46,190 bases of DNA from NCBI GenBank assembly GCA_024404975.1, contig JAKSPH010000002.1, positions 1-46,190 of the forward strand, in the 5' to 3' direction. The notes beneath the pieces were generated by a model, which worked only from the letters and a program-made list of their open reading frames with translations, did no database searches and was not told the origin of the DNA. Source of the DNA: Clostridia bacterium (GTDB lineage Bacteria; Bacillota; Clostridia; Oscillospirales; CAG-272). The translations under genes were made by a program, and so were the position numbers. Positions 1 through 46,190 of this stretch are shown piece by piece. Each line of letters begins with the position of its first letter. Positions within the stretch are counted from its first letter, which is position 1.

Positions 1-98
1 ATTCTACTACAAGAGGTCTTTTTATTCAATGTCCGTTTTTACGGGTTCAGTTCAGAGCCGCATGGCTTCCGGGGGTTCTCTTTTTATTCGGATGACTT

Positions 99-2876
99 TT
101 ATTTGCTTTGGATGCTGACGTGGCAGAGGCAGGTGCGGTCGTCCCACTGACCGAGAACGTCGTGGCAGGACTCGTCGGCGTTTCTGCAAGGACTGAAGAT
201 CTCCGACTCACGGTAGAACGAGCCGGGAGCGACTCTGCCGCTCTCGCCCTCTTTGAGGTGGAACGGACCCTGCATATTGCGGAGATTTCCGCGGAGCGTG
301 AGCGTGAGCGTGTTCTTTCCGACCGTCAGCGCGTCCGAACAGTCAAAGACGTAAGGCGGGAAGAGTTTCGTGCCGAGATCCTTGCCGTTGACTTTTACGC
401 CGACAGCATTGATTCCGCTCTTCTCAATGACTAGTTTTCTTTGCATATCGTCGACTTCGACGGTCGCGTTGAGGGTGAGCGTACCGGAAAATTCGGGGTA
501 GCCGGATTGGTCGATCGAGGAGAGTTTCACCTCGGTCGGAGCGGCGGTGATCGTCGGATACGTCATGATGCGGTAGGCATCCTGATCGGGGATCTCTTCA
601 GGCGTTTCGTTGACACGTGCACCGAAGTTACCGACGATGTAGATCTGCTCGACTTCCTCGTCGTAGGCAAGACTGTTTTTCATCGTTTCGCAAGTCCAGG
701 AATTGGACAGGTGATGGAACGTCTTTTCGCTCTGGCAGATCGTGCCTTCAAGATCGAGAACGTTCTCGCCGGTCTTGACAAGTCCCGCGATATTCAGCAG
801 TTTGAAGGACTTGTCGCGGAAGAAGCCGCAAACCTCGCCGGGGACTTTCTTTCCGTTGAGTTCGGCGGTGAAGAGTTCCGGCGTTTCCATGCAGAGGTAG
901 ACGACTTCGGGGACGGTTTCGACGCGGAAACGGTAGGTCTGATGCAATCTGACCGGACGGCGAAGTTCGTTCAGACGGGGCAGAATGTCGAGGACGTATC
1001 CGTTTTTCGCGATCAGTTCACCGTCGAAGGAGTAGTCGCAGAAGTCGAGGGTGATCGAGTTCATCGTTGCGTTTTCCAACGTCATCTTTTCGGGAAGCGC
1101 GAGGTTCTTTTCCGGCAGGGGCTTTGCCGCACGGTCGGGTTTCATCTTTCCGGTCTTGTCCTCGATGAGAACCAAACTCTCGAAAGCGCCGAAGTGCGCG
1201 TTTCCGCCGAATGGCGTAAGGTCGCCGGTCACGGGATCCATGACGAAGTTTCCGACGGTGATGTTCGCGTCGATCGCGGATCTCGTCGTGTTGACGAAGT
1301 AGTGCATATTGTATTCGGGGAAGGAGCGCTCGGTGTAAGTCAGTTTGTTGACTTCGCAAACGGGGTTGACCGGTACTTCGTCTGCGGTAACGATCTTACC
1401 GCCCTGTGCGACGAATTCCGCAAGGAGTTTTTCTGTGTTCGGGAACAGGATCTCGTGCTTCGGCATGACGACGGTCGAATATGCCATTTTGCCGATGATG
1501 AGTTTTCCGTTTTCCACTTTGCCGTGACGCTCCATCAGGGTTTCGTCGCCGAAGTGATATTTGACGTGTTTATCTTCCAACGTGTGCATATCCGCGAGGA
1601 GAGCGTTGTTGAATTCCATGATCTTCTCGACGTGATAGCCGGGTTTGCCGCAGGCATAGAGCCAAGCGGTACTCTGCGGGTGGATCAGCAGGGTGTCTGC
1701 CGTGATCTCGCCTTCCGCGATGAGTTTGCCGATTCTCGACATCGCGTCAAAGAAGAGTTTCATATCCTCCCACCACGGTTGCTGATAGTACATGGCAGGC
1801 GGATAATCGCGTTTGCGGATGCCGCGAAGAGAATACCCTTCCAGGTGCGTGCAGAGCAGGTTGACGCCGCGGACCATTTGCCACTCGAACACGCGTTTGA
1901 GTTCGTCGTGGGTAACGTTATGCCCGGCAAGGGCGAAGGTTTCGGAGAGAACCTGTTTCTTTCCGAGTTGGGCGCAGGCGGAACCGAGTTGCATCGGGAT
2001 CAGACAGTCGTAGATATCTCTGCCGAGCCAGTCCATACCGGGTACGGTGAAGTACTCGTAATGGGGCATTGCAACGGCGGAGGAGGTAAGTTGAGAACCG
2101 AGGTTGTCCTCCATCATCTCGTGACCGGTGAAGGCGTAGCCGTGCGCCGTACACCAATCGTAGATCTGTTTGAAATAGGAAGCGGAGAAGGTGTCCGCAA
2201 GAAGTTTGTAGTAGTCGAAGCGGATCTTCTTGAAATCTCCCTCATCGTAGAAGAGCGAGTTGAGGTTCGCGGTCAGGGAATAGCCGTAACGTGCCGTGAA
2301 CTTCTCCTCAATCTTGTTTGACCAGGGAAGTTTGCCCATGCCGTTCATCATCTGCGGTTCGTCCGTGAAAATACCGGTGATCTTGTTGCCGAATTTTTCG
2401 TAATAGACCTCGTACACTTCCTTGATGAAGTCGGCGATCACGTCGCTGTCGAGGACGTCAACGTAGTAGGGGTTGATCTCGTAAAAATAGATTTCGCCGC
2501 CGATCTCGGTCAGAACGCGGGAGAGTTTCGGCATCGGTTCGCCGACCTTGACGTGACCGAGGTATTTCTGCTGATAGAATTCGCCTTTGCCGTTGACTTT
2601 ACCGCCGCCGAAGCCCGAAGGCCAGCCGTTTTCGTCGTATGCCCAGGAACCCATACCGCGCTTTTCGCCTTCTTCGGTCGCGGCTTTGACGTTTTCAAAC
2701 CATTCTTCCCCCATGTATTCGGTGAGAAGACCGCCTCTTGCGTGCATGAAGTAGCCGCCGATGCCGGCGTCGTCCATGAGTCCGATCTGACGTTTCGTTT
2801 CTTCCGGATCGAGTTTTTCATTCCACGACCAGAAAGGAATCGGACGGTATTTTTTTTCGACCTGCTTAAAATCCAT
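99..2876 (-). CDS. large cytoplasmic glycoside hydrolase-like protein (GH106 / jelly-roll glycosidase-like, tentative)
   Basis: The ORF 99..2882 is 927 aa. The AAGGA SD is better spaced for the second ATG (2876). The N-terminus RPIPFWSWNEKLDPEE...GIGGYFMHARGGL resembles the conserved N-terminal motif of this glycosidase group. There is no signal peptide. The family call is from motif memory only. Confidence 0.7.
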   Translation of the reverse strand: MDFKQVEKKYRPIPFWSWNEKLDPEETKRQIGLMDDAGIGGYFMHARGGLLTEYMGEEWFENVKAATEEGEKRGMGSWAYDENGWPSGFGGGKVNGKGEFYQQKYLGHVKVGEPMPKLSRVLTEIGGEIYFYEINPYYVDVLDSDVIADFIKEVYEVYYEKFGNKITGIFTDEPQMMNGMGKLPWSNKIEEKFTARYGYSLTANLNSLFYDEGDFKKIRFDYYKLLADTFSASYFKQIYDWCTAHGYAFTGHEMMEDNLGSQLTSSAVAMPHYEYFTVPGMDWLGRDIYDCLIPMQLGSACAQLGKKQVLSETFALAGHNVTHDELKRVFEWQMVRGVNLLCTHLEGYSLRGIRKRDYPPAMYYQQPWWEDMKLFFDAMSRIGKLIAEGEITADTLLIHPQSTAWLYACGKPGYHVEKIMEFNNALLADMHTLEDKHVKYHFGDETLMERHGKVENGKLIIGKMAYSTVVMPKHEILFPNTEKLLAEFVAQGGKIVTADEVPVNPVCEVNKLTYTERSFPEYNMHYFVNTTRSAIDANITVGNFVMDPVTGDLTPFGGNAHFGAFESLVLIEDKTGKMKPDRAAKPLPEKNLALPEKMTLENATMNSITLDFCDYSFDGELIAKNGYVLDILPRLNELRRPVRLHQTYRFRVETVPEVVYLCMETPELFTAELNGKKVPGEVCGFFRDKSFKLLNIAGLVKTGENVLDLEGTICQSEKTFHHLSNSWTCETMKNSLAYDEEVEQIYIVGNFGARVNETPEEIPDQDAYRIMTYPTITAAPTEVKLSSIDQSGYPEFSGTLTLNATVEVDDMQRKLVIEKSGINAVGVKVNGKDLGTKLFPPYVFDCSDALTVGKNTLTLTLRGNLRNMQGPFHLKEGESGRVAPGSFYRESEIFSPCRNADESCHDVLGQWDDRTCLCHVSIQSK

Positions 2877-2904
2877 GATCATTTTCCTTTATCTAAAATA
2901 ATTA

Positions 2905-4176
2905 TTATAATTTTGCTATGATGCTTTCTATAATTTCGGGTTGGATCTTCTTTTTGTTGCCCTTGATCGTTACCGTGCAGTTCTCACGGGTGAAGAAGAG
3001 ATTTGCCACCTCGCGGATGCGTTCCGGCGTGATCTTCCGGTAAGCGGCGATACGGTCGGAGAGCGTGCGATACGGGGATTCGAGAATGTGCGCGTCGTAG
3101 GCGAAAGTAAAGTTCAGTTCCCGCATATCGTCATAGAGCATGCCTGCGTTGACCGTGTAGGCGGCGGCACACAGGGCGTCGGTCGGGAACAGTTTTGTTT
3201 TCGCTTCCCGCAGAAGATCGACGGCGATCTTCACCGCTTCGGTCACGTCGCGTTGCCGGACCTCGAACGAGAAGAAGAAATTGCCGAGGTTGATATAGCG
3301 TTCAAGCGCGCCGTTGACGTCGTAGAACAGTCCGCGTTTCTCGCTCATTTCAATGAAGAAACGGGAGTTGTAACTGCCGAGGAGAATGTCGTAGAGCAAG
3401 TCCGTTTCCGCCTCGGTGACCTTTGTCATATCCATATCGAAGTTGAATCTGACGAGGGAGAAATCCGCGTTTTTGATAAAGACTTTTCCGCTGCGTTTTC
3501 CGAATTGGGCGGGGGCATGTGCGATATTCCGCCGTTTTTCGCCGTGTATAAGGTCGTATTTTTCAACTTCCTGCGAGAGGAGGAAAACACCGTCCTCACG
3601 GATATTTCCGGTCGCGTAGAAGAAGATGTTTTCCGGCGAAAGCATCTTTTTGCGATACTCTTCCAACTTCTTGCCGGTAACGCCCCTGACGCTCTTTGCC
3701 GTGCCGATGACGGGAAAGCGGAGGGATACGTCGGGGTAGAGGATCCCATCCGTGAATCCCGACATGGAGTTGCGCTCGTCCCCCTCGCGGATCTCCGCTT
3801 TGATGCGGGAGCGTTCGAGATCGATCTCGGATTTCGGAAGGATCACGGGGGAGAGGACTTCGGCGAGGATCTTCGCGCCGACGGCGAAATTCTCGGTCGC
3901 ACCGCTGACGTAGAATTGGATCATCTCGTTGTACGTCGTGGCGTTGAATTCCAGCCCGTACCTGTCGAGAAGTTCGTACAGATGCCCTTCGTGCAGGGCG
4001 TTGACGTTGCGAATGGCAACGTGTTCAAAGAAATGCGCCGTGCCTTGAGTTTCCTCGGTCTCGAAAAGACTGCCCGCTCTGACGAACAGGGAGAGGAAAA
4101 ATCCGTGCAAAGCGTCGTTTTCATAGGTGAAAAGTTCCACACCGTTTTTTGTCCGGAATCTCTTTTCTTCGCTCAC
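2905..4176 (-). CDS. M16 (pitrilysin/insulinase) family zinc peptidase
   Basis: 423-aa ORF with a GTG start preceded by GGAGGGG. It carries the inverted zincin motif HFFEH at aa 48-52. A 22-nt gap to the downstream glycosidase gene suggests an operon. Confidence 0.85.
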   Translation of the reverse strand: MSEEKRFRTKNGVELFTYENDALHGFFLSLFVRAGSLFETEETQGTAHFFEHVAIRNVNALHEGHLYELLDRYGLEFNATTYNEMIQFYVSGATENFAVGAKILAEVLSPVILPKSEIDLERSRIKAEIREGDERNSMSGFTDGILYPDVSLRFPVIGTAKSVRGVTGKKLEEYRKKMLSPENIFFYATGNIREDGVFLLSQEVEKYDLIHGEKRRNIAHAPAQFGKRSGKVFIKNADFSLVRFNFDMDMTKVTEAETDLLYDILLGSYNSRFFIEMSEKRGLFYDVNGALERYINLGNFFFSFEVRQRDVTEAVKIAVDLLREAKTKLFPTDALCAAAYTVNAGMLYDDMRELNFTFAYDAHILESPYRTLSDRIAAYRKITPERIREVANLFFTRENCTVTIKGNKKKIQPEIIESIIAKL

Positions 4177-4201
4177 GGCAACCCCTCCGTTTTTTATTTA
4201 C

Positions 4202-4230
4202 AGTATAACATATCCGCAAGAATTTTGCAA
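4202..4230 (-). promoter_or_regulatory. sigma70-type promoter for the peptidase/glycosidase operon
   Basis: Minus strand reads TTGCAA-17 nt-TATACT with TGT immediately upstream of the -10. It lies ~25 nt upstream of the GTG start. Confidence 0.55.
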
Positions 4231-4340
4231 CGGGAAACGGAAGAATTCTCGCGGTTTTTTCGGAATATGCTTCCGTACATGACGGGCGGACCGCCGGCGT
4301 GAAGGTCCGGCGAAATAAGGTCAGCCGTCGGCGGATCGTA

Positions 4341-4375
4341 ATAAAAGAAAAAGCGGGAATCTTTCGATTCTCGCT
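4341..4375 (-). terminator. rho-independent terminator after the acyl-CoA ligase gene
   Basis: The stem AGCGAGAATC/GATTCCCGCT (one mismatch) has a GAAA loop and is followed by TTTTTCTTTT on the minus strand. Confidence 0.7.
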
Positions 4376-4394
4376 TCTTCAAAATGCACGTGGA

Positions 4395-6125
4395 TCAGTC
4401 GATGGATTTGTCGATCGCAAATCTCGTGATCTTCTTGGAAGTGTTCTTGGGGAACTCGGTGTCGCGGAGTTTGACTTTTCCGACCGCTTTGTAGGAAACG
4501 TTCTTCTTGTTGATCTCCTTGATTGCGGCTTCGAAGTATTCCTGCGCATTCTCGATGTTGTGAAGTTTCAGTGCTTCTTCATCGGGATAGATCTCGGCAA
4601 CGATGACTTCTTTCGAAGGATCGGACTTGGACTCGCCGGCGTAAACGACGACTTCACCGACACCGTAAACGCCCTGAATGTCCGTTTCGATCTCTTCGGG
4701 ATATACGTTCTTTCCGTTGGAGAAGATGATAAGGTTTTTCAGTCTGCCCGTGATGTAGATCCACTGATCGCCGTCGATTTCCTCGACCTTGCCGTAGTCA
4801 CCGGTCTTGAAGTAACCCTCATCGTCAAAGGCATCCTTGGTCGCCTGCTCGTTCTCGAAGTAGCCGAGCATAACGTTGTCGCCCTTGTAGGAGATCTCAC
4901 CCTCGCCGTTCTCGTCGGGATCCTGAATCTTGATTTTACCGCCGATAATGGGCATACCGACGGAGCCGGTTCTGCGGTATTCGTTACGGTTGCAGGAAAT
5001 GAGGGGCGCGCACTCGGTGATGCCGTATCCGTTCAGAATGACGATACCGATATTCTCGAAGAAGTCGATGATCTCCTGATTCAGTGCGGCACCGCCGCAG
5101 ATGATCATTTCGACCTTACCGCCGAAGTTCTCGGTAACGGATTTGAAGAGAACGGAACGCAGGTCGATGCCGACTTTGCGGAGCGCGTTGGAAACCTTGA
5201 TGGCACGACGCAGAGATTTGAGTTTGCCTGTTTTCTCCGCGGTTGCCATAATTCTCTTGTAGAAGGTTTCCACGAACAGAGGAACGAGGATCAGGTGCGT
5301 CGGCTGGAACTCGGTGAGTTCCTTCATGAGGTAACGCAAGCCGGAGGACATATAGATCTCGCAGCCCTGCGCGAAGTGACCGACGACGTTGACGGTCGAG
5401 CCGAAGGTGTGGTGCGGGGGGAGAACCATCATGGTGCGATCGGTGATGAGGAAGTTATACATACCGTTGACCATGTCGGAACAGATGTTCTTCAGCGAGA
5501 GCATAACGCCCTTGCCCTTGCCGGTCGTGCCGGAGGTAAAGACGATGGAAGAGCATTTTTCCGTGTCGATCTTGTAGTCGTAGTAAACGTTGTTCCCGCC
5601 TTCGAAGAGCGCCTTACCGGTTTCGCGAATCGCGGAGAGGGCGAGAGAACCGTCAGCGGGAGAATCGGAGATCTCGATCCAATCTTCTGCGGTCGTTGCG
5701 CCGGCTTTGAGTTCGTCGAACTTCTTTATGATGACGGGGGAATAGACAGCGGCGGCACATCTCGCCGTGTTCATGATGGAAGCGATATCGCGGGCGGGGA
5801 GTTCCTTGTCGATCGGAACGGTGACGGCGCCGATGCTCATCAGCGCGAAGTAAGAGAAGTACCATTCCGCGCTCGACTCGCCGATGATGGCGACGGTCTT
5901 GTTTTCATAACCGCGATCGGCAAATGCGGTTGCGAGGTCACGGACGAAAAGTCTGGATTCTTCAAAAGTATAGTGAGAGAATTCTTTGTCGGTCGGATTC
6001 TTCTTGAAGGTGAAGGCATAGCGGTCAGGGTATTTCTTGGCTATGTTCTCGGTCATCTCCCGGAAATTCTCGAAATGTGTGGTTTCATACAGAGGGTAGT
6101 TGTGTTTTCTGTTCTTGATTGCCAT
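4395..6125 (-). CDS. AMP-dependent long-chain acyl-CoA synthetase/ligase
   Basis: 576-aa ORF with the AMP-binding signature FTSGTTGKGKGVMLS and a downstream YGITE motif. An SD (GAAAGAAGG) and a consensus promoter lie upstream. Confidence 0.9.
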   Translation of the reverse strand: MAIKNRKHNYPLYETTHFENFREMTENIAKKYPDRYAFTFKKNPTDKEFSHYTFEESRLFVRDLATAFADRGYENKTVAIIGESSAEWYFSYFALMSIGAVTVPIDKELPARDIASIMNTARCAAAVYSPVIIKKFDELKAGATTAEDWIEISDSPADGSLALSAIRETGKALFEGGNNVYYDYKIDTEKCSSIVFTSGTTGKGKGVMLSLKNICSDMVNGMYNFLITDRTMMVLPPHHTFGSTVNVVGHFAQGCEIYMSSGLRYLMKELTEFQPTHLILVPLFVETFYKRIMATAEKTGKLKSLRRAIKVSNALRKVGIDLRSVLFKSVTENFGGKVEMIICGGAALNQEIIDFFENIGIVILNGYGITECAPLISCNRNEYRRTGSVGMPIIGGKIKIQDPDENGEGEISYKGDNVMLGYFENEQATKDAFDDEGYFKTGDYGKVEEIDGDQWIYITGRLKNLIIFSNGKNVYPEEIETDIQGVYGVGEVVVYAGESKSDPSKEVIVAEIYPDEEALKLHNIENAQEYFEAAIKEINKKNVSYKAVGKVKLRDTEFPKNTSKKITRFAIDKSID

Positions 6126-6166
6126 TTTGGTACCTTCTTTCTTGGGAACGATCTTACACGGGAATT

Positions 6167-6195
6167 ATTATAACACAAAAGCGCTTTTCTGTCAA
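6167..6195 (-). promoter_or_regulatory. consensus sigma70 promoter for the acyl-CoA ligase gene
   Basis: Minus strand reads TTGACA-17 nt-TATAAT with a TGT extended -10. Confidence 0.7.
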
Positions 6196-6294
6196 CCCTG
6201 CGCACGTGCGTGTGAGGGCGAAACGGCAGAGAATACCTGCCGGTTTTTTCGCAAAAGAAGGAAAAATACGGTAAAAGTACAAACAATACTTTAC

Positions 6295-6325
6295 AAAATA
6301 ACCGCCGTCGGTCAACGACGGCGGC
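6295..6325 (-). terminator. rho-independent terminator
   Basis: Perfect hairpin CCGCCGTCG-TTGAC-CGACGGCGG followed by TTATTTTGT on the minus strand. It sits directly after the TAATAA stops at 6337-6342. Confidence 0.7.
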
Positions 6326-6339
6326 AGTTGCGTCAATTA

Positions 6340-6816
6340 TTATTGATGATATATTTCGGAGAGAATCCGATAGAGTTCGCCTTTTCCGCGTGCGTAGAAC
6401 GAGGACGGCGGCGGAAGGATCTCGCCCGAAAGAAGGATTTTCATTCCGCACGCGGCGGTTTCGGCAACGCAGGTGAAGCCCGCCTCTTTGCCGACTTTCA
6501 CGTATTCGGTGAGTACGGCACGCGAGGGGATGCCGGATTTCGGCAGCAGAATGCCGATCGATCACGTTTCCGTGTCCGACGAGAGCGAAACGGTGAGCGG
6601 ACCGTCCCAATAATGATCGCGAAAGATGAGTTTCAGCAAATTGCCGAGGAGAATCGGCCGGAGCTCGGCAAACGCGGCCCGGGGCGCCCTGTCCTCATTG
6701 ATAAAGCGGTCGCCGCCGGGGAAATCCGCATCGAGAAACGTCTGCAAGGCACAGGAGATCTCGGAGATCGGAAACGCTTGAGTTTCGTAGGTGTCGGTGT
6801 AGTTCTTCGGTGCCAT
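6340..6816 (-). pseudogene. ~158-codon ORF of unknown function interrupted by one in-frame TGA (6562..6564)
   Basis: The listed 84-aa ORF (6562..6816) continues in the same frame for 73 more sense codons (SIGILLPKSGIPSRAVLTEYVKVGKEAGFTCVAETAACGMKILLSGE...ELYRILSEIYHQ) to TAA at 6340. Its start overlaps the stop of the upstream lipoprotein gene (TGATG), and a terminator follows only the distal stop. Confidence 0.45.
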
Positions 6817-7940
6817 CAGTCCATTGTCACGGTCGACAGATCAAGGGTGAGAAGACCGTTTTTGAACTGCACGGAGGAGATCATTTCTTCCTTGACGGCG
6901 CGGATTTTCTTGCCGAGGGCGTCCTGAAGAAACGCGTTCATGACGTCGTCTTTGTGCGTATCGTAGAAACTGTCGGATTTCACGGTACGATAGACGAGGA
7001 AGTAACCGTCGAACTGATCGCTCTTGACGGAGATCGGTTGGCTGATCTCGGTCGTGCCGAGGTTGAATGCCGCTTCGACAATATCGCCGTAGAGGTTGGC
7101 ATCGAGGTTGTCCCGCGTAACGATCTGACCGTTCAGAATATCGTCCGCGGCGGCGGTGGTAAGACCGACCATGGCAACGCCGACTTTCTGTTCTTTCTCG
7201 GCATCCGTCGTGACGAGATCTCTCGCCGTGATGAGTTTATCCCGCGCAGTCAATGCCTTTTCCTCAGTGTAAACGTTACCGGGAAGGTAGCACCAAAGGA
7301 CACGGATGGCAGAGTCGCCGTCGTAGAATTCGCGCAGATCCGCTTCGGTGTGTTTGGTCGAACCAAAACTGAACTCGGACATGAACTCACTGTCCTGCCC
7401 GCAGTAGTAGTCGTTGAGCGCCTCGGAGCCGAGGTAGTAGCGGTAGATCAGATCCTGCACGGAATAGTTGATGTATTTCTCCTTGAGCAGGGCGAGATAT
7501 TCGTCGTACGAACCGATGCCCTCGATGTTACCGCCGGAAGTTTCACCGCCTTCGACACTGATGCGGATGTATTCCTGGACGGCTTTGTCAGCGTCCTTGC
7601 CGAATTGGTCGAAACCGATCTCACGGCAGAGTGCCTCGGTGGCGTAGATCTCCGCGATCTGACCGAGGATCTTCGCGTTGATTTTCTCGCGGTAGGATTC
7701 TTTCTCCGAACCCGTCCACACGGAGCGGTCTCCGCCGTCGATCTCCTCGCGGTAGGAGAGGAAGAACGTGCGGTAAAGTTCATATTTTACGTTGTAAGTG
7801 CGGTTGCCGTAAGTCAGGGTGATCACGGTTTTGGCTTCCTCCGCCGTGCTTTTGACGGGGGGATAGGTTTTGTTCCCGCAACCGGCGAGGGCGAGCGTGC
7901 CGAGGCACAGCGCGAGGAGCAGACAAACGATTCTTTTCAT
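6816..7940 (-). CDS. lipoprotein, possibly a PrsA/SurA-like foldase family member
   Basis: 374 aa with a signal peptide and lipobox (MKRIVCLLLALCLGTLALAGC) and an SD AAAGGAAC. The functional call is weak and rests on general similarity of layout only. Confidence 0.75.
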   Translation of the reverse strand: MKRIVCLLLALCLGTLALAGCGNKTYPPVKSTAEEAKTVITLTYGNRTYNVKYELYRTFFLSYREEIDGGDRSVWTGSEKESYREKINAKILGQIAEIYATEALCREIGFDQFGKDADKAVQEYIRISVEGGETSGGNIEGIGSYDEYLALLKEKYINYSVQDLIYRYYLGSEALNDYYCGQDSEFMSEFSFGSTKHTEADLREFYDGDSAIRVLWCYLPGNVYTEEKALTARDKLITARDLVTTDAEKEQKVGVAMVGLTTAAADDILNGQIVTRDNLDANLYGDIVEAAFNLGTTEISQPISVKSDQFDGYFLVYRTVKSDSFYDTHKDDVMNAFLQDALGKKIRAVKEEMISSVQFKNGLLTLDLSTVTMD

Positions 7941-7969
7941 AGGTGTTCCTTTCTCGGAATATTGTTCTT

Positions 7970-7998
7970 ATTTTACCATAATGCGCGCGAAAAATCAA
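7970..7998 (-). promoter_or_regulatory. sigma70-type promoter for the lipoprotein operon
   Basis: Minus strand reads TTGATT-17 nt-TAAAAT with a TGG extended -10. Confidence 0.5.
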
Positions 7999-8036
7999 GT
8001 ATCGGCGAAAACAGAAAGAGAATTTTACGAAAATGT

Positions 8037-8065
8037 TTGCAATTGCGGAAAAAATATGTTACAAT
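8037..8065 (+). promoter_or_regulatory. sigma70-type promoter for hprK
   Basis: TTGCAA-17 nt-TACAAT with a TGT extended -10, ~35 nt upstream of the hprK ATG. Confidence 0.55.
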
Positions 8066-8099
8066 AAGGAAAACGAAAAGAACGAAGGGAGATTCCGGA

Positions 8100-9044
8100 A
8101 TGGAAGAAACCTATCAAGTACCTCTGTCGAGTGTCATCGACGAGTTCAAAATGGAAACGGTCTACCTGCCGACATTACCCGAACAGATTATGATCAGCAG
8201 CCCGCGTGTCAACCGTCCCGGCTTGCAGATGGTCGGATTTTACGATCACTACGAGCAGGCGAGAATGCAGATCATCGGAAAAGTCGAAAACCTCTTTATC
8301 AAGCAGTTGCCGAAAGAGGAACGCTACCGCAGATTGGAAGATTTCTTCCGTTCGCAGCCCGCAGGTGTCGTCGTAACGAGTTCGCTTGAAGTTTCTCACG
8401 AAACCGTGGAACTCGCTGAGAAATACGGCGTTCCCGTCCTCCGCACGGAGCAGAGAACTTCCGAGTTCATGGCGGCGCTGATCTCCTATCTTAATGTACA
8501 GCTCGGTCCCCGCATCACCCGCCACGGCGTTCTCGTCGAGGTGTACGGCGAAGGTATCCTCCTGCTCGGTGACAGCGGTATCGGTAAGAGCGAGACCGCG
8601 ATCGAACTTCTCAAACGCGGACACCGTCTGATCGCGGATGACGCTGTCGAGATCAAGAGAGTATCGGCCAGCACCCTTGTCGGACGCGCGCCGGATCTCA
8701 TCCGCCACTACGTCGAACTCCGCGGTATCGGCATCGTGGACGTGCGCCGTCTGTTCGGTATGGGCGCGATCAAAGAAACCGAAAAGATCGACCTTGTCAT
8801 CAATCTTGAAGCATGGCAGGACGGCAAAATGTACGACCGTCTGGGACTTGACGAACAGTCAACCGAGATCCTCGGCGTGAAGATCCCGTCAATCGTCATC
8901 CCCGTTTGCCCCGGTCGAAACCTCTCCGTCGTAATCGAAGTTGCCGCGATGAATGCCCGCCAGCGCAGAATGGGTTACAACACCGCGGAGGAGTTCAACA
9001 AACGTCTGATGCAGAGTATGGGCGGCGGTTCGTTCGACGAATAA
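8100..9044 (+). CDS. hprK: HPr kinase/phosphorylase
   Basis: The ATG at 8100 is preceded by GAAGGGAG. The P-loop region LLLGDSGIGKSETAIELLKRGHRLIADD and the ELRGIGI motif are typical of HprK. The longer listed ORF (6810..) is antisense read-through of the lipoprotein gene. Confidence 0.93.
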   Translation: MEETYQVPLSSVIDEFKMETVYLPTLPEQIMISSPRVNRPGLQMVGFYDHYEQARMQIIGKVENLFIKQLPKEERYRRLEDFFRSQPAGVVVTSSLEVSHETVELAEKYGVPVLRTEQRTSEFMAALISYLNVQLGPRITRHGVLVEVYGEGILLLGDSGIGKSETAIELLKRGHRLIADDAVEIKRVSASTLVGRAPDLIRHYVELRGIGIVDVRRLFGMGAIKETEKIDLVINLEAWQDGKMYDRLGLDEQSTEILGVKIPSIVIPVCPGRNLSVVIEVAAMNARQRRMGYNTAEEFNKRLMQSMGGGSFDE

Positions 9045-9049
9045 ATAAT

Positions 9050-9077
9050 AAAAAATCCCGATTGATCGGGATTTTTT
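9050..9077. terminator. bidirectional rho-independent terminator
   Basis: AAAAAA-TCCCGA-TTGA-TCGGGA-TTTTTT lies between the convergent hprK and BNR-repeat genes. Confidence 0.75.
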
Positions 9078-9103
9078 ATTTGTAAAGAATAATTTACATA
9101 GAA

Positions 9104-10843
9104 TCAGTTTCCGCGATGAAATCCGAGAGAGCGGATATACGAACCCTCGGCACCTCTGTCACCGACCGATTGCAGGTGCAGATAGCATAAACCAAACGGC
9201 GGGACGGACGAAAGAGAAAGTTTTGTCACGGACTCTCTGTCGATCAGTTCGGCAGTGCCGGCATCGAGGTCGAATTTCACGCGGACCGTCTTGAAGAAGG
9301 GGGCATCCGCGGCTTCGTTTTCGGCGTCAATCGTCAAAAGAAGCGATATGGGTGCCTCGTCTGCCACAGTTTCGTCGCTTGGGTTGCGCCAATGGTCGAG
9401 CAGGGAAACACGGAGTCCCGCCCCTCCGACGTGGAGGTCGAGCGTCGCTTCTCCCCTCTTTGCCATGGGAAAATTCCACACCGCGCCCGTAGCGGGGGAG
9501 ATGGTGAACGGCGAAACGGAAGGTGCGACATACAACGCCTCGGTTCCGTCCTCAAGCGGACTCGGAAGCAAACGTACGCCGTTTTCTCTGTTGTAGGCAC
9601 AATGACCGACGTACTTTTTCAGTTCTTCGGAATTGTGCGCCTCGTTACCGCCGAGAATACTGCGAATGTAAACTTGTGTAGACAAATTACAAAGCCCGCG
9701 GTTGAAGGTTTCCGTGCGGTCTGTTTCGTAAAGCCAACCGGGATCGAAAATCAATCCTCGGCGGCAAACGGCGTGCTGACCGTGAACGATCAGAACTTTT
9801 CCCGCCGGTAATTCCGCCGCCTCAAACTGATGCATGCTCTTGTCGCGGCAGTCCGTGATCCCGCCCGCCGATCGGAAATCGGCGGCACAGCGAAGCGGGT
9901 TCAAGCGGATCTCACGGAATCCGAACCACGTCTTTCCGTCGTCCTCCGAGATGGCAACGTGAGCCGCGTCGCGGTTGGTGAACACGTCCTCCCACACGCC
10001 GTCGGCTTCCGGAAGTTCGGGGAGCGGTCTTGTGTTGCAGAAGAACAAAAGCAGTCTTCCGTCGCGGAGTTTCAGATATTTCGGCATCGTGCCGACCGTG
10101 TGAAGGGGTGTCGGATGCACCCCGCCGAAAGTGTTTCCGCCGTCGGTCGAAACGCTCTCGTAAATGTAGTCCGTCGCGGTGCGGCAGAGCAGGGAAATCG
10201 TGCCGTCCCCTTTTTCGATGAGGGTGCCTTCGCGGCAATTCTGTTGCCAACGGATGCCCACACCGGCTTTCGTCGGCTTGTCGAACGGGGCTTCCTCAAT
10301 GTGGATCAGACGGAAGTTTTCCAAGTCGTCGGTGACAAAGATCACCTGGAAGAACGCCGTGGGATGCCGGTCGGGGCGGTGCTCGTGCGCCGCGATCAGA
10401 ACTCTGCCGGGGACGGAGGAAACCGCGAGAATGGCGGTGGACTCGAAGAAATCTCCGAGCGGAATTTTCTTTTTTACAGGGCTGTCGGGGGTGTCCGCGA
10501 TCTGTACGGTCAACTGACCGTTTTCTCTGACCGCCGCAAGATATAAATCATAGTAGGGCAGATACGCCGAGGAACCGAGCAGGTCGGGATCTGACACGAT
10601 ATGCCGTTTCCACGACAGACCGCCGTCCGTGCTTTCGTGGTAGGAGCGGTGGTAGGAATCGTCGAAAACGTCCCGCTTTCCGTAATGCCCGTAAACGCGG
10701 ATCCTGCCGTCTGGCAGAAGCGTCAGCGAGCCGAACCCCGGATCGCCGTCCGGAGAAAGAACCTCGGTCGGTTCGTAAATATCACCGAGAAGGCGCAGAT
10801 CCTCGTCTGTCAGACGGTGTTGCATTTGTTCGCAGAAGTCCAT
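9104..10843 (-). CDS. BNR/Asp-box repeat beta-propeller protein (sialidase superfamily-like)
   Basis: 579 aa with three Asp-boxes (STDGGLSW, STDGGNTF, SEDDGKTW). There is no signal peptide. The SD is AAAGGAAC. Confidence 0.8.
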   Translation of the reverse strand: MDFCEQMQHRLTDEDLRLLGDIYEPTEVLSPDGDPGFGSLTLLPDGRIRVYGHYGKRDVFDDSYHRSYHESTDGGLSWKRHIVSDPDLLGSSAYLPYYDLYLAAVRENGQLTVQIADTPDSPVKKKIPLGDFFESTAILAVSSVPGRVLIAAHEHRPDRHPTAFFQVIFVTDDLENFRLIHIEEAPFDKPTKAGVGIRWQQNCREGTLIEKGDGTISLLCRTATDYIYESVSTDGGNTFGGVHPTPLHTVGTMPKYLKLRDGRLLLFFCNTRPLPELPEADGVWEDVFTNRDAAHVAISEDDGKTWFGFREIRLNPLRCAADFRSAGGITDCRDKSMHQFEAAELPAGKVLIVHGQHAVCRRGLIFDPGWLYETDRTETFNRGLCNLSTQVYIRSILGGNEAHNSEELKKYVGHCAYNRENGVRLLPSPLEDGTEALYVAPSVSPFTISPATGAVWNFPMAKRGEATLDLHVGGAGLRVSLLDHWRNPSDETVADEAPISLLLTIDAENEAADAPFFKTVRVKFDLDAGTAELIDRESVTKLSLSSVPPFGLCYLHLQSVGDRGAEGSYIRSLGFHRGN

Positions 10844-10913
10844 GGAGATTGTTCCTTTTTTGTCCCATTATAGCATAATCGGGAGTTGTTTTCAACCATT
10901 TTGCGTGAATCTC

Positions 10914-10942
10914 TTGACATTTTCCCGTAAAGCGGATATAAT
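10914..10942 (+). promoter_or_regulatory. consensus sigma70 promoter driving the FMN riboswitch and ribU
   Basis: TTGACA-17 nt-TATAAT, an exact consensus. Confidence 0.75.
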
Positions 10943-10957
10943 AAAGGTAATCGAATA

Positions 10958-11126
10958 TAACGTTTCTTTGGGGCATGGTGAGATTCCATACCGGCAGTAT
11001 AGTCTGCGAGAGCGGGAGATCCGCTTTGATAAGGTGCAATTCCTTAACCGACGGTGATAGTCCGGATGAGAAAAGAAACCGCGAATTTGCATTTCACGGC
11101 GCCCTTTTTGGGTGCCGTTTTTTATT
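10958..11126 (+). promoter_or_regulatory. FMN riboswitch (RFN element) with intrinsic terminator expression platform
   Basis: The conserved RFN blocks are GGGGCATGGTGAGATTCCATACCGGCAGTATAGTCTGCGAG and AAGGTGCAATTCCTTAACCGACGGTGATAGTCCGGATGAGAAAAGAAAC. P1 pairs CGTTTCTTT with AAAAGAAAC. A hairpin ACGGCGCCC/GGGTGCCGT plus a T-run (about 11094-11126) follows. Confidence 0.9.
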
Positions 11127-11136
11127 TGGAGGACTT

Positions 11137-11808
11137 ATGAAAAACACACAAAGAGAACTGATCCGCCGTTATGTTGCGATCGCCGTTTTCTCTGCCTTGG
11201 CGTATGCCGTAACTTTCGTATTCCGCATCCCCGTTTCCTTTCTGACTTTCGACGCGAAAGATGCCGTCATTACCGTCGCCGCGATGTTCTTCGGACCGCT
11301 CTCGGCAATGTTCATGTCATTGATCCCCGCCTTGCTTGAACTCGTTACCGTCAGCAATACGGGACTCTACGGCTTGCTGATGAACTTCCTCGGCTCGTTC
11401 GCCTTCGCCGGAACGGCATCGCTCCTGTACCGAAACCGCAGAACCGGCACCGCCGCGATCCTCTCGGTCGTTTCGGGAGCGCTCACCATGACCGCCGCCA
11501 TGATGTTGTTCAATCTCTTTATCACGCCGTATTATATGGGCGTAGAACGGGCGATCGTCATCTCCATGATACCCACGCTCCTCCTGCCCTTCAACCTCGC
11601 GAAAGGCGCCGTAAACGCCGCTCTGACGGTCTTTCTCTATAAACCCGTATCCCTCGCCCTCCGCAAGAGCGGACTTGTCCCGACCTCCTCCGCATCGAGC
11701 GAACAGAACGAAACCGGCTACCGTGCGAAGCGCACCGCCGTGCTCACGGTCGCGGGTGCCGGCCTTCTTGCCCTCGGTATTGTCGGGCTTATCCTCCTGA
11801 AAAAATAA
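11137..11808 (+). CDS. ribU: riboflavin transporter, ECF-type S component
   Basis: The ATG at 11137 follows GGAGGA. The protein is ~223 aa and polytopic. It lies directly downstream of the FMN riboswitch. Confidence 0.8.
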   Translation: MKNTQRELIRRYVAIAVFSALAYAVTFVFRIPVSFLTFDAKDAVITVAAMFFGPLSAMFMSLIPALLELVTVSNTGLYGLLMNFLGSFAFAGTASLLYRNRRTGTAAILSVVSGALTMTAAMMLFNLFITPYYMGVERAIVISMIPTLLLPFNLAKGAVNAALTVFLYKPVSLALRKSGLVPTSSASSEQNETGYRAKRTAVLTVAGAGLLALGIVGLILLKK

Positions 11809-11835
11809 CCCCCGCTTTTTATCCCATAAAAACAA

Positions 11836-11873
11836 CCCCGACGGCAGAAAACCTGCCGTCGGGGCTTTCGTTT
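11836..11873. terminator. bidirectional rho-independent terminator
   Basis: 12-bp perfect stem CCCCGACGGCAG/CTGCCGTCGGGG flanked by an A-run and a T-rich tract, between convergent genes. Confidence 0.8.
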
Positions 11874-11891
11874 ATATCACAAGGAAGTTTT

Positions 11892-13307
11892 TTAATCGGC
11901 AACCTTTGCGTAGTGCATCGTACCGTCAAGTTCGATGACAACACGCTCGCCGTTGACCACGTCATCGAATACCGTGAAATCTTCTGCAACAGGGGTTTCG
12001 ATCTTTTGAACTTGCATCCGGAAGTCAGAACCGGCACTCAGCGAGTAGTCGGCGATAACAACCCATTTATCATCGGAAGATCCGAAGAAGTTATCGCTTC
12101 TGATACCGGTGAACTGCTTCTTTGAGCCGGACACTTCACCGTAAATAAGTTTGGTGTTGTCGTCGGGATCAATCTTAGCGGTGAACAGAAGATAATCGTT
12201 TACGGTAAATCTATCGATATTGCAAAGAACTTCATTGACTTTTTCACCGTCGAGGTAGAGAGTGTAAGTCATCGTGTAAACGACCGCACCGTCAACGATG
12301 CTTGCAGTCTGATGCCAACGGATACCGATTCTGTGCCAGCCGTAGCCGCCGATGTTGACGTAATCTGCGGCAGTTCCGTTGTCGGGAGAGGAAGGACCGT
12401 AAGTCACCGTTTTAACCTGACCGAGTTCAAATCCGCCGACGAAGGGGCAACTATCGTCGCCGGTGCCGAGGTGAAGCCATACTGCGGTTGCGGTGGGAGT
12501 ACCGCCGGACTTATCGAAACGACCGATCGCAATGTTAGAAGAGGAGGAGCCGAGGTTCAAGGTTTCGTTCCAAAGGAAAGAGAACTCAAGGAACAGATCT
12601 CTGCCTTCGGGGTTTTCTGCCGTGGGATAAAAGTGTCCGAGATCATGGTTGATCTTCGTCATCTCGAGTCTGTCTGTGAAGAGGTTTGCGTTGTAACCCC
12701 AGGCGGCGGGAGCGGATCCGCTCATACCGTCAAGAATAGTGGTACTTGCGAAGTGGATAGTTTTGGTAACCGAGTTTCCGCAAACGGAGCAAACACCGGT
12801 CTTTTCACCGTCGGCAGTGTTGGAAGGCGCTTTGACTGTGGTGTAGGTGCAGGTATGTTCTGCAAGAGCGATCTCGGTCGATTCCTTCGTTGCGTCGCAT
12901 TTGGCGCAGTGAATGGATTTGGAACCTTTTTCTTTGCAGGTAGCGGGTTTATCGACCGTGTAATCGATACCCCAACTGTGACCGAGAGCATCAACGGTTT
13001 CAGTCTTGGTTTCGTTGCATTTGGAGCAGGTAGAGGTCTTGACACCGTCGTCCGTGCAGGTAGCAGGCGTGGTGATCGTGCCGGCGTTCCAATCGTGGCC
13101 GGTTGCGGGGATGACTGCGGGTTTGGTTTCACCGCAGTTGGTGCAGGTGAAGGTCATGACACCGTCAACCGTGCAGGTAGCGGCAGTGGTGACTTCGCCG
13201 TCATTCCATGTGTGTTCGCATGCAGGTTCTTTTCCGCAGGAAGAGAGTGCCATAAGGCATCCCAGAGCGAGGGTAAGAACAAGCAGCAGAAGTGCGTACT
13301 TTTTCAT
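11892..13307 (-). CDS. surface lipoprotein A: Cys/His-rich repeats plus one beta-sandwich (LamG/concanavalin-like?) module
   Basis: The start at 13307 (MKKYALLLLVLTLALGCLMALSSCGK, lipobox SSC) follows AAAGGAGAA. Three ~38-41-aa repeats (H-x-W...TC...C-x2-C...GH) and one variant repeat precede a ~270-aa C-terminal module (GHFYPTAENPEG...GWHRIGIRWHQ...YLDGEKV). Confidence 0.85.
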   Translation of the reverse strand: MKKYALLLLVLTLALGCLMALSSCGKEPACEHTWNDGEVTTAATCTVDGVMTFTCTNCGETKPAVIPATGHDWNAGTITTPATCTDDGVKTSTCSKCNETKTETVDALGHSWGIDYTVDKPATCKEKGSKSIHCAKCDATKESTEIALAEHTCTYTTVKAPSNTADGEKTGVCSVCGNSVTKTIHFASTTILDGMSGSAPAAWGYNANLFTDRLEMTKINHDLGHFYPTAENPEGRDLFLEFSFLWNETLNLGSSSSNIAIGRFDKSGGTPTATAVWLHLGTGDDSCPFVGGFELGQVKTVTYGPSSPDNGTAADYVNIGGYGWHRIGIRWHQTASIVDGAVVYTMTYTLYLDGEKVNEVLCNIDRFTVNDYLLFTAKIDPDDNTKLIYGEVSGSKKQFTGIRSDNFFGSSDDKWVVIADYSLSAGSDFRMQVQKIETPVAEDFTVFDDVVNGERVVIELDGTMHYAKVAD

Positions 13308-13380
13308 AAGGTTTCTCCTTTTATGTTTTTTTGCAAAGATCGCGGACACTATTTCGCTTTCTTTGCTTTTTTGCTCTTAT

Positions 13381-13409
13381 ATTATAGCAAAAACAAAAGG
13401 AAAAAACAA
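13381..13409 (-). promoter_or_regulatory. extended -10 promoter for lipoprotein A
   Basis: Minus strand reads TTGTTT-17 nt-TGCTATAAT. The -35 is weak and the extended -10 is good. Confidence 0.5.
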
Positions 13410-13510
13410 GTCCGCAAAAGAAAATGTTGCGGTATTCTCGTTTTGCGTTCGTCATTGTGTGCAAAAACTTTATCGTTTTTTGTGCATAACGGCAAACGGT
13501 CGGCTTTTCG

Positions 13511-13548
13511 CAAAAAAACCGACGGAAGAACAAGCGTTCTTCCGCCGG
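13511..13548 (-). terminator. rho-independent terminator after lipoprotein B
   Basis: Stem CGGAAGAAC/GTTCTTCCG with a GCTT loop, followed by TTTTTTT on the minus strand. Confidence 0.8.
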
Positions 13549-13584
13549 AATCGGTTATTCAATTAAGATTGGAAACCGAGGGAA

Positions 13585-15954
13585 TCACTCAACTGTTTTG
13601 AGCTGGAAGTACATCGTGCCGGGAACGGTAACGCCCTCAGCAACTTCAACCGTTGCTTCAACGGGGGAAGCAACCTTTTCAACGTTCATAGCGAACTCGG
13701 TACCTACAGATACGGATGCATCGGCAATACCGATGTAGCGGTCTTCAAGGTAGGAACCGTTATTGTTGCCAACGAAGTTGGAGAACTGGAATGCTACGAA
13801 AGCAGAGTCATTCGCGTAATGTACGGCATCGCTGAAAACAATGTTGCCGTCAACAACTTCTGCCTGGTAGAGTTTAGGCATAGAGGAAGCACATTCATAA
13901 GAAATAACAACTTCACCGTCAACGTAGATCGTGAAGATTTCTTTGTATACAACTTCGTTGCCGTTTAAGGTTACGTCTTCGTGAAGACGCATACCGATTC
14001 TGTGCCAGCCTTCACCCTTAAGTACGTAGTAGTAATCGTCAAAGTTTGCATCGTCAACTGCAACACCGGCCTTCTTCAGAGCTTCGCCGTCTTTCCAAGC
14101 ACCGCCTTGCTGAGGACCAACAAGGACTTTGCTTGCCTTGTTCAGTTCGAAAGCACCGAATTTGGGCGCGCAGGAATCTGCAATACCGGGGTGGAGCCAT
14201 ACGGTGGTAGTTCCGCTGTTAGTGTCGGCAGGATTGTTGAATCTGAAGAGGTAAAGGTTGTTAACGAAAGCGTCGTTTTCGATGGAATTGTTCCAGAGGA
14301 TGGAGAACTCGGCAATGAGATCTTTGACGTTAGGATTCTCTTCGGTAGGATAGAAGTGACCGAGATCGCTCATCAGGTAAGAGGGCGTATTGAAACTGGT
14401 TTTGCCGATTTCATTGAACTCATTGGAACTGTAGATTACAGTGTTGGAACCTACGGGAATTACTTCATTGAATTCTTTACCGCATACGGAGCAGGTACCG
14501 GTCTTTGCACCGTCAGCAAACATGGTAGCATCTTTGGTAACGTTCCAAGCGATGTTATGATCGCAAGCGGGAGCGTAGTGCATAGCACCGGGAAGGGTAA
14601 CGGTGTCGGAAACTTTGAAGTCTTTTGCTTCGGGAGCATCAACTTTTTCTACCTTCTGAACGAAGTCTTTGCCGCAGGAGAAGTTAACGTCTGCGAAGGG
14701 GAATACCATATCGGCAGCGGAGCCGAATTTTTCGAAGTAGATGTAAGGACCGAAGCCGGTGTTGTCAGAGTACTTGATCGTACCGTCAACGAGTTCGGTC
14801 TTGAAGAGAACGCCACCCTTCTCGATCAGTTTTGCTGCGTTCATGTGGTACTGAAGTACCATTTCGCCGTCGAGGTAAACGGAGAGAAGTGCGGAGGTCT
14901 TGATTTCGCCGTCAACAAGTTCAGCTTCCTGATGAACCTGGAAGCCGACTCTGTGCCAGCCGTATTCACCGAAGTTAGGAAGATCGTTGTAACCGGAGCC
15001 CGAAGTGCCCTTGAACTTGGATGCTTCGGTGTAGATCTCCGCTGCGGTCTTACCATTGCAGTTGCAGGGTTCGAAGGAACCTGCGGCGGTACCCCACTGA
15101 CCGGAGATGCCGTCTTTCAGGTTGAATTCGAAGATGGTCGTGTTGTTGTCGCCTGTAGCACCCCAAAGTCTGATGCCGATGGTTTTAAGGTTAGCGTTGT
15201 TCTTTACGGTATCGTTCCAAAGGAGAGAGAACTCGATGAAGAGATCGTTTCCTTCGGGATTTTCAGCGGTAGGATAGAAGTGCTGACCTTCTTCAAGAAT
15301 TTCTTCGTAGTTCTTGTTGTGCTTGAAGGGAGAAGAGGTTGCAGCGGTTACAACGTCAACGTTGGAACCTGCGGGGATGACCTTGTCGTCAACTGCGGAG
15401 CAAACGGAGCAAACGCCGTGGTCCGTACCGTCAGCAAAGAGGGTTGCTTCTTTGGTTACGGTGTAAACGTAGTTGTGACCAACGGTGTCGATCTCGGTTA
15501 CGTCCTTTTTCTCATTGCAGTTAGCACAATGGATGGACTTGGAACCTTTGGCTGCACAGGTCGCGGGAGTATCGACGGTGAAGTCGGTGTCCCATGCGTG
15601 ACCTGTAAGATCAATCTCGGTTACGTCCTTTTTCTCATTGCATTTAGCACAATGGATGGACTTGGAACCTTTGGCTGTACAGGTCGCGGGAGTATCGACG
15701 GTGAAGTCGGTGTCCCATTCGTGACCGAGAGCGCCAATGGCTTCAGTCTTGGTTTCGTTACATTTCGTGCAGGTGAAGGTCTTTACACCGGCAGCCGTGC
15801 AGGTTGCGGGAGTAGTAACTTCGCCGGCATTCCATGCGTGTTCGCAAGTGGGATCGTCAGGGGTAGGTGCGGGCTTATCACCGCAGGACGTGAATGCCAT
15901 GAGGCAACCTACGACCAGCGTGAGGACAAGCAGCAGAAGTGCGTACTTTTTCAT
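13585..15954 (-). CDS. surface lipoprotein B: Cys/His-rich repeats plus two copies of the beta-sandwich-like module
   Basis: The start at 15954 (MKKYALLLLVLTLVVGCLMAFTSCGDK) follows AAAAGGAGAA; the listed longer ORF start is spurious. The architecture is SP-3 repeats-variant repeat-module-variant repeat-module. It is a paralog of lipoprotein A, with 27 nt identical at the 5' end. Confidence 0.85.
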   Translation of the reverse strand: MKKYALLLLVLTLVVGCLMAFTSCGDKPAPTPDDPTCEHAWNAGEVTTPATCTAAGVKTFTCTKCNETKTEAIGALGHEWDTDFTVDTPATCTAKGSKSIHCAKCNEKKDVTEIDLTGHAWDTDFTVDTPATCAAKGSKSIHCANCNEKKDVTEIDTVGHNYVYTVTKEATLFADGTDHGVCSVCSAVDDKVIPAGSNVDVVTAATSSPFKHNKNYEEILEEGQHFYPTAENPEGNDLFIEFSLLWNDTVKNNANLKTIGIRLWGATGDNNTTIFEFNLKDGISGQWGTAAGSFEPCNCNGKTAAEIYTEASKFKGTSGSGYNDLPNFGEYGWHRVGFQVHQEAELVDGEIKTSALLSVYLDGEMVLQYHMNAAKLIEKGGVLFKTELVDGTIKYSDNTGFGPYIYFEKFGSAADMVFPFADVNFSCGKDFVQKVEKVDAPEAKDFKVSDTVTLPGAMHYAPACDHNIAWNVTKDATMFADGAKTGTCSVCGKEFNEVIPVGSNTVIYSSNEFNEIGKTSFNTPSYLMSDLGHFYPTEENPNVKDLIAEFSILWNNSIENDAFVNNLYLFRFNNPADTNSGTTTVWLHPGIADSCAPKFGAFELNKASKVLVGPQQGGAWKDGEALKKAGVAVDDANFDDYYYVLKGEGWHRIGMRLHEDVTLNGNEVVYKEIFTIYVDGEVVISYECASSMPKLYQAEVVDGNIVFSDAVHYANDSAFVAFQFSNFVGNNNGSYLEDRYIGIADASVSVGTEFAMNVEKVASPVEATVEVAEGVTVPGTMYFQLKTVE
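15491..15726 (-). repeat. tandem direct duplication, 2 x 123 bp, about 3 mismatches
   Basis: Unit 1 starts at 15491 and unit 2 at 15614. Both read atctcggttacgtcctttttctcattgca.ttagcacaatggatggacttggaacctttggctg.acaggtcgcgggagtatcgacggtgaagtcggtgtccca. Each unit encodes one 41-aa Cys/His repeat. Confidence 0.9.
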
Positions 15955-16002
15955 TATGTTTCTCCTTTTTATTTTGAGCACTATATGCCCAATATCAATT
16001 AT

Positions 16003-16030
16003 ATTATAACAAAAAAACAGAAAAAAGCAA
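16003..16030 (-). promoter_or_regulatory. extended -10 promoter for lipoprotein B
   Basis: Minus strand reads TTGCTT-16 nt-TGTTATAAT, with a T-rich (UP-like) tract further upstream. Confidence 0.55.
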
Positions 16031-16278
16031 GTAAAAACAAGCAAAAAAGATACGCAACTCAAAAAACTGTCAATATGAACAAATACACATATCAAAAATT
16101 GTATAAAATAACAACGAAATCAAGGTAAAACCGAAAATTAATGTTGTTTTGCGTTAATGGTAAATAATGGTTGGTTGCAAGAGGATCCGGCGAAGCGAAA
16201 ACTTCGCTCCGTTCACTGCCGGAAAACGGCGGACTTAATAAAATAAGGAAGGTTTTTTTCACTTCCGGAAAGATGCAT

Positions 16279-16311
16279 AAAAAAAGCGGTCCGCTCCGAA
16301 GAGCAGACCGC
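16279..16311 (-). terminator. rho-independent terminator ending the rpmH...mnmE-RNHCP transcription unit
   Basis: GCGGTCTGCTC-TTCG-GAGCGGACCGC followed by TTTTTTT on the minus strand. Confidence 0.8.
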
Positions 16312-16330
16312 TGAACGTGTTGCGGTTTTA

Positions 16331-16666
16331 TTATTGAACTCCCGCCGTCAAGCGGATCAGAAGATCGGTATCGTCCGGCTGAACTTTCGCCTCATGGGCA
16401 GACTTGTTGCGGACGGTCGCACCGCATTTTTCGCAACGGTGGGTTATGATGAATCCCCGCTTCGGATCCGGCTCCGCCTTGATCGGACGGAGGATCCCGC
16501 CGCAGGGGTTGGCACGGTCGCCGGGAAGCACGTCCACGTGCAGAGAACACAGGCAGAACGGACAATGGTTCCTCGACGTGTAACCGAGCGGCAGTACTTC
16601 TTTCCCGCAGTTCTTGCAGATGAACCCGCTGTCGTTTTTTGCAAAGCGTTTGGTTTCCATACTCAT
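16331..16666 (-). CDS. RNHCP domain-containing Cys-rich protein
   Basis: 111 aa containing a literal RNHCP motif (TSRNHCPFCLCSLH) plus the CxxC pairs CKNCG and CEKCG. Its ATG overlaps the mnmE stop (ATGA). Confidence 0.8.
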   Translation of the reverse strand: MSMETKRFAKNDSGFICKNCGKEVLPLGYTSRNHCPFCLCSLHVDVLPGDRANPCGGILRPIKAEPDPKRGFIITHRCEKCGATVRNKSAHEAKVQPDDTDLLIRLTAGVQ

Positions 16667-18042
16667 TTCCCCACGCAGAATTTGGAAAAGATGTCGTTCA
16701 CGACCTCGTCGCAGACCGCTTTTCCGTCGATCTCGCCGATCGCACCGAGTGCGAGTTCCACGTCCGAGGACGCCGCGTCGGCGGCAAATCCGTCGGCATA
16801 CGCCTCAATGGCGGTGGCAATACAGTCGCGCGCTTTCATCAAGGCGGCGTTCTGACGCGCGGAGAAAATGACCGCGTCCTGCCCGATGACGAGTTTCTCG
16901 TCCGTGAACAGGCGGTTGACGGCGGCGGAGAGTTCCCCGGTATCTTCTTTGAGCGCGGAGAGCGAAACGACGTTTGCAAAGTATTTCCGGATCTCGCCGA
17001 CGTCGATCTTTGTCGGAAGATCGGTCTTGTTCAGCACCGCGATCGCTTCCGCATTTTGCCGTTTGACCGCCCCGATGATCTCAAGATCTTCCGCGTCGAG
17101 GGGGCGGGAGGTGTCGAACACGGCGAGAATGAGCGTCGCTTTCTCCATCGCGTCACGGCTTCTCGAAACACCGATCTTTTCGATCGGATCGTCCGTTTCG
17201 CGGATGCCCGCCGTGTCGAACAGATCGAGCATGACGCGTCCGAGCGAAACGGTTCCCGAAAGCACGTCGCGCGTGGTTCCCGGTGTGTCGGTCACGATGG
17301 CGGCGTTCTCGCCCAAAAGGAGGTTATAAAGAGAGGATTTTCCTACGTTTGGTTTTCCGCAGATGACCGTCGGAATTCCCTCGGTCACGGCTTTTCCCGT
17401 GCGGTAGGAACGGATCAGTTTTTCGATCTTTTCTTTCTCCGCGATCAGAATTCTCGCGGCATCGTCGTCCGAGAACTCGCCGAGATCTTCGTCCGGATAG
17501 TCGATCCGCGCGTAGATGGAACTCATCACCGAGAGGAGGTCGGAACGCACTTCGGCGAGCGCCGCGGAAAGACGGCTTCTGCCCTCGGTCGAGGTCAGTT
17601 TTACCTGGTCGAAACTCTTGGCGTCGAGCAGGGTTCCGATCGCCTCCGCTTCGGTAAGTCCGAGCTTGCCGTTCATGAACGCACGGCGAGTGTATTCTCC
17701 CGGCGCGGCGGGTACGGCTCCCGCGGTGAACAGACTTTCGAGAACGAGTTTCGTGATGAGCATACCGCCGTGGCAGGTAAACTCCACCGTATCTTCGCCC
17801 GTGTAGGAATAGGGGGCTTTGAATTTCGTCATCATGCCGTCGTCGATGCGGTCTTTTCCAAGATAAATATCTCCGTAGACCTGCATACGCAGGGGCAGGT
17901 CGGCAAAAGGCTTTTTATTCTTGGGGACGAACACGCGCCCCGCAATGTCGAACGCCTCTTCTCCGGAAAGCCGGATAAGGGCAACCCCACCCTTGCCGGG
18001 TGGGGTTGACACTGCTGCAATAGTTGCGGCGGGATTATTCAT
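16663..18042 (-). CDS. mnmE: tRNA uridine-5-carboxymethylaminomethyl(34) synthesis GTPase MnmE
   Basis: 459 aa with the G-domain motifs GKPNVGKSS and DTAGIR and the C-terminal CVGK tetrapeptide typical of MnmE/TrmE. Confidence 0.95.
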   Translation of the reverse strand: MNNPAATIAAVSTPPGKGGVALIRLSGEEAFDIAGRVFVPKNKKPFADLPLRMQVYGDIYLGKDRIDDGMMTKFKAPYSYTGEDTVEFTCHGGMLITKLVLESLFTAGAVPAAPGEYTRRAFMNGKLGLTEAEAIGTLLDAKSFDQVKLTSTEGRSRLSAALAEVRSDLLSVMSSIYARIDYPDEDLGEFSDDDAARILIAEKEKIEKLIRSYRTGKAVTEGIPTVICGKPNVGKSSLYNLLLGENAAIVTDTPGTTRDVLSGTVSLGRVMLDLFDTAGIRETDDPIEKIGVSRSRDAMEKATLILAVFDTSRPLDAEDLEIIGAVKRQNAEAIAVLNKTDLPTKIDVGEIRKYFANVVSLSALKEDTGELSAAVNRLFTDEKLVIGQDAVIFSARQNAALMKARDCIATAIEAYADGFAADAASSDVELALGAIGEIDGKAVCDEVVNDIFSKFCVGK

Positions 18043-19078
18043 TCTCGTTGTCGTCGGTCGCTTCCATCACGCCGGTAACGGCAATGCCGGAATCGCCTTC
18101 ATCGTCTGCGGAAACGGAAATTCCGTTGAGATCGGTGCCGCCTTCCACGGTGGAGAATTCCTCTTTCAGAGATATGCTCGCATCGTTGTTGCCGTCTTCC
18201 TCAAACAGACCCTGAGGTTTCTTGTCGGTGAGGTAGATGACGATCTTTCTGTTGTTGTCGGAACCGATGGAGTTGGTGGAAACGCCTTCGATGTTCTGAA
18301 CTTCGGAATGGATGATACGGCGCTCGTATGCGCTCATCGGCTCAAGCATAACGCTTCTCTTGTTGCGAAGCGCCTTGGCTGCCATGCGGCGGGCGAGGGC
18401 GCGGAGAGTTTCTTCTCTCTTTGCGCGGTAGCCTTCGATATCGATCGTAACGCGGGATTTGTTTCTCTCGCCGTTCACGTTCTTCTGTGCGGAAGCGAGG
18501 TTGGTGAGGTACTGCAACGCGTCGAGGGTGTCACCGTGATGACCGATCAGCGCGGATGCGTCCGCACCGCTGATGTTGATGCGGCGGGAACCGTCCTCGC
18601 AGGCGAGGATCTCGGCTTCCGCGTCAAGTCCGATGTCGCGGAGAACGGCTTTGACGAACTCGAAGGACATATCTTCGCCGTCTTTGACGTCCATTTTCTC
18701 AAACTTCAGTTCGGTTTCGGGAATGACTGCCGCGCGGGGTGCTTCGGATTTCTGAGTCTTGGGCGCCTTGGGGGCATCGTTCTTCTCGGATTTGGGCGCG
18801 TCGTTCTTGCGATCGTTCTTACGGGGACGGTCGTTGCGCTGTTCGCGGTTGGGGCGGTTTCTCTGTTCGTATCTTGCGGGGCGTTCCTGCTTGTCGGCGA
18901 TCTCGATGTAAGCACGGACTTTGGCAGGTCTGGTGCCGATGATACCGAAGATTCCTTTGCTTCCGGCATCTACGATTTCATAGTTGACGTCGGCGAGAGG
19001 ATCTGCACCGAGCGCGATTCTTGCATTTTCTTTCGCTTCGACAATATCTTTGCCGGTAGCGATAACTTCTTTTATCAT
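18035..19078 (-). CDS. jag: Jag/KhpB (EloR) RNA-binding protein with KH and R3H domains
   Basis: 347 aa with a Jag_N-like N-terminus (MIKEVIATGKDIVEAKENA), a basic low-complexity linker, then a KH/R3H region (GYRAKREETL...MSAYERRIIH). It holds the conserved position between yidC and mnmE. Confidence 0.88.
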   Translation of the reverse strand: MIKEVIATGKDIVEAKENARIALGADPLADVNYEIVDAGSKGIFGIIGTRPAKVRAYIEIADKQERPARYEQRNRPNREQRNDRPRKNDRKNDAPKSEKNDAPKAPKTQKSEAPRAAVIPETELKFEKMDVKDGEDMSFEFVKAVLRDIGLDAEAEILACEDGSRRINISGADASALIGHHGDTLDALQYLTNLASAQKNVNGERNKSRVTIDIEGYRAKREETLRALARRMAAKALRNKRSVMLEPMSAYERRIIHSEVQNIEGVSTNSIGSDNNRKIVIYLTDKKPQGLFEEDGNNDASISLKEEFSTVEGGTDLNGISVSADDEGDSGIAVTGVMEATDDNENE

Positions 19079-19100
19079 AATCGGATTTCTTCCTTACTTA

Positions 19101-20690
19101 TTATTTTTTATCGTCTTTGAGGGAACCTGCATCAAGTCCGAGAGGTCCTTTTTTCTCGTCTTTTTTACCGTCGTTCTTGATTTCGGGAAGAACGTCGTAA
19201 TCGTCTTCGTCAATATAATGAAGAGATTTGTGTCTGGGCTGTGCCTGCGCGGCGGCTCTTGCTGCCTTTTCTTTTTCCTTTGCGGCTTTTTCCATTTCAC
19301 GGAGTTCTTCCGCGGTGTAGGAAGGCATCGGCATCAGTCTGGAGAGCAGGAAGGTCTGACCGAGACCGAGTACGGACTGGTAGATCCAGTACAAACCGAG
19401 CATTGCGGGAAGGGAGAAGGAGATGAAGAGCGTCATTGCGGGGAACATGAGATCCATCATCTTCATAGAAGCGGCTGTCTGCGCATCGCCGGCACTCGCA
19501 CCGGTGTTGCCGTTCCACTTCTTGGTGAGGGACATGGTCAGCCACTGGAATACGGTGGCGATCACGGGGATGACGACGAGAAGGGAGATCGCTTTGAGCG
19601 AGGGGACGTCACCGAGGTTCAGTCCGAACAGACTGAAGTTGGGGATCACGATGTCTTTGAGCGTGTTCCATATGTCGGCACTGTTCGAGAAGTAAGCGAA
19701 GTCTTTGATTCCTTCCGCGGCGGATACGTTTCCGATCTGGGAAAGGACGGAGATGGTGGATTTCGCGTTGGTCAGTGTGATGCCGAGACCGCCTGCCGCT
19801 TTCGAAGCGGTAACGTAGGTCGAAAGTGCGTTGGATACGGTGTCCGCGATACCGAGAACGTAGTGCAGGGGGTTGGTGATGATGTTATAGAGGGCGATGA
19901 TGATGGGGAACTGGATCAGGAGGGGGAGGCATCCGGAGAGGCATCCTGCGCCCTCTTTCTGCTGAAGATCCATGATCTCCTGCTGCATCTTCTGTTTTGT
20001 CGCCTGATCGTTTCTGCCGGCGTACTTCTTCTCGATCTGCGCGATCTTGGGACGGAGTTTTGCCTGGGCGATCTGGGTTTTCTGCTGTTTGATGGAAGCG
20101 GGGAAGAAGATGATCTTCATAATGAATGCGAAGAGGAAGATGGAGATCGCGTAGAATCCTCCGGTCAGACCGGTCATCCAGTTGAGGAATTTACCGATCC
20201 AGAGAAGGATGGTGGCGACAACGCCGTTCTTTGCTTCGAGTTCAACGGTGGATTTCATTCTTTCCACAACGGTCGTCACGTCGTCCGCGGTGAGAGCGGC
20301 TTTGAAGTCGGCGAGGGCGGTTTTGGAAGTATCGTCGGTGACCTTTTCGGCTACGGCGTCGAGAACTTTACCTGCGGCGGTGAGATCCGTTGCTTTTTGA
20401 GGCGCATCGGCGGCGGGATCCACGTTGCCGTCGATCAGATCGTATCCGCGGTATGCGGCAACGAATTGCTCATGGCGGGTAGCGTCGAGTTTAACGATAC
20501 GCGCGACGTACTTTCTCACGGAGGCTTCACGGCTGGAGGCATCCGTGTAGTCCGCTTTTTCACTGTCGGTCATGTTGTAGCCGGTTTCCGGGTTTTTCCC
20601 GCAGGAAGTCAGCGTGGCAACGCACAGAACAGTGAGTACTGCACAAAGCAGAATCGCGAGGATTCGCGACGTAATTTTCATTTTTTTCAT
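19101..20690 (-). CDS. yidC: membrane protein insertase YidC, lipoprotein type, unusually long
   Basis: The start at 20690 ([32 protein letters not shown]) overlaps the yidD stop (ATGA). The YidC core includes [23 protein letters not shown] and a Lys-rich C-terminal tail. The listed longer ORF start runs through yidD/rnpA and is rejected. Confidence 0.88.
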
Positions 20691-20971
20691 GGATTGTTTT
20701 CCTTTGTTTCGGTTTGTTTCGTATTCCCGTCGATCTTGCTTTTCGGATTTCGCAGACCGTGTTCGGGGACGGGATCGTAGCCGCCCTTGGAAAAAGGGTT
20801 GCAGCGAAGCAGCCGCCACACGGTGAGTATCATTCCGACAAAAAAGCCACGTTTGGTAAATGCTTCGAGAGCATAGGCAGAACAAGTAGGTGAGTACTTG
20901 CAGCAAGGCGGTTTTAACGGGGAAATACAGCGACGGTAGAATTTGATAAGCGCGATCATCAGATGTTTCAT
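20687..20971 (-). CDS. yidD: membrane protein insertion efficiency factor YidD
   Basis: The motif [26 protein letters not shown] is characteristic of YidD. The gene overlaps the rnpA stop by 4 nt. Confidence 0.9.
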
Positions 20972-21354
20972 ATCGTAGTATCGGCAAACATATTGAGTTT
21001 GCTCATAGCGTAATCGAGATCCTGACGAATGTCCGTGCTTTTCGCGTCAACTGCCGCGCTTCTTGCGGCGATGACGATGAGAAAGCCGACTTTGAGGGGC
21101 TTGTCTTTTTCAAGCGACACGAGTCCCGCACGCAGGATCCTGCGGACGCGGCTGCGCACGACGGCGCCTCCGAGTTTGGTCGAAACGGTAAGACCGATGC
21201 GGTTGACCGTTTTCTTTTCGGGATGTGCTTTGGCAAGCCGCTTGGCGGCATAATCCGGCAGTATGTACACGGCGATGCGCGGTGTTACTGCCCGCTTTCC
21301 TTTGGCGTATGCTTTTTGGTATAAGTGGTTTTCGCAGATTGCTCTGAATTTCAT
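20968..21354 (-). CDS. rnpA: ribonuclease P protein component
   Basis: 128-aa basic protein in the conserved position after rpmH, with an RNR-like motif ([11 protein letters not shown]). Confidence 0.9.
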
Positions 21355-21373
21355 AGTACCGTTTCTCCTGCGT

Positions 21374-21420
21374 TAAACAAAAACCCCGATAAAAAGCACA
21401 AGAAACGGCGCTTTATCGGG
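21374..21420 (-). terminator. intercistronic terminator-like hairpin between rpmH and rnpA
   Basis: 9-bp stem CCCGATAAA/TTTATCGGG with an 18-nt loop, followed by GTTTTTGTTT on the minus strand. Confidence 0.5.
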
Positions 21421-21443
21421 AGTTTTGTAGTCACAGTGTGTGA

Positions 21444-21578
21444 TCAATAGGTGAGACGAGCTCTTCCTTTGGCGCGTCTTCTTTTAAGAACTTTTCTGCC
21501 GTTTGCGGTAGCCATTCTTTTTCTGAAACCGTGTTCTTTGTTTCTCTGTCTCTTCTTGGGCTGGTAGGTTCTCTTCAT
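21444..21578 (-). CDS. rpmH: 50S ribosomal protein L34
   Basis: 44 aa, [44 protein letters not shown], with a GGAGG SD. The listed longer ORF start is spurious. Confidence 0.97.
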
Positions 21579-21642
21579 CAGTATGCACCTCCTTTGTTTA
21601 TTTTTCGTGCAAATAATGCATATCCATACGAAAGCACGATCC

Positions 21643-21671
21643 ATTATAACTTTTTTTGTGTCAAATGTCAA
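21643..21671 (-). promoter_or_regulatory. consensus sigma70 promoter for the rpmH operon
   Basis: Minus strand reads TTGACA-17 nt-TATAAT. Confidence 0.7.
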
Positions 21672-21752
21672 GTGCTTTTTTGAATTTTTCAAAAGAAAAG
21701 GAAAAGAAATGAAAAAATCGCGCAGAAACCGAGAATATCCGCGTTTGTTCTC

Positions 21753-21781
21753 TTGACTTTACGCGCGGTTTCTGCTAAAAT
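21753..21781 (+). promoter_or_regulatory. sigma70 promoter for hpt-mtaB-glyQS
   Basis: TTGACT-17 nt-TAAAAT. Confidence 0.6.
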
Positions 21782-21830
21782 ATACTTTATCGGATTTTAC
21801 GTCCGACAGAAACGTATTTTGGAGCAACTT

Positions 21831-22388
21831 ATGAAACATAAGGATATTGACAGAATTCTTGTATCCGAGGAAGAACTCGATAAGATCACTACGCGTATCG
21901 CCGCCGAGATCGACCGCGATTACAACCGTCCCGACAAGAGATTGGTACTCGTCTGCATTTTGAAAGGTTCGATCATGTTCATGGGAGATCTCATGAAGAA
22001 ACTGACCGTCCCCTGCGAGATCGACTGCATGAAGGTTTCGTCCTACGGAAACGGCACCGTTTCCTCCGGCTCGATCCACATCATTCTCGACCTGATCCGT
22101 TCCGACCTCGCGACCTGCGACCTTCTGATCATTGAAGATATCATCGATTCCGGCACAACGCTTTCTTATCTCACGAACTACCTTAAACTTAAAGGCGCGC
22201 GCAGTGTAAGAACCTGCACCCTTCTGGACAAGCCCAGCCGCAGAAAGGTACAGTACGTTCCCGATTATATCGGACTTGAGATCCCCGATGAATTCGTCGT
22301 CGGTTACGGTCTTGATTTCGCGGAGAACTACCGCGCACTTCCTTACGTCGGAATTCTCAAACCCGAAGTGTATTCCAACGCAAAATAA
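21831..22388 (+). CDS. hpt: hypoxanthine phosphoribosyltransferase
   Basis: The ATG at 21831 follows GGAG. The PRPP-binding motif is LLIIEDIIDSGTTL, and the N-terminus MKHKDIDRILVSEEEL is typical of Hpt. Confidence 0.92.
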   Translation: MKHKDIDRILVSEEELDKITTRIAAEIDRDYNRPDKRLVLVCILKGSIMFMGDLMKKLTVPCEIDCMKVSSYGNGTVSSGSIHIILDLIRSDLATCDLLIIEDIIDSGTTLSYLTNYLKLKGARSVRTCTLLDKPSRRKVQYVPDYIGLEIPDEFVVGYGLDFAENYRALPYVGILKPEVYSNAK

Positions 22389-22409
22389 GATCCGGGGAGG
22401 ATTCACCGT

Positions 22410-23729
22410 ATGCCGTCCGTCGGACTTTATACCCTGGGGTGCAAAGTTTCGCAGTATGAAACGGAGGCCGTCGGGGAAGCATTTGAAAAACAGGGATTCG
22501 AGATCTTACCGTTCGAGGAATCCTGCGACGTTTATTTCATCAACACCTGTACCGTAACGGCGGAATCCGACAGAAAATCCCGTCAGATCATCCGCCGTGC
22601 CACTTCTCATAAAAACGCCGTCGTCGCCGTAGCGGGATGTTACAGTCAGACCGCCTGCGGGGAGATCCTGAAGATCCCAGGTGTCGACATCGTGATCGGA
22701 AACGGCGAGAAACTGCAGACCGTAGAGTTCGCCGTGCAAAAACTCGCGGAGAAACAGAGCGGCACCGTGTCCGCCCCCATCGTGAAAGTCGGCCGCATTG
22801 AGGACGAGCCGTTTGAAAAAATGACGGTCAAAAAAGCCCCGCGTACCCGTGCCTACGTCAAGATCGAGGACGGTTGCGAGTGCAGATGCACCTATTGCGA
22901 GATCCCGAACGCGAGAGGACTTGTCCGCTCGAAACTTCCCGCCGACGTCATCGCGGAAGTGGAAGCGCTCCATGCCTCCGGCACGAAAGAGATCGTACTG
23001 ACCGGTATCGAAACCGCGTCTTACGGGACGGATTTTTCGGACGGCTACCGTCTGATTGACCTGCTCGAAGAACTCGACAGACGGCACAGCGCAGACCGCA
23101 TCCGCTTGGGTTCCTTAACGCCGGAACTCATGAAACCTGCGTTCGTCGAGCGCATGAAAAAACTCTCGATCTTGGTTCCGCATTTTCATCTTTCCATGCA
23201 GTCGGGAAGCGATAACGTCCTCCGCGGGATGAAGCGCCGTTACAACCGTCAGATGGCACTCGATGCCATGGCGAGAACGCGTGAGGCGATGCCCGACGTA
23301 CAGTTCACGACCGATCTGATGGTCGGATTCCCCGGTGAAACCGAGGAGAATTTCGAAGAAACGCTGGACTTCGTCCGCAGGGCGCGCTTCTTGAGCATGC
23401 ACGTATTTGCGTACTCGCGCCGTCCGGGAACCCCTGCCGCCGGCTACGACGGGCAGGTCGCGGAGAGTATCAAACACGACCGTTCCCGCCGGCTGATCGC
23501 CGAAGGCGAAAAGATCCGTGACGGTATCCTCTCGGAGATCGTCAGAGAGGGAAGCCTCCTTCGCGTCATTCCCGAAACCGCGGGAGAGGGATATTACGAA
23601 GCACATTCGGACTCTTTCGTCGCCGTCAGAGTGCTGACGAAATGCGATCTTCGCGGTGAACTCATCTACGTCAAACCCGTCCGCGCGGAGAACGGAATTC
23701 TCTACGCGGAGCCTGTAATTGACAACTAA
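22410..23729 (+). CDS. mtaB: tRNA t6A37 methylthiotransferase (MiaB-like, MtaB type)
   Basis: 439 aa. The N-terminal UPF0004 Cys triad context is YTLGCKVSQYE...NTCTVT, and the radical-SAM CxxxCxxC is CECRCTYC. There is a C-terminal TRAM-like region. Confidence 0.85.
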   Translation: MPSVGLYTLGCKVSQYETEAVGEAFEKQGFEILPFEESCDVYFINTCTVTAESDRKSRQIIRRATSHKNAVVAVAGCYSQTACGEILKIPGVDIVIGNGEKLQTVEFAVQKLAEKQSGTVSAPIVKVGRIEDEPFEKMTVKKAPRTRAYVKIEDGCECRCTYCEIPNARGLVRSKLPADVIAEVEALHASGTKEIVLTGIETASYGTDFSDGYRLIDLLEELDRRHSADRIRLGSLTPELMKPAFVERMKKLSILVPHFHLSMQSGSDNVLRGMKRRYNRQMALDAMARTREAMPDVQFTTDLMVGFPGETEENFEETLDFVRRARFLSMHVFAYSRRPGTPAAGYDGQVAESIKHDRSRRLIAEGEKIRDGILSEIVREGSLLRVIPETAGEGYYEAHSDSFVAVRVLTKCDLRGELIYVKPVRAENGILYAEPVIDN

Positions 23730-23763
23730 ACTTTGCAAAATTTAATATTTGGAGATATATAAA

Positions 23764-25155
23764 ATGGAAAACAGTCAGAAGACAATGGACAAAATTGTTG
23801 CGCTTTGCAAAACGCGCGGCTTCATTTTCCCCGGCTCGGAGATCTACGGCGGTCTTGCCAACTCCTGGGACTACGGCCCTCTCGGCGTTGAGTTCAAGAA
23901 CAACGTAAAACGCGCTTGGTGGAAAAAATTTGTGCAGGAATCTCCCTACAACGTAGGTTTGGATTCCGCGATCATCATGAACCCTCAGGCATGGGTGGCT
24001 TCCGGTCACGTCGGCGGCTTCTCCGATCCTCTGATGGACTGCAAACAGTGCAAAGCCCGTCACAGAGCAGATAAACTTATCGAAGATTACGCTTTCAAAA
24101 ACGGCACCGACGAGAACCCCGCGGGCTGGTCCTTCGAACAGATGGCGGCGTTCATCAAAGAGAAGGGCATCGCTTGCCCCGATTGCGGCGGTAAAGAGTT
24201 CACCGACATCAAGAAATTCAACCTGATGTTCAAGACCTTCATCGGCGTTACCGAGGACTCCACCTCTACGGTTTACCTCCGTCCCGAAACCGCACAGGGT
24301 ATCTTCGTAAACTTCAATTCCGTTCAGCGCTCCGCGAGAAAGAAACTTCCTTTCGGTATCGCGCAGATCGGTAAATCCTTCCGTAACGAGATCACCCCCG
24401 GTAACTTCACCTTCCGTACCCGTGAGTTTGAGCAGATGGAACTTGAGTTCTTCTGCAAACCCGGCACTGACCTTGAATGGTTCGCTTATTGGAAGAACTA
24501 CTGTCACAAATTCCTCCTCGATCTCGGTATGAGAGATGAAAACCTCCGCCTCCGTGACCACGATCCCGAAGAACTTTGCTTCTACTCCAAAGCAACGACC
24601 GACTTCGAGTTCCTCTTCCCGTTCGGATGGGGCGAACTTTGGGGCGTTGCCGACAGAACCGACTACGACCTCGGTCAGCATCAGAAATTCTCCGGCAAGG
24701 ATCTCACCTACTTCGATCAGGAAACCAACGAGCATTACGTTCCTTACGTTGTCGAGCCCTCCCTCGGCGCAGACCGTGTGGCTCTCGCCTTCCTTGTTGA
24801 CGCTTACGATGAGGAAACCCTCGGTGAAGGCGACGTCCGTGTCGTTCTTCACCTTCATCCCGCTCTTGCTCCCTTCAAGGCAGCCGTCCTTCCTCTCTCC
24901 AAGAAACTCTCCGACAAAGCGACCGAACTCTTCGCGGATCTCGCAAAAGAGTTCTCCGTTGACTTCGACGAAACCGGTTCCATCGGTAAGAGATACCGCA
25001 GAGAAGACGAGATCGGTACGCCCTTCTGCATCACCTACGACTTCGATACCGAGAACGACGGATGCGTTACCGTCCGCGACCGCGATACCATGGAGCAGGT
25101 TCGTATGCCCATTGCGGAAGTCAAGAACTACATCAGAGAAAAGATCGCCTTCTGA
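23764..25155 (+). CDS. glyQS: glycine--tRNA ligase (alpha2 type)
   Basis: The ATG at 23764 lies 9 nt after GGAG; the listed ORF begins at an upstream [37 protein letters not shown] is typical of GlyQS. Confidence 0.93.
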
Positions 25156-25206
25156 TCGGGCATTATCCCACGGGAAAAGCCGCTTCCTAAAGCGGTCTTC
25201 CCCAAA

Positions 25207-25240
25207 CAAAAAACTCCGACATCGCGTCGGAGTTTTTTGT
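25207..25240. terminator. bidirectional rho-independent terminator
   Basis: AAAAAA-CTCCGAC-ATCGC-GTCGGAG-TTTTTT lies between the convergent glyQS and exonuclease genes. Confidence 0.8.
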
Positions 25241-25255
25241 TTGTTCGAATGAAAA

Positions 25256-26242
25256 TCAATCTTTGTTCTCTGAGGTGTCGGGGGTCTGCGGTTTGCGTTT
25301 CATACCGCTGCGGCGGTTGCGGCTCTTCCGGCGAATGGCGTTTTCATTCAACTTATGTTTGTATTCGATGATCTGCTCCTCGGTAGCGGGAGCGATAACG
25401 CGTTTGGCGCGCCAGGTGTCATTGAAATTGCGGTGAAGTTTGAGTGTCAGGAACATATCGCCGTCCTTTTCGCAACGGCAAAGCACGCAGAATCGCTGTC
25501 CTCTCGAATGGAGCGGCTTGTCTTTTCTCGTCAGCGGCTTTTTGCAGATCGGGCAGACCGGGGAAGCCACACATTCGTCGGCAAACAGTTCTCCGATGGT
25601 GACGTAGCCGTCATCTCCCGCGTCGGCATCGCCGATGACCGAACTTTCAAGAATGTCACCCATCACGGCACGGTACTCGCGGATGCCTTCGGCAACGTCG
25701 AGCTTCGCCGCAACGAGGGCGGTGAAGTACGCGTCGTTGAGCGCGTCGTGCGCGGGGAGCGTCTGCGGAATCTCGAAATATTCCATGGCATATTCAAGCG
25801 AACGCTGTTTCGTGGAATCGTCCGTCTGACGGTTGAAGATGACCTGCAGATCGTAGGTCTTGTCCAGCCAGTCGGAGGGCAGGTCGTTGACTCTGAAATT
25901 GTCTTTCAGCATCGGCACGTCGTCGGGACCCCAGGTGAGGAAGCAGAAGTCTTCTCCGCAGAAACGGCGGAAACCTTCGGCGGCTTGGGAGAGGGGCATA
26001 CCGCGGTTCATCATCTCTTGTGAAATGCCGGTGAGTTCGGATACGTGCCGGTGGATCTTCTTGAAGAATTTCGGTTTGATAATGACCGAATACGAACCGC
26101 AGGGAACCATGTTCCTGTCAAGTTTGACGGCACCGATCTGGATGACTTCGCCTCTTAAACGGGAGGAGAGTTGCTTTTGCACGGCGAGTGCTTTTTGCGC
26201 GTAGGCTTGGTTCCATTCCAAATCCAATGTGATATAATACAT
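25256..26242 (-). CDS. DEDDh-type 3'-5' exonuclease with a C-terminal Cys-rich extension
   Basis: 328 aa. The Exo motifs are LDLE (I), WGPDD (II) and HDALNDA (III). The C-terminal part has CPIC...CVLCRC and a basic tail. Confidence 0.8.
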   Translation of the reverse strand: MYYITLDLEWNQAYAQKALAVQKQLSSRLRGEVIQIGAVKLDRNMVPCGSYSVIIKPKFFKKIHRHVSELTGISQEMMNRGMPLSQAAEGFRRFCGEDFCFLTWGPDDVPMLKDNFRVNDLPSDWLDKTYDLQVIFNRQTDDSTKQRSLEYAMEYFEIPQTLPAHDALNDAYFTALVAAKLDVAEGIREYRAVMGDILESSVIGDADAGDDGYVTIGELFADECVASPVCPICKKPLTRKDKPLHSRGQRFCVLCRCEKDGDMFLTLKLHRNFNDTWRAKRVIAPATEEQIIEYKHKLNENAIRRKSRNRRSGMKRKPQTPDTSENKD

Positions 26243-26286
26243 CTGACCAATCCTTTTCGGTAAGCAATAGAAATCTATACAACATA

Positions 26287-26315
26287 ATTATAACATTCTC
26301 CGCCCGAAAAGTCAA
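26287..26315 (-). promoter_or_regulatory. sigma70 promoter for the exonuclease gene
   Basis: Minus strand reads TTGACT-17 nt-TATAAT with TGT. Confidence 0.6.
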
Positions 26316-26335
26316 GATATATCAAAGCGAAAACC

Positions 26336-26364
26336 TTGACAAACCGCCGTCTTTGTGATAAAAT
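26336..26364 (+). promoter_or_regulatory. sigma70 promoter for glutamine synthetase
   Basis: TTGACA-17 nt-TAAAAT. Confidence 0.65.
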
Positions 26365-26401
26365 ATACTATCAACATTCAATTGTGAAGGAAGTTCAGAA
26401 A

Positions 26402-28501
26402 ATGGATAAGGCAGTATCTATCCCGGAAATCTTCGGTTCGGCTGTTTTCAGTGAGGACGTCATGCGTCAGACGCTTCCGCCCGACGTGTTCGCGTCGCTG
26501 ATCAACACGGTCGAGAACGGAACGGAAATTGATCCCGGCATTGCCGACGTTGTCGCGTCAGCAATGAAGGATTGGGCAATCAAACTCGGTGCAACGCACT
26601 TTACGCATTGGTTCCAGCCCCTGACCGGAGTCACTGCCGAGAAACACGACTCCTTCGTATCTCCCGCCGAGCATGGCAGAGCCATCATGGAGTTCTCCGG
26701 AAAAGAACTCATCAAGGGTGAGCCGGACGCGTCGAGTTTCCCCTCCGGAGGTCTGCGCGCCACGTTCGAGGCGAGAGGATATACCTCGTGGGATCCCGCG
26801 TCCTTCGCGTTCGTGAAAGACGGCTCTCTCTACATTCCCACCGTATTCTGCTCATACACGGGCGAGTCGCTCGATACCAAAACACCGCTTCTCCGCTCGA
26901 TCGACGCTCTCAATACCGAGGGTGTCCGTTTGCTCCGTGCGCTCGGTGATAAAGAAGTTTCCCGCATCACGCCCACCGTCGGTGCGGAACAGGAATATTT
27001 CCTTGTCGATGCCGATGATTTCAAGGCGAGAAAAGACCTCTTCTTCTGCGGAAGAACGCTGTTCGGCGCTCCCGCGGTCAAGGGACAGGAACTCGACGAC
27101 CATTACTTCGGCGCCCTCCGTCCCAAAGTTTCCGCGTTCATGAAAGCGCTCGATTACGAACTCTGGACACTCGGCATCTGCTCCAAGACAAAACACAACG
27201 AAGTCGCACCCGCGCAGCATGAACTTGCTCCCGTTTTCTGCTCCACCAACCGTGCCGTGGATCAGAATCTTCTGACGATGGAGTATATGAAGCGCCTCGC
27301 GCCCAAGTTCGGCATGGAATGCCTGCTCGCCGAAAAACCCTTTGACGGTATCAACGGCTCCGGAAAGCACAACAACTGGTCGCTCTCCACCGACACGGGC
27401 AGAAACCTTCTCAAACCGGGTCGCCGTCCTGCCGAAAATAAAGAATTCCTCACCGTCCTCGCCGCCGTCATCAAAGCGGTGGATGACTATCAGGATCTGC
27501 TCCGCATCTCCGCGGCGAGTGCCGGAAACGACCACCGTCTCGGCGGTAACGAAGCACCTCCCGCCATCATCTCCATCTTCCTCGGTGAAGAACTTGAGGA
27601 CATTGTGGATTCTCTCATCGCAGGTTCCAAATACGAGAACCGCGAGAGCAAGTATATGACCTTGGGACTGCGTTCTGTTCCGAATATCAGACAGGATAAG
27701 ACGGACAGAAACCGCACTTCGCCCTTTGCCTTCACGGGAAACAAGTTTGAATTCCGTATGGTCGGTTCGTCGCAGAACATCGCGTTCGCGAATATCGTTC
27801 TGAACACCGCCGTTGCGAAATCCTTTGCCGACTTCGCCGACGTGCTGGAAGGTGCGAAAGACTTTGACGCGGCTCTTTCCGAGTTGCTCGGCAAGACCTT
27901 CCGCGATCATAGCAGAATTCTCTTCTCCGGCAACAGTTACAGTGCCGAGTGGGAGAAAGAAGCGAAAGCAAGAGGACTCTCCGTGTTTAAGAGCGCACCC
28001 GAAGCGTATGCGCACTTCACGGATGAGAAGAACGTGAAACTGTTCTCCAAGTTCGGTGTCATGACCGAAACCGAGATGAATTCCCGCCGCTCCATCTTCT
28101 TTGAGAATTACCGCAAGATCGTCGGCATCGAGGCACGCACCATGGTCGAGATGACCGTGCGCGATATCCTCCCCGCCGTGTCCAAATACGTGACCGCGCT
28201 CTCCGAGTCCGTGACCGCCCGCCGTGCCGTGATCGCCGGTGCGCCCGCCGCAATGGAAGAGGAAGTGATCGGTAAACTCTCCGCCCTTATGTCAGAGGCA
28301 TACGACGCGGCAAACGTCCTCGCCGCCGCGGAAAAGACCGCTTGCTCGAAAGCCACCGAAGAGGATTCGGCGAACGCGTATCTCACCGCCGTCATTCCGA
28401 AAATGGCAGAACTCCGCAGCAAGGTCGACGCGATGGAAGTGCTCACTTCCCGTGAGTATTGGCCCATGCCGACCTACGGAGATCTCACTTTCAGAGTGTA
28501 A
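26402..28501 (+). CDS. glnN: glutamine synthetase, type III
   Basis: The ATG at 26402 follows GAAGGAAG. The protein is ~699 aa. The N-terminus ...MKDWAIKLGATHFTHWFQPLTG and the size are typical of GS type III. Confidence 0.88.
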   Translation: MDKAVSIPEIFGSAVFSEDVMRQTLPPDVFASLINTVENGTEIDPGIADVVASAMKDWAIKLGATHFTHWFQPLTGVTAEKHDSFVSPAEHGRAIMEFSGKELIKGEPDASSFPSGGLRATFEARGYTSWDPASFAFVKDGSLYIPTVFCSYTGESLDTKTPLLRSIDALNTEGVRLLRALGDKEVSRITPTVGAEQEYFLVDADDFKARKDLFFCGRTLFGAPAVKGQELDDHYFGALRPKVSAFMKALDYELWTLGICSKTKHNEVAPAQHELAPVFCSTNRAVDQNLLTMEYMKRLAPKFGMECLLAEKPFDGINGSGKHNNWSLSTDTGRNLLKPGRRPAENKEFLTVLAAVIKAVDDYQDLLRISAASAGNDHRLGGNEAPPAIISIFLGEELEDIVDSLIAGSKYENRESKYMTLGLRSVPNIRQDKTDRNRTSPFAFTGNKFEFRMVGSSQNIAFANIVLNTAVAKSFADFADVLEGAKDFDAALSELLGKTFRDHSRILFSGNSYSAEWEKEAKARGLSVFKSAPEAYAHFTDEKNVKLFSKFGVMTETEMNSRRSIFFENYRKIVGIEARTMVEMTVRDILPAVSKYVTALSESVTARRAVIAGAPAAMEEEVIGKLSALMSEAYDAANVLAAAEKTACSKATEEDSANAYLTAVIPKMAELRSKVDAMEVLTSREYWPMPTYGDLTFRV

Positions 28502-28517
28502 ATCTTTATTTACATTG

Positions 28518-28560
28518 AAAAAATCCCGTCCTTCGAGAGAAGAACGGGATTTTTGTTTTC
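28518..28560 (+). terminator. rho-independent terminator after glutamine synthetase
   Basis: Hairpin ATCCCGTCCTT/AAGAACGGGAT (one mismatch) followed by TTTTTGTTTT. Confidence 0.75.
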
Positions 28561-28679
28561 GCTTTTTGTGAAAACAGGCAATAGGGGGGTGCTAATTGCC
28601 GGTAAAACGGGGGTATGGGGTGCCTGCGACGTGAAAACCGGCAGTTTTTCGGGTTTGTAAGATGCGCGCATTTTGCGTG

Positions 28680-30434
28680 TCAGATCTGACCGTTTGGGGC
28701 GGTTTCGTTCCCCGCGAACTGATAGTCGTAAAGTTTTTTGTAAGCACCGTCGCGGGCGAGCAACTCTTTGTGCGTTCCTTGCTCCACGATGCCGGTGTTG
28801 TCGAGTACGACGATCTCATCGGCGTTCTTTACGGTGGAAAGACGGTGAGCAACGACGATGACGGTACGACCGCGGGCAAGTTCCTCAAGTGATGCCTGAA
28901 TCTGCATTTCGGTCGCGTTGTCGAGGGCGCTCGTCGCCTCGTCAAGAATGAGCAGTTTAGGGTTCTTCAAAAAGATACGCGCGATCGCGACTCTCTGTTT
29001 CTGACCGCCGGAAAGACGGATGCCACGCTCGCCGACCTGCGTGTCGTAACCCTTTTCCAAGCCGGAAACAAACTCGTCAATGTTGGCTTTCTTGGCGGCG
29101 GCAACGACTTCTTCGTCCGTTACGCCGGGCGTACCGTAAGCGATATTGTCGCGGATGGAACCGTCAAAGAGAAAGATGTTTTGTGATACGATGCCGATGG
29201 CACTGCGCAGGGAAGAAAGTCTGATGTCCATCACGTCCACGCCGTCCAAGGTGATCTTTCCCTCGTTGACGTTGTAGAAACGGGGGATCAGATGGCAGAC
29301 GGTCGTCTTTCCGCCGCCAGATGGTCCGACAAGCGCAAGCGTCTGTCCCGGTTTGACGGAGAGGTTCATGTGCGAGAGAACGGTGCGTTCTTCCGTGTCG
29401 CCGTCTTCGCTTTCATAGCGGAAGGAAACGTCCTCGAATCGGATCTCGCCTTTTACGTCGTCGAGCACGGTGGTTCCGAGATCTTCTTCATCCGGCAAAT
29501 CCATGACCTGGCAGAATCTCGAAAAGCCCGTCATACCCTCCTGAAGTTGCTCAAAGAGGGACACAAAGCGGTGGATGGGATTCAGGAACATACTGATATA
29601 AAGAACAAATGCGGCAAAATCGCCCGCGTCGATCTTTCCGTAATAGAGGAACAAACCGCCGACGGCGATGATGACGAGATAGAGGATGTCCGAGAGAAGC
29701 TGCATTCCGGAATCGAAGATACCGAGTGCGAACATGGCGCTCCTGCGGTGCTTTACGAACAGGGAATTCTCACGGTCGAATTTTTCAAGTTCGAACTGTT
29801 CCGCAACGTACGACTTCGTTTCGCGAATGCCGGAAATAGAGGTTTCCACCGAGGCGTTGACTGCGGCGATCTGCGCGCGGGAGGCACTCATCGCCTTGTG
29901 CATCGCGGAGCGGGAGAGGAAGGTGAACAGTACGATAAAGGGGATCACGGCGAACATGATCAGCGTCAGCGTCAGATTGATCCTGACGAGGATCACGAAC
30001 GAGCCGACAAGCATCAGCACGGAGAGAAGCAGGTTTTCGGGACCGTGGTGGACGAGTTCGGAAACGTCGAAGAGGTCGCCCACAAGGCGGGAGAGCAGAT
30101 CACCCGTTTTGTTCTTGTCGAAATAGGAGAAGGGCAGGGATTCGTATTTGCGGAAAAGATCCCGACGCATGGATGCCTGAATACGAATACCGATGACATG
30201 CCCGTAGTAGCCGATAAAGTAGTTGCAAAGCGCTTTGAAAAGGTAGATGCCGAGCAGGACGAACGCCCAGATGATCAACCGGCGGGGTGTGTCATCGTAG
30301 ACGTACTCGTTGATGATCTTTCGCGCGACCGTCGGGTAAAAGAGTCCGCACGCCGCCACCGCGACTGCCGCGAACATATCGACGGAGAACAGAGCGAGAT
30401 GCTCTTTGTAGTAGGATAAGAATCTGCGAATCAT
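28680..30434 (-). CDS. ABC exporter, fused permease/ATP-binding half-transporter (MsbA/MdlB-like)
   Basis: The start at 30434 (MIRRFLSYYKEHL) is used; the upstream part of the listed ORF is Arg-rich junk. There are six TM segments, then Walker A GPSGGGKTT, signature LSGGQKQR and Walker B LILDEATSALD. Confidence 0.9.
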   Translation of the reverse strand: MIRRFLSYYKEHLALFSVDMFAAVAVAACGLFYPTVARKIINEYVYDDTPRRLIIWAFVLLGIYLFKALCNYFIGYYGHVIGIRIQASMRRDLFRKYESLPFSYFDKNKTGDLLSRLVGDLFDVSELVHHGPENLLLSVLMLVGSFVILVRINLTLTLIMFAVIPFIVLFTFLSRSAMHKAMSASRAQIAAVNASVETSISGIRETKSYVAEQFELEKFDRENSLFVKHRRSAMFALGIFDSGMQLLSDILYLVIIAVGGLFLYYGKIDAGDFAAFVLYISMFLNPIHRFVSLFEQLQEGMTGFSRFCQVMDLPDEEDLGTTVLDDVKGEIRFEDVSFRYESEDGDTEERTVLSHMNLSVKPGQTLALVGPSGGGKTTVCHLIPRFYNVNEGKITLDGVDVMDIRLSSLRSAIGIVSQNIFLFDGSIRDNIAYGTPGVTDEEVVAAAKKANIDEFVSGLEKGYDTQVGERGIRLSGGQKQRVAIARIFLKNPKLLILDEATSALDNATEMQIQASLEELARGRTVIVVAHRLSTVKNADEIVVLDNTGIVEQGTHKELLARDGAYKKLYDYQFAGNETAPNGQI

Positions 30435-30508
30435 GTTTTTTCCTTTCAAGTTGAAACGAAAATCCGCTCCCGCGAGGGAAACCGATCTTCCGATTCCGGC
30501 TTGTCTTT

Positions 30509-31108
30509 TTAAGTTTCGTCGGATCTGTCGAATCCGTAGGTGTAGCGCCATTTGCGGATGGCATCCAGGTCGTCTTCCCCGACCTTTTTCTTTTTGAGCA
30601 GTGTTTTGAAGATCTCGGAAAAATCGAGTTCTCCTTCCTCGGTGAGGGAACGGATGGCGGCGCTGACGTCCGCTTTGCGATACCCCTTCACACACAGGTC
30701 GCGCAGGATACGGTGCGGACCGTGGAGTTTCCCCTTCGCCTCCCGTAAAACCGCGTCCGCGACTTGGCGTTGTTCGTTGAGATAGCCGAGAGAAACCGCC
30801 TCTTTCGTGACCTGCGCCGCCACTTCGCGGGAGAAGCCGGCGCGCAGAAGCTTGTCCGTCAGTTGCTTTTCGCTGTTGTCGGCATATGCGAGAATGTTGA
30901 GCGCCTTTTTCATCGCGAAATACCGCTCGGATTCCGCTTTCAGCACGGAAAGTTGCTCCTCGTTCAGGACTTCGCCCCGTACGGGTGCGCCGATGCTCTC
31001 AAACACGCCCTCGGACACCGCAAACCGTCGGGTTTCCCCGCCGTCAAGCACAGTCAGAGCGAGATACTCCTTCGTTGACGCGGGTTTGATGTAGACAAGT
31101 TTGCCCAT
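30509..31108 (-). CDS. recX: RecA regulator RecX
   Basis: 199 aa lying directly downstream of recA. It has a repeated three-helix pattern (ALNILAYADNSEKQLTDKLLRAGFSREVAAQV...). Confidence 0.8.
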   Translation of the reverse strand: MGKLVYIKPASTKEYLALTVLDGGETRRFAVSEGVFESIGAPVRGEVLNEEQLSVLKAESERYFAMKKALNILAYADNSEKQLTDKLLRAGFSREVAAQVTKEAVSLGYLNEQRQVADAVLREAKGKLHGPHRILRDLCVKGYRKADVSAAIRSLTEEGELDFSEIFKTLLKKKKVGEDDLDAIRKWRYTYGFDRSDET

Positions 31109-31158
31109 AGGGAAGTCCTTTCCGGGGACTGCTCGCCCCTTTTTTTACAATGAAATAA

Positions 31159-31185
31159 GGCGGTAAACGATAGGATTTACCGCCC
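31159..31185 (-). terminator. terminator-like hairpin between recA and recX
   Basis: 9-bp stem GGCGGTAAA/TTTACCGCC followed by TTATTTCATT on the minus strand. The T-run is modest, so termination is probably partial. Confidence 0.5.
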
Positions 31186-31198
31186 TTTATTGGTTGAC

Positions 31199-32305
31199 TC
31201 AGATCTCGGTGTCGTCCGCGGCGTCGAAATCTTTGATCTCGAAATCGTCGTCCTCGCCGAGAGCCTCGTCGGCATCGGGATTCTTGCTCATTCTGTCACG
31301 GACAACGGCTTCAAGCGTTGCGAGAAGTTCTTTGTCGGACTCAATGAGTTTTCTGACGTTCTCCTTGCCCTGACCGAGGCGGGTGCCGTCGTAGTAGAAC
31401 CACGCACCGCTCTTTTCGATGATGCCCATGGTGAGCGCAAGATCAATGATCTCGGTGGATTTGGAAATACCCGAACCGTAGAGAATATCGAATTCCGCGG
31501 TACGGAAGGGAGGAGCGACTTTGTTCTTTACGACCTTGCACTTGGTGCGGGAACCGTAGACTTCATCGCCGTTTTTGAGCGACTCGCTGCGGCGCACGTC
31601 GATACGCACGGAAGCATAGAACTTGAGCGCACGGCCGCCGGTGGTGACTTCGGGGTTGCCGTACATAACGCCGACTTTTTCACGAAGCTGGTTCGTGAAG
31701 ATGACGATCGCGTTGGATTTTGCGATCGCGCCGGAGAGTTTTCTCATTGCCTGGGACATCAGACGCGCCTGAACGCCGACGTGGGACGCACCCATATCGC
31801 CTTCGATCTCCTGTCGGGGAACGAGAGCCGCTACGGAGTCGATGACGATGATGTCGATCGCACCGGAATTGACGAGTGTTTCCGCGATCTCAAGTGCCTG
31901 TTCACCGCAGTCGGGCTGGGACACGAGAAGGTTGTTGATATCTACACCGAGGTGTTTTGCGTAAACGGGATCGAGCGCGTGTTCCGCGTCGATGAACGCC
32001 GCCTCACCGCCCTGTCTTTGAACTTCCGCGATAACGTGGAGGGCGATGGTGGTTTTACCGGAAGATTCCGGACCGTAGATCTCGGTGATTCTTCCTTTCG
32101 GAATACCGCCGATACCGAGGGCAAAGTCAAGACTCAGCGAACCGGTCGAAACGGCGGATACGTTCATATTGGCATTTTCGCCCAAACGCATGATAGAGCC
32201 TTTTCCGCATTCACGTTCAATACGTGCCATCACGGATTCGACTGCCGCTTTTTTCTCATTTTCCTGCGGCTTCGTTTCGGTTGCCGCGCTTTTTTTTGCT
32301 GCCAT
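31199..32305 (-). CDS. recA: recombinase RecA
   Basis: 368 aa with Walker [10 protein letters not shown], the motif [10 protein letters not shown] and an acidic C-terminal tail. The SD is AAAAGGAGA. Confidence 0.98.
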
Positions 32306-32401
32306 AGTGGATCTCCTTTTTGTTGTTTGATGGTGCTATTATACCGAAAGGTCTGTACGATAAATCGGACAGTTATGCACTTGTGGGAAGTTTTCGGAAA
32401 A

Positions 32402-33682
32402 TTATTCTCCGAAGAGCATGGTGGCGCCGACGGGCCGGATACGGAGGTTCATTGCCGCGCCTTCACCGAACACACTGTCCATCGCTTTGCAGTACTCATC
32501 CGCGTACTCGTTCTTTACGAACACTTGGATCGTACCCGCGAAACCGCCGCCGTGAACACGGCAGGCACCGCCTTTTCCTGCGAGGAGGGTTTCCGTCAGA
32601 CAGAGCGCCAGAGACAGTCCCTGTTCTTTCGGATTGAGCGTCGTGTAGACGTTCTGCAAATACTTAAAGGAAGAGTTTCCGGAATCCGTGATGCCGCGGA
32701 AGAAGCCGTCGACGTCGCTGGTCTTGAGCGCGGAACGGATCACGCCTACCCTGTTATTTTCTCTTACAAAGTGGAAGGCGCGGAGGAGGGCACGGTCGTT
32801 GACTTCGGCACGGATCTTACCGGCGTTGTCGATCAGATCCTTTTCGGTCACACCGCGGAGAACTTCTTTGCCGAGGACGGCGGCGACTGCCTTCATCTCT
32901 GCGGGAACGGAAGCATAGTCCGCGTTGAGGTTCGCGTGGTTGCCGCCCGTGTTGACGATGCAGAGGGAATAGCCGGCGTTGGTGAGGGAGAAGTCGATCG
33001 GCTCAACGATCGGGTTCTTGGGATCGGCAAAGTCGATGTAGACGAATCCGCCGACGGCACACGCCATCTGATCCATCAGACCGCAGGGCTTTCCGAAGAA
33101 CTCGTTTTCAGAGAATTGGGCGAGCTTCGCGATCTCGATCGCACTGACTTTACCGTCATTGTAGAAGTGATTGAGGATGTTTCCGATCATCACTTCAAAG
33201 GCGGCGGAAGAGGAGATACCGCTTCCCTTGAGGACTTCGGTGGTGGAGTACGCGTCGTAACCTCCGATGGAATAACCTTCTTTTTCAAATCCGCGGGCAA
33301 GACCTGCGACAAGCGCGCGGGAGGTGAACTTGCGGAAGTTGTTCGGAGAGTCGATGCGGGACAGGTCCACGGTGTCTTCGGGATAACCCTTGGAATGGAA
33401 ACGGATCACCCCGTCCTCGTTTCTTGCGGCGACGGCGATGATGTCACGGTCGATGGCTCCTGCGAGAACGCAGCCGTGGTTGTGGTCGGTGTGGTTGCCG
33501 CTGATCTCGCTTCTGCCGGGGACGGAGAAAACGGCGATATCACGGTCCTCACCGTACATTTCGGTGAAGCAGTCAATGGCTTCGATCATACGGGCGGTCT
33601 GACGTTCTACGTCGGCGTAGAGGTTGGCGTAGGCGTTCAGGACGCCGTTTTGCAGTTGTTCTTTGAGTTCTGCGGGTTTCAT
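32402..33682 (-). CDS. galactokinase-family GHMP sugar kinase
   Basis: The start at 33682 (MKPAELKEQL) follows AAGGGGA. The motifs are PGRSEISGNHTDHNHG (galactokinase-like motif I) and the GHMP motif GSGISSSAAFEV. Confidence 0.82.
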   Translation of the reverse strand: MKPAELKEQLQNGVLNAYANLYADVERQTARMIEAIDCFTEMYGEDRDIAVFSVPGRSEISGNHTDHNHGCVLAGAIDRDIIAVAARNEDGVIRFHSKGYPEDTVDLSRIDSPNNFRKFTSRALVAGLARGFEKEGYSIGGYDAYSTTEVLKGSGISSSAAFEVMIGNILNHFYNDGKVSAIEIAKLAQFSENEFFGKPCGLMDQMACAVGGFVYIDFADPKNPIVEPIDFSLTNAGYSLCIVNTGGNHANLNADYASVPAEMKAVAAVLGKEVLRGVTEKDLIDNAGKIRAEVNDRALLRAFHFVRENNRVGVIRSALKTSDVDGFFRGITDSGNSSFKYLQNVYTTLNPKEQGLSLALCLTETLLAGKGGACRVHGGGFAGTIQVFVKNEYADEYCKAMDSVFGEGAAMNLRIRPVGATMLFGE

Positions 33683-33686
33683 ATTG

Positions 33687-34652
33687 TTATTCCCCTTGTA
33701 AAGAATTATTTGCAAATATGTTGATACATTCCGAAACGAGATCGGAGAAAGGACGCATCATTCCGTCGGGGGTGTCTACCGTCAGCCGTACGGCATCCGG
33801 CTCTTTGCGAAACCACGTCAGTTGCCGTTTCGCGTAACGGCGGGAAGACTGTTTGAGCTGTTCCACGGCTTCACCGACGGTCGTTTCCCCGCGGATCGCG
33901 CCGAGGAGTTCTTTATATCCGATGGCTTGCGCCGCCGTGGACTTTTGCGACAGATAACCGAGATCGTACAGGCGTTCGACCTCTGCTAAAAGACCGCAAT
34001 CCATCATTTCGTCCACGCGCCGGTCGATCCTCGAATAGAGCAGATCGCGGTTTGAAAAGTCCAGGGTGACCATCTTCACGCGGATGCCGTCGCGCGGCTT
34101 CTTCGTCGCTTCGTCGAACACGCTTTTCGGAATTCCGGTCGTTTCGTAGATCTCAAGCGCGCGCAGAACGCGGCGCACGTTGTTCCTGTGGGTGGAGAGG
34201 GCGCTTTGCGGGTCGACCGCTAATAGCATCCGGTAGAGTTCCTCACGTCCCTCTTTGGTCAGGGTGAGTGCTTGGTATTTTTCCTTGAAAGCGGGATCGC
34301 TTTTCGGCACGTCCTCGCTTTCGGCGCGGATGAGAGAGTCGATGTAAAGTCCCGTTCCACCGACGAACAGAGGCGTTTTTCCTCGTTCGGAGATGCCTTT
34401 TGCCGCGGCGAGAGCGTCCGAAACGTAGTCCATCGCGCTATACGGTGTTCCGGGATCGAGAAAGTCAATGAGGCAGTGCGGAACCTCAGCCCGTTCTTCG
34501 GGAGTGGGTTTCGCGGTTCCGATATCCATATATCGGTAGATCTGCATGGAGTCGCAGGACACGATCTCGCAACCGAGTTCCTTTGCGACGGCGATGCCGA
34601 GGGCGGTCTTTCCGCTTGCGGTCGGACCGGTAATGGCGTAAGCGTTGATCAT
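33687..34652 (-). CDS. miaA: tRNA dimethylallyltransferase
   Basis: MINAYAITGPTASGKTALGIAVAKELGCEIVSCDSMQIYRYMDIGTAKPT gives the P-loop and the DSMQ(I/V)Y motif. The gene overlaps the upstream gene by 4 nt. Confidence 0.95.
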   Translation of the reverse strand: MINAYAITGPTASGKTALGIAVAKELGCEIVSCDSMQIYRYMDIGTAKPTPEERAEVPHCLIDFLDPGTPYSAMDYVSDALAAAKGISERGKTPLFVGGTGLYIDSLIRAESEDVPKSDPAFKEKYQALTLTKEGREELYRMLLAVDPQSALSTHRNNVRRVLRALEIYETTGIPKSVFDEATKKPRDGIRVKMVTLDFSNRDLLYSRIDRRVDEMMDCGLLAEVERLYDLGYLSQKSTAAQAIGYKELLGAIRGETTVGEAVEQLKQSSRRYAKRQLTWFRKEPDAVRLTVDTPDGMMRPFSDLVSECINIFANNSLQGE

Positions 34653-35581
34653 TGTGTGATCCGATCTACGAATTCTGTAAGATCCGTAAAGAATTCTTCA
34701 CGGCAGGTATCGTTGTGAATTTCGTGCCGGGCGCCGGAATAGAGTTTCATGCGGACGTCGGCACAACCGTGAAGGAGGAGATTTTTGTATACTTGTTCCA
34801 CCCCTTTGCCGTAGTTTCCGACGGGATCTTCCTGACCTGCGGCGAGGAAGGTCGGCAGGTTTTCGGGGTAGGAATCAAACCACGCACGGCTGTTGCATCT
34901 GCCGAGGGCATCGAACAGATCGCCGTAACCGGCGGCGGTGAAGGTGAAGTTTGCGAGAGGATCCTTGTCTTTCGCTTCCACGACGGTGCGGTCAGTGGAG
35001 ATCCACGCGCCGGCACCTTCGTCTTTTGCGCAACGTTTATTGTACGAGCCGAACACCAATTTGGTGAGCAATGCGGGACGTCGGCGCTCTCCGCGAAGGG
35101 TGCGGGTAATGCCGACCAGTGCCTTTGCCAACCAGAGTACGGAAGGCGCACTGCCGGTTCCGACAATGGCGACACCGCACACGTCCGCGGGATATTTTTC
35201 CACGAACAGACGCGCGAGGAAGGAACCCATACTGTGTCCCATCAGAACGACGGGAACGTCGGGATAGCGGGATTTGAGGAGCAGATTCATGGAATGGAGA
35301 TCACGGAGGATAAAGTCCACGCCGTTCGACGAAGCGATGAAACCGAGTTCATCCGCGTTCGCCGCGGTCGTTCCGTGACCGAGGTGATTGTTTCCGGCAA
35401 CGAGGATTCCCTGTGCCGTGAGGGCTTCGGCAAGACCTTCATACCGTTCGATATGTTCGACCATGCCGTGAGAAATCTGAAGGATAGCGCGGGGCGGTTC
35501 TGCGGGGACGTACAATTTACCCGTTACGGTGTGGATGAGATCCGACGAAGGGTAGGAAATTTCTGACACTGTATAACTCAT
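34649..35581 (-). CDS. alpha/beta hydrolase (lysophospholipase/monoacylglycerol lipase-like)
   Basis: 310 aa with the nucleophile elbow GHSMGS and the HG oxyanion motif (ISHGMVEH). Confidence 0.82.
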   Translation of the reverse strand: MSYTVSEISYPSSDLIHTVTGKLYVPAEPPRAILQISHGMVEHIERYEGLAEALTAQGILVAGNNHLGHGTTAANADELGFIASSNGVDFILRDLHSMNLLLKSRYPDVPVVLMGHSMGSFLARLFVEKYPADVCGVAIVGTGSAPSVLWLAKALVGITRTLRGERRRPALLTKLVFGSYNKRCAKDEGAGAWISTDRTVVEAKDKDPLANFTFTAAGYGDLFDALGRCNSRAWFDSYPENLPTFLAAGQEDPVGNYGKGVEQVYKNLLLHGCADVRMKLYSGARHEIHNDTCREEFFTDLTEFVDRITQ

Positions 35582-35614
35582 GGCGTTCTCCTTTACATGC
35601 TTGCGAGGTTGCCG

Positions 35615-36550
35615 TCAGCGGTTGCGGGAGAGAAATTCGTACACTTCCGGCGTGGTGGGGTAGACCGCGTGTGTCGCGCCTTTGGCGGCAAAGACCGCCA
35701 TCGCGGATTCGGCGAGCATCGCCGAGCCTTTCACGTCACCGCCCGTCAGATAACCGAGCAGGAGAGAGGCGTTATATACGTCGGTGAGATCCCGTGCCGC
35801 TCCGCAAAGTTTGCCGTTGCCGACGGGGGGAACCATGCCGTAGTGTTTGCCGTCGTAGAAGAAAGTTCCGCGGCGGTCAAGACGGATGACGAGGTATTTC
35901 GTGTGGATCTGACGGTAAACGGCGAGAGCCGCGCGAAGGCAGGAATCGGTACCTGCGGGGCGGGTTCCGCACATCTTTTCCGCCGTGACGTCGTCAATGA
36001 CGAAGAATTCCGACTGCGGGAGAGTGCCGACCGGAGAATCGCCGATCCCGTCCGTCGGGCAGACGGCGAAGGGAATTCCTTTTGCCGAAGCGATCTTCGC
36101 GGCGGCAGAGGTAACGGCGGCGGGGAGAGTAAGATCGAGAACGAGCATTTCGGGATTCAGCCCGAATGCTTCCTGAATGTTTTCCACGGTGAGATTCTCA
36201 TTCGCACCGGGGTAGATGACGCGGCGTTCCGCGCCGTCGCCTTCCTTGATGGTCACGCAAAGTCCGGTAGGAAATTCGTGATCCACCTTGACGGCGCAGG
36301 TGTCGATTCCGAGTTCACGGTAGTTTTCATACATACTCTGACCGTGGGCATCCGCGCCGAGTTTGGTGCAGAGCATCGCATCCGCGCCGAGTTTTGAGAG
36401 CGCGACCGCAAGTCCCGTAGCACCGCCCGACGGAAGGTAGGCGACACCGCCGTCATCCGTTACGGTCTGACCGGGTTCGGGAAGTTGAAACATATTGAGA
36501 GAGAGTTCCATCACGGAACTGCCGATCATTAAAATCTTTCGTTTATCCAT
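35615..36550 (-). CDS. PfkB/ribokinase-family carbohydrate kinase-like protein
   Basis: 311 aa with the overall PfkB pattern (MIGSSVMELSL..., GGATGLAVALSKLGA). The C-terminal DTxGAGD motif is not recognisable. The SD is AAGAAGG. Confidence 0.7.
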   Translation of the reverse strand: MDKRKILMIGSSVMELSLNMFQLPEPGQTVTDDGGVAYLPSGGATGLAVALSKLGADAMLCTKLGADAHGQSMYENYRELGIDTCAVKVDHEFPTGLCVTIKEGDGAERRVIYPGANENLTVENIQEAFGLNPEMLVLDLTLPAAVTSAAAKIASAKGIPFAVCPTDGIGDSPVGTLPQSEFFVIDDVTAEKMCGTRPAGTDSCLRAALAVYRQIHTKYLVIRLDRRGTFFYDGKHYGMVPPVGNGKLCGAARDLTDVYNASLLLGYLTGGDVKGSAMLAESAMAVFAAKGATHAVYPTTPEVYEFLSRNR

Positions 36551-36576
36551 TGTGAAACCTTCTTGAAATCGTGAGA

Positions 36577-38898
36577 TCAGTTCCAGTCGCTATCGACGGA
36601 GAGTTTGAAAATTCCCGCATTGGAGTCGAACTCGGTGGCGAGGGCAGATTCTCTTGCGCGGCAGGTGAAGATGAAACTCTGATGTCCTTCGCTCGACAGG
36701 TGGCAGATCGCCTTCATCATTGCGGTCGAACGGGTGTTGTCCTGATGCGCGAAACTCTCGTCGAAGGTGACAGGAGGAAGTTCCGTATAAAGCATATCGA
36801 TGAGCGCCATACGGACGGCAATGTAAGTAAGATCCTGCGTACCGCCGGAGAGGAAGTCCACGGACTTCTTTTCTCCCGCCTGGTTGGCGAAGGTGACGTG
36901 CAGACTTCCGGTCACTTCAAAGCCGGAGTACTTCTTGTCGGTCATGACTTCCATCAGCTTGGTGGCGTAAGTGCCGAGACGGGGCGAGATCTCACTGCGC
37001 AGGGCTTCCTGTGCGGATTCGATGGTGCGGTAAGCGAGATAGTATGCCTTGTGGCGAAGTTTGAGCGCGTCGATCTTGTCGTCGAGCGCACGCATCTTGG
37101 AATAGGACTCGCCGGGATCGCGCACGTCCGTTTTGAGGGAAGAGAGTTCGTTTTCCACTTCGAAGGCAAGACGCTCGTTCGCGGCGATCTCGTCCTTGCA
37201 ATCGGCGATACCCGTGATGATTCCATCGTGATTGATCTCGGAGAGCGCCTTTCTCTTGAGGGGAGAAACCTGCGCACGGATCTCGATCTCGCTCTTGTCG
37301 GAGAGGGTTCTGCGGACCTCTTTCACAGTGAGTTCGACCATATTCTTCTCGTCGAGAAGTTCGTGCTTCTTGTCAAGGAAGACGGTGACACGGTCTTCCA
37401 ACTCGTCAAGGAAGCGGTTGAATTCGTTTTCGGGGATCTCGTCGCCCCAACGGACGGCAACTTCGTAGAGGTGTGCCTGTGCGGCTTCGTAACCGGCTTT
37501 CGCGTCGGAGAGGGCGGCAGAGGAATTCTCCACGTCGCGGATGAGTCCGTCGCGTTTGCTTCTCGCTTCGGCGATGAGGTCGAGTTTTTTCAGAAGGTCG
37601 TCATATCCCTGTACGGAGAACTGCTCGCAGGCGGCGCTGATCTTGCGTTTTCCGAACACGGTAACGAACAGAGCGGCGAGGGCAAGGACGGCGAACAGAC
37701 CGATGCCGACAAACCCGAGGACTTTGAGCAGGGGCGTGATCTCCTTCATCGCAAACTCGAATACGGCGGAACCGACGGCGAGAAGTCCTGCGAGGATTGC
37801 GATGACGGTGCCGATCACGGTTCTCTTTTTCAGCGAAACGGCGTTCCGGCGAACTTGTTCTTCACCGCCGAAGCCGTCGGCTTTCTGAATGTTGTTCTCG
37901 ATCTCCGCGGTGATACCGACGGCGTTTTTACGCGTGGTATAGAGATCGGAAGCATCGGTCAGAGCGCGGTACGCATCGTCGGCATCGCGTCTTGCTTTTC
38001 TGATTTCTTTCAGGAAATCGTCATCGGGAACGAAACCGTTCTTCTTGTTGGATTCGAGGTATTCGTTAAAGACTTCGTTCTTGTTTTCGGCTTCTTTCTC
38101 CAACTCGTGAAGTTTGTCAAACGTCTGAATGAGCATCACGTTCTTGTAACAAGCGTCGAGTTCAAGCAGCTTGTCCCGCTTTTCCTCGGCTTCCGCGCGT
38201 TTTTCGCGGATCTCGTGGAGCTCCGCTTCTTTCGACAGAATACGGCGGTTGTCCTCGGAGGACTTTTCGAGTTTTGCTTCGAGTTCTTCCTGTTTCTTCA
38301 TCAGGTCGATGATGGCGCCGCCTCCGCCGGAACGGTGGTAGAGCGTTTCCATTTTTTCGTCGATCTTGGAAAGTGCCTTGGCACTGTTGATCTTCTCACT
38401 TCCGGAGAAGAGAATATTCTCAATGGCGGTTTTTACGGAGCCCTCTTCGATTCTCGCATCGGCGAGAGAACCGATGAACGCGGTGTTTTCGAACAGTGCC
38501 TTCTCCACGCCGAAGAACACTTCACCGGCAGGGGACTTTCCGAAAGCGGGCGCGCCCGTTTCCAAATCAATGATGGAGGAATCCTCCTTGTATGCCGTGC
38601 GGGAGGAAACGTCGCTCATCACGGTGGAACGGTTGATGAGATACCGCTTCTTTCCGACTCTGACGGTCATGGAACCCTGTGCCGTGCCGTTGTTCCAGTT
38701 GATGCGTTTTCTGCGTTCGGAGAGGGAGTCCGCGGTATCGTCCGCGTCAAAGCCGTAGAGCATATACTTGATGAATGCGGCAATGGTACTCTTTCCGGCT
38801 TCGTTCTGCCCCTCGATGACGTTGACGGTGTCGGAGAACTCCATCGTCATATCGGTGAGCATACCGAAACTCTTGATCACAATCTTTTCGATAATCAT
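36577..38898 (-). CDS. Rad50/SbcC/YhaN-like ABC ATPase with a central predicted transmembrane hairpin
   Basis: 773 aa. The motifs are Walker A GQNEAGKST (aa 30-38), signature LSGGTQD and Walker B/D-loop VTFDESFAHQD near the C-terminus. Long charged coiled-coil-like arms flank two hydrophobic ~22-aa segments at aa ~360-416. Confidence 0.85.
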   Translation of the reverse strand: MIIEKIVIKSFGMLTDMTMEFSDTVNVIEGQNEAGKSTIAAFIKYMLYGFDADDTADSLSERRKRINWNNGTAQGSMTVRVGKKRYLINRSTVMSDVSSRTAYKEDSSIIDLETGAPAFGKSPAGEVFFGVEKALFENTAFIGSLADARIEEGSVKTAIENILFSGSEKINSAKALSKIDEKMETLYHRSGGGGAIIDLMKKQEELEAKLEKSSEDNRRILSKEAELHEIREKRAEAEEKRDKLLELDACYKNVMLIQTFDKLHELEKEAENKNEVFNEYLESNKKNGFVPDDDFLKEIRKARRDADDAYRALTDASDLYTTRKNAVGITAEIENNIQKADGFGGEEQVRRNAVSLKKRTVIGTVIAILAGLLAVGSAVFEFAMKEITPLLKVLGFVGIGLFAVLALAALFVTVFGKRKISAACEQFSVQGYDDLLKKLDLIAEARSKRDGLIRDVENSSAALSDAKAGYEAAQAHLYEVAVRWGDEIPENEFNRFLDELEDRVTVFLDKKHELLDEKNMVELTVKEVRRTLSDKSEIEIRAQVSPLKRKALSEINHDGIITGIADCKDEIAANERLAFEVENELSSLKTDVRDPGESYSKMRALDDKIDALKLRHKAYYLAYRTIESAQEALRSEISPRLGTYATKLMEVMTDKKYSGFEVTGSLHVTFANQAGEKKSVDFLSGGTQDLTYIAVRMALIDMLYTELPPVTFDESFAHQDNTRSTAMMKAICHLSSEGHQSFIFTCRARESALATEFDSNAGIFKLSVDSDWN

Positions 38899-38942
38899 AG
38901 GATGATCCTTTCTCTTGGTTGATAGGATGGAACCTTATACAG

Positions 38943-39653
38943 TCAGTTGATTTCGCCCGTGTCGCCGGAGAGAAATCTGATGGCGCGTTCGACGGAATCT
39001 TTGGAGTTGTACCACGGTTCGGCTTCAAACTGATAGTCAAACTTTTTACAGAACCACGACACGTCACCCGAAAGCGTTTTGAGATACTCGTTTTCGATTC
39101 CGGATGCCACGGCATAGAATTCGCGGAAGATCTTCTTGTTCATTTTACGCTTGCCGTAATCCGCCATCGCACGGTAGTGAGGGAGGCAGAAGAAGGGTTG
39201 CGCTTTGAACTTCTCCCTGAAATCGAGATCGGTTTCAAAGAGGTAGACCGCCGTCGCGATCATCGCCGCGAGGTTCTTGTCGATGCGTGAGCAGACGTAG
39301 CAACTCTTTTCGAGCGCGGACAGTGCGTCGATCTCGGATTGCCCGACACCGAGGACAAGGTCCTTCGCCGTGGGGGAGAGTTTCTTCTTCACCGCGTCAA
39401 GATGGCTTTCAAGCATCAGTCCCATACCGAGCCGGCGCTTGCGTCCGAGCATCTTGCGGTAGTGCGTCAGGCAGAAGCCCATCTCGTTGGTCTTGATGCG
39501 GATATCGGGTTCCATCATCGAGGCACCGAGAATGATGTCGAGTTCGTCCTCTTCGAGTTTGCGGAATAGAGCGCAGAACGGACAGCCGAGGGCGGGATCG
39601 CTCCGAGAGCCGTCAAACGCCTCGTTTACGGGTATTGTGTAAATCTGTTCCAA
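38943..39653 (-). CDS. Cys/His-rich protein with an internally duplicated CxxC...CxxH module (possibly a DUF6062-like family)
   Basis: 236 aa with a TTG start 6 nt after GAGGA. The candidate ligands are C24/C27/C61/H64 and C118/C121/C156/H159, with FCLTHY and FCLPHY in equivalent positions. The gene is 44 nt upstream of the ATPase gene. Confidence 0.7.
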   Translation of the reverse strand: MEQIYTIPVNEAFDGSRSDPALGCPFCALFRKLEEDELDIILGASMMEPDIRIKTNEMGFCLTHYRKMLGRKRRLGMGLMLESHLDAVKKKLSPTAKDLVLGVGQSEIDALSALEKSCYVCSRIDKNLAAMIATAVYLFETDLDFREKFKAQPFFCLPHYRAMADYGKRKMNKKIFREFYAVASGIENEYLKTLSGDVSWFCKKFDYQFEAEPWYNSKDSVERAIRFLSGDTGEIN

Positions 39654-39688
39654 TTCATATCCTCGCGCATATAATTATAGATACTAAT

Positions 39689-39717
39689 ATTATACAATAT
39701 ATTTTCAAATTTTTCAA
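39689..39717 (-). promoter_or_regulatory. extended -10 promoter for the Cys-protein/ATPase operon
   Basis: Minus strand reads TTGAAA-17 nt-TGTATAAT. Confidence 0.6.
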
Positions 39718-40033
39718 GGGGATTTTCAAGTTTTTTCGGCGGGGCGGGAAAAGGAAAAATACTTGCGGGAAAGCACAGCGTTTTCCTCTCCGACCGACCG
39801 CACGTATCGCCTTCTTCGCTCTCTCCCGACGGTTCCGAAACGCCGCTTTCACCCGCGGGAAACCGCCGCCTGCGATGCCGTCCTCCGTCATTCAAAACCG
39901 TTTCGGATTCCTCTGCCTTTGTCTCTCAAAACCGCCGAAAAACGAGCCGTCTTTTTCTCCGGCGAAGAGGCACATATGACCTGAATTTTCTCGTTTTTCT
40001 TGCCGAAATACGGAAAAATGAAAATAAAACTAT

Positions 40034-40070
40034 ACAAAAATCCCCGTTTTCGCTGGGAAAACGGGGATTT
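40034..40070 (-). terminator. rho-independent terminator after infB
   Basis: TCCCCGTTTTC-loop-GAAAACGGGGA followed by TTTTTGT on the minus strand. Confidence 0.8.
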
Positions 40071-40126
40071 GATTTGTAAAAACGGTGGGGAAGGAAACGC
40101 GGAATTGATCCGCGTTTTTGCCGGCG

Positions 40127-43090
40127 TTACGCCTTGACTTCCTCCATGATGAACGCTTCCATGATATCGTTTTCTTTGATGTCGTTGAACTTTTCAAGTC
40201 CGACACCGCACTCATATCCTTCGGCAACTTCCTTCACATCGTCCTTGAAACGGCGGAGTGATGCGATCTTGTCTTCGAAGATAACGATACCGTCGCGCAC
40301 GATACGGATCTGCGCGTTTCTCGTGATCTTACCGTCGGTAACATAAGAACCTGCGATCGTACCGACACTGGGTACGCGGATGGTCTGACGGACGGTGGCG
40401 TGACCGAGGAGCGCTTCCTTGAAGGTGGGAGCAAGCAGACCCTTCATAGCCGCTTCGATCTCGTCGATGATCTCATAAATGATTCTGTGGGTACGGATAT
40501 CGACCTTGTTTCTTTCCGCACTGTCGAGCGCGTTCTTATCGGGACGGACGTTGAATCCGACGATGATCGCGTTGGACGCGGCGGCAAGCATAACGTCAGA
40601 TTCGATGATACCGCCGACCGCGGAATGGATGACGTTGACTTTGACTTCCTCGGTGGAGAGTTTGAGCAAGGATGCCTTGACGGCTTCCGCAGAACCTGCC
40701 ACGTCGGCTTTGACGATGATATTGAGCGTCTGTACGCCTTCGGAGATCTGGCTGAACAGGTCGTCGAGGTTGACTCTCGCGTTTGCGGCGAGAATGTCCG
40801 CACGCTGCTGAGCGCGGCGCTGTTCCGCGAGATCCTTCGCCATCTTTTCATCCTCAACACCGTTGAGTTCGTCGCCTGCCTGAGGCACGTCGTCAAGACC
40901 CGTGATCTCTACGGGAACGGAAGGACCTGCGACCTTGATGGATCTGCCCTTGTCGTCCTTCATATTGCGGACACGTCCGACGGCATTGCCGACGATCACG
41001 TAGTCGCCCTGATGAAGGGTACCGTTCTGAACGAGGATAGTAGCCACGGGACCGCAACCCTTATCCAGGCGGGATTCGATGACGATACCTTTGGCACGTC
41101 TGTTCGGGTTCGCACGGAGTTCTTTGACTTCGGCGACGAGCAGGACGCTTTCGAGAAGTTCCTGAATACCCATACCCGTGATCGCGGAGCAGGGAACGCA
41201 GATGACGTCACCGCCCCATGCTTCGGGAACGAGTTCGTACTGAGTGAGTTGGTTCAAAACGTTGTCGGGGTTGGCAGTGGGTTTATCCATCTTGTTGATG
41301 GCAACGATGATGTCAACGCCTGCGGCTTTCGCGTGGTTGATCGCCTCGATGGTCTGAGGCATGATACCGTCGTCGGCTGCGACAACGAGAATTGCAATAT
41401 CGGTGGATTTCGCACCGCGCATACGCATGGCGGTGAAGGCTTCGTGACCGGGGGTGTCAAGGAAGGTAACGTCCTTGCCGTTTACCTTGACGCGGTAAGC
41501 ACCGCTCGCCTGCGTGATACCGCCGGCTTCGCCCTTGGTAACGTTCGTGTGACGGATCGCGTCGAGGATGGAGGTCTTACCGTGGTCAACGTGTCCCATA
41601 ACGCAGACAACGGGTGCGCGTTCAATGAGATCAGCTTCGTTTTCCTCGGCTTCGGTGAACAGTTTTTCTTCGATGGTAACGACGACTTCTTTGGTGACCT
41701 TTACGCCGAATTCGGTGGCGATGAGTTCCGCGGTATCGTAGTCGATCACGTCGTTCACGCCCTTCATCTCGCCCATCATCATGAGTTTCTTGATGACTTC
41801 GGCAGAGGTTTTCTTCATGCGGGAAGCGAGTTCACTGAGCGTGATCTCGTCGGGAACTTCGATCTCCAACTGTTTCTTTCTCGCGAGTTCCGCTTCCATC
41901 TTCTTGATCTTCTCGGCGGCGGCTCTCTGCTTATCCTTCGCGCTCTTGGCGTTCTGATTCTTGTTGTCCTGCTTCTTGAGTTTCTGCTTGGAAGCCGCGG
42001 TATCGCCGTTTGCGATGGCGTAGAACTGATCGTTGTAGTGGTCGTCGTACTTGGAAAGGTTGACGTCGGAAGTTCTCATATCGACAACGCGTGTCTTGGG
42101 CGCGGTCGCCTGATAATCACCGGCATCCAGATTGACACCGCCCTTGGCGTTGGTGTTGACGGTCGGGGTGATGGTCTTATACTGCTGCTTCTGAACTTTC
42201 TTTTCTTCCTTCTTGGGTGCCGCCTTAGGCTCAGCCTGTGCCGCCTTAGCCGCCTCCTGCGCTCTTGCGATGCGCTGCTGCTTTTCAAGCAACGCCTGCT
42301 GTGCGGGACGGGTGGGGTTGGGGTCGGGCTTGGGTGCCGCGTTCGGATTTCTCATACCGGACGCCTGACGGTTCATATTGTCATATTTCTTTGCGAACGG
42401 ATTTGCCTGAGGCGCGGCAGAGTACTTGTTGTAACCGTTCTGCTGACCGTTCTGACCGCCGAAGGAGCGGCGATCTCCGCCCTGCTGATTGAATCCGTTT
42501 CTGCGGTCACCGTACTGACCGTTCTGTCCGTTAAACGGGCGACGTTCGCCGTTCTGTCCGTTAAAGGGACGGCGCTCCCCGTTCTGCTGACCGTTCTGAC
42601 TGCCGAAGGGACGGCGATCTCCGCCTTGCTGGCCGTTGTTGAAGGAACGGCGCTCGTTGTTGTTCTGACCGTTTACTCCCGCGGGGCGGTTCTGCGGTCT
42701 TTGTTCCTGCGCGGCGGGTCTTTGCGCTTCGGCTTTGACTTCCGGCTTGACTTCGGGTATCGCTTCCGCTTTCACTTCGGGCTTGGGAGCCTGGGCTTTG
42801 GGCGCGGGGTTGACCTCTGCCTTCGGTGCGTCGGTTTGGGGTGAGTCTTCCTTCGGTTCGTCGATCACGCTGATCTTCGCTTTTCCGTCAATGTAGTCGT
42901 CCAAGTTCTTGATCTGGTGGGAGAGTGTGATCTTTTGGAGGAAGAGTTCGACTTCATCGGGATCCGCGGAAGTCTTTTTCTCCATTCCCATATCTTTGAA
43001 TGTGTCCTGAACTTCCTTGGACTTCATGTTGAAATCTTTGGAAAGTTGGGCGATTGCGATCTTATTTGTTTTTGTTGCCATCCTGCTCAC
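40127..43090 (-). CDS. infB: translation initiation factor IF-2
   Basis: 987 aa with G-domain motifs [17 protein letters not shown] and NKMD. The N-terminal region is low-complexity Gln/Gly/Arg/Pro-rich. The start is either GTG 43090 or ATG 43081. Confidence 0.96.
42435..42631 (-). repeat. nested in-frame tandem repeats in the infB N-terminal region
   Basis: 30-nt units start at 42519, 42549 and 42579 (ccgttctg.ccgttaaa.gg.cg.cg.tc.cc). A ~53-nt near-identical block also occurs at 42435 and 42579. These encode [10 protein letters not shown]-type decapeptides. Confidence 0.85.
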
Positions 43091-43460
43091 CGGTCTCCCC
43101 GTCGGGAAGACTTCCTTTCATTGCGATTGTATCCGGTCCGAGAATTTTCCGAATCTCATCGGAAAACCGCTCATCGGTAACACCGATCACGGCTGGGGAA
43201 TAGGTTTTCCCGAGCCGGTGTCCGAGTTCTTCTCCCGATAGGGGAAGGACGAACAGAGGGACTTCGTAATACTGACATTTGAATCCGATTTTTTCTTTGG
43301 TCGCGTCCGACGCGGTGTGTGTAACAAGAACTGTTTTCGGCTTTCCGTCGCCGCCTTTTCTCATGGCAACGATGACCTGTTCGGTACCGATAACGAGTTT
43401 GCCCGCCCGCATGGCGAAGCCGAGCATACCGCAAAGACGCCGGGTAGTTATGTTATCCAA
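43062..43460 (-). CDS. ylxQ: L7Ae-family RNA-binding protein YlxQ
   Basis: The sequence ...[21 protein letters not shown]...[19 protein letters not shown] matches the YlxQ pattern. The proposed TTG start at 43460 lies 7 nt after GGAGGAA and overlaps the ylxR stop. The exact start is uncertain. Confidence 0.75.
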
Positions 43461-43737
43461 CCGTGAGTTCCTCCGCGAGTTTCTCATAGATCCCGTCGGG
43501 AATCTCACATTCGAGGGCGGCTTCCAGCCGTTTGCCCTTCCTTGCTTTCTTCAGGCAATTCGGGTTCTTGCAAAGATATGCACCGCGTCCGGATTTCTTT
43601 CCCACGAGGTCAAGGACGATCTCGCCTTCCGGTGTACGCAACACGCGGACAAGTTCGTTTTTCGGAAAATGCTCTCCGCAGCCCGAACATTTGCGCATGG
43701 GGATCTTTCTCTTGCTTTCTGCTGTCAATCTGACCAC
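43453..43737 (-). CDS. ylxR: YlxR/RnpM (DUF448) family protein
   Basis: KRKIPMRKCSGCGEHFPKNELVRVLR...GRGAYLC is typical of YlxR. The start is GTG 43737 or ATG 43698. Confidence 0.85.
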   Translation of the reverse strand: MVRLTAESKRKIPMRKCSGCGEHFPKNELVRVLRTPEGEIVLDLVGKKSGRGAYLCKNPNCLKKARKGKRLEAALECEIPDGIYEKLAEELTVG

Positions 43738-43788
43738 TCCTCTCTGAATAGACCGTCTGTTCCGCCGGAGCGGAAACGGTATTTTGGA

Positions 43789-44820
43789 TTATGCCTTGAT
43801 ATCGATCTTGTAGCCGGTGAGTTTGGCGGCGAGTTTCGCGTTCTGACCTTCCTTACCGATGGCAAGAGAAAGCTGATCTGCGGAAACGGTCACGCGGCAA
43901 GTGCGTTCGCCGTCGAGTTCCACGCCGAGTACCTTCGCGGGAGAAAGCGCTTCCGCAACGAATACGGTGGGATCTTCGGAATACTTGATGATGTCGATCT
44001 TTTCGTTTCCGAGTTCTGCGAGGATCGCGTCAAGACGCATACGGTTCTTACCGATGCAGGCACCGATCGCATCGACGTTCTCGTCGCGGGATTCCACGGC
44101 GATCTTGGTGCGGCTTCCTGCTTCGCGGGAAACGCTCTTGATCAGCACGGTTCCGTCCATGATTTCGGGAATTTCAAGTTCGAACAGACGTTTCACGAAG
44201 TTGGGATGGATACGGGAGAGGGTAACGATGGGGCCTCTGACCTCGCCGGATTTGACTTCGGAGATGAACACCTTGATGCGGTCGCCGACTTCGTGGCGCT
44301 CGCCGGGGATCTGCTCGTCTTTGAGGAGAGTTGCGTAACCCGTACCGGTGTCGAGAACGAGATTGCCGTTGGTAACGTCGACTTTATCGACGATAGCGGT
44401 GATGATCTCTTCCTTGAGGTTTTCGTATTCGCGGGTCTGACGTTCACGCTCGGCATCGCGGATTGCCTGAATGATCATCTGCTTTCCTGCCTGTGCGGAA
44501 AGACGGCGGAAGTTCTTGGTCTTGAGTTCGGTTTCAAGCACACCGCCGAGTTTGCAGCGGCGGGTGATGGCTTTCGCTTCGGAAAGTCCGATCTCGGTGT
44601 CGGGATCGATGACGGCGCCGTCTGCAACGACGTTTCTCTGCTGGAACACTTTCATGTCCTGCTTTACGGGATCGAGCGAAACTCGGATGACGGTCGAGGG
44701 ACCGACTTCCTTGCGGCAGGCGTTGGTGAGAGCCGCTTCGATTTTCTGGATCATGTAGTCTTTGGGGATGCCCTTTTCTTTTTCAAGGAGGTCAAGGGCG
44801 GCGAAGAAATCTGCGTTCAT
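43789..44820 (-). CDS. nusA: transcription termination/antitermination factor NusA
   Basis: 343 aa with an N-terminal domain, an S1 domain (GDRIKVFISEV) and two KH domains (GACIGKNRMRL, AIGKEGQNAKLAAKLTG). Confidence 0.96.
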   Translation of the reverse strand: MNADFFAALDLLEKEKGIPKDYMIQKIEAALTNACRKEVGPSTVIRVSLDPVKQDMKVFQQRNVVADGAVIDPDTEIGLSEAKAITRRCKLGGVLETELKTKNFRRLSAQAGKQMIIQAIRDAERERQTREYENLKEEIITAIVDKVDVTNGNLVLDTGTGYATLLKDEQIPGERHEVGDRIKVFISEVKSGEVRGPIVTLSRIHPNFVKRLFELEIPEIMDGTVLIKSVSREAGSRTKIAVESRDENVDAIGACIGKNRMRLDAILAELGNEKIDIIKYSEDPTVFVAEALSPAKVLGVELDGERTCRVTVSADQLSLAIGKEGQNAKLAAKLTGYKIDIKA

Positions 44821-44871
44821 TTGTTTTTTCGCGTAGTATTTTACGCATTCCTTTCCGTATATCTTATTTTA

Positions 44872-45357
44872 TTAATTATCTTCTTCGGTGAAATCTTCTT
44901 CACGGTAAACGGTTTGAAGTTTGGAGATCTCGCTCTTTTCGAGTCTGACTTCCGTGCCGTCCTCGCGCTTCATGGTGAGAACCCCGTCTTCAAAGGAAAC
45001 GAGGGTACCGACGACGGACTTTTCTCCGTTCTTCGCGGTGAAGAGTTTTGCCTCGGCGCTCATGCCGAGAGAGGAGAGAATATGCTCCGGCGTGCGGAGT
45101 TCGCGCTCAAGTCCGGGGGAGGACACTTCGAGATAGTAGAAGCCCTCAACGGGATCGCATTCGTCGAGGATGGGGTCGATCGCGCGGTGGACCTTTTCGC
45201 AGTCGTCGATGCCGATGCCGTTGTCGGAATCAATGGTGATCTCAAGGTGATAGTCCGCACCGATCTTGGTAAAGGTCACGTCCCAGATGCGGTAACCGAG
45301 TTCAAGGACTGTCGGTTCGATGGCTTCTCTGACGGTTTCTTTTACACTTTTCTTCAT
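44872..45357 (-). CDS. rimP: ribosome maturation factor RimP
   Basis: 161 aa in the conserved position upstream of nusA, with the pattern ...YYLEVSSPGLERELR. Confidence 0.9.
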   Translation of the reverse strand: MKKSVKETVREAIEPTVLELGYRIWDVTFTKIGADYHLEITIDSDNGIGIDDCEKVHRAIDPILDECDPVEGFYYLEVSSPGLERELRTPEHILSSLGMSAEAKLFTAKNGEKSVVGTLVSFEDGVLTMKREDGTEVRLEKSEISKLQTVYREEDFTEEDN

Positions 45358-45455
45358 TCTTTTCCTTTCTCTTTGTAAAAGTGCTGTCTGCGCCGTTACA
45401 AAGAATAAAGAGTGATCCGAAAACCACTCTTTACCTTTCTATTCAATTCTATCTT

Positions 45456-45483
45456 ATTATACCATAATTTTCGGAAATTGCAA
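45456..45483 (-). promoter_or_regulatory. extended -10 promoter for the rimP-nusA-infB operon
   Basis: Minus strand reads TTGCAA-16 nt-TGGTATAAT. Confidence 0.6.
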
Positions 45484-45533
45484 TAGTTTTTTCAATATTT
45501 ATTATAGAAATAAAAAAGAAAAGCGCAAAAACC

Positions 45534-45761
45534 TTACTTTTTTTCGAATCCGTAGTCGTTCGGCGCGCGTCCGACCTTCGTTTTGCGTATGCCGACGGAC
45601 TTCTCGCCGGACGCTTTCGCGAAATCGCGCAGGAGGGACTCGATCTCTTTTGTGAGCGAAAGCCGGTTTTCTTCGAGTTTGCGGATCTTTTCTTCTCTTT
45701 CCTTTTCGGTCAGAGAAAAGATCGGAACATAGGATTTCTTTTCTGCTTTTTTGTTCTTCAT
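45534..45761 (-). CDS. small basic hypothetical protein
   Basis: 75 aa with a strong SD (TAAGGAGG) overlapping the stop of the upstream gene. It has a Lys/Glu-rich helical character. Confidence 0.6.
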   Translation of the reverse strand: MKNKKAEKKSYVPIFSLTEKEREEKIRKLEENRLSLTKEIESLLRDFAKASGEKSVGIRKTKVGRAPNDYGFEKK

Positions 45762-45774
45762 GCGTCGGTCCTCC

Positions 45775-46190
45775 TTATGCTTTTCCGAACAGTCCGCGGA
45801 TGAGTTCCGTCATCGGTTCCCGCCATACGGTGAAGGCGAGAACGCCGAGTACGATGAGTGTGACAAGCACGATGCCCGCCACGACGCGTCCCATCGAAGA
45901 ACCCGTATCGTAACTGTCGTCCTGTGCGCGGTCGCAGAGAACGCGGATCTTGCGGTCGACTTCGGAAAGTTCACGCTTCGCCGATTTCACGTCTTTGCGG
46001 TTCTTGCGCTTGGCGTTGCCGGTCAGACCGAGGATGCGTTCCTTGTCCTTCGCCGTCTTTACGGTGGCGATGAGCGTACTCTTTCTGTCCATCAGGGACA
46101 GGATCCTGTGCTTGTCGTCTGCGGAAATGTAAAGCCCGCGGATCTTTGCGGCAAGTTTCATCTGTTGCTTGTAGGCGCGGTTCTTCTCCT
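45775..46190 (-). CDS. hypothetical membrane-anchored protein, possibly 5'-truncated by the window edge
   Basis: The listed ORF starts at 46161, but the frame stays open to the window end (EKNRAYKQQ-MKLAAK...). It has a charged helical region and then one C-terminal TM segment (VVAGIVLVTLIVLGVLAFTVW). Confidence 0.55.
   Translation of the reverse strand, partial: EKNRAYKQQMKLAAKIRGLYISADDKHRILSLMDRKSTLIATVKTAKDKERILGLTGNAKRKNRKDVKSAKRELSEVDRKIRVLCDRAQDDSYDTGSSMGRVVAGIVLVTLIVLGVLAFTVWREPMTELIRGLFGKA

Follow-up and report, generated by a model that had tools for sequence, protein, structure and literature searches.

The locus described here lies on the minus strand of a 46,190-nucleotide stretch of a Clostridia bacterium contig (JAKSPH010000002.1; this whole stretch is referred to below as the window) and opens with two adjacent genes. 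One encodes a 236-aa protein of the DUF6062 family (38943-39653; TTG start, GAGGA ribosome-binding site), and the other, 44 nt downstream, a 773-aa split-head ABC ATPase (36577-38898; ATG start), a layout that agrees with an earlier note made from the letters of the window. The note had also given the small gene a promoter of its own, and a sigma-70-type element, TTGAAA-17-TATAAT, is indeed present at 39689-39717 on the minus strand. It matches the consensus at 11 of 12 positions, which makes it the candidate promoter of an operon beginning with the DUF6062 gene; a TG adjoins its -10 hexamer directly, so that the arrangement is not that of an extended -10, canonically TGnTATAAT. Upstream, the operon is bounded by the intrinsic terminator of infB (40036-40069, minus strand), a 13-bp stem with a U-run that folds at -22.7 kcal/mol (z -6.8 vs shuffles) and is unlisted in the consensus terminator scan. 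The same scan returned no terminator-like site on the minus strand between 39653 and 34488, consistent with the reading that the pair is followed by further genes without a terminator.

These further genes, all on the minus strand, are a pfkB-family sugar or nucleoside kinase (35615-36550; ribokinase-family models match under their cut-offs), an alpha/beta hydrolase (34649-35581; Hydrolase_4 is the Pfam family in syntenic loci), miaA (33687-34652; IPPT in syntenic loci), a galK-like kinase (32402-33715), recA (31199-32305; TIGR02012, E 6e-164, above cut-off), and recX (30509-31108; recX models match at 1e-13). The resulting block, pfkB-(hydrolase)-miaA-(galK)-recA-recX, is conserved as deeply as the DUF6062-ATPase pair itself. 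Its galK-recA-recX order is repeated in three related loci (L083, L084, and L092), a PfkB gene lies directly 3' of the ATPase in these, in L082, and in L001-L048, and pfkB is always the next gene after the ATPase in the DUF6062-linked clade. In L082, 4-nt overlaps also occur at pfkB and miaA. Neither synteny nor gene overlap is therefore specific to the pair. The locus is core chromosome and not a mobile element, as had been proposed: the conserved block runs from the infB side to recA-recX, and PADLOC gives no system match other than to generic ABC heads. The note's statement that no nuclease gene lies nearby holds as well, since the DxH...GD...GNH[DE] phosphoesterase motif set, a pattern that fits the real YhaO-like partners of sister loci, is absent from every ORF in the window. 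Phosphoesterase profiles likewise match nothing in the window, and neither the motif set nor a profile match is present in any DUF6062 locus.

The ATPase and its hydrophobic apex

The ATPase carries its head motifs at the two ends of the protein, with the Walker A P-loop GQNEAGKST at aa 30-38 (38785-38811, minus strand) and the ABC signature LSGGTQD (aa 683-689) followed by the Walker B/D-loop FDESFAHQD (FDESF, aa 712-716), which together occupy aa 683-716 (36751-36852, minus strand). The G..NE.GKST form of Walker A is kept across all partner classes of the family, and the Q-loop Gln, retained in 54 of 60 close homologues, is replaced by Ser in the window, a departure that weighs against the overall reading proposed below. 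Profile searches, which the note had proposed for both proteins, matched the ATPase to AAA_27, AAA_23, and SMC_N: aa 1-60 hit AAA_27 (PF13514) with E 9.3e-12 and 45.4 bits (cut-off 22), and the SMC_N match spans aa 322-763. Sequence matches in the PDB are to Rad50 heads only, the best Foldseek match is full-length Rad50 (7zr1, E 2e-16), and two homologues (P0025 and P0400) are labelled 'uncharacterized protein YhaN' by JGI. The best NCBIfam Rad50 model scores 44 bits, far under its cut-off of 1000, and SbcC_Walker_B scores 20 bits, under its cut-off of 27. No CxxC occurs among the five cysteines of the 773-aa protein, and this hook is likewise missing in 119 of 120 close homologues and no more than sporadic in distant ones. 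In the AF2 model (pLDDT 80) the half-heads fold together and are separated by an arm of antiparallel helices, whose N-side helix of ~150 aa has a calculated length of ~20 nm. Head profiles, the hook-less hydrophobic apex, and homologue naming place the enzyme, with high confidence, in a large Firmicutes Rad50/SbcC-like family of the YhaN/SbcE kind, in agreement with the Rad50/SbcC-like, hook-less assignment made earlier.

At the tip of this arm, hydrophobic helices at aa 361-382 and aa 389-416 (37651-37818, minus strand) form a predicted membrane hairpin. Their Kyte-Doolittle mean over 19 residues reaches 2.66, a value equalled by 8 of 2000 composition shuffles, and their summed Hessa-scale insertion energies are -2.6 and -0.7 kcal/mol, compared with +9.1 for the next-best stretch. 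The segments are bordered by KKR and KRK, and in the AF2 model a 5-residue loop joins helix 346-383 to helix 389-426. Two central TM-like segments recur in 130 of 139 representatives of the ATPase family, nuclease-linked ones included, so that the hairpin is a family-wide trait and no peculiarity of this protein. Across 129 representatives the outer flanks carry 4.2 and 3.5 K+R per 12 aa, where the background is 1.6; the loop between the segments is charge-poor, with a median of 9 aa. In the window's ATPase the two segments are uncharged and 19-26 residues long. Lysine- and arginine-rich outer flanks around a short charge-poor loop are the classical positive-inside signature of a hairpin. Hydrophobicity is kept in this region while residue identity is not, a pattern typical of lipid-facing helices. 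In relatives of ~930 aa (L147 and L154), an amphipathic basic segment stands at the apex in place of the hydrophobic helices.

These properties, taken from sequence and model, suggest that the apex very probably sits in the cytoplasmic membrane as a hairpin whose two ends both face the cytoplasm, and the arm ending in a putative membrane hairpin that the note had described is borne out by the two TM-length helices, their basic flanks, and the short loop. Another reading is that the apex is a buried cytosolic dimerisation hinge, a four-helix bundle that joins two arms and takes the role of the zinc hook. The 2009 work on B. subtilis SbcE/YhaN would fit such a hinge, as it reports a hydrophobic, insoluble central domain where the CxxC would be and does not use the word transmembrane (PMC2811018), and so would the poor sequence conservation of apex residues and the amphipathic apex of L147 and L154. 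We nevertheless consider it improbable, given that both segments lack charge and have summed insertion energies below zero, that flanks and loop are of the positive-inside type in 129 representatives, and that hydrophobicity is conserved while the sequence varies. The hydrophobic apex itself is not new, being common to the family and matching the SbcE central domain of 2009.

DUF6062 and the gene 5' of the ATPase

Over its full length the 236-aa protein belongs to Pfam DUF6062 (PF19538; E 1.4e-77, 260.9 bits, cut-off 27), with a match from profile position 3 to 239 out of 243, and its Monoglobus homologue is annotated 'DUF6062 family protein' in RefSeq. It contains two Cys3His motif sets (C24, C27, C61, H64 and C118, C121, C156, H159), exactly at the residues given in the note, and each of these eight putative ligand residues is kept in 97% or more of 88 homologues and is still present at 31-37% identity. 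Conservation does not extend to C202, and three of four distant homologues have H84. The protein is predicted to be soluble and all-alpha, with 12 helices in the AF2 model (pLDDT 84, pTM 0.77). In both halves the helices follow in the same order, and every CxxC and CxxH motif lies at a helix N-cap. Profiles of the two halves align with a probability of 83% (E 9e-6) in a 23-column stretch around the FCxxHY motif. A plain pairwise alignment of the halves is weak (z 4.4), and the internal duplication proposed earlier is only moderately supported. No fold match to the model was found in the PDB or among viral structures, no nuclease or DNA-binding fold is recognisable in it, and our searches found neither a solved relative nor a paper on the family. 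Nor is DUF6062 a decayed YhaO, the hhalign probability being 0.1%. From its sequence and predicted fold, DUF6062 appears to be an all-alpha protein with two conserved putative Cys3His metal sites (Zn or Fe-S).

Comparison across relatives shows what occupies the position directly 5' of the ATPase. In most of the family the adjacent gene is a YhaO/SbcD-like Metallophos nuclease, as seen in 62 related ATPase loci; these partners match SbcD/Mre11 models, and those directly upstream of P0426, P0334, and P0319 carry the full SbcD/Mre11 motif set. DUF6062 takes this position in one clade, the one to which the window's ATPase belongs, down to 30% ATPase identity. The DUF6062-linked ATPases group as one clade in 199 of 200 bootstraps, nested among the Metallophos-linked ones. 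DUF6062 is directly upstream of every member of this clade sampled from the ATPase side (P0242, P0243, P0270, P0395, L102, L104, L108, and L109), where ATPase identity is 30-37% and the genes further upstream are unrelated, and the same adjacency is seen in 49 genome loci. The two upstream genes never occur together: a Metallophos gene is present in none of 59 DUF6062-ATPase paired loci, and DUF6062 in none of the 62 Metallophos-linked loci. Within the clade DUF6062 changes more slowly (49-55% identity) than the linked ATPase (30-37%). A third ATPase clade always lies 3' of a YqeG-like housekeeping HAD phosphatase, with neither DUF6062 nor Metallophos, indicating that the ATPase can sit behind an apparently unrelated gene. 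Together with the co-conserved downstream block, this clade means that adjacency alone is no proof of partnership.

Of 94 DUF6062 loci, 59 are paired with the ATPase. The two-gene module envisaged in the note does not hold in a strict sense, as DUF6062 stands alone in the other 35 of 94 loci, distant lineages included. Among close loci, 31 of 90 have no ATPase within 5-10 kb, 26 of these 31 with ample downstream sequence, and all four distant homologues are alone, including that of Monoglobus at 37% identity. Lone genes have varied neighbours: an OGG-like glycosylase with MnmM, mntP with thymidine phosphorylase, or leuCD. Paired proteins can be told from lone ones at two positions only, which amount to no sequence signature; with the lone loci, this indicates that DUF6062 has a function for which adjacency to the ATPase is not required. 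The proposal that the Zn protein stands in the place of the nuclease gains genuine support from the 62 sister loci with a nuclease in this position, from the single nested clade of DUF6062-linked ATPases, and from the lack of any locus with both genes.

A possible exchange of the nuclease partner

What is new lies in the comparison: the nuclease position is taken by DUF6062 in one clade. Within the literature searched, this link between DUF6062 and a YhaN-type ATPase is undescribed. Taken as a whole, the best explanation of the locus is a membrane-anchored YhaN-type ATPase with DUF6062 recruited in the nuclease's place, to which we give about an even chance. The membrane hairpin would tether an ATP-gated, DNA-binding head to the cytoplasmic membrane, and DUF6062, co-translated from the ATPase operon and recruited as the working partner instead of a nuclease, would bind the head or the arm base, as Mre11, SbcD, and YhaO do, and supply a DNA-processing or DNA-sensing activity. 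The complex might then act on DNA close to the membrane, for example in double-strand-break repair or the handling of incoming DNA; a role of this kind is suggested by the conserved recA-recX neighbourhood and by the B. subtilis SbcE phenotypes. The functional partnership between the two proteins, judged from sequence and gene order, falls just short of an even prospect. The more specific proposal, that DUF6062 is a hitherto unrecognised metal-cluster subunit, new in its all-alpha fold, and takes the physical place of the Mre11/SbcD/YhaO-family nuclease in a membrane-anchored Rad50-like complex, we regard as doubtful. On this proposal gut Clostridia would possess a core-genome Rad50-type machine with a non-Mre11 catalytic or sensing partner, and DUF6062 would also act alone or with other partners where no adjacent ATPase is present.

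The same gene order could arise without partnership if the nuclease gene once next to the ATPase has been lost, or the nuclease comes from another part of the genome, and DUF6062 is only an operon-mate, an independent metalloprotein of, for example, redox, nucleotide, or tRNA-related metabolism. This account has a substantial chance of being correct, although we place it below even. It draws on the lone DUF6062 loci and their varied contexts, the lack of a signature separating them from paired ones, the co-conservation of the entire pfkB-miaA block with the pair, the nuclease-less HAD-phosphatase clade, and the absence of a nuclease or DNA-binding fold from DUF6062. It accounts less well for the persistence of DUF6062 as the 5' neighbour throughout the clade, to 30% identity, while genes farther upstream change, and for its occupying the position of the obligate nuclease subunit of sister lineages without the two genes ever being found together. 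Gene pairs that stay adjacent over such deep divergence are usually functionally linked.

A role in anti-phage or anti-plasmid defence, in which the pair would be a Lamassu, Gabija, Wadjet, or PARIS-like SMC system with DUF6062 as effector, seems very unlikely. The ATPase head gives weak PADLOC matches to LmuB (4e-13), mad3, and GajA, and LmuB is among its many SMC-like Foldseek matches, but the PADLOC matches reflect generic ABC-head similarity and DUF6062 has none. The setting is also unlike that of a defence system: the genes lie between infB and recA, in a housekeeping block of deep conservation and not in a variable island, GC content does not stand out, and neither gene was found on a predicted mobilizable plasmid or a verified phage. 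The sole plasmid-collection matches are to replicons of 518 kb and 861 kb that are non-mobilizable, and three 'Bacteriophage sp.' contigs with matches look bacterial.

Comparison with known systems

The closest counterpart of the locus is the SbcE(YhaN)-SbcF(YhaO) system. B. subtilis YhaN has ~963 aa, and the ATPase of the window is shorter at 773 aa. Both are Rad50-like ABC ATPases, with an AAA_27 head in the window and COG4717 naming by JGI for its homologues, and both have long arms, a hook-less hydrophobic centre, and a partner gene directly before the ATPase gene; sister lineages of the window's ATPase retain the YhaO-like plus ATPase arrangement. Unlike in that system, a Metallophos YhaO/SbcF gene is found neither in the window nor in any of the 59 paired loci, where DUF6062 takes its place, and the genes downstream are pfkB, miaA, and recA, not yhaM. 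SbcE has been described as a chromosomally encoded SMC-like ATPase with long heptad arms, no CxxC hook, and a conserved hydrophobic central domain, with a role in DNA repair and competence (PMC2811018).

Like Rad50 and SbcC of the Rad50-Mre11 and SbcC-SbcD systems, the window's ATPase has an ABC head split in two, complete with the Walker A, signature, and Walker B motifs, and an antiparallel coiled-coil arm, and Rad50 is its best match in both sequence and structure. It differs in having a putative membrane hairpin at the apex where those enzymes have the CxxC zinc hook, in scoring 44 bits against the Rad50 equivalog cut-off of 1000, and in the lack of an Mre11/SbcD-type gene in the window. 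Lamassu LmuB, Gabija GajA, and Septu PtuA are more distant: the likeness is confined to the generic head, their effector domains are absent here, and the window locus is conserved core genome. These systems are not known to have a membrane hairpin. They too combine an ABC head and coiled-coil with a non-Mre11 effector, and in this they show that a Rad50-like ATPase need not be tied to an Mre11-type partner.

A Rad50-like ATPase with a hydrophobic apex

The ATPase gene occupies 36577-38898 on the minus strand and encodes 773 aa. Walker A (GQNEAGKST), signature (LSGGTQD), and Walker B (FDESF) motifs were all found as an earlier note on this DNA had described them for a split-head ATPase, and the protein contains five cysteines and no CxxC motif. 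It matches the Pfam families AAA_27 (YhaN-type head), AAA_23, and SMC_N; Rad50 heads were its sole matches in a PDB sequence search, and NCBIfam Rad50 models scored far under their cut-offs. In the AF2 model (pLDDT 80), the head is split and the arms are long and helical; the closest structure is full-length Rad50 (7zr1, E 2e-16), with MukB, Smc5/6, and LmuB next, and two homologues carry the JGI name “uncharacterized protein YhaN”. We assign the protein with high confidence to the Rad50-like ATPases of the YhaN/SbcE type.

Two strongly hydrophobic segments in the center of the protein, in place of a CxxC motif, had been proposed in the earlier note and are borne out by hydropathy, insertion energies, and structure prediction. 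The segments span aa 361-382 and aa 389-416 and are flanked by KKR and KRK; the maximum Kyte-Doolittle value over 19 residues (2.66) was equalled by only 8 of 2000 shuffled sequences, and summed Hessa-scale energies were -2.6 and -0.7 kcal/mol, compared with +9.1 for the next-best stretch. The AF2 model places a helix-loop-helix exactly on these segments. An exhaustive search recovered 560 family representatives at E<1e-30, of which approximately 140 are full-length (720–800 aa) and align end to end at 27–38% identity. Two central TM-like segments are present in 130 of 139 representatives (median relative position 0.50), so that the hairpin stands as a feature of this ATPase but not as one peculiar to it. 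Across the family, the hairpin flanks carry 4.2 and 3.5 K+R per 12 residues (background 1.6), the loop has a median length of 9 aa with few charges, and hydrophobicity is kept where individual residues are not. Judged from sequence, this pattern is the signature of a putative lipid-embedded hairpin whose two ends are cytoplasmic. The apex is therefore very likely a membrane hairpin, and a cytosolic hinge, which would also account for a hydrophobic apex, is improbable given the K/R-rich flanks and the short, charge-poor loop. In two wider-family ATPases of ~930 aa (L147 and L154), each with a calcineurin-like phosphoesterase (Metallophos) gene upstream, the arm center is occupied by a basic, amphipathic segment instead, which indicates that the hairpin is a trait of a large Firmicutes-type family and not of all AAA_27 proteins.

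The catalytic glutamine of the Q-loop, present in 54 of 60 close homologues, is replaced by serine in the window ATPase (aa 144; 38467-38469); this may alter ATP hydrolysis or may merely be a tolerated variant. A change in the H-loop was ruled out as a marker of DUF6062 in place of the Metallophos gene, as Q, T, H, and R all occur at that position across the family. Two long plus-strand ORFs, at 36571-38922 opposite the ATPase (783 aa) and at 31190-33724 opposite galK-recA (844 aa), have no homology support and are shadow ORFs of the genuine minus-strand genes.

The DUF6062 gene and its operon-like block

The small protein is encoded at 38943-39653 on the minus strand, with a TTG start preceded by a GAGGA ribosome-binding site. 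Its length of 236 aa and its spacing of 44 nt from the ATPase ORF agree with the earlier description, as do the Cys/His positions (C24, C27, C61, H64 and C118, C121, C156, H159), and all eight ligands are conserved in homologues. The protein matches Pfam DUF6062 along its full length (E 1.4e-77), and this family was detected in at least 585 genomes in a scan of species-representative genomes. A context look-up with the window's own DUF6062 yielded no more than a contig of 2.1 kb. Its AF2 model is all-alpha (pLDDT 84, pTM 0.77), with each CxxC and CxxH forming a helix N-cap. The proposed internal duplication receives moderate support from a shared helix order and a half-versus-half profile alignment (83% probability, E 9e-6). 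No significant fold match was found with Foldseek (best E 1.4 in PDB and 0.46 in a viral library), PDB sequence and profile searches, PHROGs, NCBIfam, and PADLOC returned nothing meaningful, and a literature search found no publication on DUF6062, which is a catalogued yet unstudied family. Descent from a decayed YhaO nuclease was ruled out (hhalign probability 0.1%).

A promoter of its own had been proposed for this gene, and a TTGAAA-17-TATAAT match (11/12 consensus positions) lies at 39717-39689 on the minus strand. A scan downstream of it found no minus-strand terminator-like site until 34488, consistent with a pair that runs into the following genes without a terminator. Upstream, the infB terminator at 40036-40069 is a strong hairpin (-22.7 kcal/mol, z -6.8). 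The ~380 nt between it and the DUF6062 start (39654-40035), AT-rich on the promoter side, match no Rfam family, and their ORFs are all short and implausible. LexA-type boxes (GAACN4GTTC), sought as a sign of SOS regulation, are no more frequent than chance predicts; none lies at the promoter of the operon, and recA is not preceded by one either. The infB gene itself (40127-43090, minus strand) encodes an IF2 of 987 aa whose N-terminal part is a long stretch of low complexity, rich in Q, G, N, R, and P, in which “GQNG..RRPF” units are repeated. Elsewhere, an FMN riboswitch (RF00050; 103 bits, gathering score 66) at 10960-11081 on the plus strand is unrelated to the pair.

In all lineages where DUF6062 directly precedes the ATPase, including the window, the genes that come after the ATPase are pfkB, in most cases an alpha/beta hydrolase, miaA, in many cases galK, and finally recA-recX. 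The conserved unit is thus the whole operon-like block. Gene overlap was ruled out as evidence of specific coupling, since at one locus (L082) 4-nt overlaps also reach pfkB and miaA. In the MAG RGIG8971, two contigs (loci L001 and L003) each carry a complete DUF6062-ATPase-pfkB-hydrolase-miaA-galK block, with DUF6062 proteins 66–67% identical to that of the window; the doubling could reflect duplication or a mixed bin.

Exchange of the gene 5′ of the ATPase

Rad50/SbcC-type ATPases are regarded as obligate partners of Mre11-family nucleases. In a motif scan, no ORF of the window contained the calcineurin-like phosphoesterase motif set, in line with the earlier claim that the window holds no nuclease partner gene. 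Among representative homologues, three ATPases 27–33% identical to that of the window (P0426, P0334, and P0319) have a gene for a 378–389-aa Metallophos protein directly upstream, overlapping or at most 2 nt away; these proteins show every motif of the DxHxD / GD / GNHD / H / GHxH set, and their best family matches are SbcD and Mre11. Four others (P0242, P0243, P0270, and P0395; 30–37% identity) have DUF6062 in that position, and the genes further upstream are unrelated to one another.

The 5′ neighbors of full-profile ATPases were counted in a metagenome sample of 80 loci together with the earlier loci. The adjacent gene was Metallophos at 62 loci, DUF6062 at 51, and neither at 4, and a further 7 had no room upstream. 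Counting all loci, the DUF6062-ATPase pair occurs 59 times with no Metallophos match (0/59), and DUF6062 is likewise absent from the Metallophos loci (0/62). In a neighbor-joining tree (L-INS-i alignment, Poisson distances, 200 bootstraps), the DUF6062-linked ATPases are monophyletic (199/200), as are those with neither neighbor (200/200), and both clades are nested among Metallophos-linked ATPases. The ancestral state is therefore a YhaO-like nuclease with the ATPase, and one clade, the window's own, has DUF6062 where the nuclease stood. The proposal of a zinc protein in the nuclease's place thus stands as a positional exchange, with the two genes never found together at a locus; a functional partnership is plausible.

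The third clade (L085, L094, L095, and L096), with neither DUF6062 nor Metallophos, always lies behind a YqeG-like HAD phosphatase (60–65% identical between loci), so the ATPase can follow an apparently unrelated gene; at L085 it precedes hpf.

Possible partnership, synteny, and known systems

Our preferred reading, held tentatively and at slightly less than even probability, is that DUF6062 would have been recruited to the nuclease's position as a functional partner of the ATPase. It is favored because, despite their deep divergence, the ATPases of this clade all keep DUF6062 as the gene in the partner position, because DUF6062 and the nuclease exclude each other, and because DUF6062 (49–55% identity) is more strongly conserved than the ATPase that accompanies it (30–37%). 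The main rival, shared operon synteny without physical partnership, is a substantial possibility, if distinctly short of an even chance. The entire pfkB-miaA-recA-recX block is co-conserved with the pair, and the ATPases behind a HAD phosphatase point the same way. Among the best 80 DUF6062 loci from at least 585 genomes, an ATPase lies directly downstream in 49 and is absent there in 31, which stand in differing contexts and of which 26 are followed by 2.4 kb or more of sequence. Distant DUF6062 homologues (31–37% identity) are without exception lone, and paired and lone forms differ at just two discriminating positions, with the eight ligands kept in both. A role as a defense system is very improbable and poorly supported, PADLOC giving only generic ABC-head matches for the ATPase. 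The link to DNA repair rests on family homology, B. subtilis data (PMC2811018), and the recA-recX neighborhood.

Lone loci have neighborhoods of their own. Among 28 of them (within L049-L080), a divergent OGG-like DNA glycosylase lies upstream in 18, and an MnmM tRNA methyltransferase directly downstream in 13–15, followed by a VanY-like carboxypeptidase; MnmM, like the miaA found near paired loci, is a tRNA-modification gene. The neighbor-joining topology of the DUF6062 tree hinted that the lone state is derived, a notion dropped on bootstrap values of 8/200 for lone monophyly and 28/200 for the deep split; if anything, the lone distant homologues argue against it. One of these, in the cultured Monoglobus pectinilyticus (L174; NZ_OY725736.1, 375882-376619; 37% identity), has mntP and thymidine phosphorylase as its two neighbors and lies on a non-mobilizable replicon of 518 kb, and this organism is a possible experimental entry point to the family. 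Three records labelled “UNVERIFIED: Bacteriophage sp.” (L175-L177; MT835846.1, MT837267.1, and MT838795.1) encode the other distant DUF6062 homologues, among ordinary bacterial neighbors (leuCD-like genes, leucyl-tRNA synthetase, a LysR regulator, and ABC-F), and look like misassigned fragments of bacterial chromosome.

The YhaN/SbcE branch is barely studied, the searchable literature offering a single functional paper. It is predicted to be membrane-anchored family-wide and nearly always adjoins a YhaO nuclease, and in one large clade, from abundant gut and rumen Clostridia, that neighbor has been exchanged for an uncharacterized putative metalloprotein. This offers a testable handle on the roles of both a membrane-tethered Rad50-like machine and DUF6062. 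A functional exchange would provide a natural experiment in effector change among SMC-like ATPases outside defense systems; should the exchange prove not to be functional, it still yields a clean operon annotation and a warning against inferring partnership from adjacency. In the literature searched, which leaves aside the 2020 ABC-ATPase classification of Krishnan et al., we found no earlier description of the family-wide hairpin quantification, the near-universal YhaO adjacency, or the presence of DUF6062 instead of YhaO in one clade.

Neither this class of ATPase nor its hydrophobic apex is new, and the same goes for the hairpin. SbcE/YhaN of B. subtilis, which is located at the pole of competent cells, has no CxxC and has a conserved central domain that is insoluble, with a hydrophobic first half (Krishnamurthy et al. 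2009, PMC2811018). The absence of CxxC and the hydrophobic central region are common to SbcE and the window ATPase, and the ancestral arrangement of the window's ATPase family, a YhaO-like nuclease with the ATPase, is that of B. subtilis.
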